Part shown: positions 1-64,000 of the stretch, piece after piece
Layout of the letters: each line of letters begins with the position of its first letter
How positions within the stretch are numbered: the stretch's first letter is position 1
Assembly: GCA_045586845.1 (NCBI GenBank)
Contig: JAZNBB010000058.1
Span: forward strand, 6,532-70,531
Origin: Eubacteriales bacterium
GTDB lineage: Bacteria > Bacillota > Clostridia > Oscillospirales > CAG-272
Length of the DNA stretch: 64,000 nt
Direction: 5' to 3'
Notes under the pieces: generated by a model
The model's database searches: none
Seen by the model: only the letters and a program-made list of their open reading frames with translations
What the model was told of the DNA's origin: nothing
Translations under genes and position numbers: made by a program

Positions 1-15
1 AGGGAGGAAACTCAT

Positions 16-870
16 ATGAGCAAATATCTTGATATGTTGTGCGCCGAAGCGGCACGCGTCGGCGGTACGTTTTATAAAATCACCGAGATTCACAAGGGTG
101 AGATCGAAACTGCCGCACTCAGCGCGGGCAACGCTTGCCAAAACAGCTATTCGGTCGCAAAATCCTTTGTAGTGACTGCGATCGGTATGCTTTATGACCA
201 AGGGCTAATAGACCCTGACGATCGCATCGTGGATATTTTTGCGGATGAGCTTCCCGGTGATATGGACCCCAATTGGCATCTGATGACCGTGCATCACGCC
301 ATGACGCACACCTGCGGTTTTCCGCTTGGTTATTTGGATATTGACGCCATAGACGCAAGCAAACTCGGAACTGACGATTATCTGACCTATCTTTTCAAGA
401 CAAAACTCGACTTTGTGCCCGGTGCCAAATGGGCGTACAGCGATGCAGCGTTTTATCTGCTTTCGCGCGTAGTCAGCAAAAAGAGTGGGGAAAAGGTGGA
501 TGATTTCCTTTGGACGCGCCTGTTCTATCCCTTGGGCTTCCGCGAAATGGCGTGGAGTAAATGCCCAAAGGGCTATCCCATAGGCGCGACGGGACTGTAT
601 ATTTACACCGAGGATATGGCAAAGCTGGGCGAGCTGTATTTGCGCGGCGGCGTATGGCAGGGCACGCGCATCCTGTCCGAGGAGTGGTGCGAGATGACGC
701 GCAAGCGCGGCTATGAGTTTCACAATATCTGTTCGGGCAAGGCATACGGCAAGGGCGGCGCGTTCGGACAAATGCTGCTGTATATCCCGGAGCAGGAGCG
801 CGTGGTTGCATGGCATTCCTTTGGCGGTGGAGATCTGCTGCCCGCAGTCACACTTTGGAGAGATGAATGA
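16..870 (+). CDS. serine hydrolase, beta-lactamase/transpeptidase-like family
   Basis: Has an S-x-x-K motif (SVAK) near the N-terminus, followed by YSD/AAF-type class C-like blocks. RBS agggagg lies upstream of the ATG. The stop overlaps the next start (ATGA). Confidence 0.75.
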   Translation: MSKYLDMLCAEAARVGGTFYKITEIHKGEIETAALSAGNACQNSYSVAKSFVVTAIGMLYDQGLIDPDDRIVDIFADELPGDMDPNWHLMTVHHAMTHTCGFPLGYLDIDAIDASKLGTDDYLTYLFKTKLDFVPGAKWAYSDAAFYLLSRVVSKKSGEKVDDFLWTRLFYPLGFREMAWSKCPKGYPIGATGLYIYTEDMAKLGELYLRGGVWQGTRILSEEWCEMTRKRGYEFHNICSGKAYGKGGAFGQMLLYIPEQERVVAWHSFGGGDLLPAVTLWRDE

Positions 871-1751
871 TCTACGACAGTATTGTACAAGCTATCCCCA
901 TCAATAAGGGCTGGTCGGGGGATAAAAAATACAGAGCGGTCACCTCTGATGGTTCTGTGTATTTGTTACGCATAGCTGCGCCCGAGCGGGCGGAGCGTAA
1001 AAAGCGCGAGTTTGCGCAGATGCAACGGGTGGCAGAGCTGGGAATTTCCATGTGTAAACCCATTGAATTTGGCGAATGCGACGAGGGTGTTTACAGCCTG
1101 CAAAGCTTTATTGATGGCTATGATGCAGAGGAATACATCCCCACACTGCCTGAAGAGAAACACTACGAATACGGCTATGAGGCAGGGCAGATCCTGGCGC
1201 GCATCCACACGTTGCCCACGCCGGGCGGCGTATCCGATTGGGAGAGCCGCTTTAACGCCAAGATCGACCGTAAGCTTGCCATGTACCGCGACTGTCCCTT
1301 GAAATACGACGTGGATATTCCCATGCTTGACTACATCGCGCAGAATCGTCATCTGCTCCAAGGTCGTCCGCAGAGCTACCAGCACGGAGACTACCACATC
1401 GGCAACATGATGGTCGACAGGGAAGGACGGTTGGTCATTATTGACTTTGATCGAGACGATTACGGCGATCCTTGGGAGGAGTTCAACCGCATCGTTTGGT
1501 GTGCGCAGGCAACACCCGCTTTTGCATCGGGTATGGTGGACGGATATTTTGACGGCAAAGTGCCCGATGCATTTTGGCGTTTGCTGGCACTGTATATCTG
1601 CTCCAATACGCTCAGCTCCTTGCCATGGGCGATTCCGTTTGGAGAGCAGGAGATCGAGACTATGAGAAAGCAGCAAGCCGATGTGCTTGCATGGTACGAC
1701 AATATGAGAAAAACGGTACCGACTTGGTATCAAACGGAGGACAAAAAATGA
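867..1751 (+). CDS. phosphotransferase enzyme family protein (aminoglycoside/choline kinase-like)
   Basis: Carries the Brenner-type catalytic block HGDYHIGNMMV followed by IIDFD. It is translationally coupled on both sides through ATGA overlaps at 867 and 1748. Confidence 0.75.
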   Translation: MIYDSIVQAIPINKGWSGDKKYRAVTSDGSVYLLRIAAPERAERKKREFAQMQRVAELGISMCKPIEFGECDEGVYSLQSFIDGYDAEEYIPTLPEEKHYEYGYEAGQILARIHTLPTPGGVSDWESRFNAKIDRKLAMYRDCPLKYDVDIPMLDYIAQNRHLLQGRPQSYQHGDYHIGNMMVDREGRLVIIDFDRDDYGDPWEEFNRIVWCAQATPAFASGMVDGYFDGKVPDAFWRLLALYICSNTLSSLPWAIPFGEQEIETMRKQQADVLAWYDNMRKTVPTWYQTEDKK

Positions 1752-2773
1752 AAAGCAAAAAAACATTGAACATTATACTCATCGTACTTGGCAGCTTAAC
1801 AGCAATTGTCGCGTTGGTGCTTTGCGGTGCAATCTGCTATTTCAAACTGCCCGTAGCATCCTACTATGTTGCATCCGAAAAGGCGTTCATCATTCCCGAT
1901 ATCATGGACGGCTATGTACCGCAGGGTATGCACTATTGCGAGGATGAGAAAGTTCTGCTGCTCAGCGGCTACCGTGCAGACGGCACAGCGTCACCCGTTT
2001 ACGTTGTAAATGCAAGTGATGGCAAGCTGCTCAAGCAGGTTATACTGCAAAACGAGGATGGCAGCGATTTTGTCGGTCACGGCGGCGGTATTGCCAAATA
2101 TAATGACTATGTGTACGTTGCAGGCGATGAGGCGATCCTGTATGTCTACTCATATGCCGACATTATGGCAGCAGAGCAGGGCGGCAGTGTCAAGTGCAAA
2201 GGCAATATCAACCTCAAGGTATCCGACGAGGATTACCTGATCCCCGCATTTGTCACGGTGTATAGAAATACACTGGTTGTGGGCGAGTTTTATCGTGAAG
2301 AGGTGTATCCCACGCCCCAATCGCACCACATGACCACTGAGGCAGGGGATGTGCACTACGCCCTTGCCGTAAGATTCTTGCTGTCTGAGAGTGCAGAGTT
2401 TGGTATTGTGCCCACTCCAAATCTTGCGTTCAGTCTGCCCAACCAGGTGCAGGGTATGACCTTTTCCGAGAATGGCGAGCAAGTGTACTTGTCTACCTCC
2501 TGGGGGCTTTCGTTCTCTCATATTCTGGAATACGACATGAATGATCTTGTGAGACAAGGAGACGTGACGATGCTTGGCAAGTCCATTCCGTTGTACGCCA
2601 TGGACAGCGCATCCCTTATCAAGGACCATAAGATAGCACCTATGTCTGAGGAAATGGCAATCATTGACGGCAAACTGTACGTGCTCTCCGAGTCTGCCAG
2701 TGACAAATATATTTTCGGTCGCTTCACAGGCGGCAAATGGTGCTATGCCACCGATATGGAGAAAATGAAATAA
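1748..2773 (+). CDS. membrane-anchored hypothetical protein (one N-terminal TM helix, extracytoplasmic domain)
   Basis: I place the start at MKSKKTLNIILIVLGSL (ATG 1748), which overlaps the stop of the upstream gene. The 1574 start in the ORF track overlaps the kinase gene. A hydrophobic N-terminal helix is followed by about 300 aa with no motif I recognise. Confidence 0.55.
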   Translation: MKSKKTLNIILIVLGSLTAIVALVLCGAICYFKLPVASYYVASEKAFIIPDIMDGYVPQGMHYCEDEKVLLLSGYRADGTASPVYVVNASDGKLLKQVILQNEDGSDFVGHGGGIAKYNDYVYVAGDEAILYVYSYADIMAAEQGGSVKCKGNINLKVSDEDYLIPAFVTVYRNTLVVGEFYREEVYPTPQSHHMTTEAGDVHYALAVRFLLSESAEFGIVPTPNLAFSLPNQVQGMTFSENGEQVYLSTSWGLSFSHILEYDMNDLVRQGDVTMLGKSIPLYAMDSASLIKDHKIAPMSEEMAIIDGKLYVLSESASDKYIFGRFTGGKWCYATDMEKMK

Positions 2774-2781
2774 GACGCAAA

Positions 2782-2810
2782 AACGGCGATGATCAAAAGT
2801 CATCGCCGTT
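2782..2810. terminator. bidirectional stem-loop between convergent genes
   Basis: AACGGCGATGA-tcaaaag-TCATCGCCGTT forms a perfect 11-bp stem, with A-rich sequence on the left and T-containing sequence on the right. Confidence 0.55.
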
Positions 2811-2873
2811 AAATATTTGATTGACAATAATTTGCACGTAGGGCAGTGGCTTGCTCTCGTAGTGTATGCAAGC

Positions 2874-4370
2874 TCAATCTCCATTCTCCAATTTTTCCAA
2901 ACGGCTCTCCAGCTCATCCACGCGGCTTTCCAGCTCATCGCAAGCATCTTCACAATCGTAGCGCACGGAGGACAGATCGTCTACCTCGCTGCGCAAATCG
3001 TCCATATCCTGTTCAAGCTTTCTGATCTTTTCATCCAGGCTGTTCACAAATCCGCTTAACCTTACCTTGGTTGTGCCCTGTACAAGCTCGATCTGCGCAA
3101 GCTCAAACGTCGCACCTTGATTTTCAATGGGATCAAGGCGCAACCCCGTAAGCGTTCCGTGCCAAAAGCCGTTGGCAGAGGTGTCAATATAAATATCCTG
3201 CATTTGTCCCGTTGCCAGATAATGCACACTGAATTTGCGCTGTTCGGTGTAATCCTCGCATCCCGGTGTTTTGAAGTAAAGTTTCATTTCTGCGTTGTTA
3301 GGGATATTGTTGTTATAGTAAACACGCCTGTTCTGATCAAATAGTGTGGCTTTGATTCTCAGATGAATATATCTTGCGCGATCAATGTTTAAATTCAGAT
3401 CATCGCACGAAAGCATGGGATCCCATACCTCTCGCATGATCTTGACCGGCTCGGACAAAAGGGTAATGCCCGGCAGCTCGGGACAAAGCTTGGCATTTTT
3501 CAGAATGGGTCCGGGGGATTTGAGATCGTCAAATTTTGCATCATTTTCCATGTGCATAACATATTTTTTGCATATCTCGGCATCCATTTCGAAAACCACC
3601 TCGCCTTGCGGTGTCAGCAACATGATCGATTCGATCTCAGTTCTGCCGTCGCCCTCCGCGAATGGGTCAACGCGCAGTCCTGTCAGTACGCCGCGAAACA
3701 GGGGATGATTGATACTAAGGTCCAGCGTCATTTTATTGCCCGTGGGATAGCCTGTGCGTATCGATTTGTATTCATCCCAGTTCGGATTTTCACGCGTGAT
3801 AAAAAACACCTGCAATGCGTGATGGCTTCGATTACTCACGGTGGCGAGCTTGATGAGAATACGCGATACACCGTCAAGCGGGACAGAAAGTCCTGCAAGA
3901 ATGAATTGCGGATCCACGATCATACCAACAGGACGCTTGGCGGGCACTGCCTTCATGCAAAGTGCACCGCTATCATCCATGATGTGCAAGCCGTCCGACT
4001 TCCATTTCTTTTTATCGACCGCGGACATTTTGGCAAAATCAAAGCATACAACGCGCGGTGCTTGGCGGAGCATGATCTCCCTGGACTCACCCTCGTCCTT
4101 GGCGGTCAGCATTTCAAGCAATCGCTCCAAGGAGGCAACGCGCTTTTCCAATTCGCTCTCGGGTACCTTGGGTGTGGAAAGCCCCAAAAGCTCGTCGGTC
4201 GAAATGCCGAACAGCTTGGCAATGCGGGGAATCAGCTCTATATCGGGATTGGCAATCCCGCGTTCCCATTTGGAGATCGCCTGAGCAGAGATTACAAGTT
4301 GCTCTGCAAGCATTTCCTGTGTCATGCCGCGATCCTTGCGCAGCTGACAGATTTTTTCACCAATATTCAT
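2874..4370 (-). CDS. XRE-family HTH transcriptional regulator with large C-terminal extension
   Basis: The N-terminus GEKICQLRKDRGMTQEMLAEQLVISAQAISKWERG is a classic Cro/C1 HTH. Two internal repeats follow, ending in ...LTGLRVDP... and ...LTGLRLDP.... The acidic coiled-coil tail reads DELESRVDELESRLEKLE. Confidence 0.7.
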   Translation of the reverse strand: MNIGEKICQLRKDRGMTQEMLAEQLVISAQAISKWERGIANPDIELIPRIAKLFGISTDELLGLSTPKVPESELEKRVASLERLLEMLTAKDEGESREIMLRQAPRVVCFDFAKMSAVDKKKWKSDGLHIMDDSGALCMKAVPAKRPVGMIVDPQFILAGLSVPLDGVSRILIKLATVSNRSHHALQVFFITRENPNWDEYKSIRTGYPTGNKMTLDLSINHPLFRGVLTGLRVDPFAEGDGRTEIESIMLLTPQGEVVFEMDAEICKKYVMHMENDAKFDDLKSPGPILKNAKLCPELPGITLLSEPVKIMREVWDPMLSCDDLNLNIDRARYIHLRIKATLFDQNRRVYYNNNIPNNAEMKLYFKTPGCEDYTEQRKFSVHYLATGQMQDIYIDTSANGFWHGTLTGLRLDPIENQGATFELAQIELVQGTTKVRLSGFVNSLDEKIRKLEQDMDDLRSEVDDLSSVRYDCEDACDELESRVDELESRLEKLENGD

Positions 4371-4609
4371 GTTCCGTAGCCCCTCTCATCATTTCGGTCG
4401 GTCGTGATCACACATTCATTGTACCACAACCGCCCAAATTCGTCAATGACTTGTTTTTCCAGTCGCTAAACCGTGGGTTTAGAAGAAAAAAAGAGAGGCG
4501 AAATGCCTCCCTGACGAGTATGTGTGAAATATTTACTGTAGGTGCAAGCAAATTCGACTTTGACGAAATTGCTCGCACCTACAAGACATCCGGAATATTT
4601 GTTGCATTA

Positions 4610-5437
4610 TTATCCCTCTGCCAGATCAATGATCTGCGTACCGTTGATCATAAGATAATGCTTTTTGACGCAGCGCAGGGAAGAGATCCAGCCGCGCACG
4701 ATCACTGTGCGGAAATGCCCCGTGTCGTAGCCCTCGGGCCCCATGTTATCCCACAGCCATGAAGGTGTGGGCCACAGGCAATACGTGGGGCGAATGACCT
4801 CATAGCATTCCTTTTCAACGCCGCCCTGACCGTGATGCGCCATTTGTACGTAGTCAGCACGCAACAGGGAATGATCCACAGTGCCGATCAGCTCCTTGCC
4901 TCCGTCCGGTTCAAGGTCGCCAAGGAACAGAATACTCTTTCCGTCAGCTTCAAAGCGGTAAACGGTAGAGGAATTGTTGATATATTTGAAAGCAGTGTTA
5001 TAGGTACGCAGTACGCGTACGGTCACGTTGCCGCTGTCAAAGGTGTACAGGTCGCCCTCAGTCGCGGTCACGATGGGGACCTGCCGCGTCGCTATCGCCT
5101 CGCGGAACTGCTGCAGCCATACCTCGGTGGGGTTATGGCTCTGCTTTGGTTCCCAGCGCACGAGATATTCATCGGGCGGAAAGTTGAAATACACCGCCTC
5201 CACCGTAATATCGGGATGCTTTTGCAGCATTGTGATAAAGCATCCAAAGTGGTCGTCGTGAAAATGAGTCAAAAACCAAGCAGTGACGTGTCCGCCCAGC
5301 CCCTTCAGATACTCATAAAGATAAGGTTCTTCGCTCTCAAAGCCGCCGTCAACCACAAGCAACGTGCCGTTTGACTCAACAACAAATGAGGTATTAATAG
5401 TGTCCGTCACCGATTTGAGAAAATGTAATTTCGCCAT
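4610..5437 (-). CDS. MBL-fold metallo-hydrolase
   Basis: Has the HFHDDHFG (HxHxDH) motif. I place the start at MAKLHFL (ATG 5437), which follows a GGAGGAGG RBS. The 5473 start would overlap the upstream gene. Confidence 0.75.
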   Translation of the reverse strand: MAKLHFLKSVTDTINTSFVVESNGTLLVVDGGFESEEPYLYEYLKGLGGHVTAWFLTHFHDDHFGCFITMLQKHPDITVEAVYFNFPPDEYLVRWEPKQSHNPTEVWLQQFREAIATRQVPIVTATEGDLYTFDSGNVTVRVLRTYNTAFKYINNSSTVYRFEADGKSILFLGDLEPDGGKELIGTVDHSLLRADYVQMAHHGQGGVEKECYEVIRPTYCLWPTPSWLWDNMGPEGYDTGHFRTVIVRGWISSLRCVKKHYLMINGTQIIDLAEG

Positions 5438-5456
5438 CAGATCCTCCTCCTCCTCC

Positions 5457-6311
5457 TCAGCCTTCCTGCTCAATGCGAGACAGCGTCACAACAACCAGCT
5501 CGGGTCTGTTGTTGAAGCGCAGAGGGAATGAGCTCGCGCCAATACCGCGGCTGACCACCATATTTGCATTCTCGTGGGTGTAAACGCCACTGTCGTACTC
5601 GGGAAGTACGCCTTGTCCCGGTGCATAAAGACCGCCGATCAGCGGCAGACGGAATTGTCCTCCGTGCGCGTGACCCGAAAGAGTCAGATCGATCTGTGCC
5701 TCGGCATAACGCCAAAAATATTCCGGGCGGTGCGAGAGAAGCACGGTAAATCCGTCCGTACCCGCGAGTTCACGCAGTTGCTCCGGCGAATGTAAAACGC
5801 CTTCGTAGTTCTCATCATCCACGCCAAGCAGCGTCATGTGTGCATCGCCACGTGCGATTGTGACTGCCTCGGCGTGCAGAATGTCAACGCCGATCTCGCG
5901 CATCTGTGCTTCGAACTCATAATAATCCGATCGGGGAAGTGCACATTCATGATTGCCCGTCACCATATAGCAGGGTGCGATCTGTACGCAGGCTTGTAAC
6001 AGCTCAAGCACTACGGGCACGTTCGGGTTGCGCGCGTCGATCGTGTCTCCCGTGAACACGATGATATCGGGCTGCGCTTCTGACAGCATGGAAAGCAGCT
6101 TTTGGTTGTCCTTGTCGTATTCCGCACAGTGCAGATCGGCAACCTGTGCTATGCGAAATCCATCAAATTCCTGTGGAAGACGCGTGCTTGCGACGGTATA
6201 GTCGGTACGCTCGAGCGCTGTGTTTGCCCAGATCACCCAACCGCCAAAGGCGAGCGATGCAGCGATCAGGATACACAGCGCCGAGAGCGCAATTATCTTT
6301 TTGTCCGTCAT
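5457..6311 (-). CDS. membrane-anchored metallophosphoesterase (calcineurin-like, YkuE-like)
   Basis: An N-terminal TM helix is followed by the motifs DLH, GDTID, GNHE and GHAHGG. The start overlaps the glnA stop by 1 nt (TAATG). Confidence 0.75.
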   Translation of the reverse strand: MTDKKIIALSALCILIAASLAFGGWVIWANTALERTDYTVASTRLPQEFDGFRIAQVADLHCAEYDKDNQKLLSMLSEAQPDIIVFTGDTIDARNPNVPVVLELLQACVQIAPCYMVTGNHECALPRSDYYEFEAQMREIGVDILHAEAVTIARGDAHMTLLGVDDENYEGVLHSPEQLRELAGTDGFTVLLSHRPEYFWRYAEAQIDLTLSGHAHGGQFRLPLIGGLYAPGQGVLPEYDSGVYTHENANMVVSRGIGASSFPLRFNNRPELVVVTLSRIEQEG

Positions 6312-7735
6312 TACAGGTTGTAGTATTTTTCAAACTCAGCGGGATGAGGAATTGCTGCCATAGCTCTGCATTCCTCGCGCTTTGTCTTAATAAAATTGTT
6401 GATGAGCTCAATGGGGAACACGCCGCCTGCAGTCAGGTAGTCGTGGTCAGCCTCCAGCGCGTCAAGTGCCTCGGGCAGCGAGGTGGGCAAATGGCGCAGC
6501 TTTGCCTTTTCCTCGTCGGAAAGATGATAGAGGTTGACGTCGTAAGGACCCCAACCATTTTTGTGCGGGTCTATCTTGTTTTTGATGCCGTCCAATCCTG
6601 CCATCAGGATAGCGGCATAGCAGAAATATGGGTTGCAGGTCGCATCGGGATTGCGCAGCTCAAAGCGACGCTTGTCGGGCGACTTTGCATAAGCGGGGAT
6701 GCGAATGACTGCAGAGCGGTTGGAGGTAGCATAGCCCACCGTAACAGGTGCCTCAAAGCCGGGTACCAGACGCTTGAACGAGTTGGTGCTGGGATTGGTC
6801 AGCGCGCAAAGGGAAGCGATGTGCGAAAGAATGCCGCCCATGAAGTAGTGCGCGGTCTCACTCAGATGTGCGTAGCCGTTATCATCTGCGAAAATGGGCT
6901 GCCCGTCCTTAAACAGCAGCATATGCACATGCATACCGCTGCCTGCCTCACCTGCAATGGGCTTGGGCATAAAGGTGGCGGATTTGCCGTATTTGAGCGC
7001 GGTGTTATGAATGATATACTTGATCATCATGGTTGCATCCGCCATGTGCACCACCTCGCCAAGCTGCGGTTCGATCTCAAACTGACCGGATGCTGCCACT
7101 TCGGGGTGATGATAGTTGATCTCAATCCCCGCGTCCAGCATATGCATACACATTTCGCTTCTTGCTTCATACGAACGGTCAAAGGGCTTGGCAATATGGT
7201 AAGCTTTCTGCTTGGGAACGATCACGCCGTGTCCCTGGCTGTCGCTGTTCCAGTAGGATTGCTCTGCGTCCACGTGTGCTCCGATATAATTGGGGGAGAC
7301 CTCCCAGCCCACGTTGTCAAACAGATAGAACTCAAACTCGGGCAGGATCTTCATGGTGTCGGCAACACCGCACGCACGCATATAAGCAACAGCCGCCTTG
7401 ATGATATTTCTGGGGTACTGTGCAAGCGGCTTGTTTTCCGGGCTGGCAATGATCATAGCGTCGCCGGTCATGGTCAGCGTGGGAATATCGCAGAAGGGGT
7501 CGATCTGTGCGGTGTTCGGATCGGGAATAAACACCATGTCGCTCTTTTCCACTACAGCGTAGCCGTAGTTGGAGGCATCAAATCCAATGCCGCTTTTCAT
7601 GGTATCCTCTGTAAAGTTCCGGGCGGGAATGGTGACATGGCGGTATTGACCGTTGATATCCACCATTTTGAAATCCACCATTTTGATGCCGTGCTCACGG
7701 ATCATGCTCATGATATCCTGTACGCTTTTTGCCAT
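6311..7735 (-). CDS. glnA: glutamine synthetase, type I
   Basis: 474 aa with a typical GS N-terminal beta-grasp and catalytic-domain blocks (KPIAGEAGSGMHVHM, NPYF). RBS aaaggag. Confidence 0.9.
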   Translation of the reverse strand: MAKSVQDIMSMIREHGIKMVDFKMVDINGQYRHVTIPARNFTEDTMKSGIGFDASNYGYAVVEKSDMVFIPDPNTAQIDPFCDIPTLTMTGDAMIIASPENKPLAQYPRNIIKAAVAYMRACGVADTMKILPEFEFYLFDNVGWEVSPNYIGAHVDAEQSYWNSDSQGHGVIVPKQKAYHIAKPFDRSYEARSEMCMHMLDAGIEINYHHPEVAASGQFEIEPQLGEVVHMADATMMIKYIIHNTALKYGKSATFMPKPIAGEAGSGMHVHMLLFKDGQPIFADDNGYAHLSETAHYFMGGILSHIASLCALTNPSTNSFKRLVPGFEAPVTVGYATSNRSAVIRIPAYAKSPDKRRFELRNPDATCNPYFCYAAILMAGLDGIKNKIDPHKNGWGPYDVNLYHLSDEEKAKLRHLPTSLPEALDALEADHDYLTAGGVFPIELINNFIKTKREECRAMAAIPHPAEFEKYYNL

Positions 7736-7837
7736 TTTTCCATACTCCTTTACTTTGGCTTATTAAATTATATACTCCTATTATATCATATTTTCGTCAG
7801 CCGTCAATAAAAACCGTGAAATTTTTAGCCTTTTCTC

Positions 7838-7866
7838 TTGACAAAAACAAAATTGTCGACTATAAT
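7838..7866 (+). promoter_or_regulatory. sigma-A type promoter (TTGACA-17-TATAAT) for the TetR/fak operon
   Basis: Perfect -35 TTGACA at 7838-7843, a 17-nt spacer, and perfect -10 TATAAT at 7861-7866. Confidence 0.6.
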
Positions 7867-7868
7867 TG

Positions 7869-7892
7869 GATAAGCAACTATGGTTGTTTATC
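7869..7892 (+). promoter_or_regulatory. palindromic candidate operator (TetR-type)
   Basis: GATAAGCAAC-tatg-GTTGTTTATC has 9 of 10 positions symmetric. It lies immediately downstream of the -10 box and upstream of the TetR gene. Confidence 0.4.
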
Positions 7893-7922
7893 TTTGGGTA
7901 TAAAACAGAGAAAGGAGCAAAT

Positions 7923-8456
7923 ATGGATCTGCGCATCATAAAAACCAAAAATCAGATCAAGCAGGCATTTTTGTCGCTGCGCAATAAGTATTCACTGGAA
8001 AAGATTAAGGTCAAGGACATCTGTGAGCTTGCCATGATCAATAAAACCACGTTTTATAAGCATTATGTGGATTCATTTGCACTTGCCAATGAGCTGGAAG
8101 AGAGCTGCATGGAAAAGCTGATGAACGCATTTTCCGAAAAAAAGAGCTTATTCGAGTCCCCCAAGGCTTACGTACAGGGCTTGTTGGGTGCGACCGAAAA
8201 ATATGCAGAGGAGCTGCGCCAGGTCTACCGCGACAGAAAGGACACCTTTGTCTCCAAGCTTGAGCAACGGCTGATGCAGGCTTGCGAGAGCGATGAGAGC
8301 AGCGAACAGCGTATTGCAGCTACGTTTATGATCAGCGGCACGGCGCAGGTGCTTGGCCAATGGTTGTTCGGTGAGGAGGGCAAACGCCCCGATCTTGGTG
8401 CCATTGCGACATACATTGAACGCATGTCGGGAAGCCTGATTCCCGCAACCAAATAA
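7923..8456 (+). CDS. TetR/AcrR-family regulator (dihydroxyacetone-kinase-regulator-like subfamily)
   Basis: The N-terminal HTH reads IKVKDICELAMINKTTFYKHY. I place the start at MDLRIIKTKN, which follows RBS aaaggag. The 7866 start in the ORF track overlaps the -10 box at 7861-7866. Confidence 0.7.
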   Translation: MDLRIIKTKNQIKQAFLSLRNKYSLEKIKVKDICELAMINKTTFYKHYVDSFALANELEESCMEKLMNAFSEKKSLFESPKAYVQGLLGATEKYAEELRQVYRDRKDTFVSKLEQRLMQACESDESSEQRIAATFMISGTAQVLGQWLFGEEGKRPDLGAIATYIERMSGSLIPATK

Positions 8457-8469
8457 AGGACGGAGATTT

Positions 8470-10116
8470 ATGGAAACGATAAGAATTGACGGCAGCGTCA
8501 TTCGCACGCTGCTGATGGGGAGTGTGTGCGGTATCCGTATGCATATAGAGGAGATCAATGATCTCAACGTTTTTCCCGTGCCGGACGGCGATACCGGTAC
8601 AAACATGACCAAAACGCTGGAGGGTGGTCTTTCAAGACTTGACGAGCAGGGAACGCTTGGAGAGCAAATGGGCGCATTTGCTAAGGGCTGTGTGCTGGGT
8701 GCACGCGGCAACTCGGGTGTCATTCTTTCACAGTATATGGCGGGGGTGGCGGCTGCCGTTGCATATAAGGAAAGCATCAGCGCAGGCGAGCTGGCGCACG
8801 CATTGACCGCGGGGGTTGATCGCGCGTATGCAGCTGTAGCGAACCCTGTGGAGGGTACGATACTGACCGTTTTCCGAGAAAGTTCGGAATACGCGGCACG
8901 GCACGCGGATGAGAACACCACCGCTGAACAGCTTTTGGAAATGGTGATAGAAAGTGCCAAGACGGCACTTGCCAAGACCAAGGAAATGCTGCCCGTGCTT
9001 GCACAGGCAGATGTTGTCGATAGTGGTGGCGCAGGGTATCTTGCTATGCTTGTGGGTATGTATGATGCGCTGACGGGTAAGGTTACCGATCTTGCCGGCT
9101 ACGATCGCACCGAGAGCGTAAAGACCTCGATCAATTACGATTTGTTTACCACAGACAGCGTGCCGGAGTGGGGGTACTGTACCGAGGCATTGGTCAGATT
9201 GCAGCGTGCCAAGGGAGACCCCGAGACATTTGATGTGGATGCATTCAGGGCAGCACTCGAAGCAAAAGATTGCAACTCTATCGTTGCGCTGCGTGACGGT
9301 GACTTGCTCAAGGTGCACGCGCATACCATGACCCCCTCCGATATACTGGTACTGTGTCAGGTATATGGTGAGTTTTTGGAGGTCAAGATCGAGAATATGA
9401 GTCTGCAGCATTCCGAGAGAACGGTTGCAGCGAAAAAGAAAAAGGTGCACAAGCCCTATGGGGTGATCGCTGTTGCAAGCGGTGATGGTATGCACGCGCT
9501 CTTTACCGAGCTTGGTGCAGATATTATCATTGATGGCGGACAGACTGCCAACCCAAGCGCTGAGGATTTTGTGGACGCGATCAATCAACTGGACGTCGAT
9601 CACGTGCTGCTTTTGCCCAATAACGGCAACATTCTGTTGACTGCGCAGCAGGCTGCAGGGCTTTGCGAGGATATGGATGTGCACGTTGTGCCCACCAAGT
9701 CATTCCCTCAGGGTTATGCAGCACTGGCTGTTTTCAATGCAGCTATTGAGGACGCAGACGAGCAGGTAGCAGATATGACCGAGGCAAAAAGTGCGGTTGT
9801 GTCGGGTGAGATCACCTATGCGATCCGTGACACCGTAATCGGTGACGTAGAGGTCAAAAAGGGCGAATCGATCGGTATCCTTGATGGCAAGTTGGTGTGC
9901 TCATGTGTCGATGAGAAAGCTGCTATGTGTGAGATGCTCTCGCAGATTAAGGACATTGAGGACAGAGAGATACTGACCCTGTTTGTGGGTGCGGATGTGA
10001 CAGAGGAGCAGAGAGTGGCAATGACCGAGGCGATTGAAGAGGCATACGAGGACTTGACCGTAGACGTGTTCACAGGCGGTCAACAGGTATACCGCTATCT
10101 TGTCGCAGTTGAATAA
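8470..10116 (+). CDS. DAK2 domain-containing protein, YloV/FakA-like fatty acid kinase subunit
   Basis: Has the DAK2 signature PDGDTGTNM. Its 548-aa length is the same as the YloV/FakA family. It is followed by plsX and a DegV gene. Confidence 0.8.
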   Translation: METIRIDGSVIRTLLMGSVCGIRMHIEEINDLNVFPVPDGDTGTNMTKTLEGGLSRLDEQGTLGEQMGAFAKGCVLGARGNSGVILSQYMAGVAAAVAYKESISAGELAHALTAGVDRAYAAVANPVEGTILTVFRESSEYAARHADENTTAEQLLEMVIESAKTALAKTKEMLPVLAQADVVDSGGAGYLAMLVGMYDALTGKVTDLAGYDRTESVKTSINYDLFTTDSVPEWGYCTEALVRLQRAKGDPETFDVDAFRAALEAKDCNSIVALRDGDLLKVHAHTMTPSDILVLCQVYGEFLEVKIENMSLQHSERTVAAKKKKVHKPYGVIAVASGDGMHALFTELGADIIIDGGQTANPSAEDFVDAINQLDVDHVLLLPNNGNILLTAQQAAGLCEDMDVHVVPTKSFPQGYAALAVFNAAIEDADEQVADMTEAKSAVVSGEITYAIRDTVIGDVEVKKGESIGILDGKLVCSCVDEKAAMCEMLSQIKDIEDREILTLFVGADVTEEQRVAMTEAIEEAYEDLTVDVFTGGQQVYRYLVAVE

Positions 10117-10136
10117 TTGAACATAAGGAGTGTATT

Positions 10137-11120
10137 ATGGCAACATATAAGATCGCAATAGACACACTGGGCAGCGATAAGGGTCCCGAAACCATCGTGC
10201 AGGGGGCCTTGATGGCACTTGCCGAGAATCCCGAGCTTTCGGTGGCGCTGTTCGGTGATGAGCAGGTCATTCGCGCATACCTTGAAAAGGTCGAGCATGA
10301 TCCCGAGCGTATCGAGATCGTGCACGCCCCCGATGCCATCACCAATTATGATAATCCCATGGAAGCCATTTTCAAAAAGACCGACGCATCTCTGGTCAAG
10401 GCACTGCAAGCACTTGCCGCACGCGACGATCTGCTGGGGTTGATCAACGCGGGCAGTACGGGTGCGCTGATTGCGGGTGCTTTGCGTTACGTACCCGCCA
10501 AGCCCTTGCGCAGACCTGCGCTGGCAGCCATTCTGCCCGCAGCAAAGGGCGGCTTTACCTGCCTTGTGGACACGGGCGCAAACATCGACTGCACAGCATC
10601 TATGCTGGTGGACTTTGCGCACATGGGCTCGGATCTGATGCAGCAATGCTACGGCATTGAAAGCCCCAGAATCGGTCTGCTCTCCAACGGTGCAGAGGCG
10701 ACCAAGGGCAACAAGCTGGTCAAGGAGACCCACGCGCTGCTCAAGGCAGACCAAAAGCTCAACTTTGTGGGCAACATTGAGGGTACAAACGCACTCTCGG
10801 GAGACTGCGACGTACTGGTGGCTGACGGCTTTGCGGGCAACCAGGTGCTTAAGAACTCCGAGGGCATTGCAAAGAGAATTATCACGGACATTGTGGTGTA
10901 CGGTAAAAAGACGGGTAACCCCGAGATCATGAAGCTGGTCGGATACCTGATGAGCATTTACGATTTCAACTCGCTGGGCGGTGCACAGCTGCTTGGCGTT
11001 GGTAAGCCGATCATCAAGGCGCATGGAGCCGCAAACGCAGATTCGATCAAAAATACCTCTGCCATCATGCTCAATGTAGCCAGAAACAAGGCGATGTTTG
11101 ACGGTAAAGACATAAGATAA
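10137..11120 (+). CDS. plsX: phosphate acyltransferase PlsX
   Basis: The N-terminus IAIDTLGSDKGP and the C-terminal block HGAANA... are typical of PlsX. RBS taaggag. Confidence 0.9.
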   Translation: MATYKIAIDTLGSDKGPETIVQGALMALAENPELSVALFGDEQVIRAYLEKVEHDPERIEIVHAPDAITNYDNPMEAIFKKTDASLVKALQALAARDDLLGLINAGSTGALIAGALRYVPAKPLRRPALAAILPAAKGGFTCLVDTGANIDCTASMLVDFAHMGSDLMQQCYGIESPRIGLLSNGAEATKGNKLVKETHALLKADQKLNFVGNIEGTNALSGDCDVLVADGFAGNQVLKNSEGIAKRIITDIVVYGKKTGNPEIMKLVGYLMSIYDFNSLGGAQLLGVGKPIIKAHGAANADSIKNTSAIMLNVARNKAMFDGKDIR

Positions 11121-11131
11121 GGAGACAGGTT

Positions 11132-12034
11132 ATGGAAATCAAAAGAAAAGTGATGTGCACATCCACGGGCTGTATCGAGTACGCCCCCGAACGCTACAAG
11201 AAGTACGACATCGACATCATCCGCATTCACGTACATTTCAAGGACAAGGAGTACTTAGAGGGGCTTGATCTTGATCCCGATGCATTCTACAAAGAGCTGG
11301 AAACGCTGGAGGATCCCAAGAACAATCTTCCCAGAACCGCAATGCCTACCGAGGACGAGATCAAGGCTTGCTTTGACAAGGCATACGAGGAAGGCTGCAA
11401 GGAGGTCATCGTGATCGCGCTGAGTGCATATCTCGGCGGTACCTGGAACCTCATCCGTCTGGTCGGCGAACAGTACAAGGATAAGATGGATATCTACGTT
11501 ATCGACTCCAAGATCGCTTGCTTTGGCGAGGGTATGCTTGCCATCAAGGCGGCAGAAATGGTGCAGAAGGGCGTGCCCACCGAGACTATTCTCAAGGAGA
11601 TCAACTGGATGATCAAGCATCAGGAATTTTTGGGCGTGGATGCAAAGCTTGACTATTTGATCTATAATGGCAGACTCAAGGGCGGCAAGGCGCTGATGGG
11701 CAAGATGCTCAACATTTGTCCCGTTGTACATTTCACGCATGACGGTGAGCTTTGTGCGCTGCAGAGCGTCCGCACTCCCAAGAAAGCATTGGCAAGAACC
11801 TGTGAGATCTTGAAGGAAATGATCGGTGACCGTTCACCTGAGGATTATTTGCTTTGGCACACCTATACCGGTCCCTCGCTGCTTGAAGAACTTGTCGAAA
11901 TCGAAAAGAAATATGATATTCACACCAATCATGAAAAGGTGATCACTTCTCCCGTCAGCGGTTGTCACAACGGTCCCTGGCTGGCAGGCTACGGACTTTT
12001 GTTCCTGCGCCGCGATGATGAGCCTCTTGAATAA
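11132..12034 (+). CDS. DegV family fatty-acid-binding protein (FakB-like)
   Basis: Length, overall pattern and the N-terminal C..TG....P....k.y.i block match DegV proteins, and the gene sits in a FakA/PlsX context. Confidence 0.8.
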   Translation: MEIKRKVMCTSTGCIEYAPERYKKYDIDIIRIHVHFKDKEYLEGLDLDPDAFYKELETLEDPKNNLPRTAMPTEDEIKACFDKAYEEGCKEVIVIALSAYLGGTWNLIRLVGEQYKDKMDIYVIDSKIACFGEGMLAIKAAEMVQKGVPTETILKEINWMIKHQEFLGVDAKLDYLIYNGRLKGGKALMGKMLNICPVVHFTHDGELCALQSVRTPKKALARTCEILKEMIGDRSPEDYLLWHTYTGPSLLEELVEIEKKYDIHTNHEKVITSPVSGCHNGPWLAGYGLLFLRRDDEPLE

Positions 12035-12036
12035 TC

Positions 12037-13173
12037 ATGCTTATGGAAAACGTAACGATCAACCGGGTCAAGACATCCTCGCAGAAAAAAGCGTTCGTTC
12101 AATTTCCTCTCAGACTCTATAAGAACAATCCGTTTTTTGTGCCGCCCTTGTATGGGGATGAAATGGCGCAATTCAAAAAGAATCATGCCTACAGTGATAC
12201 CTGCGACACCGCGTTTTTCCTTGCCATGAAAGGAAAAACGGTAGTGGGTCGCATCCAAGGTATTTTGCAGCGGCAGTCCAACGAGCTGCGAGGCGAGAAG
12301 CGCGTACGCTTTACCCGCTTTGACGCCATTGACGATCTCGCAGTTGCCAAAGCGCTGTTTGATGCCGTGGAAAACTGGGCGAAAGAGCAAGGCATGGATA
12401 CGGTCTGCGGACCTCTTGGTTATAGTGACTTGGAACGAGAAGGGCTGCTGATTGAAGGCTTTGATCAGCTTTCTACTTTTGAGGAACAGTACAATTATGA
12501 CTACTATCCCAAGCTGCTCGAGGCTTGCGGCTACGGTAAGGAGATCGACTGGTATGAGTTCCGCCTGCGCGCACCCCAGACCCCCAATCCTATGCTCGGC
12601 AGAGTGGCAGAGCGCGCGCTGGAGCTTTCAAAGCTGCACGTGGTGGACAGCTCCAAAATGTCCAAGAAAAAGTACATCCAGACCTATAAGGACGGCTTTT
12701 TCGATTGCCTGGACGAGTGCTACGCCCACCTGTACGGTGCCGTGCCGTTCACCGAGAATATGAAAAAGCAGATGATCGACCAGTTCATGCTGATTCTCAA
12801 TAAAGAATACCTCATGATCCTGTGCGACAAAGACGAGCGCGTGGTCGCGTTTGCCTTGTGCATTCCCGGTATCGGCGAGGCGCTGCAAAAGAGCGGGGGA
12901 CGGCTGACCCCGGGCGCGCTCGTCCGTGTGATGCGCGCTGCAAAAAAGCCGCGCACGCTGGATCTTGGGCTGATTGCGGTGCGCCCGCAATACCAGGCAG
13001 CAGGCGTCAACGCCGTTATGCTGCACCGCATGATCGAATATCTGCAGGCAGGCAAGGTCGAATACGCCGAAACCAATCTCAATCTCGAAACCAATACGCA
13101 GGTCATGGCGCAATGGAAATATTTTGACGCTACCCAACATAAACGCCGCAGATCCTATATTAAAACAATTTAG
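12037..13173 (+). CDS. uncharacterised double-GNAT-like acyltransferase family protein
   Basis: Matches a widespread roughly 370-aa family annotated as GNAT N-acetyltransferase. Recognisable blocks are F..FP..LYK..P.FVPPL, VGRI, GP.GYSD.EREGLL.EGF and YNYDYYP. The start lies 3 nt after the degV stop. Confidence 0.55.
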   Translation: MLMENVTINRVKTSSQKKAFVQFPLRLYKNNPFFVPPLYGDEMAQFKKNHAYSDTCDTAFFLAMKGKTVVGRIQGILQRQSNELRGEKRVRFTRFDAIDDLAVAKALFDAVENWAKEQGMDTVCGPLGYSDLEREGLLIEGFDQLSTFEEQYNYDYYPKLLEACGYGKEIDWYEFRLRAPQTPNPMLGRVAERALELSKLHVVDSSKMSKKKYIQTYKDGFFDCLDECYAHLYGAVPFTENMKKQMIDQFMLILNKEYLMILCDKDERVVAFALCIPGIGEALQKSGGRLTPGALVRVMRAAKKPRTLDLGLIAVRPQYQAAGVNAVMLHRMIEYLQAGKVEYAETNLNLETNTQVMAQWKYFDATQHKRRRSYIKTI

Positions 13174-13175
13174 CC

Positions 13176-13204
13176 GTAGGGACCGGCGTCCTCGACGGTC
13201 CTAC
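13176..13204. repeat. GTAG-headed palindromic unit (type A, loop GCGTCCTCGA)
   Basis: GTAGGGACCG-GCGTCCTCGA-CGGTCCTAC, located between the GNAT-like gene and the carrier protein gene. Confidence 0.7.
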
Positions 13205-13228
13205 TCTACAACAAGAAAGGATACAACT

Positions 13229-13450
13229 ATGCTTGAAAAACTCACCGAAATCATTGGTCGCGTGAACCCCGGAATTGACGTTTCCACCGTCACCCCCGAG
13301 ACCAAGCTCATGGAAGACCTTAAGTTGGACTCTCTGTCCATTATGCTGCTGGCTATGGAGATCGAGGCAGCGTTTGGCTTCCAGTTCAACGAGCCCGTAC
13401 AGTTCGTCACCGTACAGGACGTGTGCGATTACCTTGCCGCTAAAGCGTAA
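13229..13450 (+). CDS. acyl carrier protein (divergent, non-AcpP-like)
   Basis: 73 aa with the phosphopantetheine attachment motif LDSLS in MEDLKLDSLSIMLLAMEIE. The start MLEKLTEII was chosen in place of the 13124 ORF-track start, whose extension overlaps the upstream gene and the repeat. Confidence 0.7.
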   Translation: MLEKLTEIIGRVNPGIDVSTVTPETKLMEDLKLDSLSIMLLAMEIEAAFGFQFNEPVQFVTVQDVCDYLAAKA

Positions 13451-13461
13451 TATCCCCAAAA

Positions 13462-13495
13462 AGAACGGTCTGCATGGTGCAGGTCGTTCTTTTTG
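13462..13495 (+). terminator. rho-independent terminator after the carrier protein gene
   Basis: AGAACGGTCTGCA-tgg-TGCAGGTCGTTCT followed by TTTTT. Confidence 0.7.
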
Positions 13496-13636
13496 CTTTT
13501 AAAAAATGAATATCACAACTTGTAGGGAGCTACATCGCGCCGCGTTTTTGAAATATTCCCGAAAAATCTTGAGTGCTCTTGATTTTACGGAAAATATTTG
13601 ATATAATAGCATACAACGACAAGAAAGGGGAGCGCA

Positions 13637-14221
13637 ATGCTATCATTCGACATTTCCCAAGAGGTCTTTACCTGTGCGGTCTACCCGGGTGATCCTGCGC
13701 CTGCGCGACAGGTGCTTGCAAGCCTTGACGCGGGTGACGTGTGCAATCTGACTGCGTTTTCCATGTGTGCGCACAACGGCACGCATATAGACGCACCCGC
13801 GCATTTTATCGCGGGCGGCAAGACCGTGGACGCTCTGCCGCTTGACGCGCTGATCGGCAATGCCATCATAATCTCGCATGTGGGCGATATCACGGCGTCC
13901 GACGCACACCGCATGCTGGAAATGGCGGGAAATATCAAAAAGCTGCTGATCAAGGGCAACGCCACGCTGACGCTTGAGGCTGCCGAGGTGCTTGCAGAGG
14001 CGGACATCGAGCTTTTTGGCAACGAATCGCAAACGGTTGGCCCCGAATCCGCACCCATGGCGGTGCATAAACGCTTGCTTGGCGCGAATGTCGTGCTGCT
14101 GGAGGGCATACGCCTTTCACACGTACCCGACGGAGAATATCTGCTTTGTGCAGCCCCGCTAAACCTCGGCGGTGCGGACGGTGCACCCTGCCGCGCAGTT
14201 TTGATCGATTTATCTGAGTAA
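13637..14221 (+). CDS. cyclase family protein (kynurenine formamidase-like fold)
   Basis: Has the HNGTHIDAPAHF motif characteristic of the putative cyclase family. RBS aaagggga. Confidence 0.7.
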   Translation: MLSFDISQEVFTCAVYPGDPAPARQVLASLDAGDVCNLTAFSMCAHNGTHIDAPAHFIAGGKTVDALPLDALIGNAIIISHVGDITASDAHRMLEMAGNIKKLLIKGNATLTLEAAEVLAEADIELFGNESQTVGPESAPMAVHKRLLGANVVLLEGIRLSHVPDGEYLLCAAPLNLGGADGAPCRAVLIDLSE

Positions 14222-14233
14222 AGGAGAGAAAAC

Positions 14234-14785
14234 ATGACTGAATTTCTTGCAATGCTTGAATCCGTTTCGCCGATCTTAGTCTGCTTTCTGATCTGTGCCG
14301 CAAAGATCCTGGAGATCACCATTCAATCGCTCAAAACCTGCATGATGGTCAAGGGGCAGCGGCTCAAAGCCGCAGGCTTGGGCTTTGTGGAGTGCATCAT
14401 CTGGGGTCTGGTGGTGTCGGGTGTCATCGGCACGCTGGGCGATAACCCCTTGCGCCTGGTCTTTTACTGCGCGGGCTACGCCGCGGGTCTGTCCCTCGGC
14501 TCTACCATTGAGGGCAAGATCGCGCTCGGCACGTCCAACTTAGAGCTGATCGCAAGCGACGAGAGCACCGAGAAGATCACGGCTTACTTAAAAGAGAACG
14601 ATCTTGGCTATACCGTCCTGCCCGGACACGGCGCAACCGAGAAGATGAATATGATCTTTATCGTGCTGCCCAGAAAGCGTACCAAGCGCGTGCTTGGCGA
14701 GATCCGTAAGTGTTGCGATAATAAGGTCTTTGTAGTCGCATCCGAGGTCAGCAAGTATGCCGGCGGCTACGGTATGGTGAAGTAA
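14234..14785 (+). CDS. UPF0316/DUF2179 family membrane protein
   Basis: Three N-terminal TM helices are followed by a C-terminal soluble domain. The overall pattern resembles the YebE/UPF0316 family. Confidence 0.6.
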   Translation: MTEFLAMLESVSPILVCFLICAAKILEITIQSLKTCMMVKGQRLKAAGLGFVECIIWGLVVSGVIGTLGDNPLRLVFYCAGYAAGLSLGSTIEGKIALGTSNLELIASDESTEKITAYLKENDLGYTVLPGHGATEKMNMIFIVLPRKRTKRVLGEIRKCCDNKVFVVASEVSKYAGGYGMVK

Positions 14786-14805
14786 AAGCGCAGCTTTTTA
14801 CAACT

Positions 14806-15004
14806 GCGGCTGTGCCGCAATATCATATTTGTAGGGACAGGCGTCCTCGACTGTCCGTTTCTGCAATACCACTATGACCACAGGTCACAATATCACTTTG
14901 TTATCCGTAGGGGCGACCATCGGTCGTCCGCTATCGCGGCGGCAGCAAGCCACCGCCCTACGACGTGGCTCGATGCGTACGGGCGATCATTGATCGCCCG
15001 CCCC
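14806..15004. repeat. array of short palindromic units (GTAG-headed and hairpin+AATATCA[CT] types)
   Basis: The units, in order:
- GCGGC-tgt-GCCGC followed by AATATCAT, 14806-14826.
- GTAGGGACAG-GCGTCCTCGA-CTGTCC, 14831-14856.
- AATACCAC, 14865-14872.
- TGACC-aca-GGTCA followed by CAATATCAC, 14875-14896.
- GTAGGGGCGACC-atc-GGTCGTCC, 14907-14933.
- A reverse-orientation unit ending CACCGCCCTAC, 14937-14960.
- GTACGGGCGATCA-t-TGATCGCCC, 14978-15004. Confidence 0.75.
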
Positions 15005-15035
15005 TTCGGATAAAATCTACCGAAAGGAGAGCACT

Positions 15036-15626
15036 ATGGCTAATAAGAAAAACAAGAAAAAGCAGCGACTTTTTTCGCTCACGTGGAAATTCTGGCTGGG
15101 GTTTATTATTGTGCAACTGTGCTATTTGACAGTGTGTTCTAACGCGGTATATTCGGAGTGGCCGTGTAATGACAGAAATACGCAAACTGTTATTGGAGAA
15201 GTAGAGAATATCAGGGATGTAAGCACAGGCTTCAGAATTTATCGCGGTCACGGTTCGAAAGGTTACCTGGAGATTACCGTGAACGGGCAACCGTACCGCT
15301 TGTACGTTCAAAGCAATCAAAAGGAAATGAGCACTTCCGATGTTAAAGATAATCTTGCTATCGGTGATAGCGTAGAGATCGCGTACAAGGCACAAATTCG
15401 TATGTTCAAAGAATGCAGCGTTGTGGTCGGCATGAAAGATGACACGCAGACCTACCGTACGATAGAGGCTTATAACGCCAATGCCCGCGTGCTTTTGCCC
15501 GTATTCTCGGTATTGATGCTGGTCGCCGAGGCACTGTTGTGCCTGCCGCTTTACGCAGAATATTTGCTCAGGTTGATCGTGCTCGTCAGAACCCGAAAAA
15601 CGGAATGCGAAAAGAAAAAGAAATAG
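15036..15626 (+). CDS. hypothetical membrane protein
   Basis: Has a lysine-rich N-terminus, one N-terminal and one C-terminal hydrophobic segment, RBS gaaaggag and a terminator downstream. I recognise no motif. Confidence 0.45.
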   Translation: MANKKNKKKQRLFSLTWKFWLGFIIVQLCYLTVCSNAVYSEWPCNDRNTQTVIGEVENIRDVSTGFRIYRGHGSKGYLEITVNGQPYRLYVQSNQKEMSTSDVKDNLAIGDSVEIAYKAQIRMFKECSVVVGMKDDTQTYRTIEAYNANARVLLPVFSVLMLVAEALLCLPLYAEYLLRLIVLVRTRKTECEKKKK

Positions 15627-15639
15627 ACCAAACGAAAAA

Positions 15640-15671
15640 CCAACGCTTATGACACGTAGGCGTTGGTTTTT
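15640..15671 (+). terminator. rho-independent terminator
   Basis: CCAACGC-(loop)-GCGTTGG followed by TTTTT. Confidence 0.65.
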
Positions 15672-15854
15672 GTATGTTTGTGCCCTGCGTTTTAACATGG
15701 AAACGGCACGCATATTTCCCACCAATTTTTACATACTAACCAAAGAATGTCTGCGCGCGGGGGAAGGGGACTGCAATTCGACCAAAATTTAGCACTCATG
15801 ACGTGAAATTAGCAGAGTTCATAAAATATTAACAAAGAAAAAGCACAAAGGGGC

Positions 15855-15883
15855 TTGACAAACGGGCTGAAAAGTGCTAAATT
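15855..15883 (+). promoter_or_regulatory. sigma-A type promoter of the hrcA operon
   Basis: TTGACA at 15855-15860, a 17-nt spacer, then TAAATT at 15878-15883. Confidence 0.6.
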
Positions 15884-15894
15884 TATGTCAGCGG

Positions 15895-15921
15895 TTAGCA
15901 CTTAGGCGAACAGAGTGCTAA
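15895..15921 (+). promoter_or_regulatory. CIRCE operator (HrcA binding site)
   Basis: TTAGCACTT-aggcgaaca-GAGTGCTAA compared with the consensus TTAGCACTC-N9-GAGTGCTAA gives one mismatch. It lies between the promoter and hrcA. Confidence 0.85.
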
Positions 15922-15959
15922 AATTCGTCAAATAATACCCACAAGAAAGGAGATTTGCC

Positions 15960-17054
15960 ATGGCAAGCAAACACGAGGGACTGAGTGAACGCAAGAAGTT
16001 AATATTGAAGGCGATCGTCGAGGCACATATTGCCGAGGGTGAACCGGTCGGTTCCAAGTCGCTTATGGCAAATCAGCAGATCGTGTGCTCGTCTGCTACC
16101 ATTCGTAACGAAATGGCAGAGCTTGAGGAGATGGGATACCTGGTACAGCCTCACACCTCGGCGGGCAGAGTGCCAAGTGAGCTGGGGTACCGCTTTTACG
16201 TGGACTCGCTGATCGAACACTATGCCATGACCGCACACGACATCAAGGAGATCGGCGGTCTCTTAAAATCCAAGATGCACGAGCTGGACGAGGTACTGCT
16301 GGCGGCTTCGCGTGTTGCGTCAAGCTTGACAAACTATACGGGCATTGCCATCAAGCCCCGCGCATCTGCCGCACGTATCAATCGCTTTGAGGTCATCTAT
16401 ATCAGACCCACCGAGTTTATCGTAGTCATGGTCGCTGCTTCAAGCGACGTCAAGACCAAGAGCATTCATACCGAGAACGAAATTACCGCAGACGTGACCG
16501 CACACCTGTCAAGCGTGCTCAATTCCAATATTGCGGGTCTGACGTCGCATCAGATCAATTTGCCTATCATCATGAACATGGAGACCGAGATGGGACAGCA
16601 CGCAAGTCTTGTATCTCACGTGATCAAGGCAGTTTACGAAACGCTTAATGAGCTGGACGACGGAGAGGTACGATGGAGCGGTATCGATCAACTTTTGCAG
16701 TACCCCGAATTTGAGGACCGAGACACCCTCAAGCATGTGCTTGGAGCACTGGAAGGGCAGGACGAGATCTTAGATCTTGTATCTGCAGGTGACCGCGAGG
16801 ACATCAACGTGGTGTTCGGCGCAGGCGGCATGACCGGACCCATGAACAATTCCGCCATGGTATATAAACATATCGTCAAGGATGGCAAGACCGTAGGTGC
16901 GATCGGTATTATCGGTCCGCGCCGCATGGATTACGCCAAGGTGCTGGCAACCTTGGAAAGCCTGACCGGCAATATTGCGGATATGCTGGGCGAGGATACC
17001 AAACTTTTGAACGGAGGACAATCCAATGGAACAGACCCAAAGACCGACGGATGA
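15960..17054 (+). CDS. hrcA: heat-inducible transcription repressor HrcA
   Basis: The N-terminal winged helix LSERKKLILKAIVEAHIAEGEPVGSK, the position as first gene of the dnaK operon, and the upstream CIRCE site all support the call. Confidence 0.9.
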   Translation: MASKHEGLSERKKLILKAIVEAHIAEGEPVGSKSLMANQQIVCSSATIRNEMAELEEMGYLVQPHTSAGRVPSELGYRFYVDSLIEHYAMTAHDIKEIGGLLKSKMHELDEVLLAASRVASSLTNYTGIAIKPRASAARINRFEVIYIRPTEFIVVMVAASSDVKTKSIHTENEITADVTAHLSSVLNSNIAGLTSHQINLPIIMNMETEMGQHASLVSHVIKAVYETLNELDDGEVRWSGIDQLLQYPEFEDRDTLKHVLGALEGQDEILDLVSAGDREDINVVFGAGGMTGPMNNSAMVYKHIVKDGKTVGAIGIIGPRRMDYAKVLATLESLTGNIADMLGEDTKLLNGGQSNGTDPKTDG

Positions 17055-17613
17055 GACTGTAGAGGCGCAAGAACCCGTCACAGAACAGCCCGAGGTACAG
17101 AGCGAACCCGAGGAAAAACCGGGACGCGCGGATAAAAAGAAGCTTAAAAAGGCAGAGGCACAGATAGCCGAGCTTGAAAAGCAGCTCGAAGAGAGCAAGG
17201 CAGAGCTGGCAGCCGCCAACGATAAGTATATGCGCATGATCGCAGAGTACGACAACTATCGCCGCCGTACCGCAAAGGAAAAGGACGGCATTTACGCAGA
17301 CGCGTATGCAGATGCGCTGAAGGGCATTCTCCCTATTCTTGACAATCTGGAGCGTGCAGTTGGCGTGAGCGAGGCAGAAGCACTGCAAAAGGGACTTGCC
17401 ATGACGCTCAAAGGGGCAGAGGACGCACTGGTCAAGATGGGCGTAACCGCTTTCGGTGAGAAGGGAGAGACCTTCGATCCCGAAAAGCATAACGCAGTCA
17501 TGCATATCGAAGACGAGCAATACGGTGAGGGCGAGATCACCGAGGTTTACCAAAAGGGCTATGCAAAGGGCGACAAGATTTTGCGCTTTGCCATGGTCAT
17601 CGTCGCAAACTGA
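17026..17613 (+). CDS. grpE: nucleotide exchange factor GrpE
   Basis: An acidic N-terminus is followed by the coiled-coil block DKYMRMIAEYDNYRRRTAKE. The position between hrcA and dnaK fits. It overlaps the hrcA 3' end by 29 nt. Confidence 0.9.
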   Translation: MEQTQRPTDETVEAQEPVTEQPEVQSEPEEKPGRADKKKLKKAEAQIAELEKQLEESKAELAAANDKYMRMIAEYDNYRRRTAKEKDGIYADAYADALKGILPILDNLERAVGVSEAEALQKGLAMTLKGAEDALVKMGVTAFGEKGETFDPEKHNAVMHIEDEQYGEGEITEVYQKGYAKGDKILRFAMVIVAN

Positions 17614-17658
17614 AATCAGAAATCTATCAAACACCATATATAAGGAGGAAAAATAATT

Positions 17659-19485
17659 ATGGGAAAGATCATCGGTATAGATTTAGGTACAACAAACTCT
17701 TGTGTAGCAGTATTCGAGGGCTCCGAGCCCATCGTTATCCCCAATCCCGAGGGAAGCAGAACCACCCCTTCTGTAGTCGCATTCTCCAAAACGGGTGAGA
17801 GAATGGTCGGTCAGGTCGCAAAGCGCCAGGCGATCACCAATCCCGACAGAACCGTTATCTCGATCAAGAGAGAAATGGGCTCTGCCAAGAAGACCAATAT
17901 TGACGGCAAGGCATACACCCCCCAGGAGATCTCCGCAATGATTTTGCAGAAGCTCAAGGCTGATGCGGAAAGCTATCTTGGTACCACCGTGACCGAAGCG
18001 GTCATCACGGTTCCCGCGTACTTCTCGGACGCACAGCGTCAGGCAACAAAGGATGCAGGTAAGATCGCGGGTTTGGACGTTAAGAGAATCATCAACGAGC
18101 CCACCGCCGCAGCACTGGCATACGGCATGGACAAGGAGATCGGGCAGAAGATCATGGTATTCGACCTTGGCGGCGGTACCTTTGACGTTTCTATTCTTGA
18201 GATCTCGGACGGTGTGTTCGAGGTGCTTGCAACCAATGGCGACACCAAGCTGGGAGGCGACGACTTCGACCAGAGAATCATCGACTGGATGGCTGATAAG
18301 TTCCAGCGTGAGAACGGCGTAGACCTGCGCAAGGACAAGATGGTGCTGCAGAGACTCAAGGACGCAGCAGAGAAGGCAAAGATCGAGCTTTCCGGCATGA
18401 TGTCCGCTGACATCAACCTGCCCTTCATTACCGCAACCAGCGCAGGACCTCTCCACTTTGAGGCAACCCTGACCAGAGCCGAGTTCGACCGCATCACGGC
18501 TGATCTTGTCGACCGCGCAATGGTTCCCACCAAAAAGGCACTCTCCGACGCGGGCTTGAGCGTTTCTCAGATCGACAAGTGCCTCTTAGTCGGCGGTTCT
18601 ACCAGAATTCCCGCCGTACAGGAAGCTGTTAAGAAGTTTATCGGCAAAGAACCTTTCAAGGGTATCAACCCCGATGAGTGCGTAGCAATCGGTGCTGCTA
18701 TTCAAGGCGGCGTACTGGGTGGCGAGGTCAAGGATCTGCTGCTGCTTGATGTAACCCCCCTGTCTTTGGGTATTGAGACCATGGGCGGTGTATTCAATCG
18801 CATCATTGACAGAAACACCACCATCCCCGTAAAGAAGAGCCAGATCTATTCTACCGCAGCCGACGGTCAGACCTCCGTTGAGATCCACGTGCTGCAGGGT
18901 GAGCGTGAAATGGCACAGTATAACACCACGCTGGGCAGATTCATTCTGGACGGCATCGCGCCCGCTCCCCGCGGTGTGCCCCAGATCGAGGTCACCTTTG
19001 ACATCGTCGCAAACGGTATCGTAAACGTTACCGCAAAGGATAAGGGCACCGGCAAGGAGCAGCACATCGTCATCACTTCTTCGACCAATATGTCGCAGGA
19101 GGATATCGACAAGGCAGTTCGTGAGGCTGAAAAGTTTGCCGAGGAGGATAAGAAGCAGAAGGAAGCCGTTGACGTACGCAACCACGCAGAGTCCATGGTA
19201 TTCCAGATGGAAAAGACACTTGGCGAGGTAGAGGGCAAGGTCAGCGCAGAAGCTATCAACGAGGCGCGCGCAGGCATTGACAAGCTCAAGGAGACCTTGA
19301 AGGGCAGTGATACCGAGGCGATCAAGGCAGATACAGAGGCTTGTGAAAAGGCATTCTACAAGGTATCCGAGGAGCTGTACCGTCAGCAGAGCGCACAGGG
19401 CGGCGATCAGCAGCAGGGAGGCAACTACAACCAAGGCGACGGCACCTATTACGACGCAAACTACGAGGATAACTCCAACAAGTAA
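17659..19485 (+). CDS. dnaK: molecular chaperone DnaK (Hsp70)
   Basis: [21 protein letters not shown] and the rest of the sequence are unambiguous Hsp70. Confidence 0.97.
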
Positions 19486-19552
19486 TCAAAAATGGCTAAA
19501 GGCTGTCGCACCATGTGCGACAGCCTATAGCAGGTTATAAAGGAATTTGAAC

Positions 19553-20686
19553 ATGGCAGACAAAAGAGATTATTACGAGGTACTGGGTGTTGATAAGAAC
19601 GCATCGGATGCCGAGATCAAAAAGGCATACCGCGTGCTGGCGAAAAAGTACCACCCCGATATGAATCCCGGCAATGCCGAGGCTGAGGCAAAGTTCAAGG
19701 AAGCAAACGAAGCATACGAGGTGCTCTCGGACAGCGAGAAAAAGGCAAAGTACGACCAGTTTGGTCACGCAGCGTTTGACCAGGGCGCAGGCTTTGGCGG
19801 AGGCGGCTACAGTGGCGGATTTACCGATTTCGGCGATATCGGCGATATTTTCGGGTCGTTCTTTGGCGGCGCATTCGGCGGTGGCGGACAGAAGCGACGC
19901 AACGGTCCTCAGCGCGGAGACGATATTCAGATCCGCGTGTCGCTGTCATTTGAGGAGGCGGCGTTCGGTGTCAAGAAGACTATTACCTATACAAGACTTC
20001 GCAAATGTCCCGATTGCGGAGGCAACGGCAGTGAAGGCGGGCAAGCCCCCGAGACCTGCTCGGCTTGCCGTGGCACGGGTCAGGTGCGCACGGTACACAA
20101 TATGGGCGGCATGCAGTTCCAGTCCACAGGCACTTGCGAGAAGTGTCGCGGTACGGGTAAGATTATTAAAAATCCCTGTTCGCGTTGCCGCGGTGCGGGC
20201 ATGGAGCGTGAGAACAAGAATTTGACCGTGGATATTCCCGCAGGTATCGACCACGGCGAAAAGATCGCGTTGCGTTCCCAGGGCTGTGACGGCAAAAACG
20301 GGGGTCCTACAGGTGACTTGATTATGCAGGTCAACGTACAACCGCATAAGATATTCAAGCGCGACGGTGCCAATATCTATTGCGATGTTCCTGTTACGGT
20401 TTCTGAGGCGGTGCTGGGAGCTGAGATCGACGTGCCTACCTTGGAAGGTTCGCACAAGTTCGATCTGCCCGAGGGTACGCAAACCGGTACTTCCTTTACG
20501 CTGCGCGGCAAGGGCATTCCCAATTTGGGCAACGGTTCACGCAGGGGAGATCTGATCTTCAGAGTGAGCGTTGAGATTCCCACAGGGCTTTCCTCCAAGC
20601 AAAAGGAGGCAATGCGCGTATTTGCGGAGGCATGCGGCGAGAGCAATTATAAAAAGAAGAAAAACTTTTTCAAGAAGAGCAAATAA
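19553..20686 (+). CDS. dnaJ: molecular chaperone DnaJ
   Basis: Has a J domain (DYYEVLGV...HPD), a G/F-rich linker and four CxxCxGxG zinc motifs. I prefer ATG 19553 over the TTG at 19547. Confidence 0.95.
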
Positions 20687-20699
20687 AGGGTAAATAAGT

Positions 20700-21659
20700 A
20701 TGGTAGATAAGGATTACGTTTGCGAGGATTGGGGTGAGACTACCCAATGGACGCAGATTCGCGTCACGGTCAAGCTTGAGCAGTTAGACGCGCTTGTCGC
20801 GGTTATGAGTATGATCAATAACAATCTCATGATCGAGGATTACAGCGACATCGATCTCAAGACCTGCTACGGCGACCTGATAGACGAGAGCATTCTCAAC
20901 GCGGATAAGACCATCGCGTCTGTGTCGGTTTACTTACCCGTGGAGCGTGATATCCGTGAGGACGTGGAGTTTTTGCGCGAAATGCTTGCAAAGGACGGCA
21001 TTGAGGGCGAAATCAAGATGATCGGTCTTAATGAAGAGGACTGGGCAAACGCATGGAAGGCGTATTATAAGCCGATCAAGATCGGCTCCAAGATCGTCAT
21101 CGTGCCCGCTTGGGAAAAGTATGAGGCTGCAGAGGGTGAATTGATTGTGCGTATGGATCCCGGTATGGCGTTCGGAACGGGCACGCACGAGACCACCAGA
21201 TTGGTTATCGGTCTTTTGGAAAAGTATACCACCCCCGGCGTGCGTATGTTGGACGTGGGTACGGGCAGCGGTATTCTTGCCATCTGTGCCTCCCGTTTGG
21301 GTGCAGGGGAGTGTAAGGCGTACGATATCGATCCCATGTCGGTGCGCGTGGCACGCGAGAACATCAAGGATTCTGGTCTCGACAATATCACCTGTGACCA
21401 ATCCGACCTGTTGCGCTCGGTGGATATTGCGGGCGGCAAATACGGACTTGTGTGTGCCAATATCGTAGCGGACATCATCATTCGCATGACGCCCGACGTG
21501 CATAAGTACATTGCAAAGGACGGCGTGCTGTTGGCTTCGGGTATCATTATGGAACGCAGTCAAGATGTGGTTAATTGCTTTGAAGCACACGGCTTTGAGA
21601 TCGTTGAGCGCGCCGAGGAAAACGGTTGGTGCGCACTCGCGGTCAAATTAAGAAAATGA
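20700..21659 (+). CDS. prmA: ribosomal protein L11 methyltransferase PrmA
   Basis: Shows the SAM-binding block LDVGTGSGILAI and the FGTGTHETT motif, and occupies the conserved position after dnaJ. Confidence 0.85.
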   Translation: MVDKDYVCEDWGETTQWTQIRVTVKLEQLDALVAVMSMINNNLMIEDYSDIDLKTCYGDLIDESILNADKTIASVSVYLPVERDIREDVEFLREMLAKDGIEGEIKMIGLNEEDWANAWKAYYKPIKIGSKIVIVPAWEKYEAAEGELIVRMDPGMAFGTGTHETTRLVIGLLEKYTTPGVRMLDVGTGSGILAICASRLGAGECKAYDIDPMSVRVARENIKDSGLDNITCDQSDLLRSVDIAGGKYGLVCANIVADIIIRMTPDVHKYIAKDGVLLASGIIMERSQDVVNCFEAHGFEIVERAEENGWCALAVKLRK

Positions 21660-22201
21660 TCGAATATTCGCTGATCAGATCGAGCCGAAAAACCATCGGC
21701 ATACAGATCAAGGATGGCAAGGTAATCGTGCGCGCCCCCCGGCGTCTGCCCAAAAGAGCGATCGATGCATTTGTGCTAAAGCATGCGGACTGGGTCGATC
21801 GGCATCTTTCCAAGGCAAAGTCAGGGCAGGAGCTGCCAAAGCTTTCCGAGAGTGAACTCAAAGCGCTTGTCGCACAGGCAAAACAGACCATTCCCGCGCG
21901 CGTGGCGCATTACGCAGATCTGCTTGGTATAGAATATGGGCGCATCACGATCCGCACGCAAAAAACGCGTTGGGGCAGTTGTTCGTCGAAAGGAAATCTC
22001 AACTTTAATTGTCTTTTGATGTTAGCCCCGCCCGAGGTGCTGGACAGCGTGGTCGTGCATGAGCTGTGTCACCGCAAGCATATGAATCACTCAAGGGACT
22101 TTTATGCCGAGATCGCGCGTATCATGCCGGACTATAAAGCTCGTCACGCGTGGCTTAAGCAAAACGGCACGGCACTGATGGCAAGAGCGCATGGAAATTG
22201 A
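21656..22201 (+). CDS. M48-like zinc metallopeptidase, DUF45/YgjP family
   Basis: Has the HELCHRKHMNHS (HExxH) motif. The start MIEYSLIRS overlaps the prmA stop (ATGA). Confidence 0.7.
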   Translation: MIEYSLIRSSRKTIGIQIKDGKVIVRAPRRLPKRAIDAFVLKHADWVDRHLSKAKSGQELPKLSESELKALVAQAKQTIPARVAHYADLLGIEYGRITIRTQKTRWGSCSSKGNLNFNCLLMLAPPEVLDSVVVHELCHRKHMNHSRDFYAEIARIMPDYKARHAWLKQNGTALMARAHGN

Positions 22202-22266
22202 ATATAGAGTTGCAACAAAAAGCATACAAGTAGGGGCGTTTAAATAACGCCGCAACGGATACAAAA

Positions 22267-22298
22267 ATCGGCAGAGGGATCGTTTCCTCTGCCGATTT
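22267..22298. terminator. bidirectional rho-independent terminator
   Basis: ATCGGCAGAGG-gatcgttt-CCTCTGCCGAT is flanked by AAAA on one side and TTT on the other, between convergent genes. Confidence 0.65.
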
Positions 22299-22462
22299 AT
22301 CTATTTGTTTATTGCGGAGTAATTTTCTCCTTATACGCAGGAGAGTCCCGCGGTCGTTCGCGGACGAACGTATTTTTGGCTTTACAGTAATATTTCGTCT
22401 TTGTCGTGTCATTACAAACATTCTTAGGAGAATGTGTCTTAATGATCGGCTTTTCTTTGCTT

Positions 22463-23608
22463 TTACACTTGCTGTTGCTTATTCATGGCTTGCACAATGC
22501 GATAATACTCAAAGAACTTATAAACGTTGTACCCCTCGGGAGCGGTCATTTCGCAATAGGTCTTGCCAAAGCTGAACAAGAGAAAGCGTCTGCCGCGCAT
22601 GGAAAGTTCTGTGATCTCGGAGAAGGGTACGTGCCAATCACCGCAGGTAATGCCGTAGGGGGTCATGATAAAGCGACCTTCGGTAAGCGTATGCTCCTCG
22701 TGGCTTTCCACAGTATATACTCTTGCATTCTCGGCAAAGATTTCGGTACCGTTTTCCACAAGCGACTGTGCCGCCGTGTGCTGTCTTGCCGCAAGAGAAG
22801 TCAGGGTGGTGTCAGGTGCGCCGTGCAGCATACCATAAGTGTCATAGGTAAAGAAGCCTTGGCAAGCGGTACATCTTACGCGGTCTCCCTTGGAGTACAG
22901 CGTATCGATCTTGCCGCAGAAGGGGCAAATATACAGCAGGTTTTCCATGCTCTCGGCAAGTTTCTTCCCCTTGTATTTGCAAGGCTTTTGCGACTGGCGT
23001 GCGTACGCGTCCTCAAAAAGATCCTCTCGAATGATGCGGTTGACCTCGTCCTCGCTCATAGCGGCGATCTGCTCTGCGGAATAGACGTTTACGGGCTCAC
23101 CGTGCACGTAGCCTCTGCGTGTGTTTTTGGTGCTCCACATGGGGCTTGCAAAGTAGCCGCCCGAGATGCGGTAGGTCACAAGTCCGCAGCGTGCCGCCTT
23201 GACAAGCCCGCCCGTGGTAGGTGCGATGTGCCCTGTCAAGCCGTCCCAGGAGCGCAATCCTTCCGCAAACATACACACGTTTGCGCCCTTGCGTACCTTG
23301 CGCAAAATATCAATGATGGCGGATGCCGCCGTGGTGCCTTTCTTGCGCAGAATGGGTGCGAGCAAGTAATTAACTAACTTATATCCATGCTTCCAGCGTG
23401 CAATGTGCTCGCTTGCCACAAAGTACATTTGTTTGGGAAAGGAGCTGCTCACGAATAATGGGTCATAATCGGTGACGTGATTAGAAAGCACGATATAGTG
23501 ATCGGGCAGGTTTTTTGCCACCTTGCAGGTATATCCGAATTTGATAAAGCAGAAAACTCTGACCGGGAAGCGCAACAGCCTCCAAAATAAATTGAGTCGT
23601 TTTTGCAC
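22463..23608 (-). CDS. lysophospholipid (1-acyl-glycerol-3-phosphate) acyltransferase family protein with C-terminal extension
   Basis: Has the acyltransferase HxxxxD motif (SNHVTDYD) and a later FAEG(L)R block. The C-terminal half contains a CPFC...C..C zinc-ribbon-like motif. The start is GTG, with RBS ggagga. Confidence 0.65.
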   Translation of the reverse strand: MQKRLNLFWRLLRFPVRVFCFIKFGYTCKVAKNLPDHYIVLSNHVTDYDPLFVSSSFPKQMYFVASEHIARWKHGYKLVNYLLAPILRKKGTTAASAIIDILRKVRKGANVCMFAEGLRSWDGLTGHIAPTTGGLVKAARCGLVTYRISGGYFASPMWSTKNTRRGYVHGEPVNVYSAEQIAAMSEDEVNRIIREDLFEDAYARQSQKPCKYKGKKLAESMENLLYICPFCGKIDTLYSKGDRVRCTACQGFFTYDTYGMLHGAPDTTLTSLAARQHTAAQSLVENGTEIFAENARVYTVESHEEHTLTEGRFIMTPYGITCGDWHVPFSEITELSMRGRRFLLFSFGKTYCEMTAPEGYNVYKFFEYYRIVQAMNKQQQV

Positions 23609-23694
23609 GGAAAAATCCTCCGTTTATTGATGATTTTGCCCGTCAGGGCATGAAAATGCTCCCGCGCGGGGCAGGAGCATTTATTTCGGTTGCC

Positions 23695-23994
23695 TTATTG
23701 TGCCAGCAGTGCACGCTCCAGCCAGATAAGCCCCATGCTGAATGCATCATGCAGACCGTCCTTCTGACCCTGCTTAATGATCTTGGTGGGGTCCTTGGAG
23801 TTCAATACCTGGATCAAGATCTTGCCGGGCACCTCGTCGCCCTTTTCATTTTTGACGTAGGACATGATCTCGAGAATAAGAATACAGGGCTCGTTCATGT
23901 CGCCGTAGCAAATGGTGTTGCCCTCACGAACCAAGGGCTTGTCTTTATAATATAGGTATTCGCCGCCCACTTGAGCGCGTGTTTCGTTTGCCAT
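23695..23994 (-). CDS. hypothetical protein (99 aa)
   Basis: Has a good RBS (aaggagga) and a terminator hairpin downstream. No motif recognised. Confidence 0.45.
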   Translation of the reverse strand: MANETRAQVGGEYLYYKDKPLVREGNTICYGDMNEPCILILEIMSYVKNEKGDEVPGKILIQVLNSKDPTKIIKQGQKDGLHDAFSMGLIWLERALLAQ

Positions 23995-24094
23995 GATGTG
24001 TCCTCCTTGAAAATCTATATAGGAAATGGATATGCTATCAAATTATTATAGCACACAATGTATGCTCAGTCAAGGTTATTCATAAAAAATTCAC

Positions 24095-25267
24095 TCAAAG
24101 AGCCATATAAGGGGAAAACCGCTTGAAAAAACCGCTGCTTTTTGGTTTTTCCATCGCAAGTGTGTAAAGTGCATCGGCGCGATCGGAAAGTTCTCGTTGT
24201 CTGCAATCTTGCGCATCGGCGGGCTTGATGACAACCGGTACGGGACAGGTGCGGCGCAACTCGGCAAGAATCTGTCGCCCTTTGGCATTTGTACCCAGTA
24301 CGGTGAAATACGCGGGCGGACGGCGCAGGTCTTGTTCTGTTACGCCCAGGGCGGCGTACAGTACGGCGCGGCGCACGTGTGCATCGGGCAAAGATTTGTG
24401 AGAAGCAAGCGCGTAAAGCTCATCAAGATCGGTTGCGTTTTGTGCGGCGGCTGCAATGCGTGCACCAAGACCTGAAGTGCAGAGTGCGGCGGACGCGATG
24501 CTCTCGCGCGGCGCGGTGCGCAGAATGGCAAGCAGCGCGGTTCCGTAGCCTTGACAGTCTCCAAGCAATTCTCCCTTGGCGTGCGCACGTGCAAGCGCAT
24601 CAAATGCGGGAGCAGGTAAATGCTCTTGCAAAGCGTCAAAGCCTTGCTCGCGGTAAAGTTTGCGCAAAGCCGTAGCACTCGGATATTCGTCTGACAGGGT
24701 TTGCGCATTGTACGCAGAGCCGACACGACGCGTACAGCGTGGGGTAATATCGTAATCGCCGGCCATGATCGCCTTGCAGTAGGCAAGACCGAGCAGATCA
24801 TTGGAAAGCGCGGTAACGTTCTCGCCAGAAACCTGTGAAAGTGCCTTTGCGTAGGCAGCGGCAGTGCCCATATTGGTCTTGATCAGCGCGTCGTATTGCG
24901 CCTTGAAATCGGGCGTGAGGGAAGCGACAGCCCAAGTCTTCAGACAATCAATATCGCCGTTCTCGCTGCCAAAGTACAAAACATCACAGCCGAATGCATC
25001 CGCCGCAGCAATACCTGCACAGGCGAAAAACTCAGCGCTTCCCGCGGCGTAGGGGAAGGGCAGCTCAATGACAAGATCCGCACCGCAGGCAACTGCCGCC
25101 ATGGCACGTGCGTACTTGTGTGCCATGGTGGGCTCGCCGCGTTGCGTAAAGTTGCCGCTCATGATGCAAAGGATGCCGTCTGCTCCTGCCTGCCTTGCGC
25201 AGTTAAGATGGTATAAATGTCCGCCATGCAGCGGATTGTATTCACAAATGATTGCAAAGCGTGCCAT
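24095..25267 (-). CDS. nucleotidyltransferase family protein, TmcAL/YlbM-like (tRNA-Met cytidine acetate ligase)
   Basis: The N-terminus ICEYNPLHGGHLYH (HxGH-type nucleotidyltransferase) is typical of UPF0348/TmcAL. I place the start at MARFAII, which follows RBS aggagg, rather than at the longer ORF-track start. Confidence 0.7.
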   Translation of the reverse strand: MARFAIICEYNPLHGGHLYHLNCARQAGADGILCIMSGNFTQRGEPTMAHKYARAMAAVACGADLVIELPFPYAAGSAEFFACAGIAAADAFGCDVLYFGSENGDIDCLKTWAVASLTPDFKAQYDALIKTNMGTAAAYAKALSQVSGENVTALSNDLLGLAYCKAIMAGDYDITPRCTRRVGSAYNAQTLSDEYPSATALRKLYREQGFDALQEHLPAPAFDALARAHAKGELLGDCQGYGTALLAILRTAPRESIASAALCTSGLGARIAAAAQNATDLDELYALASHKSLPDAHVRRAVLYAALGVTEQDLRRPPAYFTVLGTNAKGRQILAELRRTCPVPVVIKPADAQDCRQRELSDRADALYTLAMEKPKSSGFFKRFSPYMAL

Positions 25268-25377
25268 TTTTACCTCCTGCTCGGTGCTTTCTTTGGTCAG
25301 TATATCATGCATTGGGGCACTTGTCAAGCAAGGGCTTGGCAGAAAGTGAAAAAAATGCACCAAATCTCAAAAAACAC

Positions 25378-25406
25378 TTGACAAAATGCGCAAGAGCGGT
25401 TATAAT
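25378..25406 (+). promoter_or_regulatory. sigma-A type promoter (TTGACA-17-TATAAT) for yceD-rpmF
   Basis: Perfect consensus hexamers with a 17-nt spacer. Confidence 0.6.
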
Positions 25407-25449
25407 ATTTACTGTCGCTTTTTATGTCGTTTGCAAGGGGGTGTATATT

Positions 25450-25971
25450 GTGATTCTCGATATGGGTCCCATGCTGCGAGGAGAGGTGGACATACTTACT
25501 GTGGATTATATGCTTAAACCGGAGCCTTTGCAGGGTGTGGAATTTACGGCGGATGCTCACGTGGTCGGACAGGTGACCGATACGGGCGGATATATGCGTC
25601 TCGTTTTAGAAGCGGATATGCCATACAGTACCGTCTGCGCAAGATGTCTTGATAAGGTGGAAGGTATTTACACAGTCTGCTTTGAGCGTACCGTAGCGGA
25701 TGAGCATTCCTTGTCCCAGGAACAGATCGACGACAACGTGGATGAGTACATCATTATAAAAGACGGTCAGTTGGATATCGACGAGCAGCTGGTGGAGGAA
25801 ATGATCCTTTCGTTTCCGACCAAGTTCCTTTGCGATGAAGATTGTCCCGGGCTTTGCCCCAAATGCGGTAAGCAGCTTAAACACGGTGCGTGCGGTTGCA
25901 AAACCAAGGAGATCGACCCCAGACTTGCAGTGCTTGCGCAGCTGCTTGAACAGAATGGGGACGAAGAATAA
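25450..25971 (+). CDS. YceD/DUF177 family protein
   Basis: Has the C-terminal CDEDCPGLCPKCG zinc-ribbon block and sits directly upstream of rpmF, as in many bacteria. The start is either GTG 25450 (RBS aaggggg) or ATG 25462. Confidence 0.7.
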   Translation: MILDMGPMLRGEVDILTVDYMLKPEPLQGVEFTADAHVVGQVTDTGGYMRLVLEADMPYSTVCARCLDKVEGIYTVCFERTVADEHSLSQEQIDDNVDEYIIIKDGQLDIDEQLVEEMILSFPTKFLCDEDCPGLCPKCGKQLKHGACGCKTKEIDPRLAVLAQLLEQNGDEE

Positions 25972-26072
25972 TTCAGAATGTAACCGAGTTTCGGTAACAG
26001 ATATAAGTTTATAAAAAATATTGACATATTCAGGTGTACGAGCCTATTGTACACCGAAGAGGAGGTGTAATT

Positions 26073-26270
26073 ATGGCAGTACCGAAGAGAAAGGTATCCA
26101 AGGCACGCAGAGACAAGAGAAGATCTAACAACTCCAAGCTCGCTATGCCCGGTATGGTAAAGTGCTCCAATCCCGAATGCAATGAAATGGTATTGGCACA
26201 TCGTGTTTGCAAGGCTTGCGGTTTCTACGGCGGCAAGCAGGTAATCACCCTGAAGCAGAAGGAAGACTAA
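26073..26270 (+). CDS. rpmF: 50S ribosomal protein L32
   Basis: [18 protein letters not shown] plus the CxxC...CxxC zinc ribbon. RBS gaggagg. Confidence 0.9.
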
Positions 26271-26356
26271 TCCTTTTTTACCATCAAAAACCACACAAAA
26301 GGATTCATCGACGTATGATCGGGTGAATCCTTTTGTGTCATAAGGAGTAATTATTT

Positions 26357-27499
26357 ATGAAATATTTGTCAGTAGCGGCTTTGCTTGTCGCACTGCTTTT
26401 GCTTTGCTCCTGCACTTCGGTGCAAACTATGCTGGAGCAAGAAACTGCCGATCTCACCCCGCCCGCCAAGGACACGGTGGATCTGCTTGACATTCCCGAT
26501 TATCTTGCCATGCCGCTTGACGATTACGTCACGCTGGGCGCATACACGGGTATGACTGTCAGCATCGATTCCATCAGCGTCACCGATGCGCAGGTCAACG
26601 AGGCGATCGAGGGCATCAAAACGCTCAACGGACTTTATGAGAAGATCACCACTCGCGCCGCCAAATGGGGTGATGTGCTCTTTCTTTCCTATACCTCCAT
26701 GTCCTCGGACGGCGGTACGGGTGTTGGTGAGGTGGACGTAGAGGTTGCACTTGCAGAAGATAGTGACTATCCCTCAGATTTTGTGGAAGGACTTGTGGGG
26801 GCGCCCTGCGGTATTCCCGTAGCTGTGACCGTCGAGGGTGAGAATGACGTGCTGACTACCTATACTGTGACAGTTTCCTATATCAAGGGCGATTATGCCG
26901 AGCTGACCGACGCGTTTGTGACTGAGTATACGAAAGGCGCGTGCACCAAGGCGGATGAGTTTTTTTCCTACTACAAGGAACAGCTTTGGAACGAAAAGTA
27001 TTACGACGTGGTCTATGACGCGTTGTGGGAGACTTGCGAGGCAAGCTGTAAGGCAAACGTTGTACCGGACGAAGCAGTGAGCTATTATCTGCAATCCATG
27101 GAGGATTATTATCGCCGTATGGCACGCGTAAACGGCGTTTCCTACGAAGCGGTGTTGGCTGCCTTTGATCTGGACGAGATCAAGATGATGAACCTGTCCT
27201 ACGGATATGCCGAAAAGGATATGATCTTTTACGCCATCGTTGCAGATGCGGAACTGCAGATTTCCGAGCAGCAGTATACCGATGCACTTTTGGAGTATGC
27301 TGCCAAGTATTTTGACAACTACGCCGCAGGCGTAGGCAAGGGAAGCGGACAGGGCGGCAAAGTGACAGTCGAGGACGTCGCGGCTTATCTGGACGCAGAG
27401 CAGAGAAACATCATCAAGGAGCTTTGCTATGACGAGCTGCTTTACGATTACCTGTACGAAAACAATCACATCATGATGGGCGACGTGCCCATGAATTAA
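26357..27499 (+). CDS. putative lipoprotein, function unknown (weak trigger-factor/chaperone-like resemblance)
   Basis: Has a signal peptide with lipobox LLLCSC. The acidic mature protein has no catalytic motif I can name. Confidence 0.5.
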   Translation: MKYLSVAALLVALLLLCSCTSVQTMLEQETADLTPPAKDTVDLLDIPDYLAMPLDDYVTLGAYTGMTVSIDSISVTDAQVNEAIEGIKTLNGLYEKITTRAAKWGDVLFLSYTSMSSDGGTGVGEVDVEVALAEDSDYPSDFVEGLVGAPCGIPVAVTVEGENDVLTTYTVTVSYIKGDYAELTDAFVTEYTKGACTKADEFFSYYKEQLWNEKYYDVVYDALWETCEASCKANVVPDEAVSYYLQSMEDYYRRMARVNGVSYEAVLAAFDLDEIKMMNLSYGYAEKDMIFYAIVADAELQISEQQYTDALLEYAAKYFDNYAAGVGKGSGQGGKVTVEDVAAYLDAEQRNIIKELCYDELLYDYLYENNHIMMGDVPMN

Positions 27500-27513
27500 A
27501 GAAACAATGATAA

Positions 27514-27545
27514 AACGCCATTACGAGAAGTAGTGGCGTTTTTTC
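27514..27545 (+). terminator. rho-independent terminator
   Basis: AACGCCATTAC-gagaa-GTAGTGGCGTT followed by TTTTT. Confidence 0.7.
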
Positions 27546-27598
27546 GTAGAGAAAGCTTGTTGTTTTTGAAAATTTACAGGCTTATTTTTCTTCTTTTG

Positions 27599-27627
27599 TT
27601 GACAAAACCATGTTTCGAGCGTATAAT
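27599..27627 (+). promoter_or_regulatory. sigma-A type promoter (TTGACA-17-TATAAT) for the LRR lipoprotein gene
   Basis: Perfect consensus hexamers with a 17-nt spacer, about 45 nt upstream of the ATG. Confidence 0.6.
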
Positions 27628-27671
27628 TGGTTATGTAATCAAAGTGAATTATGGGGTGATAGGAAAGGAAA

Positions 27672-30011
27672 ATGAACATGAAAAGAAATGCATTCATATT
27701 ATTTGCTCTGCTATTGGCAATCACTATGCTGTTTGCTGCGTGCGATCAAGGCGAAGGTCAAGAAGAAATTACCAATGAAGTGATTGTTGGTGGTGACATC
27801 GTTACCGAGGAAGATGCCACAACGGATAATGGCGAAAACGCTGAGCCTGATGCGACAACTGAAGATCCCAACCAGCCGCACGAGCACGCATTTGGCGAGT
27901 GGACAACGGTCAAGGCGGCAACCTGCACGCAGGCAGGTAAGCAAGAGCGCATTTGTTCATGTGGCAAAAAAGAAAAAATGACTCTTGATGCACTCGGTCA
28001 TGCCGAAGTGATTGATGCGGCGGTAGAACCGACGTGCTCTGAGCAGGGATTAACAGAAGGCAAACATTGCGCTAATTGTGATACGGTATTTGTGGCGCAG
28101 GAGGTAATGCCTGCAACGGGAGAGCATGTGTATGTTAATGAAGTATGTCAGGGTTGCTCGGCGAAACTGCAATACAGTGAAGGCTTGGTGTTTGTATCAA
28201 ATGGTGATGGCACTTGTTACGTCAGTGATATTGGTTCCTGTACAGATACGGATATTGTGATTCCGAAACGTTCTCCTCTTGGCGATAGCGTGACGAGCAT
28301 TGGATCTTTGGCGTTCGATAACTGCGTTGGAATGGTAAGCATCACTATCCCTGATAGCGTGACAAGTATTGGCACTCAAGCATTCTACAATTGTACCGGC
28401 TTGAAGCGTATAACTATTCCGGATAGTGTGACAAGCATTGGCTGGAGTGCATTTTCTGACTGTACCGGTTTGACGCGTATTACCATTCCGGATAGCGTGG
28501 TAGACATTAATACCGGTGCATTCTCCAACTGCACCGGCTTAACGAGCGCTATCATTGGCGACAGCGTGATAAGTATTGGTATTGATGCATTCTGGCATTG
28601 CCGCAGCTTGACGAGCATTACGATTCCGGATAGCGTGACGAGCATTGGCAATAGCGCGTTCGGTGGCTGCACCGGCTTGATGAGTATTACCATTGGTGAT
28701 AGCGTGACGAGCATTGGCAATAGAGCGTTCGAAGGATGCACCGGTTTGACGCGTATTACCATTCCGGATGGTGTGACGAGCATAGGATATTCTGCGTTCG
28801 AAGGATGCACCGGCTTGACGAGCATTACTATTCCGGATAGCGTAACGAGCATTGCTTGTCCGGATAGCATGACAATTGTTGGCGATGGGGTGTTCTCAGG
28901 TTGCACCAGGTTGACAAGCTTAATTGTTTCGGAAGGAAACACTACTTATCACAGCGCAGGGAATTGCATTATTGAAACGGAAAGCAAAACCTTGGTTGCC
29001 GGATGCAATACGAGCATTATTCCTGCGGACGGTAGTGTGACAAGCATTGGTGCATTTGCGTTCTCCGGCTGCGAGGGTTTGACAAGTGTTACCATTCCGG
29101 ATGGCGTGACAAGCATTGGCATTAAAGCGTTCTCTATCTGCAAAGGCTTGACAAGTGTTACCATTCCGGATAGTGTGACAAGTATTGATACTCGTGCGTT
29201 CGATTTCTGCACAGGATTGACGAGCATTGCCATTCCGGATAGTGTGACAAGCCTTGGAGCATTTGTGTTCGAAGGGAGTTATGACCTCATTCGAAAAGAG
29301 CAGGGCGTTAGCTATGTGGATGGTTGGGTGGTGGATTGCGACTCTAATGTTACAACAGTTGACTTAACTGGCACGAGAGGCATAGCTGCATCAGCGTTTT
29401 ATGGGTGCAACTTGACGAGTATTGCTATTCCGGATAGTGTGATAAGCATTGGTGATAGGGCGTTTGAACGTTGTACAGGCATGACGAGTGTTACCATTGG
29501 AAACGGTGTGACAATGATTGGCGAGTATGCGTTCTCCGACTGTACCGAATTGACGAGTGTTACCATTGGAAACGGTGTGACAATGATTGGCAAGTATGCG
29601 TTCTCCGACTGTACCGGCTTGACGAACATCACGATTTCGGATAGCGTGGCAAGCATTGGTGATTCAGCGTTCAAGGGGTGCACAAATATGACGAGTATTA
29701 CTATTCCGGGCAATGTGACAAGTATCGGTGATTGGGCGTTTAAAGGTTGCACAAGTATGACGAGTGCTACCATTGGAAACGGTGTGACAATGATTGGCAA
29801 GTTTGCGTTCTCCGACTGTACCGGCTTGACGAACATCACGATTTCGGATAGCGTGACAAACATTGGATTTGCTGCGTTTTCTGACTGCACCGCCTTGACC
29901 GACGTGTATTTCACCGGTACCGAGCAAGAATGGGCTGCAATTGAGCTTGGAGACTTCAACGACGCTCTTTCAACCGCCACCATCCACTACAACTACGTTC
30001 CCGAAGAATAA
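27672..30011 (+). CDS. surface lipoprotein with BspA-type leucine-rich repeats
   Basis: A signal peptide with lipobox LFAAC is followed by a Cys-rich segment. Then come about 25 repeats of about 23 aa of the form ITIPDSVTSIGxxAFxxCTGLTS. Confidence 0.8.
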   Translation: MNMKRNAFILFALLLAITMLFAACDQGEGQEEITNEVIVGGDIVTEEDATTDNGENAEPDATTEDPNQPHEHAFGEWTTVKAATCTQAGKQERICSCGKKEKMTLDALGHAEVIDAAVEPTCSEQGLTEGKHCANCDTVFVAQEVMPATGEHVYVNEVCQGCSAKLQYSEGLVFVSNGDGTCYVSDIGSCTDTDIVIPKRSPLGDSVTSIGSLAFDNCVGMVSITIPDSVTSIGTQAFYNCTGLKRITIPDSVTSIGWSAFSDCTGLTRITIPDSVVDINTGAFSNCTGLTSAIIGDSVISIGIDAFWHCRSLTSITIPDSVTSIGNSAFGGCTGLMSITIGDSVTSIGNRAFEGCTGLTRITIPDGVTSIGYSAFEGCTGLTSITIPDSVTSIACPDSMTIVGDGVFSGCTRLTSLIVSEGNTTYHSAGNCIIETESKTLVAGCNTSIIPADGSVTSIGAFAFSGCEGLTSVTIPDGVTSIGIKAFSICKGLTSVTIPDSVTSIDTRAFDFCTGLTSIAIPDSVTSLGAFVFEGSYDLIRKEQGVSYVDGWVVDCDSNVTTVDLTGTRGIAASAFYGCNLTSIAIPDSVISIGDRAFERCTGMTSVTIGNGVTMIGEYAFSDCTELTSVTIGNGVTMIGKYAFSDCTGLTNITISDSVASIGDSAFKGCTNMTSITIPGNVTSIGDWAFKGCTSMTSATIGNGVTMIGKFAFSDCTGLTNITISDSVTNIGFAAFSDCTALTDVYFTGTEQEWAAIELGDFNDALSTATIHYNYVPEE
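29482..29856 (+). repeat. near-identical in-frame DNA repeats inside the LRR gene (69-bp tandem; 207-bp displaced copy)
   Basis: Three copies starting at 29482, 29551 and 29758 share tgacgagtg(t/c)taccattggaaacggtgtgacaatgattggc(a/g)agt(a/t)tgcgttctccgactgtacc. Copies 2 and 3 continue identically through ggcttgacgaacatcacgatttcggatagcgtg. Confidence 0.8.
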
Positions 30012-30070
30012 TCAAACATAAAGCAAATCCGCACCGACGGGGCGGATAAATTAACGAAAAAATCGTACAA

Positions 30071-30110
30071 ATCAAGGACTGTATCACTTGGATGCAGTCC
30101 TTGATTTTTT
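30071..30110 (+). terminator. rho-independent terminator after the LRR gene
   Basis: ATCAAGGACTG-(loop)-CAGTCCTTGAT followed by TTTTTT. Confidence 0.75.
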
Positions 30111-30130
30111 ATAAATAGTTGTTGCAAGCG

Positions 30131-30154
30131 CGGGCGATCACAGATCGCCCCTAC
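30131..30154. repeat. GTAG-headed palindromic unit (type B), reverse orientation
   Basis: CGGGCGATCACAGATCGCCCCTAC is the exact reverse complement of the unit at 30205-30228. Confidence 0.8.
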
Positions 30155-30204
30155 AACAGCTTTTGTTTTGGGCTTTATCTCGTAAAATCCATACAGAATT
30201 TCCC

Positions 30205-30228
30205 GTAGGGGCGATCTGTGATCGCCCG
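30205..30228. repeat. GTAG-headed palindromic unit (type B), forward orientation
   Basis: GTAGGGGCGATCTGTGATCGCCCG forms a perfect 24-bp inverted doublet with 30131-30154, separated by a 50-bp spacer. Confidence 0.8.
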
Positions 30229-30249
30229 TTTTTTATATAAAGAACTTAT

Positions 30250-32649
30250 TTACTCTGCGGTAAATACCACTATCCCGTCCTCCACGCTTGCCGTGACACG
30301 CTCTCCCGGCTTGATCTTTTCCTCCAACAACGCATTGGCAAATGCGTCCTCGACGCATTCGGTGATCACGCGGCGCAGCTCGCGTGCGCCTTTTTCGGGT
30401 GCATAGCCTATCTTTGCCACGTGCAGGGCAACGCTTTTGTCAAATTCCAGCGTTACGCCAAGGGCTTTTGCGCGTCCCGAAACCTCGTCAAGCATAGTAC
30501 GGGCAATTTGGGCTGCGTGCTCCTCTGTAAGATCGGCAAATACGATGACCTTATCCACTCTGCCCAGAAATTCGGCAGGGAACAGCTCGCGCAATGCCGT
30601 GCGCATCTGCTCGTCCGCCTGTGTGCGCTCGTTTGCCGAAAAGCCGATGCTGCGGCTGCGTTTGCCCGCGCCCGCATTGCTCGTCATGATAATGACTGTG
30701 TTGGAAAAATCCACGCGTCGCCCCTGACTGTCGCGCAGCGTGCCGTCGTCCAGCACCTGCAAAAGCAGGTGAAACACGTCGGGGTGTGCCTTTTCGATTT
30801 CGTCAAAAAGCAGAACACTGTAGGGTGCACGCCGCACGCGCTCGGTCAACTGTCCGCCCTGTTCATATCCAACGTAGCCGGGCGGTGAGCCGATCAGTTT
30901 TGATGCGCTGTGCTTTTCCATATATTCGGACATATCAAGGCGGATCATGGCACTGTCCGTACCGAACAGCGCATACGCAAGTGCCTTGCACATCAGTGTT
31001 TTGCCAACGCCTGTGTGTCCGAGAAACACGAAGGAGCCGATGGGGCGTCCCTCTTGCTTCATGCCGGTTCTTGAGCGTTTGATAGCAGCCGCCACCGCTC
31101 GCGCCGCCTGTTCCTGTCCGATCACGCGTGCGCACAGTTCATCCTCAAGCAACAACAATCGTTCGCGCTCCGAGCGTAAAAGTCCAGTAACCGGGATTTG
31201 CGTCCACTGTGTCACCACTTCTGCGATCTCGCGTTCAGTTACGGTGGGTGTACTGAGTACTTGATCCGTATGCAGCTGTGATTGCAGCTGTGTAAGCCGC
31301 CCTTCTGCGTAGATCTCGCGCTCACGTATCTCAGCAGCGCGTGAAAAGTCCTGTTCTGTCACGGCTTGCTCCTTTTGTGCAGCAAGATCGGCAAGTTCTG
31401 ATTGCAGCGATTTGATCTCTGGGGAGGCTTTGCAAAGCGAGAGACGCAGCCGTGCCGCTGCTTCATCAACCAGATCGATCGCTTTGTCCGGCAAAAATCT
31501 GTCCGTGATATACCGCTGTGACATGCTCACAGCAGCCTGCAGCGCTCCATCCGATATGGCAAGCGCATGATGCTCCTGATAGCGTGGACGCAGCCCTTTG
31601 AGTATTTCCATAGTTTGCTCGGCGTTTGGTTCTTTGATCAGCACTGATTGAAACCTACGCTCCAACGCGGCATCCTTTTCGATATAGCGACGGTATTCCG
31701 AAAGTGTAGTTGCGCCGATGACCTGCATTTCACCGCGCGCGAGGGCAGGCTTGATAATATTTGCTGCATCCACCGCGCCCTCGGCGGCACCTGCACCGAT
31801 AATGGTGTGGATCTCGTCGATAAACAAAATGATATCAGGATCTTGAGAGGCACGCTGCAGCACTGCTTTGAACCGTTCTTCAAATTCGCCGCGGTATTTT
31901 GCACCTGCGATCATGGAAGCAAGGTCAAGCGAGATGATCTGCTTGTGCACCAAATTCTCCGGGACCTCACCTGCTGCAATGCGTTGCGCAAGCCCCTCCA
32001 CCACGGCAGTTTTGCCTACGCCGGGCTCCCCGATCAGACAAGGATTGTTTTTTTGCTTGCGGGAAAGTATTTGAATCACGCGCGCACTCTCCTCGTCACG
32101 TCCGATTACAGGGTCGGGGGTGCCCGTCATGGCGATGGCGGTCAGATCTTTGCCGAACCCTTGTAAAACGCCTTCGGTTTTGTCTTTGCCACGTGACTGT
32201 TTGCCGCCTTTTTTTGCGCTGTTCATAAAACTATGACAATCCGAGATCAACTCAGAGGTGGGAATACCCATGCCGTCAAGGATCCGTGAGGCAACCGCGT
32301 CGTGCTCATTGCAAATTGCCAAGAGCAAGTGCTCTGTGCCGATATAGGTTTGTGTACTGCCTGCACATTCGCGCGCTGCACCCTCAATGATCTTGCGCAA
32401 CCGCGGCGTCATGTCTTCGGGGGAAACAACCGAATAAGAGCCAACGCCTGTCAGCGATGCAACCGCATCGCGCACGCGTGACAGATCAGCCCCGCGGGCT
32501 TGTAAAAGTTTGGCGGCAACGCAGTCGCTCTCGCCCACAAGCCCCATGAGTAAATGCTCCGAGCCAATATAGGTGTGTCCCAACTCGGCGGCGTATTTTT
32601 GTGAAAGTCCCAGCGCATTCTGCGCCTTTTTGGTGAATTTGGTGTTCAT
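30250..32649 (-). CDS. clpC: ATP-dependent Clp protease ATP-binding subunit ClpC
   Basis: Has N-terminal Clp repeat domains, two Walker A motifs ([16 protein letters not shown]) and a UVR-like linker, and follows mcsA-mcsB. Confidence 0.92.
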
Positions 32650-32670
32650 TTATCTTCCTTTTCAGTGTTT

Positions 32671-33678
32671 TTATGCGCCCAGACGCTGTTTGACTAGCGC
32701 AGCACGGAACAGATCTCGCTCCTGCGCGGTGCGCAATGGCTGCTCGGCAGCGAGCGTCATGGTGCAGGGCATAATTTCAACCAACAGAGTGTTGAGCAGA
32801 TCAGGGGCAATATTCTGTAGTATGCCCAGACTGATGCCAAATCTCACATCAGCGGACAGATTCAGAAATTCGTCTGCGCCAAGCAGATGCGCACTGCCCA
32901 AAATAGCGCGTGCGCGCATGGCACGGTCGGTCAGATACGCGGCACGCTCCTCCTTGGCGCGATCGCACAGCTTGCGCTCGCTGTCCAGGATCTGGCGTGT
33001 GGTGTCCTCCATGCGCTCCAGCATCTCTTGTTCTCCAACGCGCAGTGAGGAGCGGCAGGAAAGCATATACAGGCAATTCTGCGTCTGTGTGCCGCTCATC
33101 ATGGGGCGCAGAGAGATGCCCAGTCCCGAGAGCTTGACCGAGAGCGGCTCTATCTGCGCGTGCAGTGTCAGTGCCGGCAAAAACAGCAGGGCGTATGCGC
33201 GCATAGCCGTGCCGCATTCCAAGGGATCAGAGCAAAGATAGCCAAGGCTACCGTCAAAGGCGTAAGCCTCCTTTTCGTCAATCAGGTCGTCCATCTTAAA
33301 TGCGTTCGCCGCTGCATCGTGCAGCGAAAGCCCGGGCAGTGTGCAGCAGATCTGTACATGATCCTTTCCGCCCAGCATGACAGAGAGATTACAGGGCTCA
33401 TTGAGCAGCAGGGCGTGCGGTAGGCTGATCGAAGCAAATTCTCGTGTCACATAGTATTTTTCCGCATAAGATGCGGCTGCCGTGGGAGAAATGTCCGAAA
33501 AATTGATCATAGAAAAGCCATTGCTTTCCAGCATACCGCCCACGCCCGCAATGATCTCAGCCGCTTGTTTGGGCGATATGCGTTGTGAGAAGGGGTATTT
33601 TTCCAAGTTTCTCGATAGTGTGATGCGCGAGAAGATTACGGTGTCGTTTTCATATCCGGGTGTGTTGTACCAAGCCAT
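32671..33678 (-). CDS. mcsB: protein arginine kinase McsB
   Basis: Has an ATP:guanido phosphotransferase-like fold (SRITLSRNL..YPF, ...DHVQI...) and sits between mcsA and clpC. Confidence 0.85.
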   Translation of the reverse strand: MAWYNTPGYENDTVIFSRITLSRNLEKYPFSQRISPKQAAEIIAGVGGMLESNGFSMINFSDISPTAAASYAEKYYVTREFASISLPHALLLNEPCNLSVMLGGKDHVQICCTLPGLSLHDAAANAFKMDDLIDEKEAYAFDGSLGYLCSDPLECGTAMRAYALLFLPALTLHAQIEPLSVKLSGLGISLRPMMSGTQTQNCLYMLSCRSSLRVGEQEMLERMEDTTRQILDSERKLCDRAKEERAAYLTDRAMRARAILGSAHLLGADEFLNLSADVRFGISLGILQNIAPDLLNTLLVEIMPCTMTLAAEQPLRTAQERDLFRAALVKQRLGA

Positions 33679-33697
33679 TTTCGTCTTTCTCCTTTAC

Positions 33698-34243
33698 TCA
33701 AATCTGCGCCTTGAGCGTATGTATCTGGTCGCGGAGCAGCGCCGCGGTCTCAAAATCCTCGGCAAGCACCGCCTGCTTCATTTGTTCACGGAGCAGTGCG
33801 GCACGAGCCTCTCTTTCACGACGCAGCCTGAAATTACGCGGCATGCGTCCGGGGTAGGGCGTGCCCTCGGGCAGTGCGTGCAATGAGCCCGATATTTCGT
33901 CTCGAAAGGTCTTGTAGCAAGCAGCGCATCCCACGCTGCCGCTCTCAGCAATACCCGCCAAGGTCGAGGAGCAAACGGGGCAGGTGCGCACGGCGGCAAT
34001 GTTGTGCGGTACGGTAATACCGCAAAGATTGCCAAACATGGCGCTTTCACTGCACCCGAACGCAGAGGACGCCGAGGGAATGCGCACATCCTCCAGTTCA
34101 CCTGTACGGCGCATAGCCTCTGCACAGTCGGCACAAAGTGAGCAGGAGCGCGTTTTTCCGCCTAAGTTTTCGTTGTAGAAGACCGTAGCCTTTTTCTTTT
34201 TACATTTTTCACATAGCATAAAAGAGAGTCCTTTCTTTTTCAT
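33698..34243 (-). CDS. mcsA: McsA-like activator of McsB (zinc fingers plus UVR motif)
   Basis: Has repeated CxxC pairs (CEKC, CSLCADC, CPVC, CAAC) and a C-terminal UVR-like AEDFETAALLRDQI. The start is uncertain: either ATG 34243 or the MLCEKC ATG 24 nt downstream. Confidence 0.7.
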   Translation of the reverse strand: MKKKGLSFMLCEKCKKKKATVFYNENLGGKTRSCSLCADCAEAMRRTGELEDVRIPSASSAFGCSESAMFGNLCGITVPHNIAAVRTCPVCSSTLAGIAESGSVGCAACYKTFRDEISGSLHALPEGTPYPGRMPRNFRLRREREARAALLREQMKQAVLAEDFETAALLRDQIHTLKAQI

Positions 34244-34262
34244 TTAGATAGCTTCATTATAA

Positions 34263-34298
34263 ACGCCCCGATGCGAAAAACGTGTCGCATCGGGGCGT
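34263..34298 (-). terminator. stem-loop terminator after the PG-binding gene
   Basis: ACGCCCCGATGCGA-(loop)-TCGCATCGGGGCGT forms a 14-bp stem. On the minus strand it is followed by TTTAT. Confidence 0.6.
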
Positions 34299-34307
34299 GT
34301 GGAAAAT

Positions 34308-34847
34308 TTATTCTGCTTCGCTTCCAAAGGGCAGGGCGTTGAAGCGGTCTGCAATGGCGTTCCAGGTCAGAATGTCCACAAGACCGTTTTGCTCCATGCC
34401 GAGATAGCCCTGCATTTGGCGCACAGCCTCTGCGGTGGTGGCATCGTACCTTCCCGTCACCTCAGGCGGCGTGAGCAGATAGAGCAGCGTCAGCTCTCCA
34501 AGCATGTATTGCAATACAGCGACGTCAATGCCCACTGCACCGAGGTCGAGATATCCTCCGGGCGGTGTTTGCAAAAACAGGGAAACCGGTGTGGGCGGTG
34601 AATACAGCGCAAGCGATGCCAGGTAATCGGCGTAAAGCCTTTCCCAGGTAACACGGTCTGCCGTGCCGGTCACAGGAAGACCTGCCGTACGTTGATAGTC
34701 GGACAACGCATTACGCGTGGCAGACTCAAAAATGCCATCTACCGGCACTTGACCGATGCCCTCGGTATGATAAGCAAGCTGTCGCAGATACCGTTGCAGA
34801 TTGGCAACGGCGGGCGAATAATTGGGATGATTGCTTTGATCGGGCAT
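34308..34847 (-). CDS. peptidoglycan-binding domain (PG_binding_1) protein
   Basis: Contains two copies of the LQ.YL......G.....DG.F...T..A...FQ...GL...G......TW pattern. I place the start at MPDQSNH, which follows RBS aaaggag. Confidence 0.65.
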   Translation of the reverse strand: MPDQSNHPNYSPAVANLQRYLRQLAYHTEGIGQVPVDGIFESATRNALSDYQRTAGLPVTGTADRVTWERLYADYLASLALYSPPTPVSLFLQTPPGGYLDLGAVGIDVAVLQYMLGELTLLYLLTPPEVTGRYDATTAEAVRQMQGYLGMEQNGLVDILTWNAIADRFNALPFGSEAE

Positions 34848-34934
34848 AATTGCTCCTTTCATACATTCAAAGCTGATAAATTATAAGATATTATGAAGAA
34901 TTGAAATTTGCCATAAAGCAAATTTTTCCGCAAC

Positions 34935-35031
34935 GTTCCGCCCGTGGCGGAACATATCACTCGCGCGTAGCGCGAATATCACTTTTGCGATAGCAAAAAT
35001 ATCACATATCGCCTACGGCGAAATATATCAC
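34935..35031. repeat. four tandem units of variable short hairpin followed by ATATCAC
   Basis: The four hairpins are GTTCCGC-ccgtg-GCGGAAC, CGCGC-gta-GCGCG, TTTTGC-gata-GCAAAA and TCGCC-tac-GGCGA. Each is followed by (A)ATATCAC, at 34954, 34976, 34999 and 35025, a spacing of 22-26 bp. Confidence 0.8.
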
Positions 35032-35032
35032 T

Positions 35033-35057
35033 GCAATGAAAGCATGGCTTTCATTGC
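35033..35057 (-). terminator. stem-loop overlapping the stop codon of the upstream PG-binding gene
   Basis: GCAATGAAAGC-atg-GCTTTCATTGC forms a perfect 11-bp stem that includes the TGA stop at 35051-35053 (minus strand). Confidence 0.5.
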
Positions 35058-36463
35058 TCACCAACCGCAAACCCGGGGTACTGTCCGTCCTGCAAGGAAT
35101 CCGAAGCGATCAGATCGGCGTACAGATCGGCAATGGCTGTCCAGGCAATCGCATCCACCACACCCGAAGCGGGTAAGCCGAATTGCGTGCGGAATGCGCG
35201 TACCGCTTGCTCGGTCTGATTGCCGAAATACCCCGTGGGTGTGACAGAGGGAATGGACGGATAGGTTTGCGAAATACGGTTCAGATACTCCTGCAAAACG
35301 CGCACAGAAGGCGAGTCCGCCCCCTGTCGCAGTACCACGCCCGGGAACGGTATCGCACCGCTGACCGTGTATTCCTCGGGAACGGTGCCCACAATGCCCA
35401 GATACGCGCGGTACATGGTCTCCCAGGTCTCGGGACCTACGATACCGTCGGGCACAAGACCAAAGGTGGTCTGCAGATCTGTTACGGCTGCTTGCGTGGC
35501 TGGACCGAACGAGCCGTCTATGGTTACGGGGGGAATGGTGTTGTAGTAGGCGGCAAGAAAGCTCAGGTAGTATTGCAGACTCAGCACACCCGTGCCGCTG
35601 TCGCCCTCGCGCAGCACCTCGGGAAATTGCTTGGTGATCTCTTCAAGTCGAATACCCTCGGAGTCAAGCTCGTTAAGACGCTTGACACCTGCGTAAATTG
35701 CCTGAATGGCAAACCAGGTGGCGCGTCCCACAATACCGTCTGGTGTGAGGTTGAAGATCTCCTGAAAAGCACGTACCGCCGCCTCTGTATCCTCCACAAA
35801 AATACCATCGGTCTGCACGATCTTGGGAATGGCAGGGTAGTTTTGCGCAATACGGTTCAGGCGGATCTGGACAGTGCGCACGTCGTCTCCCACATTGCCC
35901 ACGCGCAGGGGAAAATCGGGGGGCGAGATGTCCAAGCCCTCGACGGGTACGTCGGTGACAATATCAATGTCGTCGCCGTAATAAGTAGTCAGAATTTCGT
36001 AAGGAGAGAGGCCGCGGTTGGCAAGATCGACCGAGCCCCATTGCGAAAGTCCATTGCAGGTGACCTCAACGCCGTCGCAATAAGCGGCGAACAGAGGCTC
36101 TATACTGCCTTGCCTGCGAATGTAGCTGTCAAATATCTCTCCCGCGATCTGGCGGATGTTATCAAAAATGTCGCGGCCGTTGACAAAGGATTGGTCAATG
36201 GTCGTGGAGTTGGTAATGTCAAAATCATAGCCGCGTGAGCGGTAGTATTGGGTGTAAATACGGTTGAGCGCAAACGAGATCTGCGCGTATATATTGGCGC
36301 GTATGGCGTTTTCGGGCCATGTGGGGTAAATCTCGGAGGATGCTACGTTGGTCACGTAGTCAAGAAAGGGCAGTGTTACGTTTTGCGCAGGGGTGTTCGG
36401 TGCACCGAGATGTACCGTAATGGTTTCGGGTATGACGGGTGTGTCGGGCATAAGCACCTCCAT
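35051..36463 (-). CDS. peptidoglycan-binding protein with N-terminal SleC-like (putative cortex-lytic/PG hydrolase-like) domain
   Basis: Has four PG_binding_1-like repeats (...DGI.G..T..A...FQ..F.L..DG.VG..TW...). The N-terminal roughly 190 aa end in CDG..V.C.GLSQWGS. An alternative start is ATG 36451, which follows GGAGG. Confidence 0.55.
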   Translation of the reverse strand: MEVLMPDTPVIPETITVHLGAPNTPAQNVTLPFLDYVTNVASSEIYPTWPENAIRANIYAQISFALNRIYTQYYRSRGYDFDITNSTTIDQSFVNGRDIFDNIRQIAGEIFDSYIRRQGSIEPLFAAYCDGVEVTCNGLSQWGSVDLANRGLSPYEILTTYYGDDIDIVTDVPVEGLDISPPDFPLRVGNVGDDVRTVQIRLNRIAQNYPAIPKIVQTDGIFVEDTEAAVRAFQEIFNLTPDGIVGRATWFAIQAIYAGVKRLNELDSEGIRLEEITKQFPEVLREGDSGTGVLSLQYYLSFLAAYYNTIPPVTIDGSFGPATQAAVTDLQTTFGLVPDGIVGPETWETMYRAYLGIVGTVPEEYTVSGAIPFPGVVLRQGADSPSVRVLQEYLNRISQTYPSIPSVTPTGYFGNQTEQAVRAFRTQFGLPASGVVDAIAWTAIADLYADLIASDSLQDGQYPGFAVGEQ

Positions 36464-36903
36464 TATAGGTCGGGGTTGACCGATTCGAAAAATATCTGCG
36501 TGTCGCGCCCTGCGTTGTCCGTAAATTCGTTGTCGGGCAAGGCTTGCAGCACGGCGGGCTGTACGGCAACAATGCCGTCAAAGATGGGCACATTTGCGTA
36601 GTAGTTTTCATAGTAACGGTCGGTCTTGACATCTATGCTGTAAAGTGCATAAGGCAAAACAGCAGATCCGGGAGCTTGTGAGAGCGTACGAGACGGCGCA
36701 GGCAGGGGAAGAATTGGTGTTTTTCCGCTGCGATCGGTGACCATGGACGAGATCACGTTGCCCACGTCACCACCATTTTCGGGATCGTAATCGCGCACGG
36801 TCACAATGGCACCGGGCAGGGGAATGGCACCGCCCGCAGTGCTGACCTGCACGATCAGATACCCCTCGCCCGACGGAATGCGAGAGGGAGAGCTGTTGTC
36901 CAT
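36463..36903 (-). CDS. hypothetical protein (possibly carboxypeptidase-regulatory-like beta-sandwich)
   Basis: RBS aaggagg. The stop overlaps the start of the downstream PG-binding gene by 1 nt (TAATG). No catalytic motif. Confidence 0.5.
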   Translation of the reverse strand: MDNSSPSRIPSGEGYLIVQVSTAGGAIPLPGAIVTVRDYDPENGGDVGNVISSMVTDRSGKTPILPLPAPSRTLSQAPGSAVLPYALYSIDVKTDRYYENYYANVPIFDGIVAVQPAVLQALPDNEFTDNAGRDTQIFFESVNPDL

Positions 36904-37008
36904 ATAAGTACCTCCTTGTGATATTTTTTCTGTATTATGATATGTGTCAAAGAGGTGTTTTGATCATAGACACAACGCACTATTAGAAATCAATAGACAG
37001 CACAAACG

Positions 37009-37061
37009 AAAAAAACGGATGGGCATCGGCGACCTGCTTTAAAGCAGATGCGCCGATGCCC
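37009..37061 (-). terminator. strong stem-loop with T-run (minus strand)
   Basis: On the minus strand, GGGCATCGGCG-(loop)-CGCCGATGCCC is followed by ATCCGTTTTTTT. Confidence 0.6.
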
Positions 37062-37079
37062 GATGGTGGGACTTGCGTC
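37057..37079 (-). repeat. decayed copy of the tRNA-Leu 3' end
   Basis: On the plus strand, TGCCCGATGGTGGGACTTG compares with the tRNA gene's TGCCGGTGGTGGGACTTG. They share the exact 12-mer TGGTGGGACTTG. Confidence 0.6.
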
Positions 37080-37149
37080 TCGGCACTGCGACGCAAAAGC
37101 CACGGTAGAGTCCGTTTGCGCGCCCTGAAATAGTAGTAAAAATAAGTTC

Positions 37150-37180
37150 TTGCCGCAGGCGTGGGACTTACGAACCCCTA
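37150..37180 (-). repeat. second decayed copy of the tRNA-Leu 3' end
   Basis: On the plus strand, TGCCGCAGGCGTGGGACTTACGAACCCC compares with the tRNA gene's TGCCGGTGGTGGGACTTGAACCCAC. Confidence 0.5.
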
Positions 37181-37285
37181 TTTGCGCCCAAAGTTGCAAA
37201 GTGTGGGTAAGGCAACCTGCGCAAATATGCCGCAACGCGCCTATGGCGCGCAGCGACGGGGTTCGGCGTCGCAAAGCGCGGGCAC

Positions 37286-37324
37286 CAAAAAAGAGGGATC
37301 CAACCTGCGGTTGAGCCCCTCTTT
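37286..37324 (-). terminator. rho-independent terminator directly after tRNA-Leu
   Basis: On the minus strand, AAGAGGG-(CAACC-gca-GGTTG inner stem)-CCCTCTT is followed by TTTT. Confidence 0.65.
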
Positions 37325-37327
37325 TGT

Positions 37328-37413
37328 GGTGCCGGTGGTGGGACTTGAACCCACACGATGTTGCCATCGCCAGATTTTGAGTCTGGTACGTCTGCCGATT
37401 CCGTCACACCGGC
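37328..37413 (-). tRNA. tRNA-Leu (anticodon CAA), CCA encoded
   Basis: The reverse complement reads GCCGGTGTGACGGAATCGGCAGACGTACCAGACTCAAAATCTGGCGATGGCAACATCGTGTGGGTTCAAGTCCCACCACCGGCACCA. It has a 7-bp acceptor stem, the anticodon loop CTCAAAA, a long variable arm and a GTTCAAGTC T-loop. Confidence 0.9.
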
Positions 37414-37428
37414 ATCATCGACCTATAT

Positions 37429-37457
37429 ATTATAGCAAATCAAGGACATTCTGTCAA
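37429..37457 (-). promoter_or_regulatory. sigma-A type promoter (TTGACA-17-TATAAT) for tRNA-Leu
   Basis: The minus strand reads TTGACA-gaatgtccttgatttgc-TATAAT. The -10 box ends 15 nt upstream of the mature tRNA 5' end. Confidence 0.65.
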
Positions 37458-37491
37458 GGACTTTTTTAAAAAAATAACAAAAATTTTGGCG

Positions 37492-37520
37492 TTGCAAATC
37501 TCTCTTAATTATGCTATAAT
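37492..37520 (+). promoter_or_regulatory. sigma-A type promoter (TTGCAA-17-TATAAT)
   Basis: Near-consensus hexamers with a 17-nt spacer, upstream of the histidine phosphatase gene. Confidence 0.55.
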
Positions 37521-37546
37521 GAAGAAAATCCCCTAAGGAGGTAACC

Positions 37547-38263
37547 ATGTTATTTTTCTACGTCCGTCACGGAGATCCTGTTTATAATCCCGACTCTTTG
37601 ACCCCACTCGGTCATGAGCAGGCAAAGTCGCTTTCCAAGCGGTTTGTGACCTACGGACTTGACAAAGTGTTTTCCTCGCCCTCTGTACGCGCCATACAGA
37701 CCGCGCAGCCTACCTGCGATTTGTTGAAGCTTGAAAAAAACGTTTGCCCTTGGGCTGACGAGGGGCTTGCATGGCAGGATTTTTCAATAGATGCCTCAAC
37801 GGGCATCCATACCTGGTGCTTTTACGACCCGGAGATCCTCGCTCTTTTTCGCTCACCCGATGTGCGCGCGTTGGGGGACAGGTGGTACGAGCACCCCAAT
37901 CTGGTCCAATACAACTTTGGCAAGGGTGTGGCGCGCATCAATGCGGCTGTGGACGAGTTCTTTTTGAGTCTCGGATACCGACACGACCGCGAAAATTGTC
38001 GTTACGAGCCGGTCAACCATAACAAGGACCGTGTGGCGCTGTTTGCGCATCAGGGGTTTGGAATCGCGTTTTTTGCGTCCATGCTGGATATCCCGTATCC
38101 CGTGATCTCCACGCACTTTGATTTTGGTCACAGCTCTATGAGCGTGATCAATTTTGAACAAAACGGTCAATTTGTCTATCCAAAGGTGTTGCAGGTTTCC
38201 AACGATGCGCACCTGTATCGTGACGGCTTGATGTCGGGCTACCACAATCATTATAAATTCTAA
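37547..38263 (+). CDS. histidine phosphatase family protein (phosphoglycerate mutase-like)
   Basis: Has the N-terminal RHG motif (FYVRHGDP) and a later H in FAHQG. RBS taaggagg. Confidence 0.75.
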   Translation: MLFFYVRHGDPVYNPDSLTPLGHEQAKSLSKRFVTYGLDKVFSSPSVRAIQTAQPTCDLLKLEKNVCPWADEGLAWQDFSIDASTGIHTWCFYDPEILALFRSPDVRALGDRWYEHPNLVQYNFGKGVARINAAVDEFFLSLGYRHDRENCRYEPVNHNKDRVALFAHQGFGIAFFASMLDIPYPVISTHFDFGHSSMSVINFEQNGQFVYPKVLQVSNDAHLYRDGLMSGYHNHYKF

Positions 38264-38273
38264 GGAGCGTATT

Positions 38274-39053
38274 ATGGCTTTTATTCAACTGCAATTTCAT
38301 TCCGATGCCCTGATGGTGCAGGTGTCGGTCAACGTTATTCTGCCCGAGCGTGCTACTACCATGATCGGTATGGACGCCAGCGGCGAGGAGACCTTCAAAA
38401 CTCTGTATCTGTTCCACGGACTTTCCGATGACCATTCGATCTGGATGAGAAGAACATCCATTGAGCGTTATGCCTCCGAGTACAATATCGCGGTGGTCAT
38501 GCCCGCGGTGGGCAGAAGCTGGTATACCGATACGGTGGGCGGTGAGAAGTATCTGACCTTTGTCACCGAGGAACTGCCGAACAAGTGCTGCAGCTTTTTT
38601 AAGGGAATGTCCGATAAGCCCGAGAATACCATTGTTGCAGGGCTTTCCATGGGTGGCTACGGTGCGATCAAGTGTGCTCTGACGCGCCCCGACCGCTTTG
38701 GTATGTGTGCATCGCTTTCGGGGTCCTTGGATATTGCCGCGCTGGAGCGCGCGGGTCTGTTGCAGGAGTGGCGTTGCATCTTTGACCACAATATGCAAAG
38801 CCCTGCAGAGCTTGCGGGCACCGAGCACGACCTGTTCTGTCTGGCGGACCGGCTGAAGGAGCAGGGAAAGCGTTTCCCTAAGACCTTTATCTGGTGTGGC
38901 ACCGAGGATTGGCTGTTGGACTCCAACAACCGCTTCTCGGAGCACCTTGACGCGCTCGGCGTGGAGCATGAATACCAAACGAGCGAGGGAAATCACTCGT
39001 GGAAGTATTGGGATATGCATATCCAGAGTGCGCTTGCCTATTTGCTCGGATGA
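38274..39053 (+). CDS. esterase family protein (alpha/beta hydrolase, putative esterase/esterase D-like)
   Basis: Has the nucleophile elbow GLSMGGYGA and a YLFHGLSDDHS block. RBS taaggag. Confidence 0.75.
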   Translation: MAFIQLQFHSDALMVQVSVNVILPERATTMIGMDASGEETFKTLYLFHGLSDDHSIWMRRTSIERYASEYNIAVVMPAVGRSWYTDTVGGEKYLTFVTEELPNKCCSFFKGMSDKPENTIVAGLSMGGYGAIKCALTRPDRFGMCASLSGSLDIAALERAGLLQEWRCIFDHNMQSPAELAGTEHDLFCLADRLKEQGKRFPKTFIWCGTEDWLLDSNNRFSEHLDALGVEHEYQTSEGNHSWKYWDMHIQSALAYLLG

Positions 39054-39129
39054 TTTAATCTTGAACCAAGGCACCAAGGGCGGTGGCTTGCTGACGCCGC
39101 GCCAATCAGACCGCTTGCCGAAAATACAG

Positions 39130-39160
39130 AAAACCCGACAGATTGATTCTGTCGGGTTTT
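39130..39160. terminator. bidirectional rho-independent terminator
   Basis: AAAACCCGACAGA-ttgat-TCTGTCGGGTTTT, between convergent genes. Confidence 0.7.
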
Positions 39161-39170
39161 TATCTCATAA

Positions 39171-40856
39171 TTACTTGCCGTAAGTCACTGCGCTCTCGTC
39201 CACGCCTTCGATGCGCAGAAGCAAGCCGGCTTTGTCGTTGACAACCTTGCCGCCGCGTACACAATCGATGAATTTGACCCCCAGGATCTTGCCGCCTTTG
39301 GTCGAGCGGTTTTCCACTTTGAGCTCGGTGTCACAGTAAATGGTAATGTCCTTGAAGGTCACGTCCTTGATCTGTGCGGTCGAATCCTCGTCCATAGAAA
39401 CATTGATGGGGTACTTGGTCGAGCTATATACCTCAATGCCTTCAAAAGAGATATTAGAGAGCACTGCGTCGTCGTGCAGGAACACGATCAAAGCGCCAAG
39501 ATCGTCCATCCATTCGGGGGGAGCAAAGGCTACCGAGCCGCCGATAAAGTGTACGTCGGTAATATCGCGTGCGCTTTCGTAGATGATACCCATGCCGCGA
39601 GCCTTGTCGGGCCATGCATTGTTGTTCTCAAACACAATGTTTTCGATCTTGATCTGGCAGTTGCCGTACATCGACTTGACTTCAAACAGGTCGTCGCCCG
39701 AGCGTGCAAAGCAGTTCTTGATCACTGCGTTTGCGCTGTCCACAATGGCAATGCCGTCAGAATTCTGTCTGTAACCGAACAGCATGACCCGGTCCACCGT
39801 GATATTCTTACTTTGCGTGAAATACATCGTCCACTCAGCTGCATTGTTGAGCGTCACGCCTTCTACGGTGATATTCTCACATTGGTCAAACTGGATGTGC
39901 GAACGAGCGTGCCAATCCATGCGCGTCAGATCGATATAGCCGCGACCGCTGATGCGTACGTTTTGTACGTACTGACCCTGGAACAGGGCTCTCCAACGCG
40001 TCATACCTGCCCAGTCGGATTCCATCAGGGGCTTTTCAACCGAAGCATCGGGCATGGTGGCAATGATGTGAGCACCGGGCTCGAAATATACCTCGGTATT
40101 GGACTTGAAATTGAGAGCATAACGCATCTCGTGCACGCCCGCTTCAAAGTACATGACCTGCTTTTCGGCAGTAAATTCCAAGGGCTGATCATGCGCACCG
40201 GGCGCGACTTTAATGACCTCGTATCCTTCGGGTGCAATGTATTCCTGCTTTGCGCGCACGAATACGGTCAACGCATACTTAATATTGTCATCGGGTACTA
40301 AGGTGTAGTTGCCTACGGAATCGATCTCTGTGAAAATGCTTCTGCCGTTTGCCTTGGCACTTACGCCGTAAGAGAGCGGCATGACCTTGTACTCGTTAGC
40401 GTCGAGCTTTGCCTCGATCTGTACCGAAAGAGGGAAGCTCTCGTCGGTTACGTCAAGTTGCAGGAAGGAATGTGCACCACGCGAGGTACGTACGCTGTAG
40501 CAGGGAACCTCCTGTCCGTTGACCTTGACTGTATAATAGGGAGAAAGGATAACACCTACATCATGAGCCTCGTTGTTATGCGAGCCGTCAGCATAATCCA
40601 CTTCCTTAATAAAGGCAGAAAGTGTGTTGCATTTGGTGATCCCATCATAGGAAATAGGATAAATGGGTGCTGTGTTGATGATCATTTCTGTTTCTCCTTC
40701 TGTCGTTTGCTCATCAGTTTGCTCGGTCATGTCTGTAATCGGATCGGAAGTGCTTTCGGAGTCTGTCGTATCCGGTTGATTCTCCGGGGTACACGCACAG
40801 AGCAGCGTGGTAACGACAAGCAAAAGCAGTATCAGCTGGATCATGGCTTTGCGCAT
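39171..40856 (-). CDS. lipoprotein with right-handed beta-helix, glycoside hydrolase family 28-like
   Basis: I place the start at MRKAMIQLILLL (RBS aggagg), giving lipobox LLCAC. GH28-like blocks are QNSDGI and SGDDLFEVK. Confidence 0.6.
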   Translation of the reverse strand: MRKAMIQLILLLLVVTTLLCACTPENQPDTTDSESTSDPITDMTEQTDEQTTEGETEMIINTAPIYPISYDGITKCNTLSAFIKEVDYADGSHNNEAHDVGVILSPYYTVKVNGQEVPCYSVRTSRGAHSFLQLDVTDESFPLSVQIEAKLDANEYKVMPLSYGVSAKANGRSIFTEIDSVGNYTLVPDDNIKYALTVFVRAKQEYIAPEGYEVIKVAPGAHDQPLEFTAEKQVMYFEAGVHEMRYALNFKSNTEVYFEPGAHIIATMPDASVEKPLMESDWAGMTRWRALFQGQYVQNVRISGRGYIDLTRMDWHARSHIQFDQCENITVEGVTLNNAAEWTMYFTQSKNITVDRVMLFGYRQNSDGIAIVDSANAVIKNCFARSGDDLFEVKSMYGNCQIKIENIVFENNNAWPDKARGMGIIYESARDITDVHFIGGSVAFAPPEWMDDLGALIVFLHDDAVLSNISFEGIEVYSSTKYPINVSMDEDSTAQIKDVTFKDITIYCDTELKVENRSTKGGKILGVKFIDCVRGGKVVNDKAGLLLRIEGVDESAVTYGK

Positions 40857-40948
40857 GCTTGAAAATCCTCCTGTCAGTCTATGTAATACGTTTATTATAT
40901 CACATCCACTCTCGGAATGCAAGAGCAAAATGCCTTTTTATCAACCAA

Positions 40949-40989
40949 AACAAAAAGGCTTGGGGCACGGTGCCCAAAGCCTTTTTGTT
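40949..40989. terminator. bidirectional rho-independent terminator
   Basis: AACAAAAAGGCTTGGGGCAC-GGTGCCCAAAGCCTTTTTGTT. Confidence 0.7.
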
Positions 40990-41050
40990 ATTTAGGTTAA
41001 GAAAGGGCTCAATTCCTTTCCTCGGTGTACATGTAAAAAGTTATAAAGAA

Positions 41051-41278
41051 TTAGTCCTTCTTGTAGCCGATGTTCTTTTCCTTAGCAGGATCGAACATGA
41101 AGTTGCAGATGGAAGCAACCAGACCGTAAATGTTGAAAGTGATGATGCCGAGCAGGAAGTATGCCCAGGATCTGGAGGTGAAGCCCTCGGGCTTGAGAGA
41201 AGTGTGGTTGATGATTACGCTACCGATCCAACCAAGGAAGAAGGTCAGCAGGAAACGAATAAGCTTCTGAGTATCCAT
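41051..41278 (-). CDS. small membrane protein (75 aa, two TM helices)
   Basis: I place the start at MDTQKLIRF, which follows RBS taaggag. There are two hydrophobic helices and a terminator downstream. Confidence 0.45.
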   Translation of the reverse strand: MDTQKLIRFLLTFFLGWIGSVIINHTSLKPEGFTSRSWAYFLLGIITFNIYGLVASICNFMFDPAKEKNIGYKKD

Positions 41279-41538
41279 AGTAAATCTCCTTATAGAAAAT
41301 AAAAATGAATTTAACGAAATGCAGAGTATCCACACCGAAGAGACACCCAAAATTTTCGTTATGAACATTATATCACGTAAGTCCCTCGATTGTCAAGTGC
41401 TTTTCTGTTCTTTTTTTTATTAATTTCGAACAATTTTAATAAACCTATGAGGATGATTATAAATATTCTTCGTGAAAGCGGATATTTACGCTGATTTGTA
41501 CACAAAAAAGACATATGCAATGTACAAAAGATTTCCGC

Positions 41539-41567
41539 TTGACAGACTGTTTCGGATGTGTTACAAT
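41539..41567 (+). promoter_or_regulatory. sigma-A type promoter (TTGACA-17-TACAAT)
   Basis: Near-consensus hexamers upstream of the DUF4234-like gene. The leader contains the hairpin GTACGGC...GCCGTAC next to the RBS. Confidence 0.5.
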
Positions 41568-41621
41568 AACGTATGGGGTACGGCTGCGCGCATCACATAT
41601 TGCCGTACGGAAGGAGTACAT

Positions 41622-41987
41622 ATGTTTAAGCGAATTAACTGGTTAATTATGTGGTTGGTCGGTGTGGTCACGTTGGGGATCTATCAGATCATTGCGTGGT
41701 ATCGTATGACCAAGCAGCAGAACGTAATGGCAAAGCGTATCGGGGAAAAGAAAATTATGAACTTTATTGTTGTGCTTTTGCTTGGTATTGTGACCTGCGG
41801 CATTGTTCCGCTGATCTGGTCGATCGGTTTCTGCAAACAGCAAAAAGCTTTGGCAGCGGCAAAGGGCATAAATCTGTTTCCCGTCTCCAATACTTTCGTG
41901 CTTTGGTTGCTTTTGATTGTACCGATTTTCAAGCATTATGTCGTATGTACCAATCACAACAGACTTTGCGAGGTATATCAGGATTAA
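41622..41987 (+). CDS. small membrane protein, DUF4234-like
   Basis: I place the start at MFKRINWLIMW, which follows RBS aaggag. It has three hydrophobic helices and the GIY.I..WY pattern typical of DUF4234. Confidence 0.5.
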   Translation: MFKRINWLIMWLVGVVTLGIYQIIAWYRMTKQQNVMAKRIGEKKIMNFIVVLLLGIVTCGIVPLIWSIGFCKQQKALAAAKGINLFPVSNTFVLWLLLIVPIFKHYVVCTNHNRLCEVYQD

Positions 41988-42010
41988 TATCAAAACGGGG
42001 CTGAGTCAAA

Positions 42011-42703
42011 TCAGCCCTGTTTATTATCGTAAAACAGCAACGACCCCACGTCGCGCAATGCGTGCGAGGCGAGTGAGACCGGGAGTTTGCCGTGCCGTCT
42101 GCAAAAAGCCGCAATACGTGCGCCATCGGGGTGACGCGAAAGATCACCGCAAAAGAAGACGTGTGTGCCGTCCGTACCCGAAGCACCGCCGATAAATCCA
42201 TAAGGATAGCCGGGCAGACTGACACTGCCGGGATCGATCTGCAGAACCTCTATTCCCACACTGCGCAAAGCGGATGTGATTGAAGCATCCTCGCTCACCG
42301 CAGCATACTCGGATACCACGCAAAGGTTGCACTTTGCGTAGCCTTGGCGAACAGGCAAGACGATCAATCGTTGCGTGTTTGCATACCTTAAAATTTCGCT
42401 TGCCACAGCGTCGGGACGGCATATAAGATAATTACCGATGCATGCCGCATTCATCAGCACGTCATACGGATATCTGCGATCGGGGAATTGCTTGATGGGA
42501 ATGAGCGGCAGACCGTTTGCATTGGTTGTATGATCTCTGTGCACAAAAACCCCTTGTGCAAAAGGGAACAGCAGCATATCTGGGTGAGAGGCAACGGCGG
42601 GATCAAGCGCGGGATGCGGCGTACAGGGAATAGGCGTGTGCCCATAAAGGATAAGCGTTTTCAATGCCTGTTCCGAAATGCGTGGATCTGTAAAAACGTA
42701 CAT
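42011..42703 (-). CDS. hypothetical protein (230 aa)
   Basis: RBS aggag. It reads as a conserved soluble protein, but I can name no motif with confidence. Confidence 0.5.
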   Translation of the reverse strand: MYVFTDPRISEQALKTLILYGHTPIPCTPHPALDPAVASHPDMLLFPFAQGVFVHRDHTTNANGLPLIPIKQFPDRRYPYDVLMNAACIGNYLICRPDAVASEILRYANTQRLIVLPVRQGYAKCNLCVVSEYAAVSEDASITSALRSVGIEVLQIDPGSVSLPGYPYGFIGGASGTDGTHVFFCGDLSRHPDGARIAAFCRRHGKLPVSLASHALRDVGSLLFYDNKQG

Positions 42704-42772
42704 TGATCAATCTCCTAGCAAAAATCGAAGGGATGCCGCATGGGCATCCCTTCGATTTGATTGTTTGTGCAA

Positions 42773-42958
42773 TCAAGCGCGGGTAACCTTGTGAGAACGA
42801 AGGCAACGAGAGCATACGGCAACGGTCTTAGGGGTACCGTCAACGATTGCTTTTACCTTGCGAATGTTGGGCTTCCAGGTTCTGTTGGTCTTGCGGTTAG
42901 AATGGGAAACGGTAGCACCGTAAACAACGCCCTTTCCGCAGATACTGCATTTTGCCAT
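42773..42958 (-). CDS. rpmB: 50S ribosomal protein L28
   Basis: MAKCSICGKG....G..VSHSNRKTNR.W.PN is the L28 signature. The start was chosen at this M rather than the 12-codon-longer ORF. Confidence 0.9.
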   Translation of the reverse strand: MAKCSICGKGVVYGATVSHSNRKTNRTWKPNIRKVKAIVDGTPKTVAVCSRCLRSHKVTRA

Positions 42959-43156
42959 GTTTGACACCTCCTTCTGCACAATTTGGCAGTGCATCTATTC
43001 AAGAAAACTTAATACACAGTTTTGGCTGTATAATACAGCACAGCACGAGATATTATATCACAACAGATTGAAAAATGCAAGAGGTTTACGAAAAAAAACT
43101 AAAAAATTTTTATCCTTGTATATTTGTCCAAATCTGCGCGTCTGATGCGCTTTTTT

Positions 43157-44893
43157 TTATGAATTATGGTCGGAGACCTCCGCGTTTTCACAAAGATCCC
43201 TTTGCTTGGATACGGCAATCAATTCACCCTCAAGAGGTGCGTCGGTTTCCACTAAGAAAGCGCAGACGTGCGGCGTATCAAGCACCTGCATACCATGGGG
43301 ATTGAGAATGACGCCGCAGCTCCCGTCTGCCGCTTTGGTCAATTCATCAGCGGGCGTATTGCCGCAAAGGTAGCGTGCACTCTTGATCTTACCCTCAAGC
43401 AATGCCCGGCGCAGATAAGCGATCAGCGCACGCAACTCACTCCACACGGGCATACCGTTTGCATCTGTTTGAGACGCAAGCAGATAAAGCTTGCCATGTC
43501 CCTGTAAGCGTTCGGAAATGACCATATCCGCGGGCGCACTTGCAAGCACGGTAACACCCTTTTGATCAGGTGCAAGCTCAGCATCCGTATGCACGGGTAC
43601 ACCGAGCTCCATGGAAAAGCGGTAAAGCCCCAGCAGGGTACAAAGCAGATCGGAAGCAGCAGTCGACACGGATACCCGGCTGTCCTGACATATGTGTGAG
43701 TTCAGCCAGATCCGTTTCGGGTCGCTGCCTGCAGCAACGGCGGTACAGTAAGCTTTGAGAGCACAAAGTGCAGCAGCACGGTAAGAGGTGTCCTTTGCAT
43801 ATGCCGCATTACGCGTACGCAGGGGTGGCAGCGTGCGCAGCACAGCGTCACGCTCGTCATAACTCTCGTCGATGGCATCGGCGGGTGCTTTCAATGGCAG
43901 CATCATGGGCGGCGCATCAACGGTTTTTTCTTCCATGTGAAGCGTGTAGGATCGGATAAAGCAAATGCTCTTGAGATAAGACGCATCCAACGATAACAGT
44001 GCTTCCTTACCGCGTTTGACAATCAGATATCCCGCGTGGTCAACAAGCCCTATTTCATAAGCGCAGAGCTCAGGCGATTGCGTCTGCTGCAGTAAGAGCG
44101 AAAGGGCAGCATCCTGCGGCAGTGCGAGTAGAAGCCCTGTGCACGGTGCAGTCAGTGTAAGCGGATGGTCAAGCTGTTCGGGCAGTCCCGACAAATTAAG
44201 CACCGCGCCCGAGGTCACGCGCAGCACGGCGTGCGCCACGCTTTCGCTTGTCATATCGCAAACGCAGTGGATCTTTTTGCCGAGCTCACTGCACAGCAGC
44301 GCGGTTACGGCACTGTCAAAGGCGTTGGGCTGTGCGTCGTGAGTCGGGCGGAGCAGCACCAGCGTGTCTGCATATTCCGCGTGTGCTTGGATAGTGATCG
44401 GAAGCGGTTGCAGCACATCAAAATGTCCGCACGTGCTCTCCAGAGAAATTTGTGTGCTCATGCCCTTTGCGGCATACTGTACCGGTGTGCCTCCAAAGCC
44501 GATCGGCTCTGTGATATCCTTTTGCTTGACGGCTGTCGTATATCTTACCGAAAGATTTGCAACGTCGCGCAGCGTAAAGGGCTTATCGGGATCTTTGCCC
44601 AGGGCATTCAGTTTGGATACCGCATCTGCAAAGGTTTTTGCAATATAAGTGTGATCGGTCAGCAGCTCGCTCAAAGCGATCTTGTCAAGCGTCGTGCGCT
44701 CGGGGCAGGCAAGCGCGTCGATAAAGCGCAATGCAATTGTGCTGATCTCTCCGGAACCTCTGCTTTTGTAGTGACGGGCACAATAAAGCAACTCGGCGCG
44801 GCTCATTTTCAGCCCAAGCCTTTGCCCCAGCAGCTCCAGCGATTGCGTCGGCAGTACGTTGAAATTCTGAATTACATTGAGGTCTTGTTCCAT
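43157..44893 (-). CDS. hypothetical protein with PurL (FGAM synthase)-like N-terminal/linker and PurM-like regions, catalytic signature absent
   Basis: LGLKMSRAELLYCARHYKSRGSGEISTIALRFIDALACPER resembles the PurL block lgLal...E..y......gR.Pt..El.m..q..SEHCrH, with SEHC replaced by ALAC. A later AAALCALKAYCTAVAAGSDP...GVPV block resembles the PurM-type dimer interface. Confidence 0.4.
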   Translation of the reverse strand: MEQDLNVIQNFNVLPTQSLELLGQRLGLKMSRAELLYCARHYKSRGSGEISTIALRFIDALACPERTTLDKIALSELLTDHTYIAKTFADAVSKLNALGKDPDKPFTLRDVANLSVRYTTAVKQKDITEPIGFGGTPVQYAAKGMSTQISLESTCGHFDVLQPLPITIQAHAEYADTLVLLRPTHDAQPNAFDSAVTALLCSELGKKIHCVCDMTSESVAHAVLRVTSGAVLNLSGLPEQLDHPLTLTAPCTGLLLALPQDAALSLLLQQTQSPELCAYEIGLVDHAGYLIVKRGKEALLSLDASYLKSICFIRSYTLHMEEKTVDAPPMMLPLKAPADAIDESYDERDAVLRTLPPLRTRNAAYAKDTSYRAAALCALKAYCTAVAAGSDPKRIWLNSHICQDSRVSVSTAASDLLCTLLGLYRFSMELGVPVHTDAELAPDQKGVTVLASAPADMVISERLQGHGKLYLLASQTDANGMPVWSELRALIAYLRRALLEGKIKSARYLCGNTPADELTKAADGSCGVILNPHGMQVLDTPHVCAFLVETDAPLEGELIAVSKQRDLCENAEVSDHNS

Positions 44894-44935
44894 ATTTATA
44901 CCTCCAAATCGTGTGATGTATCGCAGATGATCGGA

Positions 44936-46255
44936 TCAGTCGGTCAGCACACCCTCACAGCCCGCATCGATCCTGCCTGTCAGGCGCACCGTACGTGTCG
45001 TACCGCAAAGCGGTGTACTTGAGAGCACCTTGACCTCGAGAAACTCGGGCGTGTGTCCGATCGCGTAGCCGTTGCCGTCGGTCTCGAAAAGCACTTGCTT
45101 GCAGGGAGACTCGGTCAGTATTTGCCCAAGCAACTGCGTGCGGATCTCGTTTTGAACTGTCTGCAGCCTATGTAAACGCTCGCGGCGCACCTGCATGGGA
45201 ACCTGGTCGGGCAGGCGGATGGCAGGGGTATTCTTGCGCCCCGAGTAGGGAAAGGCATGAATTTGCAAAAAGCGCGCCCGGCGAATGAAATCAAGCGTCT
45301 GCTCGAAATCCTCCTCGGTCTCCCCGGGGAACCCTACGATGATGTCAGTTGTAAACTGCACGCCCGGGATGCGATCGCGCAAAAGTGTCAGCGCAGCCAT
45401 GGCTTGCTCTGCGTTATATTTGCGCTTCATTGTCGCCAACGTACGAGAGCATCCGCTTTGCAGCGAAAGGTGGAAATGCGGTGCAAGAGAGGGGAGAGAA
45501 GCGATCTTATCTACAAAGCGGGGCTTGATCAACGAAGGATCGAGCGAACCGAGACGTACACGCCCGATGCCCTCAAGCGCGTCGACAGCACAGAGCAGAT
45601 CGCCAAGATCGCCCTCGTCAAGATCCTTGCCCCACGAGGCTGTCTCAATGCCCGTCAGTACGATCTCCGCACAGCCGTTATCGGTCAGCACGCGCACCTG
45701 ATCCAGCACCTCGGATAAAGGCTTGGAGCGCACGGGGCCACGTGCACCCGGAATGGCGCAATAGGTGCAATGCGAATCGCATCCGTCCTCGATCTTGACA
45801 TAGGCACGGGTGCGATCAAACGAGGTGATGTGCATGGGTTCAAAACAGCCTGCCTGCTTGATCTCGGAAACCTCGATGTAGGCAGTACAGTTTTTGTGCC
45901 CCTGCGCAAACAAGCTGTCCATGATCTCCACAACATGCATTTTTTCTGCGTTGCCGCATACTGCGTCCACGCCGTCCAGTGCCGCCCCTTCGGGGTCAGC
46001 CTGTGCAAAGCAGCCCGTGACTATCATATAGGCATCAGGGTTTTGAGCAAGCAGTCGGCGGATGAGCTGTCTGCCTTTGCGGTCGGACTCTGCCGTGACC
46101 GTGCACGTGTTGACGATATACGCATCGCACCTTGTCTCATGCGGGCAGATCTCATATCCGCGGCTGATCAGAGCCTCTTCTATGGCGCGGGATTCGTATT
46201 GGTTGACCTTGCAGCCAAGCGTGGCAACGCCAACAGTTCCTTTTATACGGGCCAT
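44936..46255 (-). CDS. mtaB: tRNA methylthiotransferase, MtaB-like (radical SAM, UPF0004 + TRAM)
   Basis: Has the N-terminal LGCKVNQYES block and the radical SAM CDSHCTYCAIP motif. I place the start at MARIKGTV, which follows RBS aaggag. Confidence 0.8.
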   Translation of the reverse strand: MARIKGTVGVATLGCKVNQYESRAIEEALISRGYEICPHETRCDAYIVNTCTVTAESDRKGRQLIRRLLAQNPDAYMIVTGCFAQADPEGAALDGVDAVCGNAEKMHVVEIMDSLFAQGHKNCTAYIEVSEIKQAGCFEPMHITSFDRTRAYVKIEDGCDSHCTYCAIPGARGPVRSKPLSEVLDQVRVLTDNGCAEIVLTGIETASWGKDLDEGDLGDLLCAVDALEGIGRVRLGSLDPSLIKPRFVDKIASLPSLAPHFHLSLQSGCSRTLATMKRKYNAEQAMAALTLLRDRIPGVQFTTDIIVGFPGETEEDFEQTLDFIRRARFLQIHAFPYSGRKNTPAIRLPDQVPMQVRRERLHRLQTVQNEIRTQLLGQILTESPCKQVLFETDGNGYAIGHTPEFLEVKVLSSTPLCGTTRTVRLTGRIDAGCEGVLTD

Positions 46256-46365
46256 TGCATCTTTCTCCTTGGTACAGTCACGCTTGTGACCATATTTTCT
46301 CACGATACATTTTAACACACACAAAGCAAATTGTAAAGAACTATTGCAAAATTTACACTTAGTAC

Positions 46366-46394
46366 TTGAAAAACAAAAAAAAGAGTAGTATAAT
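46366..46394 (+). promoter_or_regulatory. sigma-A type promoter (TTGAAA-17-TATAAT) for upp
   Basis: Near-consensus hexamers with a 17-nt spacer, about 35 nt upstream of the upp ATG. Confidence 0.55.
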
Positions 46395-46428
46395 AGGTTC
46401 AAAGATATTAAAACAAAGGAGAATTATC

Positions 46429-47058
46429 ATGGGTCAGTTTCATTTGATCGACCATCCTCTTATCACTCATAAGCTTACTATCATGCGTAACAAAAAGACG
46501 GGTTCCAAGGATTTCCGAGAGCTGCTCAACGAGATCTCCATGCTCATGGGCTATGAGCTGACCCGTGATCTTCCTCTGCAGGACGTGACTATTGAAACGC
46601 CTATTACTAAGATGAACGCCAAAATGGTGTCGGGCAGAAAGCTGGCTATCGTGCCCATTCTGCGTGCGGGACTTGGTATGGTGGACGGGATTCAGTCACT
46701 TGTTCCGGTTGCGAAGGTAGGACATATCGGTCTGTACCGCGATCCCGAAACACATCAGCCTGTAGAGTATTACTGCAAGCTTCCCTCGGATATTCAGGAC
46801 AGACTTGTCATTCTGGTTGACCCCATGCTGGCAACCGGCGGTTCTGCCGTGGATGCGCTGACCATGCTCAAGAACAAAGGTTGCAAAAACATTCGTTTTA
46901 TGTGCCTGGTGGCTGCTCCCGAGGGCGTTTCCAAGGTGCTTAAGGCGCATCCGGATGTGGATATCTACGGTGCTGCGTTGGATGATCATCTCAACGATCA
47001 CGCCTATATCGTGCCCGGTCTTGGTGACGCGGGCGACAGAATTTTCGGAACGCTGTAA
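46429..47058 (+). CDS. upp: uracil phosphoribosyltransferase
   Basis: [16 protein letters not shown] and the PRPP-binding block [14 protein letters not shown] identify it. 209 aa. Confidence 0.92.
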
Positions 47059-47121
47059 AATCACGCGAAATCTACGGGGGAGAGGACACCTTCTCCCCCT
47101 ATCTTACATCATGGAGGTACT

Positions 47122-48084
47122 ATGCGTACCATTACCGTTAAGAAAAACGACGCAGGACAACGTCTGGATAAGTTTTTGTCCAAGGCGGTCAAGGGGCTGC
47201 CCATGTCATTGATGTATAAATACATCCGAACCAAAAAGATCAAGGTCAACAGGGCAAGGACAGAGCAGAGCTATATGCTGTGTGAGGGTGACGAGATCCA
47301 GCTGTTTATCCGCGATGAGTTTTTTGGGTCGCCCGAGAAGGATACCGGGGCACTTACTCGCATCGTGCCAAAGCTTTGTATCGTGTACGAGGACGAGAAT
47401 ATCGTGCTGCTCAACAAGCGACCGGGGGTGCTTGGGCACGAGGATGCGGATGCCAAGGATAATACGCTGCTCATGCACCTGCAGGCGTATCTGGCGCAAA
47501 AAGGGGAATATGATCCCGAGAATGAGCAAAGCTTTGCGCCCGCTATGTGTAACCGTATCGACCGCAATACGGGCGGCATCGTGATCGCTGCCAAGAATGC
47601 GGCTGCATTGCGTGAAATGAACGAGCATATACGTGAGGACCGCATCGGTAAATATTATCTGTGCGCCTGCCACGGTGTGCCCGCGCAGAAAAAGCAAACG
47701 TTGCGCGGTTATCTGCGCAAGAATGCGGCGGATAATATGGTTGAGGTGCGTGACAAACCTTTTTCGGGCGCGAAGGAGATCATCACCGAATATCGCGTGA
47801 TCACGCAAAAGGGCGGCAATTCGCTCCTGGAGGTACATTTGGTTACGGGCAGAACGCACCAGATCCGCGCGCATCTTGCACACATCGGTCACCCTTTATT
47901 GGGGGACGGGAAATACGGCATCAACAAAAGGGACAGGGAAAAGGGCTACAAGTATCAAGCCCTGTACGCTTACCGTCTGCGCTTTGATTTCGGCGGCAAG
48001 GGCGATGTGTTGTCGTATCTTGACGGTAAAGAGTTCAAATTGCCCGAAAGCGAGATCTGGTTCTTGAAGGATTTTCCCAATTAA
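47122..48084 (+). CDS. RluA-family 23S rRNA pseudouridine synthase with S4 domain
   Basis: Has an S4-like N-terminus (RLDKFL), the catalytic block NRIDRNTGGIV and HQIRAHLAHIGHPLLGD. Confidence 0.85.
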   Translation: MRTITVKKNDAGQRLDKFLSKAVKGLPMSLMYKYIRTKKIKVNRARTEQSYMLCEGDEIQLFIRDEFFGSPEKDTGALTRIVPKLCIVYEDENIVLLNKRPGVLGHEDADAKDNTLLMHLQAYLAQKGEYDPENEQSFAPAMCNRIDRNTGGIVIAAKNAAALREMNEHIREDRIGKYYLCACHGVPAQKKQTLRGYLRKNAADNMVEVRDKPFSGAKEIITEYRVITQKGGNSLLEVHLVTGRTHQIRAHLAHIGHPLLGDGKYGINKRDREKGYKYQALYAYRLRFDFGGKGDVLSYLDGKEFKLPESEIWFLKDFPN

Positions 48085-48155
48085 CCGAGAGCGAAATCCG
48101 GTTCTCAAACGATTTTGCGTATTGATTTTATGATTGACAGGAAAGGAGAGTGCGT

Positions 48156-49994
48156 ATGCAAGATCTGATCAAAAGATTACGCTACCCGTTGCTGATTTTC
48201 AGCGGTATGTTGGCAGCACTTAGCGTGGTCTATCCCGCTTATTTCGGCGCATTGGCATGGATAGCATTGATCCCTGCAGCACTCGTGCTGCTGGCGCTTA
48301 TGTCAAAGGTCAAGCTTGGCAGTCTGTACCTGTACGGGTTTGTGTTTTACCTTGTTTATTACGTCATGGGGTATCATTGGTTTATCTCCATGTATCCCAT
48401 GGATTTCGCGGGTATGACTCCCGGTGCCGCCATCGGAGTGATCGCACTTGCCGTTTTCGGTATCTCTGTATTCCAAGCGGCGTTGAGTGCCTTGATGTTT
48501 CTGATTTTCGGATTGTTCAGCCGTACGGCTCTCATGCGTCGTTTCCCGGTGCTGCTGCCATTGCTCATGGCTTGCCTGTGGGTGGTCAACGAGTGGTCGC
48601 AGACCATCGGCTGGACGGGGCTGCCCTGGGTAAGGCTGTATCTTTCGCAATGCGAGGTGCTGCCCATGGCGCAGAGTGCGTCGCTGCTTGGCAGCTTATT
48701 TGTGTCTTTTTTGATCGTGGCAGTCAACTATTCGATTGCGGGAGCAATCGTACGCCGTGAGTACCGCTTGTCATTTGCATTGCTGGGAGGCTGCTTACTT
48801 GGAGGAAATCTCTTGTTCGGGCTTGCAACAATGGACGCCATACATGGGAACGCACTGCCTTGGCAGCTCGGTTTTTTGATCACCGCACTGGCAACTATTC
48901 TGCTTGCCGCAATATATGGACTGTGGCGCAAGCTGCATACCGACCCCCGCTTGCTCAAGGTCTTTTTATGTATAGGTTTGACGCTTTGCGTGCTTTCCTC
49001 GCTTGCTCCCGTGCTTGGCGGATATGCCAATGAGGGTACTCCGGTCAAGGCAGCCGCGCTGCAGGGAAACCTGTCCTCCAAGGACAAATGGGCGGACGAT
49101 TCGGGGTGGCGCTCCTTCAATGTGTACGCGGGCTTGACCGAGCAGGCGGCAGCAAAGGGGGCGACCTTGGTCGTGTGGCCCGAGACCGCGCTGAATTATT
49201 ATTTGTTCAACACGCGAGAAACCTCTCAACTAAACGCACCTCTTTCGCAGGTGTACGATCTGGCAGCGCGCACGGGTACAACTATGCTGATCAGTACCTT
49301 TTTGACTCCGCAGAATTTAGATCCGGAAGCTGCAAGTACAGATAGCCTGAATACCGTGATCGTGATCTATCCCGACCAAACCTATGATCAAAACATTTAC
49401 ATCAAGCGTATGCTCGTGCCTTTTGGCGAATACGTGCCGTGGCGTGATTTTCTTGTCGGCATCGTGCCTGTGTTGGGGGAGATCAATATGCTCAACAGTG
49501 ACCTTGGCAGAGGAGAACAAGCAGTTTCGGTGGATACAAAAACGCTCGGTATGTCGGTAGGGCCCATCATTTGCTTCGATTCGATCTACGAGGAGCCCGT
49601 GCGACAGACCGTGGCAGCCGGTGCGCAGATTATCACGCTCTCAACCAATGACTCCTGGTTTTCGGATTCTGCTGCCGTGTATATGCATAACAATCATGCC
49701 AAGTTCCGCGCCATTGAAAACGGCAGGTATCTTGTTCGTTCGGCAAATACGGGAGTTTCCTCAATCATTGCCCCTGACGGTCGTGTGCTTGGGCAGCAGG
49801 ATGCGCTGACTACGGGTATGGTGGTTGCTGATGTGTATGCACGTGACGTGCAAACACCGTATGCCCAAACAGGATATTTGCTTGTATGGCTGTGCTTTGC
49901 AGTACAGATCGTACTGATTTTGACACAGATTGTATACGGAATCATAAAATGTGTCAAATGTCACAATACGAACAAGAAATTTAATAATTCTTAA
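48156..49994 (+). CDS. lnt: apolipoprotein N-acyltransferase (Lnt) homologue
   Basis: A polytopic N-terminal membrane domain is followed by a CN-hydrolase domain. The E-K-C triad appears in Lnt-like contexts: LVVWPETAL, KRMLVPFGEYVP and GPIICFDSIY. Confidence 0.7.
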   Translation: MQDLIKRLRYPLLIFSGMLAALSVVYPAYFGALAWIALIPAALVLLALMSKVKLGSLYLYGFVFYLVYYVMGYHWFISMYPMDFAGMTPGAAIGVIALAVFGISVFQAALSALMFLIFGLFSRTALMRRFPVLLPLLMACLWVVNEWSQTIGWTGLPWVRLYLSQCEVLPMAQSASLLGSLFVSFLIVAVNYSIAGAIVRREYRLSFALLGGCLLGGNLLFGLATMDAIHGNALPWQLGFLITALATILLAAIYGLWRKLHTDPRLLKVFLCIGLTLCVLSSLAPVLGGYANEGTPVKAAALQGNLSSKDKWADDSGWRSFNVYAGLTEQAAAKGATLVVWPETALNYYLFNTRETSQLNAPLSQVYDLAARTGTTMLISTFLTPQNLDPEAASTDSLNTVIVIYPDQTYDQNIYIKRMLVPFGEYVPWRDFLVGIVPVLGEINMLNSDLGRGEQAVSVDTKTLGMSVGPIICFDSIYEEPVRQTVAAGAQIITLSTNDSWFSDSAAVYMHNNHAKFRAIENGRYLVRSANTGVSSIIAPDGRVLGQQDALTTGMVVADVYARDVQTPYAQTGYLLVWLCFAVQIVLILTQIVYGIIKCVKCHNTNKKFNNS

Positions 49995-50105
49995 TATATT
50001 CCTGTGTAAAAACAACGAGAAAACTGTTGACAAAAAGTGCGAAAACTGCTATAATGTACACATGGGGATCACCCCAAAACATTATCTAAAGGAGATTTAT
50101 CAACT

Positions 50106-50468
50106 ATGAAAACTATGACCAGAGTTGTAGCAGTTGCTCTTGTAGCTGTTATGATGTGCATGATGCTGGCTTCTTGCGGCAACACCATCAGCGGTAAGTA
50201 TACCGGTAAGGGCGGCGCAATGGATGCTGTTACTTACACCTATGAATTCAGCGGCAAGAAAGTATCCGTGAAAGTCGTTACCCCTGCTTTGATTGGCGAT
50301 GATAATATCCGCCTTCAGGAAGGTACTTACGAAATCAAGGATGATATGATCATTTTCACTTGGGAAAGCAATACTGGTGATGGTTCCGAAGTTGGAGCAG
50401 GTCCTTACACCTATGCATCCGGCGACGGTTTCATTATGATTGATGGCGATAAGCTGGACAAGGAATAA
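50106..50468 (+). CDS. small lipoprotein, function unknown
   Basis: Signal peptide with lipobox MLASCG. RBS aaaggag. Confidence 0.5.
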   Translation: MKTMTRVVAVALVAVMMCMMLASCGNTISGKYTGKGGAMDAVTYTYEFSGKKVSVKVVTPALIGDDNIRLQEGTYEIKDDMIIFTWESNTGDGSEVGAGPYTYASGDGFIMIDGDKLDKE

Positions 50469-50533
50469 ACTACTATGTAAAAAACTGTTGCAACTCTCTG
50501 CATTTTTAACTGAGGATTAGCAGCACGAAAACT

Positions 50534-50564
50534 TCGGCAGAGAACTTGTTTTCTCTGCCGATTT
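50534..50564 (+). terminator. rho-independent terminator
   Basis: TCGGCAGAGAA-cttgt-TTTCTCTGCCGA followed by TTT. The stem sequence resembles the terminator at 22267. Confidence 0.6.
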
Positions 50565-50574
50565 GTATTATAAA

Positions 50575-50611
50575 CAAAAAAACCGTCCGTCTTTCGACGA
50601 ACGGTTTTTTC
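50575..50611. terminator. bidirectional rho-independent terminator (serves rpsR on the minus strand)
   Basis: AAAAAAA-ACCGTCCGTC-tttc-GACGAACGGT-TTTTT. Confidence 0.7.
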
Positions 50612-50629
50612 TCACATTGCAATCTGCAA

Positions 50630-50878
50630 TCAGTCGCAAACGTAGGGCAGAAGAGCAGCCTGACGAGCACGCTTGATAGCGGTGTTGAGCTCGCGTTGGT
50701 GAACGGCACAGGTGCCGGACATTCTTCTGGGCAGGATCTTGCCGCGCTCGCTGATGAACTTGCGAAGCTTAGCGGAATCCTTGTAATCGATATATGCAAC
50801 CTTATCGGCGCAGAAAATGCAAACCTTCTTTCTTCTGCGAACCACGGGGCGCGCAGGACGAGAAACGTTTTCAGTCAT
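50630..50878 (-). CDS. rpsR: 30S ribosomal protein S18
   Basis: [15 protein letters not shown]...[15 protein letters not shown]...QR is the S18 signature. Confidence 0.92.
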
Positions 50879-50916
50879 CTTATGAATCCTCCTGTTTGAT
50901 TTTGGGAACGATCGGC

Positions 50917-51387
50917 TCAGAAGGGCAGATCGTCGTCTGTTTTGATCTCCTCGAACTTAGGCGCAGAGCCTGCGGGGGAGGAGTAAGCGGGTGCACCGTA
51001 AGCATCGGGTGCATAACCGCCTGCCTGTGCATTGGGACCTTCGCTGCGGCTGTCCACAAACTGGACTTCTTCAGCGACGATGTCGGTCATGTAGCGCTTC
51101 TGCCCCTGTTGGTCGGTCCAGGATCTGTTCTGGATAGAGCCGATCACACAGATGGAAGAGCCTTTCTTAAAGAAACGGTTGACAAACTCAGCAGTAGAAC
51201 GCCAAGCGGTAACGGTAAAGAAATCGACCTCAGGTTGCTGACCGGACGCTGCGTCACGGGAAGCGAATCTGCGATTGACAGCCATACGGAACGTTACAAC
51301 GGCAATGCCGCTCTGTGTCTGCTTCAGTTCAGGATCAGCGGTCAATCTGCCGCCGAGGATGACTTTGTTCAGATTAAAATTTGCCAT
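50917..51387 (-). CDS. ssb: single-stranded DNA-binding protein
   Basis: N-terminal OB fold ([16 protein letters not shown]), a Gly/Pro/Ala-rich linker and the acidic tip DDDLPF. Confidence 0.92.
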
Positions 51388-51411
51388 GTTCTTTTGACCT
51401 CTTTGTGCGCC

Positions 51412-51822
51412 TTACTCAGCGTCAGCTGCCACTTCGGCAACTTCGGTAGCTACAGCAGCTTCAACAACTTCGGTGGCTACAGCAGCTTCGTCAACTTCGG
51501 TGGCGACAGCAGCCTTAGCAACGGGCTCGAAGTCCAGCTTGATGGTCAGAGAACGCATAATGTTCTCGTCGATCTGGAACAGACGGTCGAGCTCGGAAAG
51601 GAAGTTACCTGCAGCCTTGAAGGTCACGACTACGTAGTAGCCTTCGGGCATGTCATTGATAGGATATGCCAGGCGGCGCTTGCCCCACTGTGCAACCTCA
51701 ATGATAGTGCCGTTGTCAGCAATCAAAGAAGTGAACTTGTTCACAGTTGCATTGGTTGCTTCCTCACCGTTGGTCACGTCAACGATGAACAGACTTTCAT
51801 AAGAATTGAGTACCTTTTCCAT
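51412..51822 (-). CDS. rpsF: 30S ribosomal protein S6 with repeat-containing acidic C-terminal extension
   Basis: S6 core (YESLFIV..., WGKRRLAYPI) sits in the rpsF-ssb-rpsR order. There are about 40 extra C-terminal residues containing three AAVATEV(D/V/A)E repeats. Confidence 0.85.
   Translation of the reverse strand: MEKVLNSYESLFIVDVTNGEEATNATVNKFTSLIADNGTIIEVAQWGKRRLAYPINDMPEGYYVVVTFKAAGNFLSELDRLFQIDENIMRSLTIKLDFEPVAKAAVATEVDEAAVATEVVEAAVATEVAEVAADAE
51441..51521. repeat. three 27-bp tandem repeats within the rpsF 3' end
   Basis: Three tandem units of cttcggt(a/g)gc(t/g)acagcagc... start at 51441, 51468 and 51495. Confidence 0.75.
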
Positions 51823-52057
51823 GTGTTTTTACCTCCCTATGGACTTTAATTAGACCGCGCCACCTCTTCAATATTATTTGTGCGCGGTAGAGAGACGAAC
51901 TGCTTTGCAGTCCGCATCGAGGATATATTATACCACAAACAGGAAGTCTTGTCAATCCTTTTTGTAATATTATTTTTTACAAAAAATCACAAAATTCTTG
52001 CCAAAACCATGGAAAATATGATATAATTACATATAGTAAATTGTAATGGAGGTTACT

Positions 52058-53140
52058 ATGGCACAGACCAAAAAGAGAAAAAAGAAAAAGGGAAAGAAGA
52101 TGCCAAAGGCGTTGCGCATTTGTATGATCATGTTGGCGGTGCTTGCCGTGCTGATGGTTGTTGCGGTGGTGCTTGCCATGACCGGTGTTATTCCCGCTAA
52201 CACGGTAGAGGACTTTTTGGATGGCTTTGTCGGCAAGGGCGTGGAGAAGGCATTGGATAAGATACTGCCCAACGACCTTGTGGATGAGATATTCGTGGAT
52301 AAATATAAGGACTTTGTGGATTTCGTCATGGATCTTTTGCCCAAGCCGGAGCGCGTGGCGCTTGACGGTCAGATCATGGTATATTTCTTTGACGTAGGGC
52401 AAAGTGACAGCATTCTGATCATGGCACCCGAGGGTAATGTGCTTATTGATGCCGGTGATAACGATTGTGAGGAGGATCTGGAGAAATATCTGGATGACCT
52501 TGGTGTGACTACGCTGAACTGCGTGATCGCCACCCATCCGCACGAGGATCATATCGGCAGTATGGATATGATATTTGAGGAATTTGAGGTCGCCAATCTG
52601 ATCATGCCCAATGCAGAGGTGGATAAGGATACGTTTACCGAAACAGGTGACTACACAAGTATGATGAAGGGCGCGCAAAAACAGGGAACGGCAATTACCT
52701 ATGCCAAGGGCGGAGATTCCTTCAGCTTTGGCGAGCTGCAGTTCTTATTCCTTGCGCCCAATGCCACTGATTATAACGATCTCAATGACTGGAGCCTTGT
52801 CACCAAGGTGACTTACGGTTCGACCTCCATGATCCTGACAGGTGATGCCGAGAGTGTTTCCGAAAAGGAGATCATCAAGAAGTATGGCAGCAGTCGGTTG
52901 GACTGCGACATTCTCAAATCGGGGCACCACGGCTCGTCCTCCTCGTCCTGCGCCGAATTTTTGGATGCGATCGACGCGGAGATCGCCATTATCTCCTGTG
53001 GCACCGGCAATAAATACGGGCATCCCAATCAGCCCGTCCTTGACAGATACGCCGAGCGCGATATGACCGTGCACCGTACCGATCTGGAGGGCACCATCGT
53101 ATACACCAGCAACGGCGCGGAGTTTACGAGGGTGCCGTAA
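52058..53140 (+). CDS. membrane-anchored MBL-fold hydrolase, ComEC C-terminal-domain-like
   Basis: A Lys-rich N-terminus and a TM helix are followed by FFDVGQSDS, HPHEDHIGS and SGHHGS blocks. I prefer ATG 52058, which follows GGAGG. Confidence 0.7.
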   Translation: MAQTKKRKKKKGKKMPKALRICMIMLAVLAVLMVVAVVLAMTGVIPANTVEDFLDGFVGKGVEKALDKILPNDLVDEIFVDKYKDFVDFVMDLLPKPERVALDGQIMVYFFDVGQSDSILIMAPEGNVLIDAGDNDCEEDLEKYLDDLGVTTLNCVIATHPHEDHIGSMDMIFEEFEVANLIMPNAEVDKDTFTETGDYTSMMKGAQKQGTAITYAKGGDSFSFGELQFLFLAPNATDYNDLNDWSLVTKVTYGSTSMILTGDAESVSEKEIIKKYGSSRLDCDILKSGHHGSSSSSCAEFLDAIDAEIAIISCGTGNKYGHPNQPVLDRYAERDMTVHRTDLEGTIVYTSNGAEFTRVP

Positions 53141-53158
53141 GCAGCCCTGACCATATAG

Positions 53159-53185
53159 AAAAGGAGCGTTTTTCGCTCCTTTTTG
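53159..53185 (+). terminator. rho-independent terminator
   Basis: GAAAAGGAGCG-ttttt-CGCTCCTTTTT. Confidence 0.65.
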
Positions 53186-53284
53186 CAAAATCAGGAATAA
53201 TTTTCTGCAAATGTGACAGTTTTTTGCAAAAAACTATACTTTTAGTAATGGAGAGTATATTCTATCAACTAAAGGAGAAGTTCC

Positions 53285-53884
53285 ATGAAAAAAACAGACA
53301 CCCCGGATACCCGCCCGCTGCTGGAGGATCAGAAGATCATCGATCTGTATTGGCAAAGGGAAGAGAGCGCCATTACGGAAACCGATCGCAAGTACGGAAA
53401 GTATCTGATGACCATTGCCTACAATATCCTGCACAACGACCCCGACAGCGAGGAGTGCCTCAACGATACGTATCTTGGTACGTGGAACGCCATTCCGCCA
53501 GCCAAGCCCACGCTGTTTCAGGTCTTTTTGTCCAAGATCATGCGCAATACTGCCGTGGTACGCTACAAAAAGAACCACGCACAGAGCCGCGTGCCAAGCG
53601 AGATGACCGTTTCCTTGGACGAGTTGGAGCAGTACATACCCTACGAGCCCTCGGCAGAGGACGATTACGACGTGTACAGGCTCAGTCGACTGCTCAGCGA
53701 CTATTTGCGCAAAATGTCCGAAAAGCGCGCGTTTATCTTTATTTGCAGATACTATTGTGCCGATCGCATTTCGGATATAGCCGCCATGCTGCACGTCAGC
53801 GAGAGCACGGTCTACCGTGAGCTGGACGAGATCAAAAAGGGCTTGCGCGAAATTCTGATCAAGGAGGGATATCGCAATGCGTAA
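53285..53884 (+). CDS. sigma-70 family RNA polymerase sigma factor (ECF-like, regions 2 and 4)
   Basis: Region 2-like block YGKYLMTIAYNILHNDPDSEECLNDTYLGTW and region 4 HTH block ISDIAAMLHVSESTVYRELDEIKKGL. RBS aaaggag. Confidence 0.75.
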   Translation: MKKTDTPDTRPLLEDQKIIDLYWQREESAITETDRKYGKYLMTIAYNILHNDPDSEECLNDTYLGTWNAIPPAKPTLFQVFLSKIMRNTAVVRYKKNHAQSRVPSEMTVSLDELEQYIPYEPSAEDDYDVYRLSRLLSDYLRKMSEKRAFIFICRYYCADRISDIAAMLHVSESTVYRELDEIKKGLREILIKEGYRNA

Positions 53885-55838
53885 GGATAAAACTGAATTT
53901 ACGCTGGACGTGGTGTCCGGTATTGATGAGGAGATCGTAGATCGTAATCTTGCAAAACGCTATAAGTTGTGGCAGAGAAGAGGCAAGCGCAGTCGCGTTG
54001 CGCTGATCTCGCTTGTGGCAGCACTTTTGAGTATTTGCCTTGTCTTGGGCGCATTTATGATCGTGCCGCTCTTTGGCAAGCAGGTACCTGTATACCAAGG
54101 TATGACCGTATCTACCGAAGCACCCGTCGTGCCCGATTCTGCACTTGCGTTGCCCGTGCCCATGACCTCTGTGCTGAGCACGTCAAGCACGCTGCCCGCA
54201 TACGGACTTGTGCCGCTTGGAGAGCAGGAAACGCCTGAACCCCAAGCGAACCCCGAGGACGAAACCGAACCTGTCATTTTCGGCAAGACGTATTACGCGC
54301 TCAAAAATGAGGATATTTACATTCATATTCACATTTCCAACCCGGACGGCTTTGAGATCGTTTCCTTTACGCTCAACGGCGTCAAGTATACGAACTATAT
54401 GTTTGAGCCGGGCTCTGATCTGGAGACGCTGATCCTCAAATACAACGTAGGTGACGTGGACGGCTTGCAGGAATACACCATCGATGCCATCAAGTACATC
54501 GACGGAGAAGCGATCAAGGACGTCCGTATGAAAGGTGACAAGACGGTTAAGGTCTACGTTAACGACGATACGCAGGCGTTGCGATTTGAGGCGGAGCAGG
54601 AGTTTACCACCTTGACCTTTACCCCCGTGTGGAACGAGAGCTTTACAGGGGAAAAGACCATTCAAACGCTTGCACTCTACAAGGGTGAAGAGCTCCTGCG
54701 CGAGCTTTCACCCACCGATACCGAGATCCGGGATCTGCCCATGGAAACGCGCCTGATGCTGGTTGCCACCTATCAAGATGGCGACACAGTCAAAACGCTG
54801 CGTTACATATTCGATACGCCTAAATATTCCGAGGGGCTGCAGTTCAATAACGGAGTGATCGTTGGAATAGGAGCCTGCACCGATTCCGTGCTGTATCTCA
54901 ATGCTCCGATCGGGGAAAAAGCCTTTGAAAGCAACAACGGTATATATACCGTATATCTGGGTCCCGGCGTCACGTCGGTTGGCAGCAACGCTTTTCACGC
55001 TTGCACAAAGTTAAGCAAGGTCGTGCTGTCGGAAAGCCCTATCAGCCTTGGCGAATGGGTTTTTGCAGAGTGCATCAGTCTTGCGGATGTCAGCCTTTCC
55101 GGTCAAGTTGCAGAGATTCCGGATTATGCATATTTTGCATGTGAAAGCTTGGAGAGCATAGTGATCCCCGAGGGCGTAACAAAGCTTGGCGTGGGGGTGT
55201 TTGAGGCATGCGGGAAGCTTAAGAGCGTTCAACTTCCGGAGTCATTGAAGTCTGTCGGCGCTACTTGCTTTAGTCAATGTGGGGTTCTGGAGAGCATAGA
55301 ACTGCCGGACGGTATTACTGAAATTGGCGCGAATCCTTTCAACAGTTGTTATAGCCTTAAAAGCATCAAGCTCCCCGCAAGCCTTACAGAGATTCCCGAC
55401 AGTATGTTTTCCGGATTAAATAATCTTTATAGCATAGTGATTCCGGAGAGCGTAACATCTATCGGTCATATGGCATTCATCGGTAGCGCGCTTGGCAAGG
55501 TTGAATTTCCGGAAAGCGTTACTTCAATCGGGATAGGTGCTTTTCTTGGCTGTGAGAATCTTCGGAGTGTAACGATCCCGGCGTCTGTTACGTACGTTGA
55601 ATGGACTGCGTTTTCGCAATGTGAGAACTTGAAGACCATGTACATCGAGGGAAATGATACCAAATTCGTTCTATCGGGAGCTGCACCGGGACAGGCACCC
55701 TTTGAAATTCGTTACTACCTGAATGACGTGCATTATACGGGAACCATGCAGGAATGGCAAACCTATTACGGGAATGCCCCCAGATGGGCAGAAATGAAAT
55801 GTACCGTTCACTGCACGGATGGCGATATTGCGTATTGA
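53877..55838 (+). CDS. single-pass membrane protein: anti-sigma-like N-terminus plus BspA-type LRR ectodomain
   Basis: The start overlaps the sigma gene stop by 8 nt. A cytoplasmic roughly 45 aa is followed by a TM helix (VALISLVAALLSICLVLGAFMIV). The extracytoplasmic region carries about 10 LRR units (VIPEGVTKLGVGVFEACGKLKSV and similar). Confidence 0.6.
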   Translation: MRKDKTEFTLDVVSGIDEEIVDRNLAKRYKLWQRRGKRSRVALISLVAALLSICLVLGAFMIVPLFGKQVPVYQGMTVSTEAPVVPDSALALPVPMTSVLSTSSTLPAYGLVPLGEQETPEPQANPEDETEPVIFGKTYYALKNEDIYIHIHISNPDGFEIVSFTLNGVKYTNYMFEPGSDLETLILKYNVGDVDGLQEYTIDAIKYIDGEAIKDVRMKGDKTVKVYVNDDTQALRFEAEQEFTTLTFTPVWNESFTGEKTIQTLALYKGEELLRELSPTDTEIRDLPMETRLMLVATYQDGDTVKTLRYIFDTPKYSEGLQFNNGVIVGIGACTDSVLYLNAPIGEKAFESNNGIYTVYLGPGVTSVGSNAFHACTKLSKVVLSESPISLGEWVFAECISLADVSLSGQVAEIPDYAYFACESLESIVIPEGVTKLGVGVFEACGKLKSVQLPESLKSVGATCFSQCGVLESIELPDGITEIGANPFNSCYSLKSIKLPASLTEIPDSMFSGLNNLYSIVIPESVTSIGHMAFIGSALGKVEFPESVTSIGIGAFLGCENLRSVTIPASVTYVEWTAFSQCENLKTMYIEGNDTKFVLSGAAPGQAPFEIRYYLNDVHYTGTMQEWQTYYGNAPRWAEMKCTVHCTDGDIAY

Positions 55839-55878
55839 TATCAGTACAGACAACTACATTGAAGGCTTGACCTGCTGT

Positions 55879-55913
55879 ACTCCCGCTCGGATTTTTCGGG
55901 CGGGAGTGCTTTT
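55879..55913 (+). terminator. rho-independent terminator
   Basis: ACTCCCGC...GCGGGAGT stem followed by GCTTTT. Confidence 0.55.
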
Positions 55914-55946
55914 AGGCAAAGAAAGGCAGGAATTTTGAAAAAGCAC

Positions 55947-55975
55947 TTGACATTTGAAAAAATACACAGTATAAT
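55947..55975 (+). promoter_or_regulatory. sigma-A type promoter (TTGACA-17-TATAAT) for the tRNA gene
   Basis: Perfect hexamers with a 17-nt spacer. The -10 box ends 17 nt upstream of the tRNA 5' end. Confidence 0.65.
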
Positions 55976-55992
55976 ATATAAGTCGTTTTGAC

Positions 55993-56069
55993 GGGCTATT
56001 AGCTCAGTTGGTCAGAGCTACCGGCTCATAACCGGTTGGTCCGGGGTTCGAGTCCCTGATAGCCCACCA
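55993..56069 (+). tRNA. tRNA with anticodon CAT (elongator Met or lysidine-modified Ile2), CCA encoded
   Basis: The sequence is GGGCTATTAGCTCAGTTGGTCAGAGCTACCGGCTCATAACCGGTTGGTCCGGGGTTCGAGTCCCTGATAGCCCACCA. G1-C72 are paired, so it is not an initiator. The anticodon arm CCGGCTCATAACCGG resembles tRNA-Ile2 genes, but I cannot decide from sequence alone. Confidence 0.9.
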
Positions 56070-56072
56070 AAA

Positions 56073-56110
56073 AGAGCAAGGGGGTGCTTGTGCACCCCCT
56101 TGCTCTTTTT
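56073..56110 (+). terminator. rho-independent terminator after the tRNA
   Basis: AGAGCAAGGGGGTGC-ttg-TGCACCCCCTTGCTCT followed by TTTT. Confidence 0.8.
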
Positions 56111-56120
56111 GGTGTACTTT

Positions 56121-56422
56121 CCCGACTCAGAACCCCGCACGCGCGGCTTTGCCGCTCGTGCAAGGTTTGCGCCGGAAAAGTGAAGAAATATCACGACTAT
56201 TGGCGCAAACATGGGTTCTGAGTCCCTGGTGTCCCATTCAGACGCCTATCCCAATTCGCCCCACGCGCGGCTTTGCCGCTCGTGCAAGGTTTGCGCCGGA
56301 AAAGTAAACGGTAAGGGCGTGCGATTGCGCAAATGTGCAAGCGCGATGCGCTTGCGATGTTCTGAATCCCTGGTGTCCCATTCAGACGACTATCCCGATT
56401 CACCCGCACGCGCGGCTTTGCC
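56121..56422. repeat. tandem repeat (about 144 bp period) containing tRNA 3'-end-like blocks
   Basis: Block A, GTTCTGA(G/A)TCCCTGGTGTCCCATTCAGACG(C/A)CTATCCC(A/G)ATTC, occurs at 56215 and 56359. Block B, C(G)CACGCGCGGCTTTGCCGCTCGTGCAAGGTTTGCGCCGGAAAAGT, occurs at 56133 and 56259, with a truncated copy at 56401-56422. Confidence 0.8.
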
Positions 56423-56471
56423 GAAAGACTCTTTCACCCGCGTTGGCACAGGCTGAGCAACCCGTCTTTTT

Positions 56472-56497
56472 GTAGGGGACGACGTCCTCGACGTCCC
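56472..56497. repeat. GTAG-headed palindromic unit (type A), forward
   Basis: GTAGGGGACG-ACGTCCTCGA-CGTCCC. Confidence 0.75.
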
Positions 56498-56548
56498 GAG
56501 CAGGTGCAATGAACTTGTAACATTGTAAAAAAATTGTTTATGCAGGAC

Positions 56549-56574
56549 GGTGCGTCGAGGACGTCGCACCCTAC
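56549..56574. repeat. GTAG-headed palindromic unit (type A), reverse
   Basis: GGTGCG-TCGAGGACGT-CGCACCCTAC; its reverse complement is GTAGGGTGCG-ACGTCCTCGA-CGCACC. It forms an inverted doublet with 56472-56497, separated by a 51-bp spacer. Confidence 0.75.
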
Positions 56575-56710
56575 GGACGGACGTATTACAAGACCGATGC
56601 CATTGCAGGCAGGGAATACAATCCCCGTATTTTTCATCTTTTGTCTTTACTTTTTCTCCAAACTGTGATATACTATTAAACTGACATACTGTTGTGAAAG
56701 GAGAAGTACG

Positions 56711-58696
56711 ATGGATCAATTCAAGCTGCACAGCCCCTTTTCCCCCATGGGCGACCAGCCGCAGGCGATCGCACAGCTGGTTGAAGGACTTGAGCGCGGT
56801 GACCGCTATCAGACGCTTTTGGGCGTCACAGGCTCGGGCAAGACCTTTACCATGGCAAATATCATTGAAAAATGCAACCGTCCCGTGCTGATCCTTGAGC
56901 CAAATAAGACCTTGGCAGCACAGGTCTGCACCGAAATGCGCGAGTTTTTCCCCGAAAATGCGGTGGAATTTTTCGTGTCATACTACGATTATTACCAGCC
57001 CGAGGCGTATATCCCGGGCAAGGATATGTATATTGAGAAGGATGCGCTTGTCAACGACGAGATCGACCGCTTGCGACACAGCGCCACCTCCTCGCTGTTT
57101 GAGCGCCGTGACGTCATCATTGTCGCGTCGGTCTCCTGCATCTATACCCTCGGTGACCCCGTGGAATACCAGACGCTGCAGATCTCTCTGCGCCCGGGTA
57201 TGCTGATGGACCGCGACGCGCTGATCCGTCGCTTGGTGGCGATCAGCTATTCGCGCAACGACCTAAACCCTGTGCGTAACAGCTTCCGCGTGCGCGGTGA
57301 CACGGTGGAGATCATGACCGCAAACGTGTCGGATAAGCTCTTGCGCGTGGAGTTCTTTGACGACGAGATCGACCGCATCTCGGTTATCAATCCCGTCACG
57401 GGAGAGCTGGTGCGTATTTTGTCCTACGCTGTCATTTTTCCCGCAACGCACTACGCCGTGTCCGATGAAAAACGCGACGCAGCGCTGGAGGAGATCCGCC
57501 GCGAGATGGTGGACCGAGCCGCATGGTTTGAGTCCGAGGGAAAGCTGATCGAGGCGCAACGCATCACAGAGCGCACCAAGTACGACCTTGAAATGCTGCG
57601 CGAGGTGGGCTTTTGCTCGGGTGTGGAAAACTACTCCCGCGGGCTTGCGGGCAGAGAGCCGGGTTCGACTCCCTATACGCTGTTGGACTATTTCCCGGAC
57701 GATTTTATCATGTTTATCGATGAGTCGCACGTGGCTGTGCCGCAGGTGCGCGGCATGAGCGGCGGTGATACCGCAAGAAAGAAAAACTTGGTGGATTATG
57801 GTTTTCGTTTGCCATCGGCATATGATAACAGACCCTTGTATTTCGAGGAGTTTGAGGACAAGATCAACCAAGCCGTGTTTGTCAGCGCCACGCCGGGTCC
57901 TTATGAAAAGGAGCACGCCGAGCAGGTGGCAGAGCAGCTGATCAGACCCACGGGCTTGCTTGACCCCGAGGTCGAGGTGCGCCCGATCGAGGGGCAGGTG
58001 GACGACCTGCTTGGAGAGATCCGTGACCGCGTGGAGAAAAAAGAGCGCGTGCTGGTCACCACGCTGACCAAGAAGATGGCGGAGGATCTGACCGAATATC
58101 TGGAGCAGAACGGTGTGCGCGTGCGCTATATCCACTTCAACGTAGAAACCATGGAGCGTATGGAGATCATACGTGATCTGCGTATGGGCGTGTTTGACGT
58201 GCTGGTGGGCATCAACCTTTTGCGCGAAGGGCTTGACCTGCCCGAGGTATCCCTGGTGGCGATCCTGGATGCCGACAAGGAGGGTTTCCTTCGCGGCGAG
58301 ACCTCTCTCATCCAGACCATCGGACGTGCCGCGCGTAACGCGTCGGGTAAGGTCATCATGTACGGTGATACCGTAACGAGATCCATGCAAAGCGCTATCA
58401 CAGAGACCGCGCGCCGCCGCCAAAAGCAGGACGCCTTCAACAAGGCAAACGGCATCGTGCCGCGTACGGTCGTCAAAGATATCCGTGACGTGATCGATAT
58501 GGCAAGTCCCGCGGGTGGCAAGCAGGGCACAAAGGCTGTGGAAACCGCTAAGGGCAAGATGAGCCCCAAACAAAAGGACAAGCTGATCGCAGAGCTGACT
58601 GCAGAGATGCGCAGCGCGGCAGCCAAGCTGGAATTCGAAAAGGCTGCGTATTTGCGCGATCGCATTAAGCGTATTCAGGGAGGAGAAGAGATATGA
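56711..58696 (+). CDS. uvrB: excinuclease ABC subunit B
   Basis: [11 protein letters not shown], the Walker [11 protein letters not shown], helicase motifs and a C-terminal UVR domain ([13 protein letters not shown]). Confidence 0.96.
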
Positions 58697-59172
58697 AGCA
58701 GACAAAGAAAAAGCGTATTCCGTTAGTTAACGGCAAATATTTGTGCTGGACGCTGCTGATATTGGCAGGCGAGTTGATCCTTTTGTGCGGCGCGTACCTG
58801 TTTGGCGTGCTGGATAATGTGATAGGCTATATTATTCTGCCGTTTTTCGGCTTTTTGACCCTGTATACCGCCTATGAGGCATTCATGCTGGCATTGGAAG
58901 CTATCAGCATTAGCAGCGACGGTGTCGTGGTAGCAGGTAAGGACACAGATGGGCAGACCGTACATTTTGAGTTGGATACGCTGATGTATGTTTTTCCTTG
59001 TGATCAAAAGGGAAATCCGCTTCCTGAGAATCAGGATAAATATGAAAATATCGGGCTTGCGTTTCGCTTTAAAAACGGCAAGCAAAAGATCAGACAGACT
59101 TCCCGTCTGACGCAAAAGCAGCTTGAGCGATTGCGTGAAGAGCTGGGCGTAATGTACGTACCGGAACAATAA
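58693..59172 (+). CDS. hypothetical membrane protein between uvrB and uvrA
   Basis: The ATGA overlaps the uvrB stop, and RBS ggagga is present. Two TM helices are followed by a roughly 90-aa soluble domain. No motif recognised. Confidence 0.5.
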
Positions 59173-59193
59173 ACCATCAAAGAAAGACAAAGT

Positions 59194-62043
59194 ATGAAAC
59201 AAGAAAAAATCGTTATTCGCGGTGCACGCGTCAACAATCTCAAGAATATTGACGTCGAGATCCCGCGTGATCAGCTGGTGATACTGACAGGGCTTTCGGG
59301 CTCGGGAAAGTCCTCGCTGGCGTTTGATACCGTATATGCAGAGGGGCACAGACGCTTTGTCGAGTCGCTGTCCTCGTATGCACGTATGTTCCTCGGTCAA
59401 ATGGATAAGCCTGACGTGGATACCATCGACGGTCTGAGCCCCGCCATTTCGATCGACCAAAAGACCACCTCCAAAAATCCGCGCTCTACCGTGGGCACCG
59501 TGACCGAAATTTACGATTACCTGCGCTTGCTCTACGCACGCGTGGGTGTGCCGCATTGCCCGGTCTGTGGCAAGGAGATACGCCGACAGAGCACAGATAC
59601 CATCATTGATAAGATATGCGAGCTGCCGGAGGGAGAGCGCTTTTTGGTGCTTGCACCCGTTGTGCGCGCACAAAAGGGTATGCACGAAAAGGTGCTGAAC
59701 GATGCCAAAAAAAGCGGCTATGCCCGCGTGCGCATCGATGGCAGCTTGTACGATCTTGGCGAGGACATCTCGCTGGATAAGAACAAAAAGCACGATATTG
59801 AGGTCGTAGTGGACCGTCTTGTGCTCAAGGAAGGTGTGCGTTCACGTCTTGGCGACTCGGTGGAGACCGCGTTGAATCTTGCCGAAGGGCATCTCTTGAT
59901 CGTGACCGTACCGCGCGGAGAGGGCAAGCCCATTGAGCTGTCATTTTCGCAAAGCTATGCTTGTGAGGAGCACGGTATTTCAATCGGAGAGCTTGAGCCC
60001 CGTATGTTTTCCTTTAATAATCCCACGGGCGCGTGTCCGGCTTGTGCGGGGCTTGGTGAGATGCAGACGGTATCTGCCGCCAAGGTCATTCCCGATAAGC
60101 GACTGTCGCTGCGCGGCGGTGCCATTGCGGTCAACGGCTTTAAGACCTTGGAGGAGGACAGCTGGAACGGTCCTTTGTTTGCCGCTGTGGGTGAAATAGT
60201 GGGCTTTACCTTGGATATGCCCATCCGCGAGTACAGCCCGTCTGCGCTTGACGCGCTGCTGCACGGCACGGGCGATCGCGTCTATCGCATCAAGCGTCAT
60301 TTTGCGGGCGTGGATCACGAACAAACGCTGACCTTCCACGGTATTCTTGAAATGGTGGAAAGCCGCATGAAAAACGGCGGAATGTTCGGCAAGGAGTATT
60401 ATACACAATTCGTGCAAGAGGCGGATTGCCCCGTTTGCGGCGGCAAGCGACTCTCTCCCGTGGTGCTGGGCGTGACCGTCGGCGGACTCAACATTCACGA
60501 TTTCTGTGCTATGTCGGTTGAAAATGCACTGGCGTTTGTCGAGTCTCTGCAGTTTTCGGGCGGTGAAGCGGTCATTTCGCGTGAGATCCTCAAGGAGATC
60601 CGCGCGCGTTTGGGCTTTCTTGTCAGCGTGGGACTCGGTTATCTGACGCTGGGGCGCAAAGCGGGCACGCTGTCGGGCGGTGAAGCGCAGCGCATCAGGC
60701 TTGCCACGCAGATCGGCTCTGCGCTGACGGGTGTGCTGTATATTTTGGACGAGCCCAGCATAGGTCTGCACTCCCGTGACAATTCCAAGCTGATTGCCAC
60801 GCTCAAAACCTTGCGTGACCTTGGAAATACTGTTATCGTGGTCGAGCACGACGAGGAGACCATGCAAGAATCCGACTATATCATCGACGTAGGTCCCGGT
60901 GCGGGCGTGCACGGTGGTCAGATCGTTGCTGCGGGCACACCTGCCGAGGTTGCGAAAAATCCCGATTCGCTGACGGGCGGCTATCTCTCGGGTAGACTCT
61001 CTATACCCGTGCCGACAGTGCGCAGACCGGGCAATGGCAATTTCCTTCGTGTTTTTGGCGCAGAGGAGCACAACCTGAAAAAGTTGAACGTGGAGATCCC
61101 GCTGGGTTGTTTTGTATGTGTCACCGGCGTGTCGGGATCGGGAAAATCCTCGTTGGTCAACGGTATCATCCATCCTGTGTTGGCGGATAGACTCAATAAC
61201 GCCATCACGTACCCCGGTAAACACGAGCAGCTGACGGGCGACGAGCATCTTGACAAGATCATCTGCATCGATCAAAGCCCCATAGGCAGAACGCCGCGCT
61301 CCAATCCCGCCACCTATACAGGGCTTTTTGCCGATATCCGCGATCTGTTCGCACAGACCAAAGACGCGAAGGCAAAGGGTTACGGACCGTGCAGATTTTC
61401 CTTTAACGTCAAGGGCGGACGCTGCGAAGCCTGCGAGGGTGACGGCGTGCGCTGTATTGAAATGCACTTTTTGCCCGACGTTTACGTGACGTGTGATGTA
61501 TGTAAGGGCAAGAGATACAACCGTGATACGTTGGATGTCAAGTATAAAGGGAAGAACATCAATGACGTGCTGGAAATGACGGTTGAGGAGGGCGTTGCCT
61601 TCTTTGACGGTATGCCGCGTATTCTGCGCAAGCTCAAAACGCTGCAGGACGTCGGACTTGGCTATATCAAGATCGGTCAGTCGTCCACCACGCTCTCGGG
61701 CGGTGAGGCGCAGCGCGTCAAGCTTGCCACCGAGCTTTCCAAGCGCGATACCGGCAAGACCATCTACGTGCTGGATGAGCCCACCACGGGTCTGCACACG
61801 GCTGATGTGGCGCAGCTGCTGGGTGTGCTGCAACGTCTTGTGGACGGTGGAAACACGGTGCTTGTCATCGAGCACAACATGGATGTCATCAAGTGTGCCG
61901 ACTATATCATAGACCTTGGTCCCGAGGGTGGAGACGGTGGCGGCACCTTGGTTGCAAAGGGCACACCCGAGCAGGTCGCGGAGTGCGAGAGGTCGTATAC
62001 CGGACAGTACTTGCAGAAGGTAATAGGTAAGAGTGAAAAGTGA
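59194..62043 (+). CDS. uvrA: excinuclease ABC subunit A
   Basis: Has two ABC ATPase modules (GLSGSGKSSLAF, GVSGSGKSSLV; LSGGEAQR twice) and zinc-finger Cys clusters. Confidence 0.96.
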   Translation: MKQEKIVIRGARVNNLKNIDVEIPRDQLVILTGLSGSGKSSLAFDTVYAEGHRRFVESLSSYARMFLGQMDKPDVDTIDGLSPAISIDQKTTSKNPRSTVGTVTEIYDYLRLLYARVGVPHCPVCGKEIRRQSTDTIIDKICELPEGERFLVLAPVVRAQKGMHEKVLNDAKKSGYARVRIDGSLYDLGEDISLDKNKKHDIEVVVDRLVLKEGVRSRLGDSVETALNLAEGHLLIVTVPRGEGKPIELSFSQSYACEEHGISIGELEPRMFSFNNPTGACPACAGLGEMQTVSAAKVIPDKRLSLRGGAIAVNGFKTLEEDSWNGPLFAAVGEIVGFTLDMPIREYSPSALDALLHGTGDRVYRIKRHFAGVDHEQTLTFHGILEMVESRMKNGGMFGKEYYTQFVQEADCPVCGGKRLSPVVLGVTVGGLNIHDFCAMSVENALAFVESLQFSGGEAVISREILKEIRARLGFLVSVGLGYLTLGRKAGTLSGGEAQRIRLATQIGSALTGVLYILDEPSIGLHSRDNSKLIATLKTLRDLGNTVIVVEHDEETMQESDYIIDVGPGAGVHGGQIVAAGTPAEVAKNPDSLTGGYLSGRLSIPVPTVRRPGNGNFLRVFGAEEHNLKKLNVEIPLGCFVCVTGVSGSGKSSLVNGIIHPVLADRLNNAITYPGKHEQLTGDEHLDKIICIDQSPIGRTPRSNPATYTGLFADIRDLFAQTKDAKAKGYGPCRFSFNVKGGRCEACEGDGVRCIEMHFLPDVYVTCDVCKGKRYNRDTLDVKYKGKNINDVLEMTVEEGVAFFDGMPRILRKLKTLQDVGLGYIKIGQSSTTLSGGEAQRVKLATELSKRDTGKTIYVLDEPTTGLHTADVAQLLGVLQRLVDGGNTVLVIEHNMDVIKCADYIIDLGPEGGDGGGTLVAKGTPEQVAECERSYTGQYLQKVIGKSEK

Positions 62044-62056
62044 ATAAGTGTTGTAG

Positions 62057-62083
62057 AAAACCCTTGCGCCGCAAGGGTTTTCT
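62057..62083 (+). terminator. rho-independent terminator after uvrA
   Basis: AAAACCCTTGC-gcc-GCAAGGGTTTT followed by CTT. Confidence 0.7.
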
Positions 62084-62093
62084 TAAATCTAAC

Positions 62094-62122
62094 GTAGGGG
62101 CGACCATCGGTCGTCTGCCTAC
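62094..62122. repeat. GTAG-headed palindromic unit (type B)
   Basis: GTAGGGGCGACC-atc-GGTCGTCTGCCTAC is nearly identical to the unit at 14907-14933. Confidence 0.75.
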
Positions 62123-62164
62123 ATCGCTGCCACCTGTAAGGTTATCCGTCCAACAACAACTCTT

Positions 62165-62190
62165 GTAGGGACCGGCGTCCCCGACGGTCC
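62165..62190. repeat. GTAG-headed palindromic unit (type A)
   Basis: GTAGGGACCG-GCGTCCCCGA-CGGTCC has the same stem as the unit at 13176, with one loop change. Confidence 0.75.
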
Positions 62191-62385
62191 GTAGATACGC
62201 GAACCGTCCATCGCTTGGCTGTTCGCTGCTTGCAGCTTGCCATCGGTAAAAAACGCAAAAAATTATTTTTTTCATCCAAATGTGTTGTCAAACGCAAATT
62301 TTGTCGTTCTTATGGGTGAAGCACATGTGCAGCACCCGAGCCCGCGCAAAAGCGGGCAGGGAATGCTTGGAAAGGAGAAGGACGT

Positions 62386-62976
62386 ATGATCCTTGATCAA
62401 AAAACGTGGGATCGCATCCCCGATGACGGCGAGATTGTAGAGCTTTTGTGCCGTCGGGATGAATTTGCTCTGCGGGCGGTCATGACCAGATACGGTGCAC
62501 TCATGAAAAGCATCGCGGTGCAGATCACGGGCTCGGAGCAGGACGCGGAGGAATGCGTCAACGATGCCGTGTTGGAGCTTTGGAATTCCGTTCCCCCCGC
62601 GAGTCCAAAGCAGCTTTCGGCATTTGTAGGCGGTATCGTCCGAAGACGCGCCATTGACCGCGTGCGCTACAATCAAGCAGAAAAAAGGGCAGGGAGCGAA
62701 TACTGCAGCTCACTTGAGGAGCTGGAGGAGTGCTTGCCCGACAGACAGAGTGAAGCAGAGAGCGATTCGGACGAGATCATGCACGTCATTCGTCTTTTTC
62801 TTGACAAGCAAAAGCCGGACGATCGAGATATGTTTCTGATGCGGTATTTCCGCTTTATGTCCAACGAGCAGATCGCGCAGCAATTCGGCATGCGCGAAGC
62901 AAGCGTTGTTATGCGCTTGGTACGTATGCGGAAGCGATTGCGAAAGGCGCTGGAAGAAAACCACATCCGATTGTAA
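62386..62976 (+). CDS. sigma-70 family RNA polymerase sigma factor (ECF-like), paralogue of 53285-53884
   Basis: Region 2-like YGALMKSIAVQITGSEQDAEECVNDAVLELW and region 4 HTH block NEQIAQQFGMREASVVMRLVRMRKRL. RBS gaaaggag. Confidence 0.75.
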   Translation: MILDQKTWDRIPDDGEIVELLCRRDEFALRAVMTRYGALMKSIAVQITGSEQDAEECVNDAVLELWNSVPPASPKQLSAFVGGIVRRRAIDRVRYNQAEKRAGSEYCSSLEELEECLPDRQSEAESDSDEIMHVIRLFLDKQKPDDRDMFLMRYFRFMSNEQIAQQFGMREASVVMRLVRMRKRLRKALEENHIRL

Positions 62977-63004
62977 GGCACACACTTTGAAAAGGAGGAT
63001 CTAC

Positions 63005-64000
63005 ATGAACAATAAAACAGACAAGATCATAGACGCTATTGGAAAGCTGGACGAGGAGCAGATCGCTGCTTGCATCAAGCCGCGCAGACGTAAAGGATTT
63101 TTGCAATCGGGCAAGACGCGCATCGCACTTGTGCTGGCGGCAGTGTTGCTTTTCACCACGCTTGCATCTGCCCTGATCGTTGCCCCCATGATGCTTGGTG
63201 ACGACAAACCCGGTGAGATTCCCGGTATTCTCCCCGGCACCGAGAGCACAGGAACGCTGCCCGATGATACCGCTGTCAACCCTCCGGTAGACGCTACCGT
63301 GAAATACCCGGGTATCGCGCAGCTGCTCAGCCTTAGTACGATTTCATACTCGGGGTATACCGTATCTGACGAAGGAATTATAAACTTACCCGGCAAGGAT
63401 AGCAATGCATCCTTTACCGAAACCGAGGATTATTTTTCTGCCCCCATTCCGATTATTACGCTCAATTGCGGTGAGAAAAACACCGTTAAGATCAGTTGCG
63501 ACTACGGCGTGGTCGGAAAGGTGGGACGCACAAGGGAGTACGGAGAATATGTTTATCAATACGTGGACGATAATGGCGGCAGATGGGATATCAATTATTC
63601 CTCACATTTTGGAGACAGTGAGCTGACCATCAAGGGCGATGAAAGCTTTTTATGGTTTTATGATGTTGAAACGGGAGTTTATAACAATACCGGCTGTAAC
63701 CGCGACACTTTTATCGATTATACCGTGTACGATCCGGACGGCGAGATCATTGCTGCGGGTAGCATTTACGTTGCGGCGTTCCGTTATATGTTTGCACACG
63801 ACCTGCGTTTGATGACAAGTATCCCTTTTGACCGTGCGCTGTCTAACTTTGAAATCTTTGAACGGCAGGCTGCACAGTATACCGTCCGCAAGCCGATCAA
63901 TCTGTATGCAGAGTCTTTTGTGGATGAAAACGGTTTGATCGATACGGAAAAGCGAGAAGCATTTTTTGATTATCACGAAACGATCAAGTGTGTTCGCAGC
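63005..64000 (+). CDS. anti-sigma-like single-pass membrane protein, 3' end beyond the window (partial)
   Basis: This ORF is not in the supplied track because it has no stop in the window. I translated it by hand from ATG 63005 (RBS aaaggagg), and the frame is open to 64000. The product starts MNNKTDKIIDAIGKLDEEQIAACIKPRRRKGFLQSGKTRIALVLAAVLLFTTLASALIVAP..., matching the N-terminal layout of the 53877 protein. Confidence 0.5.
   Translation, partial: MNNKTDKIIDAIGKLDEEQIAACIKPRRRKGFLQSGKTRIALVLAAVLLFTTLASALIVAPMMLGDDKPGEIPGILPGTESTGTLPDDTAVNPPVDATVKYPGIAQLLSLSTISYSGYTVSDEGIINLPGKDSNASFTETEDYFSAPIPIITLNCGEKNTVKISCDYGVVGKVGRTREYGEYVYQYVDDNGGRWDINYSSHFGDSELTIKGDESFLWFYDVETGVYNNTGCNRDTFIDYTVYDPDGEIIAAGSIYVAAFRYMFAHDLRLMTSIPFDRALSNFEIFERQAAQYTVRKPINLYAESFVDENGLIDTEKREAFFDYHETIKCVRS

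Follow-up and report, generated by a model that had tools for sequence, protein, structure and literature searches.

We propose that a two-gene operon in the stretch of DNA analysed here (64,000 nucleotides from a Eubacteriales bacterium, hereafter the window) probably encodes a sigma factor of ECF type together with the single-pass membrane protein that regulates it, most likely as its anti-sigma factor, and that the two belong to a large, Clostridia-specific family that current annotation has missed. The pair shows every genomic hallmark of a co-translated ECF sigma factor and single-pass anti-sigma factor. The operon, its borders and a second pair of the same kind are located as follows:

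53213 to 53240, + strand: promoter-like GTGACA and TATACT, separated by a 16-nt spacer, upstream of the sigma gene (10/12 matches to the sigma-70 consensus)
53285 to 53884, + strand: ECF-type (group 4) sigma-70 family sigma factor, 199 aa (ORF, Pfam, NCBIfam)
within 53285 to 53884, + strand: sigma region 2 (aa 35-97) and region 4 (aa 136-190)
53863 to 53867, + strand: GGAGG Shine-Dalgarno of the partner, 9 nt ahead of its ATG and within the sigma gene's 3' end (read from sequence)
53877 to 53884, + strand: 8-nt overlap ATGCGTAA of partner start and sigma stop, translational coupling (sequence)
53877 to 55838, + strand: partner ORF, 653 aa (ORF)
55880 to 55913, + strand: terminator-like hairpin CTCCCGC...GCGGGAG (55880-55906) followed by TGCTTTT, closing the two-gene operon (read from sequence)
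62386 to 64000, + strand: paralogous pair, sigma 62386-62976 (196 aa) and a partner from 63005 that runs off the window end (ORFs, sequence comparison)

The first gene had been called ECF-like in the first-pass annotation, and the domain searches agree: its product scores 63 bits on TIGR02937 (sigma70-ECF, NCBIfam; cutoff 42.9), and Pfam places Sigma70_r2 at aa 35-97 (E=5e-7) and Sigma70_r4_2 at aa 136-180 (E=1.4e-5), the latter at 25.1 bits and thus slightly below its 25.7-bit cutoff. Because neither region 1.1 nor region 3 appeared in the Pfam and NCBIfam domain search, we assign the protein to group 4 (ECF-type), whose members have regions 2 and 4 only and span about 170-220 aa. A profile search gave SigW as its closest PDB relative (5wuq, E=3e-9), and all of its 2646 homologues come from Clostridia metagenome-assembled genomes (MAGs).

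The reported 8-nt overlap between the sigma stop and the partner start is present exactly as described, and it recurs across the family. From Clostridia genomes we took related operons at 80 genome loci with 97 downstream partners; 91 paired operons were analysed, which together with the two pairs of the window gave 93 N-termini. The partner start overlaps the sigma stop codon in 89 of the 91 operons, by exactly 4 or 8 nt in 81 of them, a coupling that would be expected to yield stoichiometric amounts of sigma factor and partner. Upstream of the sigma gene, the promoter-like element has its counterpart in 52/89 family operons, where [T/G]xACA is followed by a T-rich spacer and then by CGAC, GTACT or TGACT (in relatives the elements also read [T/G]xACA...CGAC/CGTC/GTACT). 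Autoregulated promoters of ECF type carry AAC in the -35 and CGT in the -10 element. This usual '-35 AAC' signature is absent from the element of the window, which resembles a housekeeping promoter, and the housekeeping sigma factor could therefore read it; judged from the sequence, either this factor or the operon's own sigma could be the reader. The unit delimited in the first-pass annotation, which begins at 53208, includes this element. At the other border, a strict terminator scan missed the hairpin at 55880-55906 because its T-run is short. No regulon genes were seen attached to the operon among the ORFs and sequence around it.

The partner divides into the following parts:

53877 to 54008, + strand: cytoplasmic N-terminus, aa 1-44, a putative sigma-binding (anti-sigma) module (AF2, motif statistics)
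54009 to 54074, + strand: transmembrane (TM) helix, aa 45-66, with L-V-A-A-L at aa 49-53 (AF2 and family alignment)
54075 to 54113, + strand: conserved juxtamembrane strand GKQVPVYQGMTVS, aa 67-79 (conservation, AF2)
54114 to 54281, + strand: low-complexity disordered loop, aa 80-135 (AF2, homologue alignment)
54282 to 54563, + strand: Ig-like domain 1, aa 136-229 (conservation, AF2, Foldseek)
54564 to 54824, + strand: Ig-like domain 2, aa 230-316 (AF2, Foldseek)
54825 to 55676, + strand: leucine-rich repeat domain of the BspA type (LRR_5), N-terminal cap YSEGL..G.CTD included (Pfam, AF2, Foldseek)
55677 to 55838, + strand: C-terminal cap, aa 601-653 (...YTGTMQEW...VHCTDGDIAY), and stop codon (conservation, AF2)

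This layout recovers the topology proposed earlier, a short cytoplasmic N-terminus, one TM helix and roughly 580 residues outside, with 44 residues within, a single TM segment (hydrophobic core 45-66 of an AF2 helix spanning 42-66) and 587 extracellular residues (67-653). The N-terminus is predicted to form two helices (6-13 and 18-36, AF2 confidence low to moderate with pLDDT 41-70) with S-G-I-D between them, and then a basic patch in which Lys and Arg occupy 8 of the 14 residues directly before the membrane. Within the LRR clade conservation is at least 90% at S14, I16, D17, R28 and L31, and throughout the family the region carries the acidic motif φxxφSxID[DE][DE]φφ[ED], followed by the Lys/Arg patch and a TM segment with a φ-Ala-Ala core. 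In the motif columns Asp is present in 84/99 sequences and Ile, Leu or Val directly before it in 95/99, and as a regular expression the motif matches 58/93 real N-termini compared with a mean of 1.0 in shuffles. The charge bias follows the positive-inside pattern (mean of 5.8 Lys/Arg in the 15 aa before the TM segment vs 0.8 after), and the TM core reads φ-A-A-[C/S/A] (Ala in 87/99 and 88/99, Cys in 57/99). Family ectodomains, by comparison, are unrelated and unalignable while the N-terminal motif is conserved.

One could instead regard the partner as a surface adhesin that is co-transcribed with the sigma factor, and perhaps dependent on it, its N-terminus being a specialised anchor, export or localisation signal. 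Existing annotation is in keeping with this, as the partner's source annotation says only 'leucine-rich repeat domain-containing protein' and partners from cultured isolates are only 'hypothetical protein' in RefSeq (PGAP). BspA-type LRR proteins are moreover typically adhesins, and the other one in the window, at 27672, has a sigma-A promoter to itself and is a lipoprotein of the ordinary kind. The searches point the same way: no anti-sigma domain family matched the N-terminus at threshold (Pfam, NCBIfam; none at E<=0.1), DUF3379 reached 21 bits (cutoff 33.2), and a profile search returned no PDB relative. However, the motif lies directly downstream of a family sigma gene, with stop/start overlap, in more than 90 cases and whatever the ectodomain, a link for which an export signal has no need; a strong positive-inside patch comes after the acidic two-helix segment, which argues that the segment stays cytoplasmic; and the phylogenies of sigma factor and partner match. 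Distances of sigma factor and N-terminus co-vary (r=0.77), as co-inheritance alone would also produce. In the first-pass annotation an N-terminus that is only a signal anchor, with no conservation across homologues, would have spoken against the switch; conservation of the motif in more than 90 operon partners with unrelated ectodomains argues that it is not a mere signal anchor. We therefore think the adhesin reading unlikely, and prefer a cytoplasmic N-terminus that would bind the sigma factor.

As to what kind of anti-sigma module this might be, we considered and rejected two known types. Class I anti-sigma domains are helical bundles of about 80-90 aa, often with HxxxCxxC; the cytoplasmic part of the partner, 44 aa long, is about half that size, has no Cys/His motif and matches none of these families (ASD/ZAS, RskA, zf-HC2). 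A DUF4179-type (PF13786, RsiV-like) identity was set aside, as the partner in the window gives no match; among the family N-termini 9/64 have weak matches (best E=0.0054, at most 15 bits vs a cutoff of 30.1) whose alignments cover no more than the Lys/Arg patch and the TM region. In class II anti-sigma factors (CnrY/NepR type) a two-helix cytoplasmic segment of some 30-45 aa suffices to embrace an ECF sigma factor, and the partner's N-terminus is like these in its length and two predicted helices but has no sequence relationship to them. That the N-terminus is unlike canonical inhibitory anti-sigma domains, together with the tight genetic coupling as such, would also fit a partner that works as a positive, membrane-tethered co-factor, recruiting or activating the sigma factor on ligand binding and not sequestering it. 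This we hold to be very improbable, as it has no known precedent among the single-pass partners of ECF sigmas, and regions 2 and 4 of the sigma factor are complete, so that on sequence grounds a second subunit is not needed.

As modelled, the distal ectodomain is a genuine surface-type LRR. It matches LRR_5 (PF13306, Pfam) with E=3.7e-76 and 253.5 bits (cutoff 27.7), and the AF2 model has about 12 beta rungs with ~23 aa spacing from residue ~338 to ~598 (pLDDT above 90), in agreement with the PF13306 match and right-handed solenoid of 23-aa repeats that define the BspA type. Foldseek matched it best to surface LRR proteins of this type from gut bacteria (4fs7, 4gt6, 4fd0 and 4fdw; E~1e-11 to 1e-12), with PcpA (4cp6) and TpLRR (6mlx) also found. 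The earlier description of an ectodomain ending in about 10 LRR units was close in its count, but the end itself is not LRR: it is a conserved cap (...GT..EW...HC[ST]DGD) that is structured (pLDDT ~90) and shows at least 90% conservation of G622, W627 and D648. This cap type is found also in the lipoprotein at 27672 (LRR_5 E=3.9e-151, lipobox FAAC), and the proposal that the two proteins share one repeat type holds, with 33% identity over the repeats. Like the partner, the known BspA-type LRR proteins (Tannerella BspA, pneumococcal PcpA, T. pallidum TpLRR, 4fs7/4gt6) have PF13306 and the same N- and C-terminal caps; those in the literature, however, are lipoproteins, secreted proteins or wall-anchored adhesins, and none is described there as the ectodomain of a sigma-coupled protein.

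The first-pass annotation had suggested that the LRR is the sensor of a sigma/anti-sigma switch. A survey of the partner ectodomains (n=98) found LRR_5 in 18, serpin in 5, Flg_new in 5, Big_14 in 4, fn3 in 3 and M23 in 1, while some have Ig-like domains and others nothing recognisable. LRR_5 ectodomains occur in at least two separate sigma clades, and this repeated recruitment argues that the LRR is functionally tied to the switch. The hallmarks of the pair likewise speak for the suggestion, but what is invariant in this sigma's clade is not the LRR, which in some members is replaced by an M23 peptidase or unknown domains; it is the juxtamembrane strand, loop and Ig-like domain. The LRR is best taken as an input or adhesion module, one of several that can replace each other. 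A search with the partner itself returned 1430 proteins at E<=1e-10, many of them matching via the LRR region alone.

In the juxtamembrane strand P71, Y73, G75, M76, T77 and V78 are at least 90% conserved, and residues 72-79 form a predicted beta strand (mean pLDDT over matching 10-residue blocks 92 for the domain model, 87 for the full-length one) that DSSP classes as 'E', i.e. paired with other strands. The loop after it has pLDDT below 50 over aa 87-135 and varies in length and sequence among homologues. Ig-like domain 1 is the best-conserved part of the ectodomain, holding 30 of the 32 invariant columns mappable to the query, among them H152, N155-P156 (a beta turn), E160 and S163-F164-T165; it is modelled with pLDDT above 90, with the NP lying between strands 146-154 and 160-166. 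It matched no Pfam family, and Foldseek with the Ig-like region returned tandem Ig/FN3 folds only. All 22 complete partners of this sigma clade have the strand and Ig-like domain 1, whatever their distal domain, so that sigma clade and module are co-inherited in 22/22 cases. The same module is present on lipoprotein P0256, which has no sigma-coupled N-terminus, and it is therefore not signalling-specific. An RsgI or SEAL identity of the juxtamembrane domain was rejected on account of its all-beta, Ig/FN3-like fold and the lack of an RsgI-PD match in the PDB by Foldseek.

These features raise the prospect of an adhesion-coupled mechanosensor, in which the juxtamembrane module would be the real transducer and the LRR only an adhesive handle. 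The protein might be pre-cut by Asn-Pro autoproteolysis (compare RsgI, FlhB/YscU and reovirus mu1), or force might pull the docked strand from the Ig domain, and shear on the bound LRR would then expose a stub to site-2 cleavage. Several observations suit such a mechanism: the strand and Ig-like domain 1 are far better conserved than the LRR and present in all 22 partners of the clade, the predicted structure pairs the strand with the Ig domain over a disordered loop of ~50 aa, the invariant N155-P156 turn between two strands has the local context of the RsgI cleavage site (PMC10328401), and mechanotransduction through an adhesion domain is the current RsgI/SEAL model (PMC10556640). Against this, the fold is not the alpha/beta one of RsgI-PD and SEAL, and N-P-D-G is a classic beta-turn sequence in a domain where about 30 further residues are invariant, so that it may be invariant for structural reasons alone. 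The residue before the Asn is moreover unconserved and no conserved His or Thr follows the Pro, unlike in the NPTH motif; a cut at 155/156 would leave a stub of ~90 residues, long for a site-2 protease; and the occurrence on P0256 is a further point against. On balance we give this mechanism a small chance only. Still bolder, and to us quite doubtful, is the idea that the clade's module (strand, disordered loop and Ig domain with its His152...Asn155-Pro156 turn) is a new force-sensitive or autoproteolytic transducer, SEAL/GAIN-like in function but of different fold, through which adhesion by BspA-type LRRs, or serpins and M23 peptidases in sister operons, would serve gut Clostridia as mechanical or proteolytic inputs to a genome-multiplied family of ECF switches that has so far gone unrecognised.

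For the sigma/anti-sigma switch that we favour, the following mechanism can be envisaged. The sigma factor would be held at the membrane by the 44-residue N-terminus, its two short helices bearing the acidic motif. Outside, a fixed membrane-proximal module, the strand docked on the Ig-like domain with the disordered loop between, would carry a swappable distal module, here the 12-rung solenoid, which may bind an extracellular macromolecule (a host, glycan or cell-surface ligand). Once the ectodomain engages its ligand, is pulled or suffers proteolytic damage, the TM segment could become a site-2 protease substrate, and a cut near φ-Ala-Ala would leave a ClpXP-type degron; once the N-terminal piece had been broken down, the sigma factor would be free to transcribe its regulon. 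In RsgI, XAA motifs of the TM helix are ClpXP degrons that are exposed after RseP cleavage (PMC12203970), and by analogy we infer a like role for the φ-A-A core of the partner. Its N-in topology and TM-embedded XAA (VAA at aa 50-52) are features of anti-sigmas controlled by regulated intramembrane proteolysis (RIP), necessary but not sufficient, and activation is probably of this kind.

A close parallel is with SigI/RsgI of Clostridia and Bacilli (e.g. C. thermocellum RsgI1-9). There, too, the sigma gene comes first, and the single-pass anti-sigma encoded after it has one TM segment and a short N-terminal part (~50 aa) that binds the sigma factor, as ours may. Beyond the membrane lie a juxtamembrane domain that is conserved, a disordered stretch and a distal ligand-binding module that can be swapped. 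Many paralogous pairs per genome, an XAA motif in the TM helix and an Asn-Pro within a beta turn of the juxtamembrane domain are further common traits (PMC10328401, PMC10556640, PMC12203970). The differences are nonetheless considerable: our sigma factor is a canonical ECF (Sigma70_r2 and near-threshold Sigma70_r4_2) and not a SigI with a sigmaI-C domain, the N-terminus has no significant Pfam similarity (RsgI_N was not specifically compared), the juxtamembrane fold is all-beta and Ig-like vs the alpha/beta of SEAL, the disordered segment lies inside the juxtamembrane module whereas in RsgI it comes after it, and the distal domain is an LRR vs a CBM.

RsiV is a receptor-type anti-sigma factor with lysozyme as its inducer. 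SigV/RsiV, the DUF4179-type systems and sigma24C/Rsi24C all resemble our pair in that an ECF sigma goes with a single-pass anti-sigma (putative in our case) whose cytoplasmic part is short, and for the DUF4179 type the weak matches of some family N-termini begin at the TM region. In SigV/RsiV and sigma24C/Rsi24C the ectodomain binds the inducing macromolecule directly and activation is by RIP (RsiV: PMC9044953; Rsi24C: PMC3990059). Our pair differs in that its sigma scores only 16.5 bits on the SigV model vs a cutoff of 190, and in an ectodomain unrelated to those of these systems. Firmicutes ECF groups with DUF4179 anti-sigmas or without a known regulator are listed in Casas-Pastor 2021 (PMC7826278). 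Receptor-type ectodomains on anti-sigmas are thus an established concept, in Clostridia including RsgI with CBMs (PMC10328401, PMC10556640) and the GH5 module of Rsi24C in C. thermocellum (PMC3990059); of an anti-sigma factor with an LRR ectodomain we found no published description. That the architecture is not commonly described, as the first-pass annotation put it, is accordingly true of the literature but not of genomes, since it is common in gut and rumen Clostridia.

Several pairs per genome and tandem arrays are found in the family, and the window itself has a second example: the sigma factors at 53285 and 62386 are 34% identical (E=3e-31), and the partner at 63005 (N-terminus MNNKTDKIIDAIGKLDEEQIA...) has the N-terminal motif, Lys/Arg patch and TM segment with a non-LRR ectodomain. 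Across Oscillospiraceae, Lachnospiraceae and related Clostridia of gut and rumen, operons of the wider family number in the hundreds to thousands. Its cultured carriers include Lachnospira eligens ATCC 27750 (EUBELI_RS11060/RS11055) and Monoglobus pectinilyticus, which makes the prediction testable. Once recognised, the shared N-terminal module would re-annotate many genes as components of signal transduction, and the LRR, serpin, M23 and Ig-like domains of the family would together list its candidate extracellular inputs. Gut anaerobes have BspA-type LRR proteins among their most abundant surface proteins, and these have been treated purely as adhesins; a sigma-coupled LRR, if true, would couple transcription directly to the binding of a ligand, be it a host ligand, a glycan or one on a neighbouring cell.

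The sigma factor gene and the gene of its putative anti-sigma partner, a membrane protein bearing BspA-type leucine-rich repeats (LRRs), are arranged in the window as follows:

53213-53240, promoter-like element GTGACA-16-TATACT (from a sequence scan)
53285-53884, + strand, sigma factor ORF, 199 aa
53877-55838, + strand, partner ORF, 653 aa
55880-55913, hairpin followed by TGCTTTT (from sequence)

Directly 3' of these elements, within 55947-56069 (+ strand), lies a tRNA-Met (CAT) gene that has its own perfect promoter, with 12/12 matches to the sigma-70 consensus (55947-55975). The upstream promoter-like element, the 3' hairpin and the separately promoted tRNA-Met together indicate that the pair forms a two-gene operon. 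As the first-pass annotation had read it, the sigma stop and the partner start overlap by 8 nt (ATGCGTAA, 53877-53884; ...CGC AAT GCG TAA for the sigma gene and ATG CGT AAG... for the partner), and a GGAGG stands 9 nt 5' of the partner ATG. Antisense ORFs within the pair region are short and lie inside two genes with thousands of homologues, and were taken as spurious. The sigma protein matches Pfam Sigma70_r2 at aa 35-97, with Sigma70_r4_2 at aa 136-180 falling slightly below its cutoff (25.1 against 25.7 bits), and scores 63 bits (cutoff 42.9) against TIGR02937, the NCBIfam model of the ECF superfamily, with no named NCBIfam equivalog reached. Its closest solved structure, from a profile of the sigma and its homologues, is that of SigW (5wuq, E=3e-9). 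The operon promoter resembles a housekeeping promoter and does not carry the ECF '-35 AAC'; no candidate regulon gene is attached to the operon, and the promoter consensus of the family is too loose to scan reliably for a regulon.

A database search returned 2646 homologues of the sigma at E<=1e-5, and those named by source are all from Clostridia, Ruminococcaceae or Oscillospiraceae MAGs. Scanning one genome per GTDB species with the sigma alignment gave 542 confirmed relatives, of which 80 loci were retained, and taking the ORF downstream of each sigma copy in these loci yielded 97 partners. Junctions were measured in the 91 pairs in which both genes were complete enough.

Junctions between sigma and partner genes (91 pairs)
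4-nt overlap, mostly ATGA: 70/91
8-nt overlap: 11/91
Other overlap, some probably from mis-called starts: 8/91
No overlap: 2/91

Other genomes hold up to five sigma/partner copies per 12.5 kb; tandem arrays were seen with five sigma genes in 12.5 kb at one related locus (L051) and three each at two more (L021 and L045), and are reminiscent of cellulolytic clostridia with their several SigI/RsgI sets. The window itself has a second pair, whose sigma (62386-62976, + strand) is 34% identical to the first and whose partner starts at 63005 with the family N-terminal motif (MNNKTDKIIDAIGKLDEEQIA...), followed by a patch of Lys/Arg residues, a TM helix and an ectodomain of non-LRR type, cut off by the window end (64000). 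Pairs with 4-nt overlaps and the same N-terminal motif also occur in the cultured isolates Lachnospira eligens ATCC 27750 (L081:4004-5253, EUBELI_RS11060/RS11055) and Monoglobus pectinilyticus (L082:4001-5286), which are candidate organisms for experiments. RefSeq (PGAP) labels the partners of these isolates 'hypothetical protein', the LRR-bearing partners carry the source label 'leucine-rich repeat domain-containing protein', and annotation pipelines do not recognise these partners. In one sister clade (L018, L020, L021, L023, L024, L028-L030, L033, L036 and others) we also observed a conserved -10-like GGTACT upstream, only 7-8 nt 5' of an in-frame ATG and inside the conserved tatttATGAAGGGCCTTTCAAAA; the mRNA there either starts without a leader or has a 5' leader that is conserved.

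All partners share a layout in which a short N-terminus (median 43 residues to the TM core) with a Lys/Arg-rich patch precedes one hydrophobic helix and an ectodomain of ~100-1500 residues. Lys/Arg residues average 5.8 in the 15 residues preceding the helix versus 0.8 after it, an excess that places the N-terminus in the cytoplasm. Within this segment we found a motif approximating [EKD]xφφ[ED][AG]φ[SNG]xφD[DEP][DE]φφ[ED], with its Asp column conserved in 84/99 sequences and the preceding column Ile, Leu or Val in 95/99. As a regular expression the motif was matched by 58/93 real N-termini, compared with a mean of 1.0 (maximum 4) in the same N-termini shuffled, and with this family-wide retention the N-terminus is clearly more than the unconserved signal anchor that the first-pass annotation had named as refuting the idea. 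Conservation is likewise strong within the LRR clade, where S14, I16, D17, R28 and L31 are each at least 90% conserved and residues 80-135 drift freely. The TM core follows φ-Ala-Ala-[Cys/Ser/Ala], with Ala in 87/99 and 88/99 sequences at the two positions. We rejected a lipobox reading of the 'AAC' form of this motif, which has Cys in only 57/99 sequences, lies where a full-length TM helix begins on the cytoplasmic side, and does not occur in the window partner.

Profile searches with the N-terminal module retrieved no PDB relative (best E=0.8, the matches being TM segments) and no Pfam family at threshold. Among the family members, a few gave weak matches to DUF4179 (at most 15 bits versus 30.1) or DUF3379 (21 bits versus 33.2), limited in each case to the Lys/Arg patch and the TM part. 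In Firmicutes DUF4179 is a marker of anti-sigma factors (PMC7826278), and the weak matches give a lead towards RsiV-like proteins, as distinct from membership. Among longer sigma homologues there were no natural sigma-partner fusions, all being N-terminal over-extensions. Distances among sigmas and among N-termini correlate with r=0.77, a value confounded by shared ancestry, and the ~90 pairs are too few for an inter-protein covariation analysis (DCA). If the partner were simply an adhesin co-transcribed with the sigma and carrying an unusual anchor, both the annotation and the missing anti-sigma homology would be accounted for; however, this reading leaves unexplained why, whichever ectodomain follows, this cytoplasmic motif should be found specifically 3' of sigmas of this family and in overlap with them. 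The partner might instead be a positive co-factor of the sigma, a reading that draws on the gene coupling and has nothing further in its favour.

For the window partner, taken here as the putative anti-sigma, the full-length AlphaFold2 model (43 homologues, mean pLDDT 82.7) predicts the following:

aa 6-13 and 18-36, N-terminal helices, low confidence
aa 42-66, helix with hydrophobic core 45-66, the TM segment
aa 72-79, beta strand
aa 87-135, disordered stretch
aa ~138-228 and ~235-313, two all-beta domains
aa 338-598, LRR ladder of ~12 rungs, spacing ~23 residues
aa ~601-653, structured C-terminal cap

Modelled separately, residues 60-335 showed the same layout, with a mean pLDDT of 92 in the 10-residue block that holds most of the juxtamembrane strand, and values over 90 in both beta domains. 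The earlier description of a short cytoplasmic N-terminus, one TM helix and a large outside region with LRR units was accurate, except that it left out a C-terminal cap and two Ig-like domains. The partner matches LRR_5/BspA-type repeats with E=3.7e-76 and has no other Pfam or NCBIfam match. In Foldseek searches its LRR resembles BspA-type gut surface proteins (4fs7, 4gt6 (Faecalibacterium), 4fd0, 4fdw, PcpA and TpLRR), and the two beta domains match generic tandem Ig/FN3 modules. The LRR is also, as had been proposed, of the same type as that of the 779-aa lipoprotein at 27672 (27598-30011 with its promoter, + strand), both being LRR_5 with repeats and caps 33% identical. This lipoprotein has the lipobox FAAC and a perfect TTGACA-17-TATAAT sigma-A promoter, and its expression looks constitutive, driven by a housekeeping promoter and not under the control of the ECF sigma.

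Across the family the ectodomains cannot be aligned (mean column identity 6%), and we tallied their Pfam content among 98 partners.

Ectodomain Pfam matches among 98 partners
LRR_5: 18/98
Serpin: 5/98
Flg_new: 5/98
Big_14: 4/98
fn3: 3/98
Beta-propeller: 2/98
Peptidase_M23: 1/98

Most of the 98 have no ectodomain Pfam match. Four serpin-ectodomain partners carry the PROSITE serpin signature near the C-terminus (L046:6546-8078, L061:6558-7997, L077:6558-8120 and L077:4221-5855), and such a serpin, anchored in the membrane by a putative anti-sigma, would lend itself naturally to sensing extracellular proteases. Another sigma clade (L051, L068, L038 and L074) has LRR_5 as well, there without the juxtamembrane strand and first Ig-like domain (Ig-1) of the window partner, so that LRR ectodomains have been attached to such partners at least 2 times. 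This repeated attachment favours a functional link of LRR binding to the switch, and shows the LRR to be one interchangeable input among several.

The highest ectodomain conservation lies outside the LRR, as judged from an alignment of 43-56 full-length homologues. Conservation is high in the juxtamembrane segment KQVPVYxGMTVS (aa 68-79), and Ig-1 (aa ~139-226) has ~30 invariant columns, including H152, N155, P156, E160, S163-F164-T165 and N167. HMMs located both the strand and Ig-1 in all complete partners from the sigma clade closest to the window, including the LRR-less partners at L006 (491 aa), L011 (1380 aa) and L016 (6572-8296), the last having the juxtamembrane strand and an Ig-like domain with an Asn-Pro turn, and a Peptidase_M23 end in place of the LRR. 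A neighbour-joining tree of the sigmas groups the module-bearing partners in one clade of 22, the one apparent exception being a regular-expression miss. A search with the juxtamembrane/Ig-1 segment returned 21 short or partial proteins, owing to candidate selection, and gave no usable architecture survey, though it brought up two proteins of note. In one of 224 aa (P0256), KHVPIYKGMTVS comes directly after a lipoprotein signal (LSAC) and leads into a disordered stretch and the Ig-like domain with the Asn-Pro turn, indicating that the module also occurs on a protein without the sigma-coupled N-terminus; another of 241 aa (P0243, on 16 contigs) is a partner ending right after the Ig-like domain.

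In the AlphaFold2 model the invariant N155-P156 falls in the turn between strands 146-154 and 160-166, and N-P-D-G is a textbook beta turn. An autoprotease domain of the SEAL/RsgI-PD type was rejected on fold, the model being tandem Ig/FN3-like and all-beta, not alpha/beta, and a Foldseek search with the juxtamembrane domain retrieved no RsgI-PD structure. GAIN/MAIN-type HX(S/T) cleavage at H152-I153-S154 was also rejected, as position 154 varies among homologues (S, N, H, E, D) and MAIN proteins are differently organised from the window partner. We regard autoproteolysis or strand extraction in the juxtamembrane module as a minority hypothesis and rather improbable.

The arrangement of the partners parallels the receptor-type anti-sigma factors of Firmicutes, RsgI and Rsi24C. 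In RsgI a short N-terminal domain binds the sigma, and beyond the single TM helix come a conserved juxtamembrane domain, a disordered region and a carbohydrate-binding module that varies; the protein is autocleaved at Asn-Pro between two strands, and is cut in the membrane by RseP/RasP after the ectodomain has been pulled away (PMC10328401, PMC10556640), whereupon the XAA motifs of its TM helix act as ClpXP degrons (PMC12203970). The sigma24C/Rsi24C pair of C. thermocellum is ECF-like, its anti-sigma carrying a GH5 module (PMC3990059). By analogy with these systems, the sigma would be held by partner residues 1-44 and the LRR would bind an extracellular macromolecule; perturbation of the ectodomain may then permit site-2 cleavage near VAA (aa 50-52), with degradation of the freed partner fragment releasing the sigma. 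Each functional step of this putative mechanism is inferred, the architecture and its conservation being what the analysis itself shows.

Full-text literature searches found no paper describing LRRs as the ectodomain of an anti-sigma factor. The view of this architecture as not commonly described stands for the literature on the LRR form, but not for the general principle, as ECF or SigI anti-sigma factors with ligand-binding ectodomains are already established. What is new is an unannotated, Clostridia-wide family of ECF sigma/partner pairs whose defining feature is a short N-terminal motif, a clade within it with a distinctive juxtamembrane module, and the use of a BspA-type LRR as the distal domain of a partner. 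The importance of these findings would be much greater were the juxtamembrane module to turn out to be a new device for cleavage or force sensing, or were the ligand of the LRR to tie host adhesion to transcription.

Follow-up and report, generated by a model that had tools for sequence, protein, structure and literature searches.

In a genome of an uncultured Clostridia lineage, part of the 3' end of a tRNA(CAU) gene is echoed twice in the DNA that follows the gene, each time in an altered form. What these echoes are, and how they arose, was the question addressed here. The initial annotation of this DNA considered that they could be scars of serial integration and excision at the tRNA, the remains of a decayed tandem tRNA array, or a small tRNA-end-derived mobile or structured element. 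The locus was analyzed in the 64-kb stretch of DNA that contains it (hereafter the window) and compared with the corresponding loci of relatives.

Repeat units downstream of the tRNA(CAU) gene

The tRNA(CAU) gene lies on the forward strand at positions 55993-56069, where it is detected by ARAGORN and by the Rfam tRNA model (69.8 bits). It is preceded on the same strand by a predicted promoter (55947-55975; TTGACA, a 17-nt spacer and TATAAT) that matches the consensus at 12 of 12 positions, and the sequence context TATAATATATARGTCG is common to the regions upstream of this gene and of the tRNA-Leu gene of the window. An intrinsic terminator, T1, follows at 56067-56112 (+), with a 20-bp stem and A- and U-tracts on both sides; the stems of T1 differ among relatives, with compensated changes. 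The neighbouring genes are rpsF, a metallo-beta-lactamase-fold gene and uvrB/uvrA, together with an inserted ECF-type sigma factor gene and a BspA-type LRR gene. The earlier remark that no integrase is present fits with the flanking genes seen, which are housekeeping genes.

The source of the echoes is the 3' part of tRNA(CAU), GGTTCGAGTCCCTGATAGCCCACCA (56045-56069). Both copies, GTTCTGAGTCCCTGGTGTCCCA at 56215 and GTTCTGAATCCCTGGTGTCCCA at 56359, have the sequences and coordinates first given for them and are 144 bp apart; both contain an extra T and three substitutions, and the second also carries a G>A change, as initially described. Compared with the tRNA, 10 nt are identical in the window echoes and 5 of the 8 following positions match. 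Their acceptor part is decayed (GGTGTCCCA instead of ATAGCCCA), so this part of the echo is not strictly required. The similarity to the tRNA 3' end is clearly above background, with 0.00 matches expected from shuffled sequences for the block and echo patterns. The T-arm-like pattern GGTTC-N0-2-RAGTCCCWS has four matches in the 64 kb, corresponding to the two tRNAs and the two echoes, with again 0.00 expected from shuffles.

A conserved block accompanies the echoes, as had been noted: 43 nt are identical at 56139 and 56263, and a truncated 21-nt copy is found at 56403-56423. The perfect complementarity between GACTCAGAACCC (56124-56135) and GGGTTCTGAGTC (56213-56224) was also verified. The arrangement of the repeats proved to be different from the proposed series of 144-bp tandem units, each starting with a copy of the tRNA end. 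The 144-bp spacing of the echoes stands, but the period is not uniform: the units measure 124 and 144 bp and the block spacings are 124 and 144-145, because the second unit has an extra hairpin (56337-56355). Tandem Repeats Finder called no array at the tRNA(CAU) locus, since the units are unequal. Comparison with relatives placed the echo at the 3' end of each unit, not at its start.

In total, two full modules and a truncated one lie downstream of tRNA(CAU) and T1, all on the forward strand. Module 1 (56124-56236) is composed of a P1 5' arm (56124-56135), a P2 hairpin (56137-56161), a P3 hairpin (56165-56210), a P1 3' arm (56213-56224) and the echo (56213-56236). Module 2 (56259-56380) has lost the P1 5' arm and contains P2 (56262-56284), P3 (56289-56334), the extra hairpin, which is also present in unit 2 of the related loci L002 and L046, and the echo (56359-56380). 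Module 3 (56403-56423) is cut off past the P2 loop (CCCGCACGCGCGGCTTTGCCG); the same truncation is found in strain L036, and the third module is complete in L002. No promoter was predicted inside the array. An 81-aa open reading frame spanning the repeats (56211-56456) was considered and rejected as non-coding, because it lacks a ribosome-binding site and, in relatives, is broken up by terminators.

Predicted fold of the module

The module is ~105-125 nt long and is predicted to form a three-way junction. In its closing helix, P1, a 5' arm of the form NGAACCC pairs with the T-arm-like strand GGGTTCN, as in the pairing of AGAACCC with the echo sequence GGGTTCT. The P2 hairpin is rich in G+C, and the P3 hairpin combines an invariant base, UUUGCGC/GCGCAAA, with a freely evolving tip. 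In module 1, P1 corresponds to GACUCAGAACCC / GGGUUCUGAGUC, P2 to GCACGCGCGGC-UUU-GCCGCUCGUGC and P3 to GUUUGCGCCGG...UUGGCGCAAAC, with a 24-nt interior. The extra T of the echo pairs with an A of the P1 5' arm in the predicted fold. The inverted and the direct matches that had been noted separately thus correspond to both strands of a single closing helix.

Module 1 folds into this junction with a minimum free energy of -59.6 kcal/mol and a z-score of -8.4, and thirteen of 18 distinct modules fold alone into the same structure, the z-scores ranging from -5.4 to -8.4. P1 is missing in modules that are not directly behind a terminator. The covariance model R1, which was built on type-I modules and recovers all types, scores module 1 at 124.8 bits and module 2 at 54.8 bits. 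A minihelix formed with the true acceptor stem was also considered, and was rejected because its candidate partner (GCTAT/ATAGC in unit 1 of L002) is not conserved.

A homologous module behind tRNA-Leu(CAA)

The only other tRNA gene of the window, tRNA-Leu(CAA) (37327-37413, reverse strand; ARAGORN), is also followed by a terminator (T1, 37285-37326) and a module (37161-37272) on the same strand. R1 detects this module over its full model length (E = 2.6e-6), and it folds into a three-way junction with a z-score of -5.4. It consists of the P1 5' arm CGAACCCC (37258-37265), P2 (37229-37257), P3 (37180-37226) and the echo GGGGTTCGTAAGTCCCAC (37161-37178). Its P2 sequence is a third one, its P3 core is the same and its P1 is CGAACCCC / GGGGUUCG. 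The echo is not a copy of the tRNA(CAU) end: it corresponds to the T-arm of tRNA-Leu itself (GGGTTCAAGTCCCAC) with two extra bases. A second tRNA-Leu echo, GCAAGTCCCACCATCGG (37060-37076, reverse strand), matches over 16 nt with 94% identity (15/16) in the region 37009-37076 and overlaps a second terminator, T2 (37009-37061, reverse strand).

Homologous modules are thus found at both of the two tRNA genes of the window. The P3 pattern has three matches in the 64 kb, where 0.04 are expected, all of them at the tRNA(CAU) and tRNA-Leu loci; the family has therefore dispersed to different tRNA genes. At these two loci of the 64 kb, the tail carried by each copy is that of its own tRNA. The R1 search of the 64 kb found no module copy away from a tRNA. 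In one related species, the gene neighbouring the tRNA-Leu of the window does not adjoin tRNA-Leu.

Copy number and sequence exchange in relatives

A scan of a genome collection with the 20-mer of P2 returned one true locus, the orthologous tRNA(CAU)-uvrB locus of the Eubacteriales MAG L002, and chance matches in L001 and L003. An exact search for the UvrB sequence of the window returned no record, and other relatives were reached via UvrB homologues, on whose contigs over 15 versions of the locus were recovered. The UvrB clade is tight (93-98% identical), and the next homologues drop to 78%. Modules are present downstream of tRNA(CAU) across this clade, in 0-3 copies per locus, so that the comparison of strains proposed at the outset did reveal a variable unit number. 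Three modules are found in L002, two in L025 and L046, and two or more in L035, where the contig begins within the array. One complete module is present in each of L026, L032, L033, L038, L049 and L050, with an additional second module, shortened by an insertion, in L038. L027 and L031 have none. A metagenome scan for a gapped tRNA-end pattern, in which most matches were to an actinobacterial tRNA-Lys with the same 22-mer, identified the same tRNA(CAU) without modules in L004. Among the outgroup uvrB loci (UvrB 77-78% identical), no tRNA was found upstream of the gene. At both loci of the window and at least ten related loci, the modules are immediately downstream of the tRNA and in the same orientation. 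REP-like mobile palindromes occupy the same intergenic regions.

L026 and L027 have identical UvrB proteins and differ by a 175-bp block, comprising a module plus a terminator, that is bounded by TCCTTTTTTGCTTG. In L026, L032 and L049, the whole segment carrying the promoter, the tRNA and the module is inverted relative to uvrB. Two P2 sequence types, GCACGCGCGGC... and GCATAAGCGTCGC..., coexist within arrays.

In relatives, the echo is a near-perfect copy of the tRNA end (GGGTTCTAAGTCCCTGATAGCCCACCA), with the general form GGGTTCT(A/G)A(A/G)TCCCTGATAGCCCACCA. In L002 unit 1, L026 and L049, it matches the local tRNA exactly over 20 nt, CCA included, and a second complete terminator follows the echo in L002 unit 1, L026 and L049/50. 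Within the clade, tRNA(CAU) occurs with different T-loop variants (GAG, AAG, GAA and AAA), and the three other than GAG are each common to the tRNA and the echo or echoes of one genome (L002, L026 and L038). Among the genomes compared, no echo has lost the extra T and no tRNA(CAU) has gained it. These shared T-loop variants, together with the constancy of the extra T, indicate that the tRNA and its echo exchange sequence while selection keeps both forms.

Conservation and covariation

When orthologous first modules were compared among four species, identity was 96-100% for the 5' arm, for P2 and for the 5' strand of P3, and 54% for the P3 interior; the third-codon positions of uvrB are 66-74% identical between the window and its relatives. 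In the alignment fitted to R1, whose related sequences inflate such statistics, 90% of cells are paired and 10 pairs have changed on both sides, with compensatory changes at six of the ten pairs of P2; at most 2 of 500 shuffles reached any observed pairing measure. P2 and P3 were also predicted independently by RNAalifold. The outer pair of P1 covaries, being C-G at the tRNA-Leu locus and A-U at the tRNA(CAU) locus.

The base of P3, UUUGCGC/GCGCAAA, never varies. The P3 stem therefore shows no covariation, and a protein-binding inverted repeat in DNA would account for it equally well. The closing pair of P3 takes the states G-C, G-U and A-U, which fits, and would favour, an RNA read on the tRNA-sense strand.

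Comparison with the tRNA-linked repeats of E. coli

The tRNA-linked repeats (TLRs) of E. coli have been known since 1978 and were reportedly the subject of work by Egan & Landy in 1978 and Rudd in 1999. The 22 copies follow tRNA or rRNA genes and are distributed over ten loci, with one to five repeats at each; 18-19 bp of every repeat are identical to the 3' end of the upstream gene (PMC8144298). A function has been established for rrA, rrB and rrF only, and the repeated end has been proposed to be a processing signal (PMC8144298). We found that the 178-bp repeats of E. coli tyrT each match the Rfam family RtT (RF00391) and end in the last 19 nt of tRNA-Tyr, beginning inside the T-loop (AATCCTTCCCCCACCACCA). 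Across 4741 E. coli genomes, the number of tyrT/RtT repeats ranges from 1 to 14 per genome. The Rfam consensus of RtT has a closing helix made of a 5' arm and the echo, which leaves ...CCACCA single-stranded.

The Clostridia modules resemble the E. coli TLRs in many respects. Both immediately follow tRNA (or rRNA) genes and share their orientation, occupy several loci (with 1-5 copies per locus in E. coli and 0-3 here) and vary in copy number among strains. In both, each copy ends in the 3' end of its own upstream gene and the repeated sequence starts inside the T-loop, here at (G/A)A(G/A)TCCCTGATAGCCCACCA. A closing helix between a 5' arm and the echo surrounds several hairpins in both families, and some copies lie between dual terminators, as in rrB (PMC8144298). 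The Clostridia modules thus have the testable features of the TLR class, namely the location, the 3' end of their own gene and membership in a dispersed family.

The two families nevertheless share no homology, either in sequence or by model. RF00391 gave no match at the tRNA(CAU) locus at E <= 10 or at the tRNA-Leu locus at E <= 1, whereas the control, E. coli tyrT, scored 133-138 bits. Among the other Rfam families, only tRNAs were found at both loci; the miRNA and sRNA matches correspond to the terminator hairpin and are far below threshold. The closing helices also differ, as the two strands of the T-stem pair across an inserted domain in RtT, while P1 of the Clostridia modules pairs an extra antisense arm with the 5' strand of the T-stem and the loop. 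Furthermore, the Clostridia echo has an extra base in its T-loop, and a strong intrinsic terminator stands between the tRNA and module 1. RtT is an RNA, whereas the modules are candidate RNAs. The E. coli repeats belong to Enterobacterales, and the modules to an uncultured Clostridia/Ruminococcaceae-like lineage. They represent a second, non-homologous TLR-like family, outside Enterobacterales, in an uncultured gut Clostridia genus. In the literature searched, we found no discussion of TLRs outside Enterobacterales.

Two other known systems bear some likeness to the locus. Partial tRNA genes left by integrative elements are a general phenomenon (PMC9897764); like the modules, they display a direct repeat of the tRNA 3' end downstream of an intact tRNA at a strain-variable locus. 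Here, in contrast, the copies have neither an element nor an integrase between them, the echo is constantly imperfect and a conserved structured module intervenes. At the actinobacterial tRNA-Lys that shares the 22-mer, the displaced copies are perfect and uninterrupted over 34 nt or more, beginning in the anticodon stem. RNAs derived from tRNA trailers, such as the 3'ETS-leuZ among the 3'ETS sRNAs cited in PMC8144298, illustrate that a functional RNA may be released from a tRNA trailer by the processing machinery; they differ from the modules in that they are single-copy, carry no echo of a tRNA end and are not behind a strong terminator.

Origin of the modules

The echoes could be attL/attR scars of repeated elements whose tyrosine integrase targeted the T-loop of the tRNA, the module being a remnant of an attP arm. 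The stretch from the T-loop to CCA is a classic sublocation for tRNA-targeting integrases, and the identity with the tRNA does begin inside the T-loop and extend to CCA. Occupied and empty sites exist among strains (L026 versus L027), genuine displaced tRNA ends are seen at an actinobacterial tRNA-Lys in metagenome and viral matches, and an echo T-loop that tracks its tRNA could reflect reciprocal exchange with a crossover inside the loop. We nevertheless consider this origin, which the initial annotation put forward, to be quite unlikely. The same extra T-loop base is present in every echo of all genomes, whereas the genuine att copies at tRNA-Lys are perfect and uninterrupted. The copies are only 100-175 bp apart and are separated by conserved structured sequence, always the same discrete unit of ~105-175 bp, starting 11-19 nt past the terminator in three independent sequence types. 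Its stems are under purifying selection with compensatory changes, unlike decaying scars, and three modules were already present in the orthologous locus of a species with ~34% third-codon divergence. The difference between L026 and L027 ends in the terminator tail (TCCTTTTTTGCTTG) and not in the tRNA, and the terminator at the empty site of L027 is the tRNA-proximal one. The flanks are housekeeping genes without an integrase in the window and in all syntenic loci, and the module had no match in searches of phages, plasmids and viral contigs; five viral pattern matches fail the covariance model and lack tRNAs. The other early suggestion, a decayed tandem array of tRNA genes in which the units are pseudo-tRNAs reduced to their 3' end, is extremely improbable. 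It would agree with the duplication of the 3' end, CCA and even the terminator in relatives, and with a weak similarity, seen by eye, between GACTATTGGCGCA and the 5' end of the tRNA, GGCTATTAGCTCA. This putative 5' acceptor similarity is however not conserved between relatives, and the units contain no tRNA 5' half: ARAGORN and, even at E <= 10, the Rfam tRNA model detect the real tRNA but none of the units. What precedes the echo is instead the conserved three-way junction, common to the tRNA-Leu module and without a tRNA body. The failed cloverleaf tests and this non-tRNA core common to two tRNAs effectively refute such an array. What stands among the early suggestions is a small tRNA-end-derived mobile or structured element, in that a conserved three-way junction is found in 0-3 copies and also at a second tRNA gene.

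The element could be selfish, that is, a miniature DNA module (MITE-like or cis-mobilisable) mobilized by an enzyme acting in trans, which would insert at T-loops or terminators and duplicate the tRNA 3' end and the terminator. The terminal inverted arms of 7-12 bp in the first modules would suit such a module, as would the presence of the family at two unrelated tRNA genes, each time with an echo of the local tRNA, the 175-bp presence/absence polymorphism bounded by direct repeats and the REP-like mobile palindromes in the same intergenic regions. Yet the stems remain 96-100% identical, with a diverged P3 tip, between species at ~30% synonymous divergence, which indicates long residence under selection and not recent transposition. 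The exact P2 20-mer is restricted to the tRNA(CAU)-uvrB locus in the sole representative genome carrying it, and no R1 copy lies away from a tRNA in the 64 kb. To our knowledge, transposition is not known to create target duplications of ~65 bp, and no short target duplication was seen at the modules. A selfish module is accordingly a doubtful explanation, although one to be kept in mind. An element acting at the DNA level without any RNA role is also rather unlikely; it would be a protein-binding inverted repeat (TTTGCGC-N30-GCGCAAA) or a cruciform beside highly transcribed tRNA genes, with the echo as a by-product of local duplication. The invariance of the P3 base, which does not covary, the terminators that enclose the L026 modules on both sides and the lack of a predicted internal promoter would all be expected of it. 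The compensatory changes in P2 argue against it, as do the G-U states of the pair closing P3 and of pairs 70/98 and 71/97, which fit a sense-strand RNA and not duplex DNA, and the parallel between the architecture of the modules and that of RtT, which is an RNA (PMC8144298).

Proposed mechanism and significance

Taken together, the repeats are probably TLR-like modules, of the same kind as the TLR/RtT of E. coli though not homologous to them, which would be transcribed through terminator read-through and then processed, and whose copy number would be altered by recombination between echoes. Under this proposal, some transcripts starting from the very strong tRNA promoter would read through T1. 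The echo and the second terminator would give the module RNA the same signals for 3'-end formation and processing as the tRNA, and processing would then release a small structured RNA. The similar terminators, the echoes and the tRNA 3' end would exchange sequence through recombination or gene conversion, so that arrays would grow, shrink and invert and the T-loop of the echo would stay matched to that of the tRNA. Both the change in copy number (from 0 to 3) and the inversion of the segment are observed across relatives. The RNA steps, deduced from the arrangement of predicted signals, are held with less confidence than the proposal as a whole. The strength of T1 in particular speaks against read-through, as most transcription should end at such a long, perfect hairpin with a U-tract.

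Another, unlikely, account is that the echo of the tRNA's own tail results from an active, uncharacterised copying mechanism that places a structured module after tRNA genes, and perhaps after rRNA genes, while duplicating their 3' end and terminator. The TLRs of E. coli and the Clostridia modules would then be independent products of one general process. Such copying could be a T-loop-targeting recombination or template switching rather than slow duplication followed by selection. A related possibility, likewise unlikely, is that the closing helix (~12 bp or equivalent, with a single-stranded ...CCA tail) mimics the minihelix formed by the acceptor stem and T-arm. If so, the module would be a dedicated substrate, or a decoy, for a tRNA-processing enzyme.

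Annotation and the prediction of genomic islands can misread echoes of this kind as integration scars or as partial tRNA genes. Two families unrelated in sequence follow the same rules: they lie behind a tRNA, carry a copy of its own tail, form a closing helix on that copy and vary in number. The finding of the second one in distant gut Clostridia argues for a general selected solution or a general mechanism, and not for an oddity of E. coli. Comparing both families makes the question of TLR function and origin testable, and the features that they have in common point to what matters.

A homologous module at a second tRNA gene

The module was also detected behind tRNA-Leu(CAA), in an array on the minus strand (37009-37413) in which the tRNA, its terminator and the homologous module are succeeded by another echo and another terminator. 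This module likewise forms a predicted three-way junction, and its 3' end echoes the T-arm of tRNA-Leu itself. The modules therefore constitute a family and are no longer an oddity of a single locus.

The CAU tRNA at 55993-56069 was labelled Met by ARAGORN; its sequence probably resembles the Bacillus tRNA-Ile2 (lysidine type) more closely than elongator or initiator tRNA-Met. Its 22-nt 3' sequence is shared with an actinobacterial tRNA-Lys(CTT), for which genuine displaced 3' ends were found in five metagenome matches (L007, L011, L015, L020 and L023) and one viral contig (L024). These copies are perfect. They start within the anticodon stem, with no 5' half of the tRNA, a pattern typical of attR/attP sites, and they provide a contrast case to the echoes of the window.

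Repeats and rearrangements around tRNA(CAU)

REP-like elements, consisting of a GTAG head and a palindrome, are present in the window at 56472-56497 (+), 56549-56574 (-) and 13176-13197 (+), with the sequence GTAGGGGACGACGTCCTCGACGTCCC compared to GTAGGGGCGATTCACGAATCGCCCGC in relatives. They also lie between modules at the orthologous locus of a Eubacteriales MAG (L002) and at three loci found through UvrB homologues (L025, L033 and L035). Inverted pairs are frequent, and the insertion point is immediately 3' of the echoes, where the elements replace CCA and the terminator. A distinct repeat family, GTTCGACT...hairpin...CGCTCAGGATGACA, occupies the region upstream of uvrB in relative L042 (four to five copies, 1-400). 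An inverted pair of the same family flanks a ~400-bp insertion that truncates a second module in relative L038 (1950-2400).

Compared with all related loci, the window carries a ~2.7-kb insertion (53141-55838) that separates the metallo-beta-lactamase-fold gene from the tRNA promoter. Within it, 53285-53884 encodes an ECF-type sigma factor and 53877-55838 a BspA-type leucine-rich-repeat protein. Certain species of the clade (L026, L028-L030, L032, L049 and L050, about 2050-2320) have the entire promoter-tRNA-terminator-module segment inverted with respect to uvrB. The tRNA is completely gone from relative L034, where only the fragment GATTCACCCCACGCGCGG remains. In relative L046, a 22-bp tandem duplication, ATAATATATAGGTCGTCAGG, separates the -10 box from the tRNA(CAU) start (1155-1200).

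Elsewhere in the window, 69-nt tandem repeats (28344-29810) within a large ORF (27672-30011) may encode LRR-type repeats, and a 27-nt tandem repeat (51431-51522) lies within ORF 50794-51849.

Representation in assemblies

The gene that adjoins the tRNA-Leu array is found mostly on very short contigs, frequently of less than 3 kb, which suggests that assemblies break at these repeat-rich tRNA trailers. If so, metagenome assemblies may under-represent modules of this kind.
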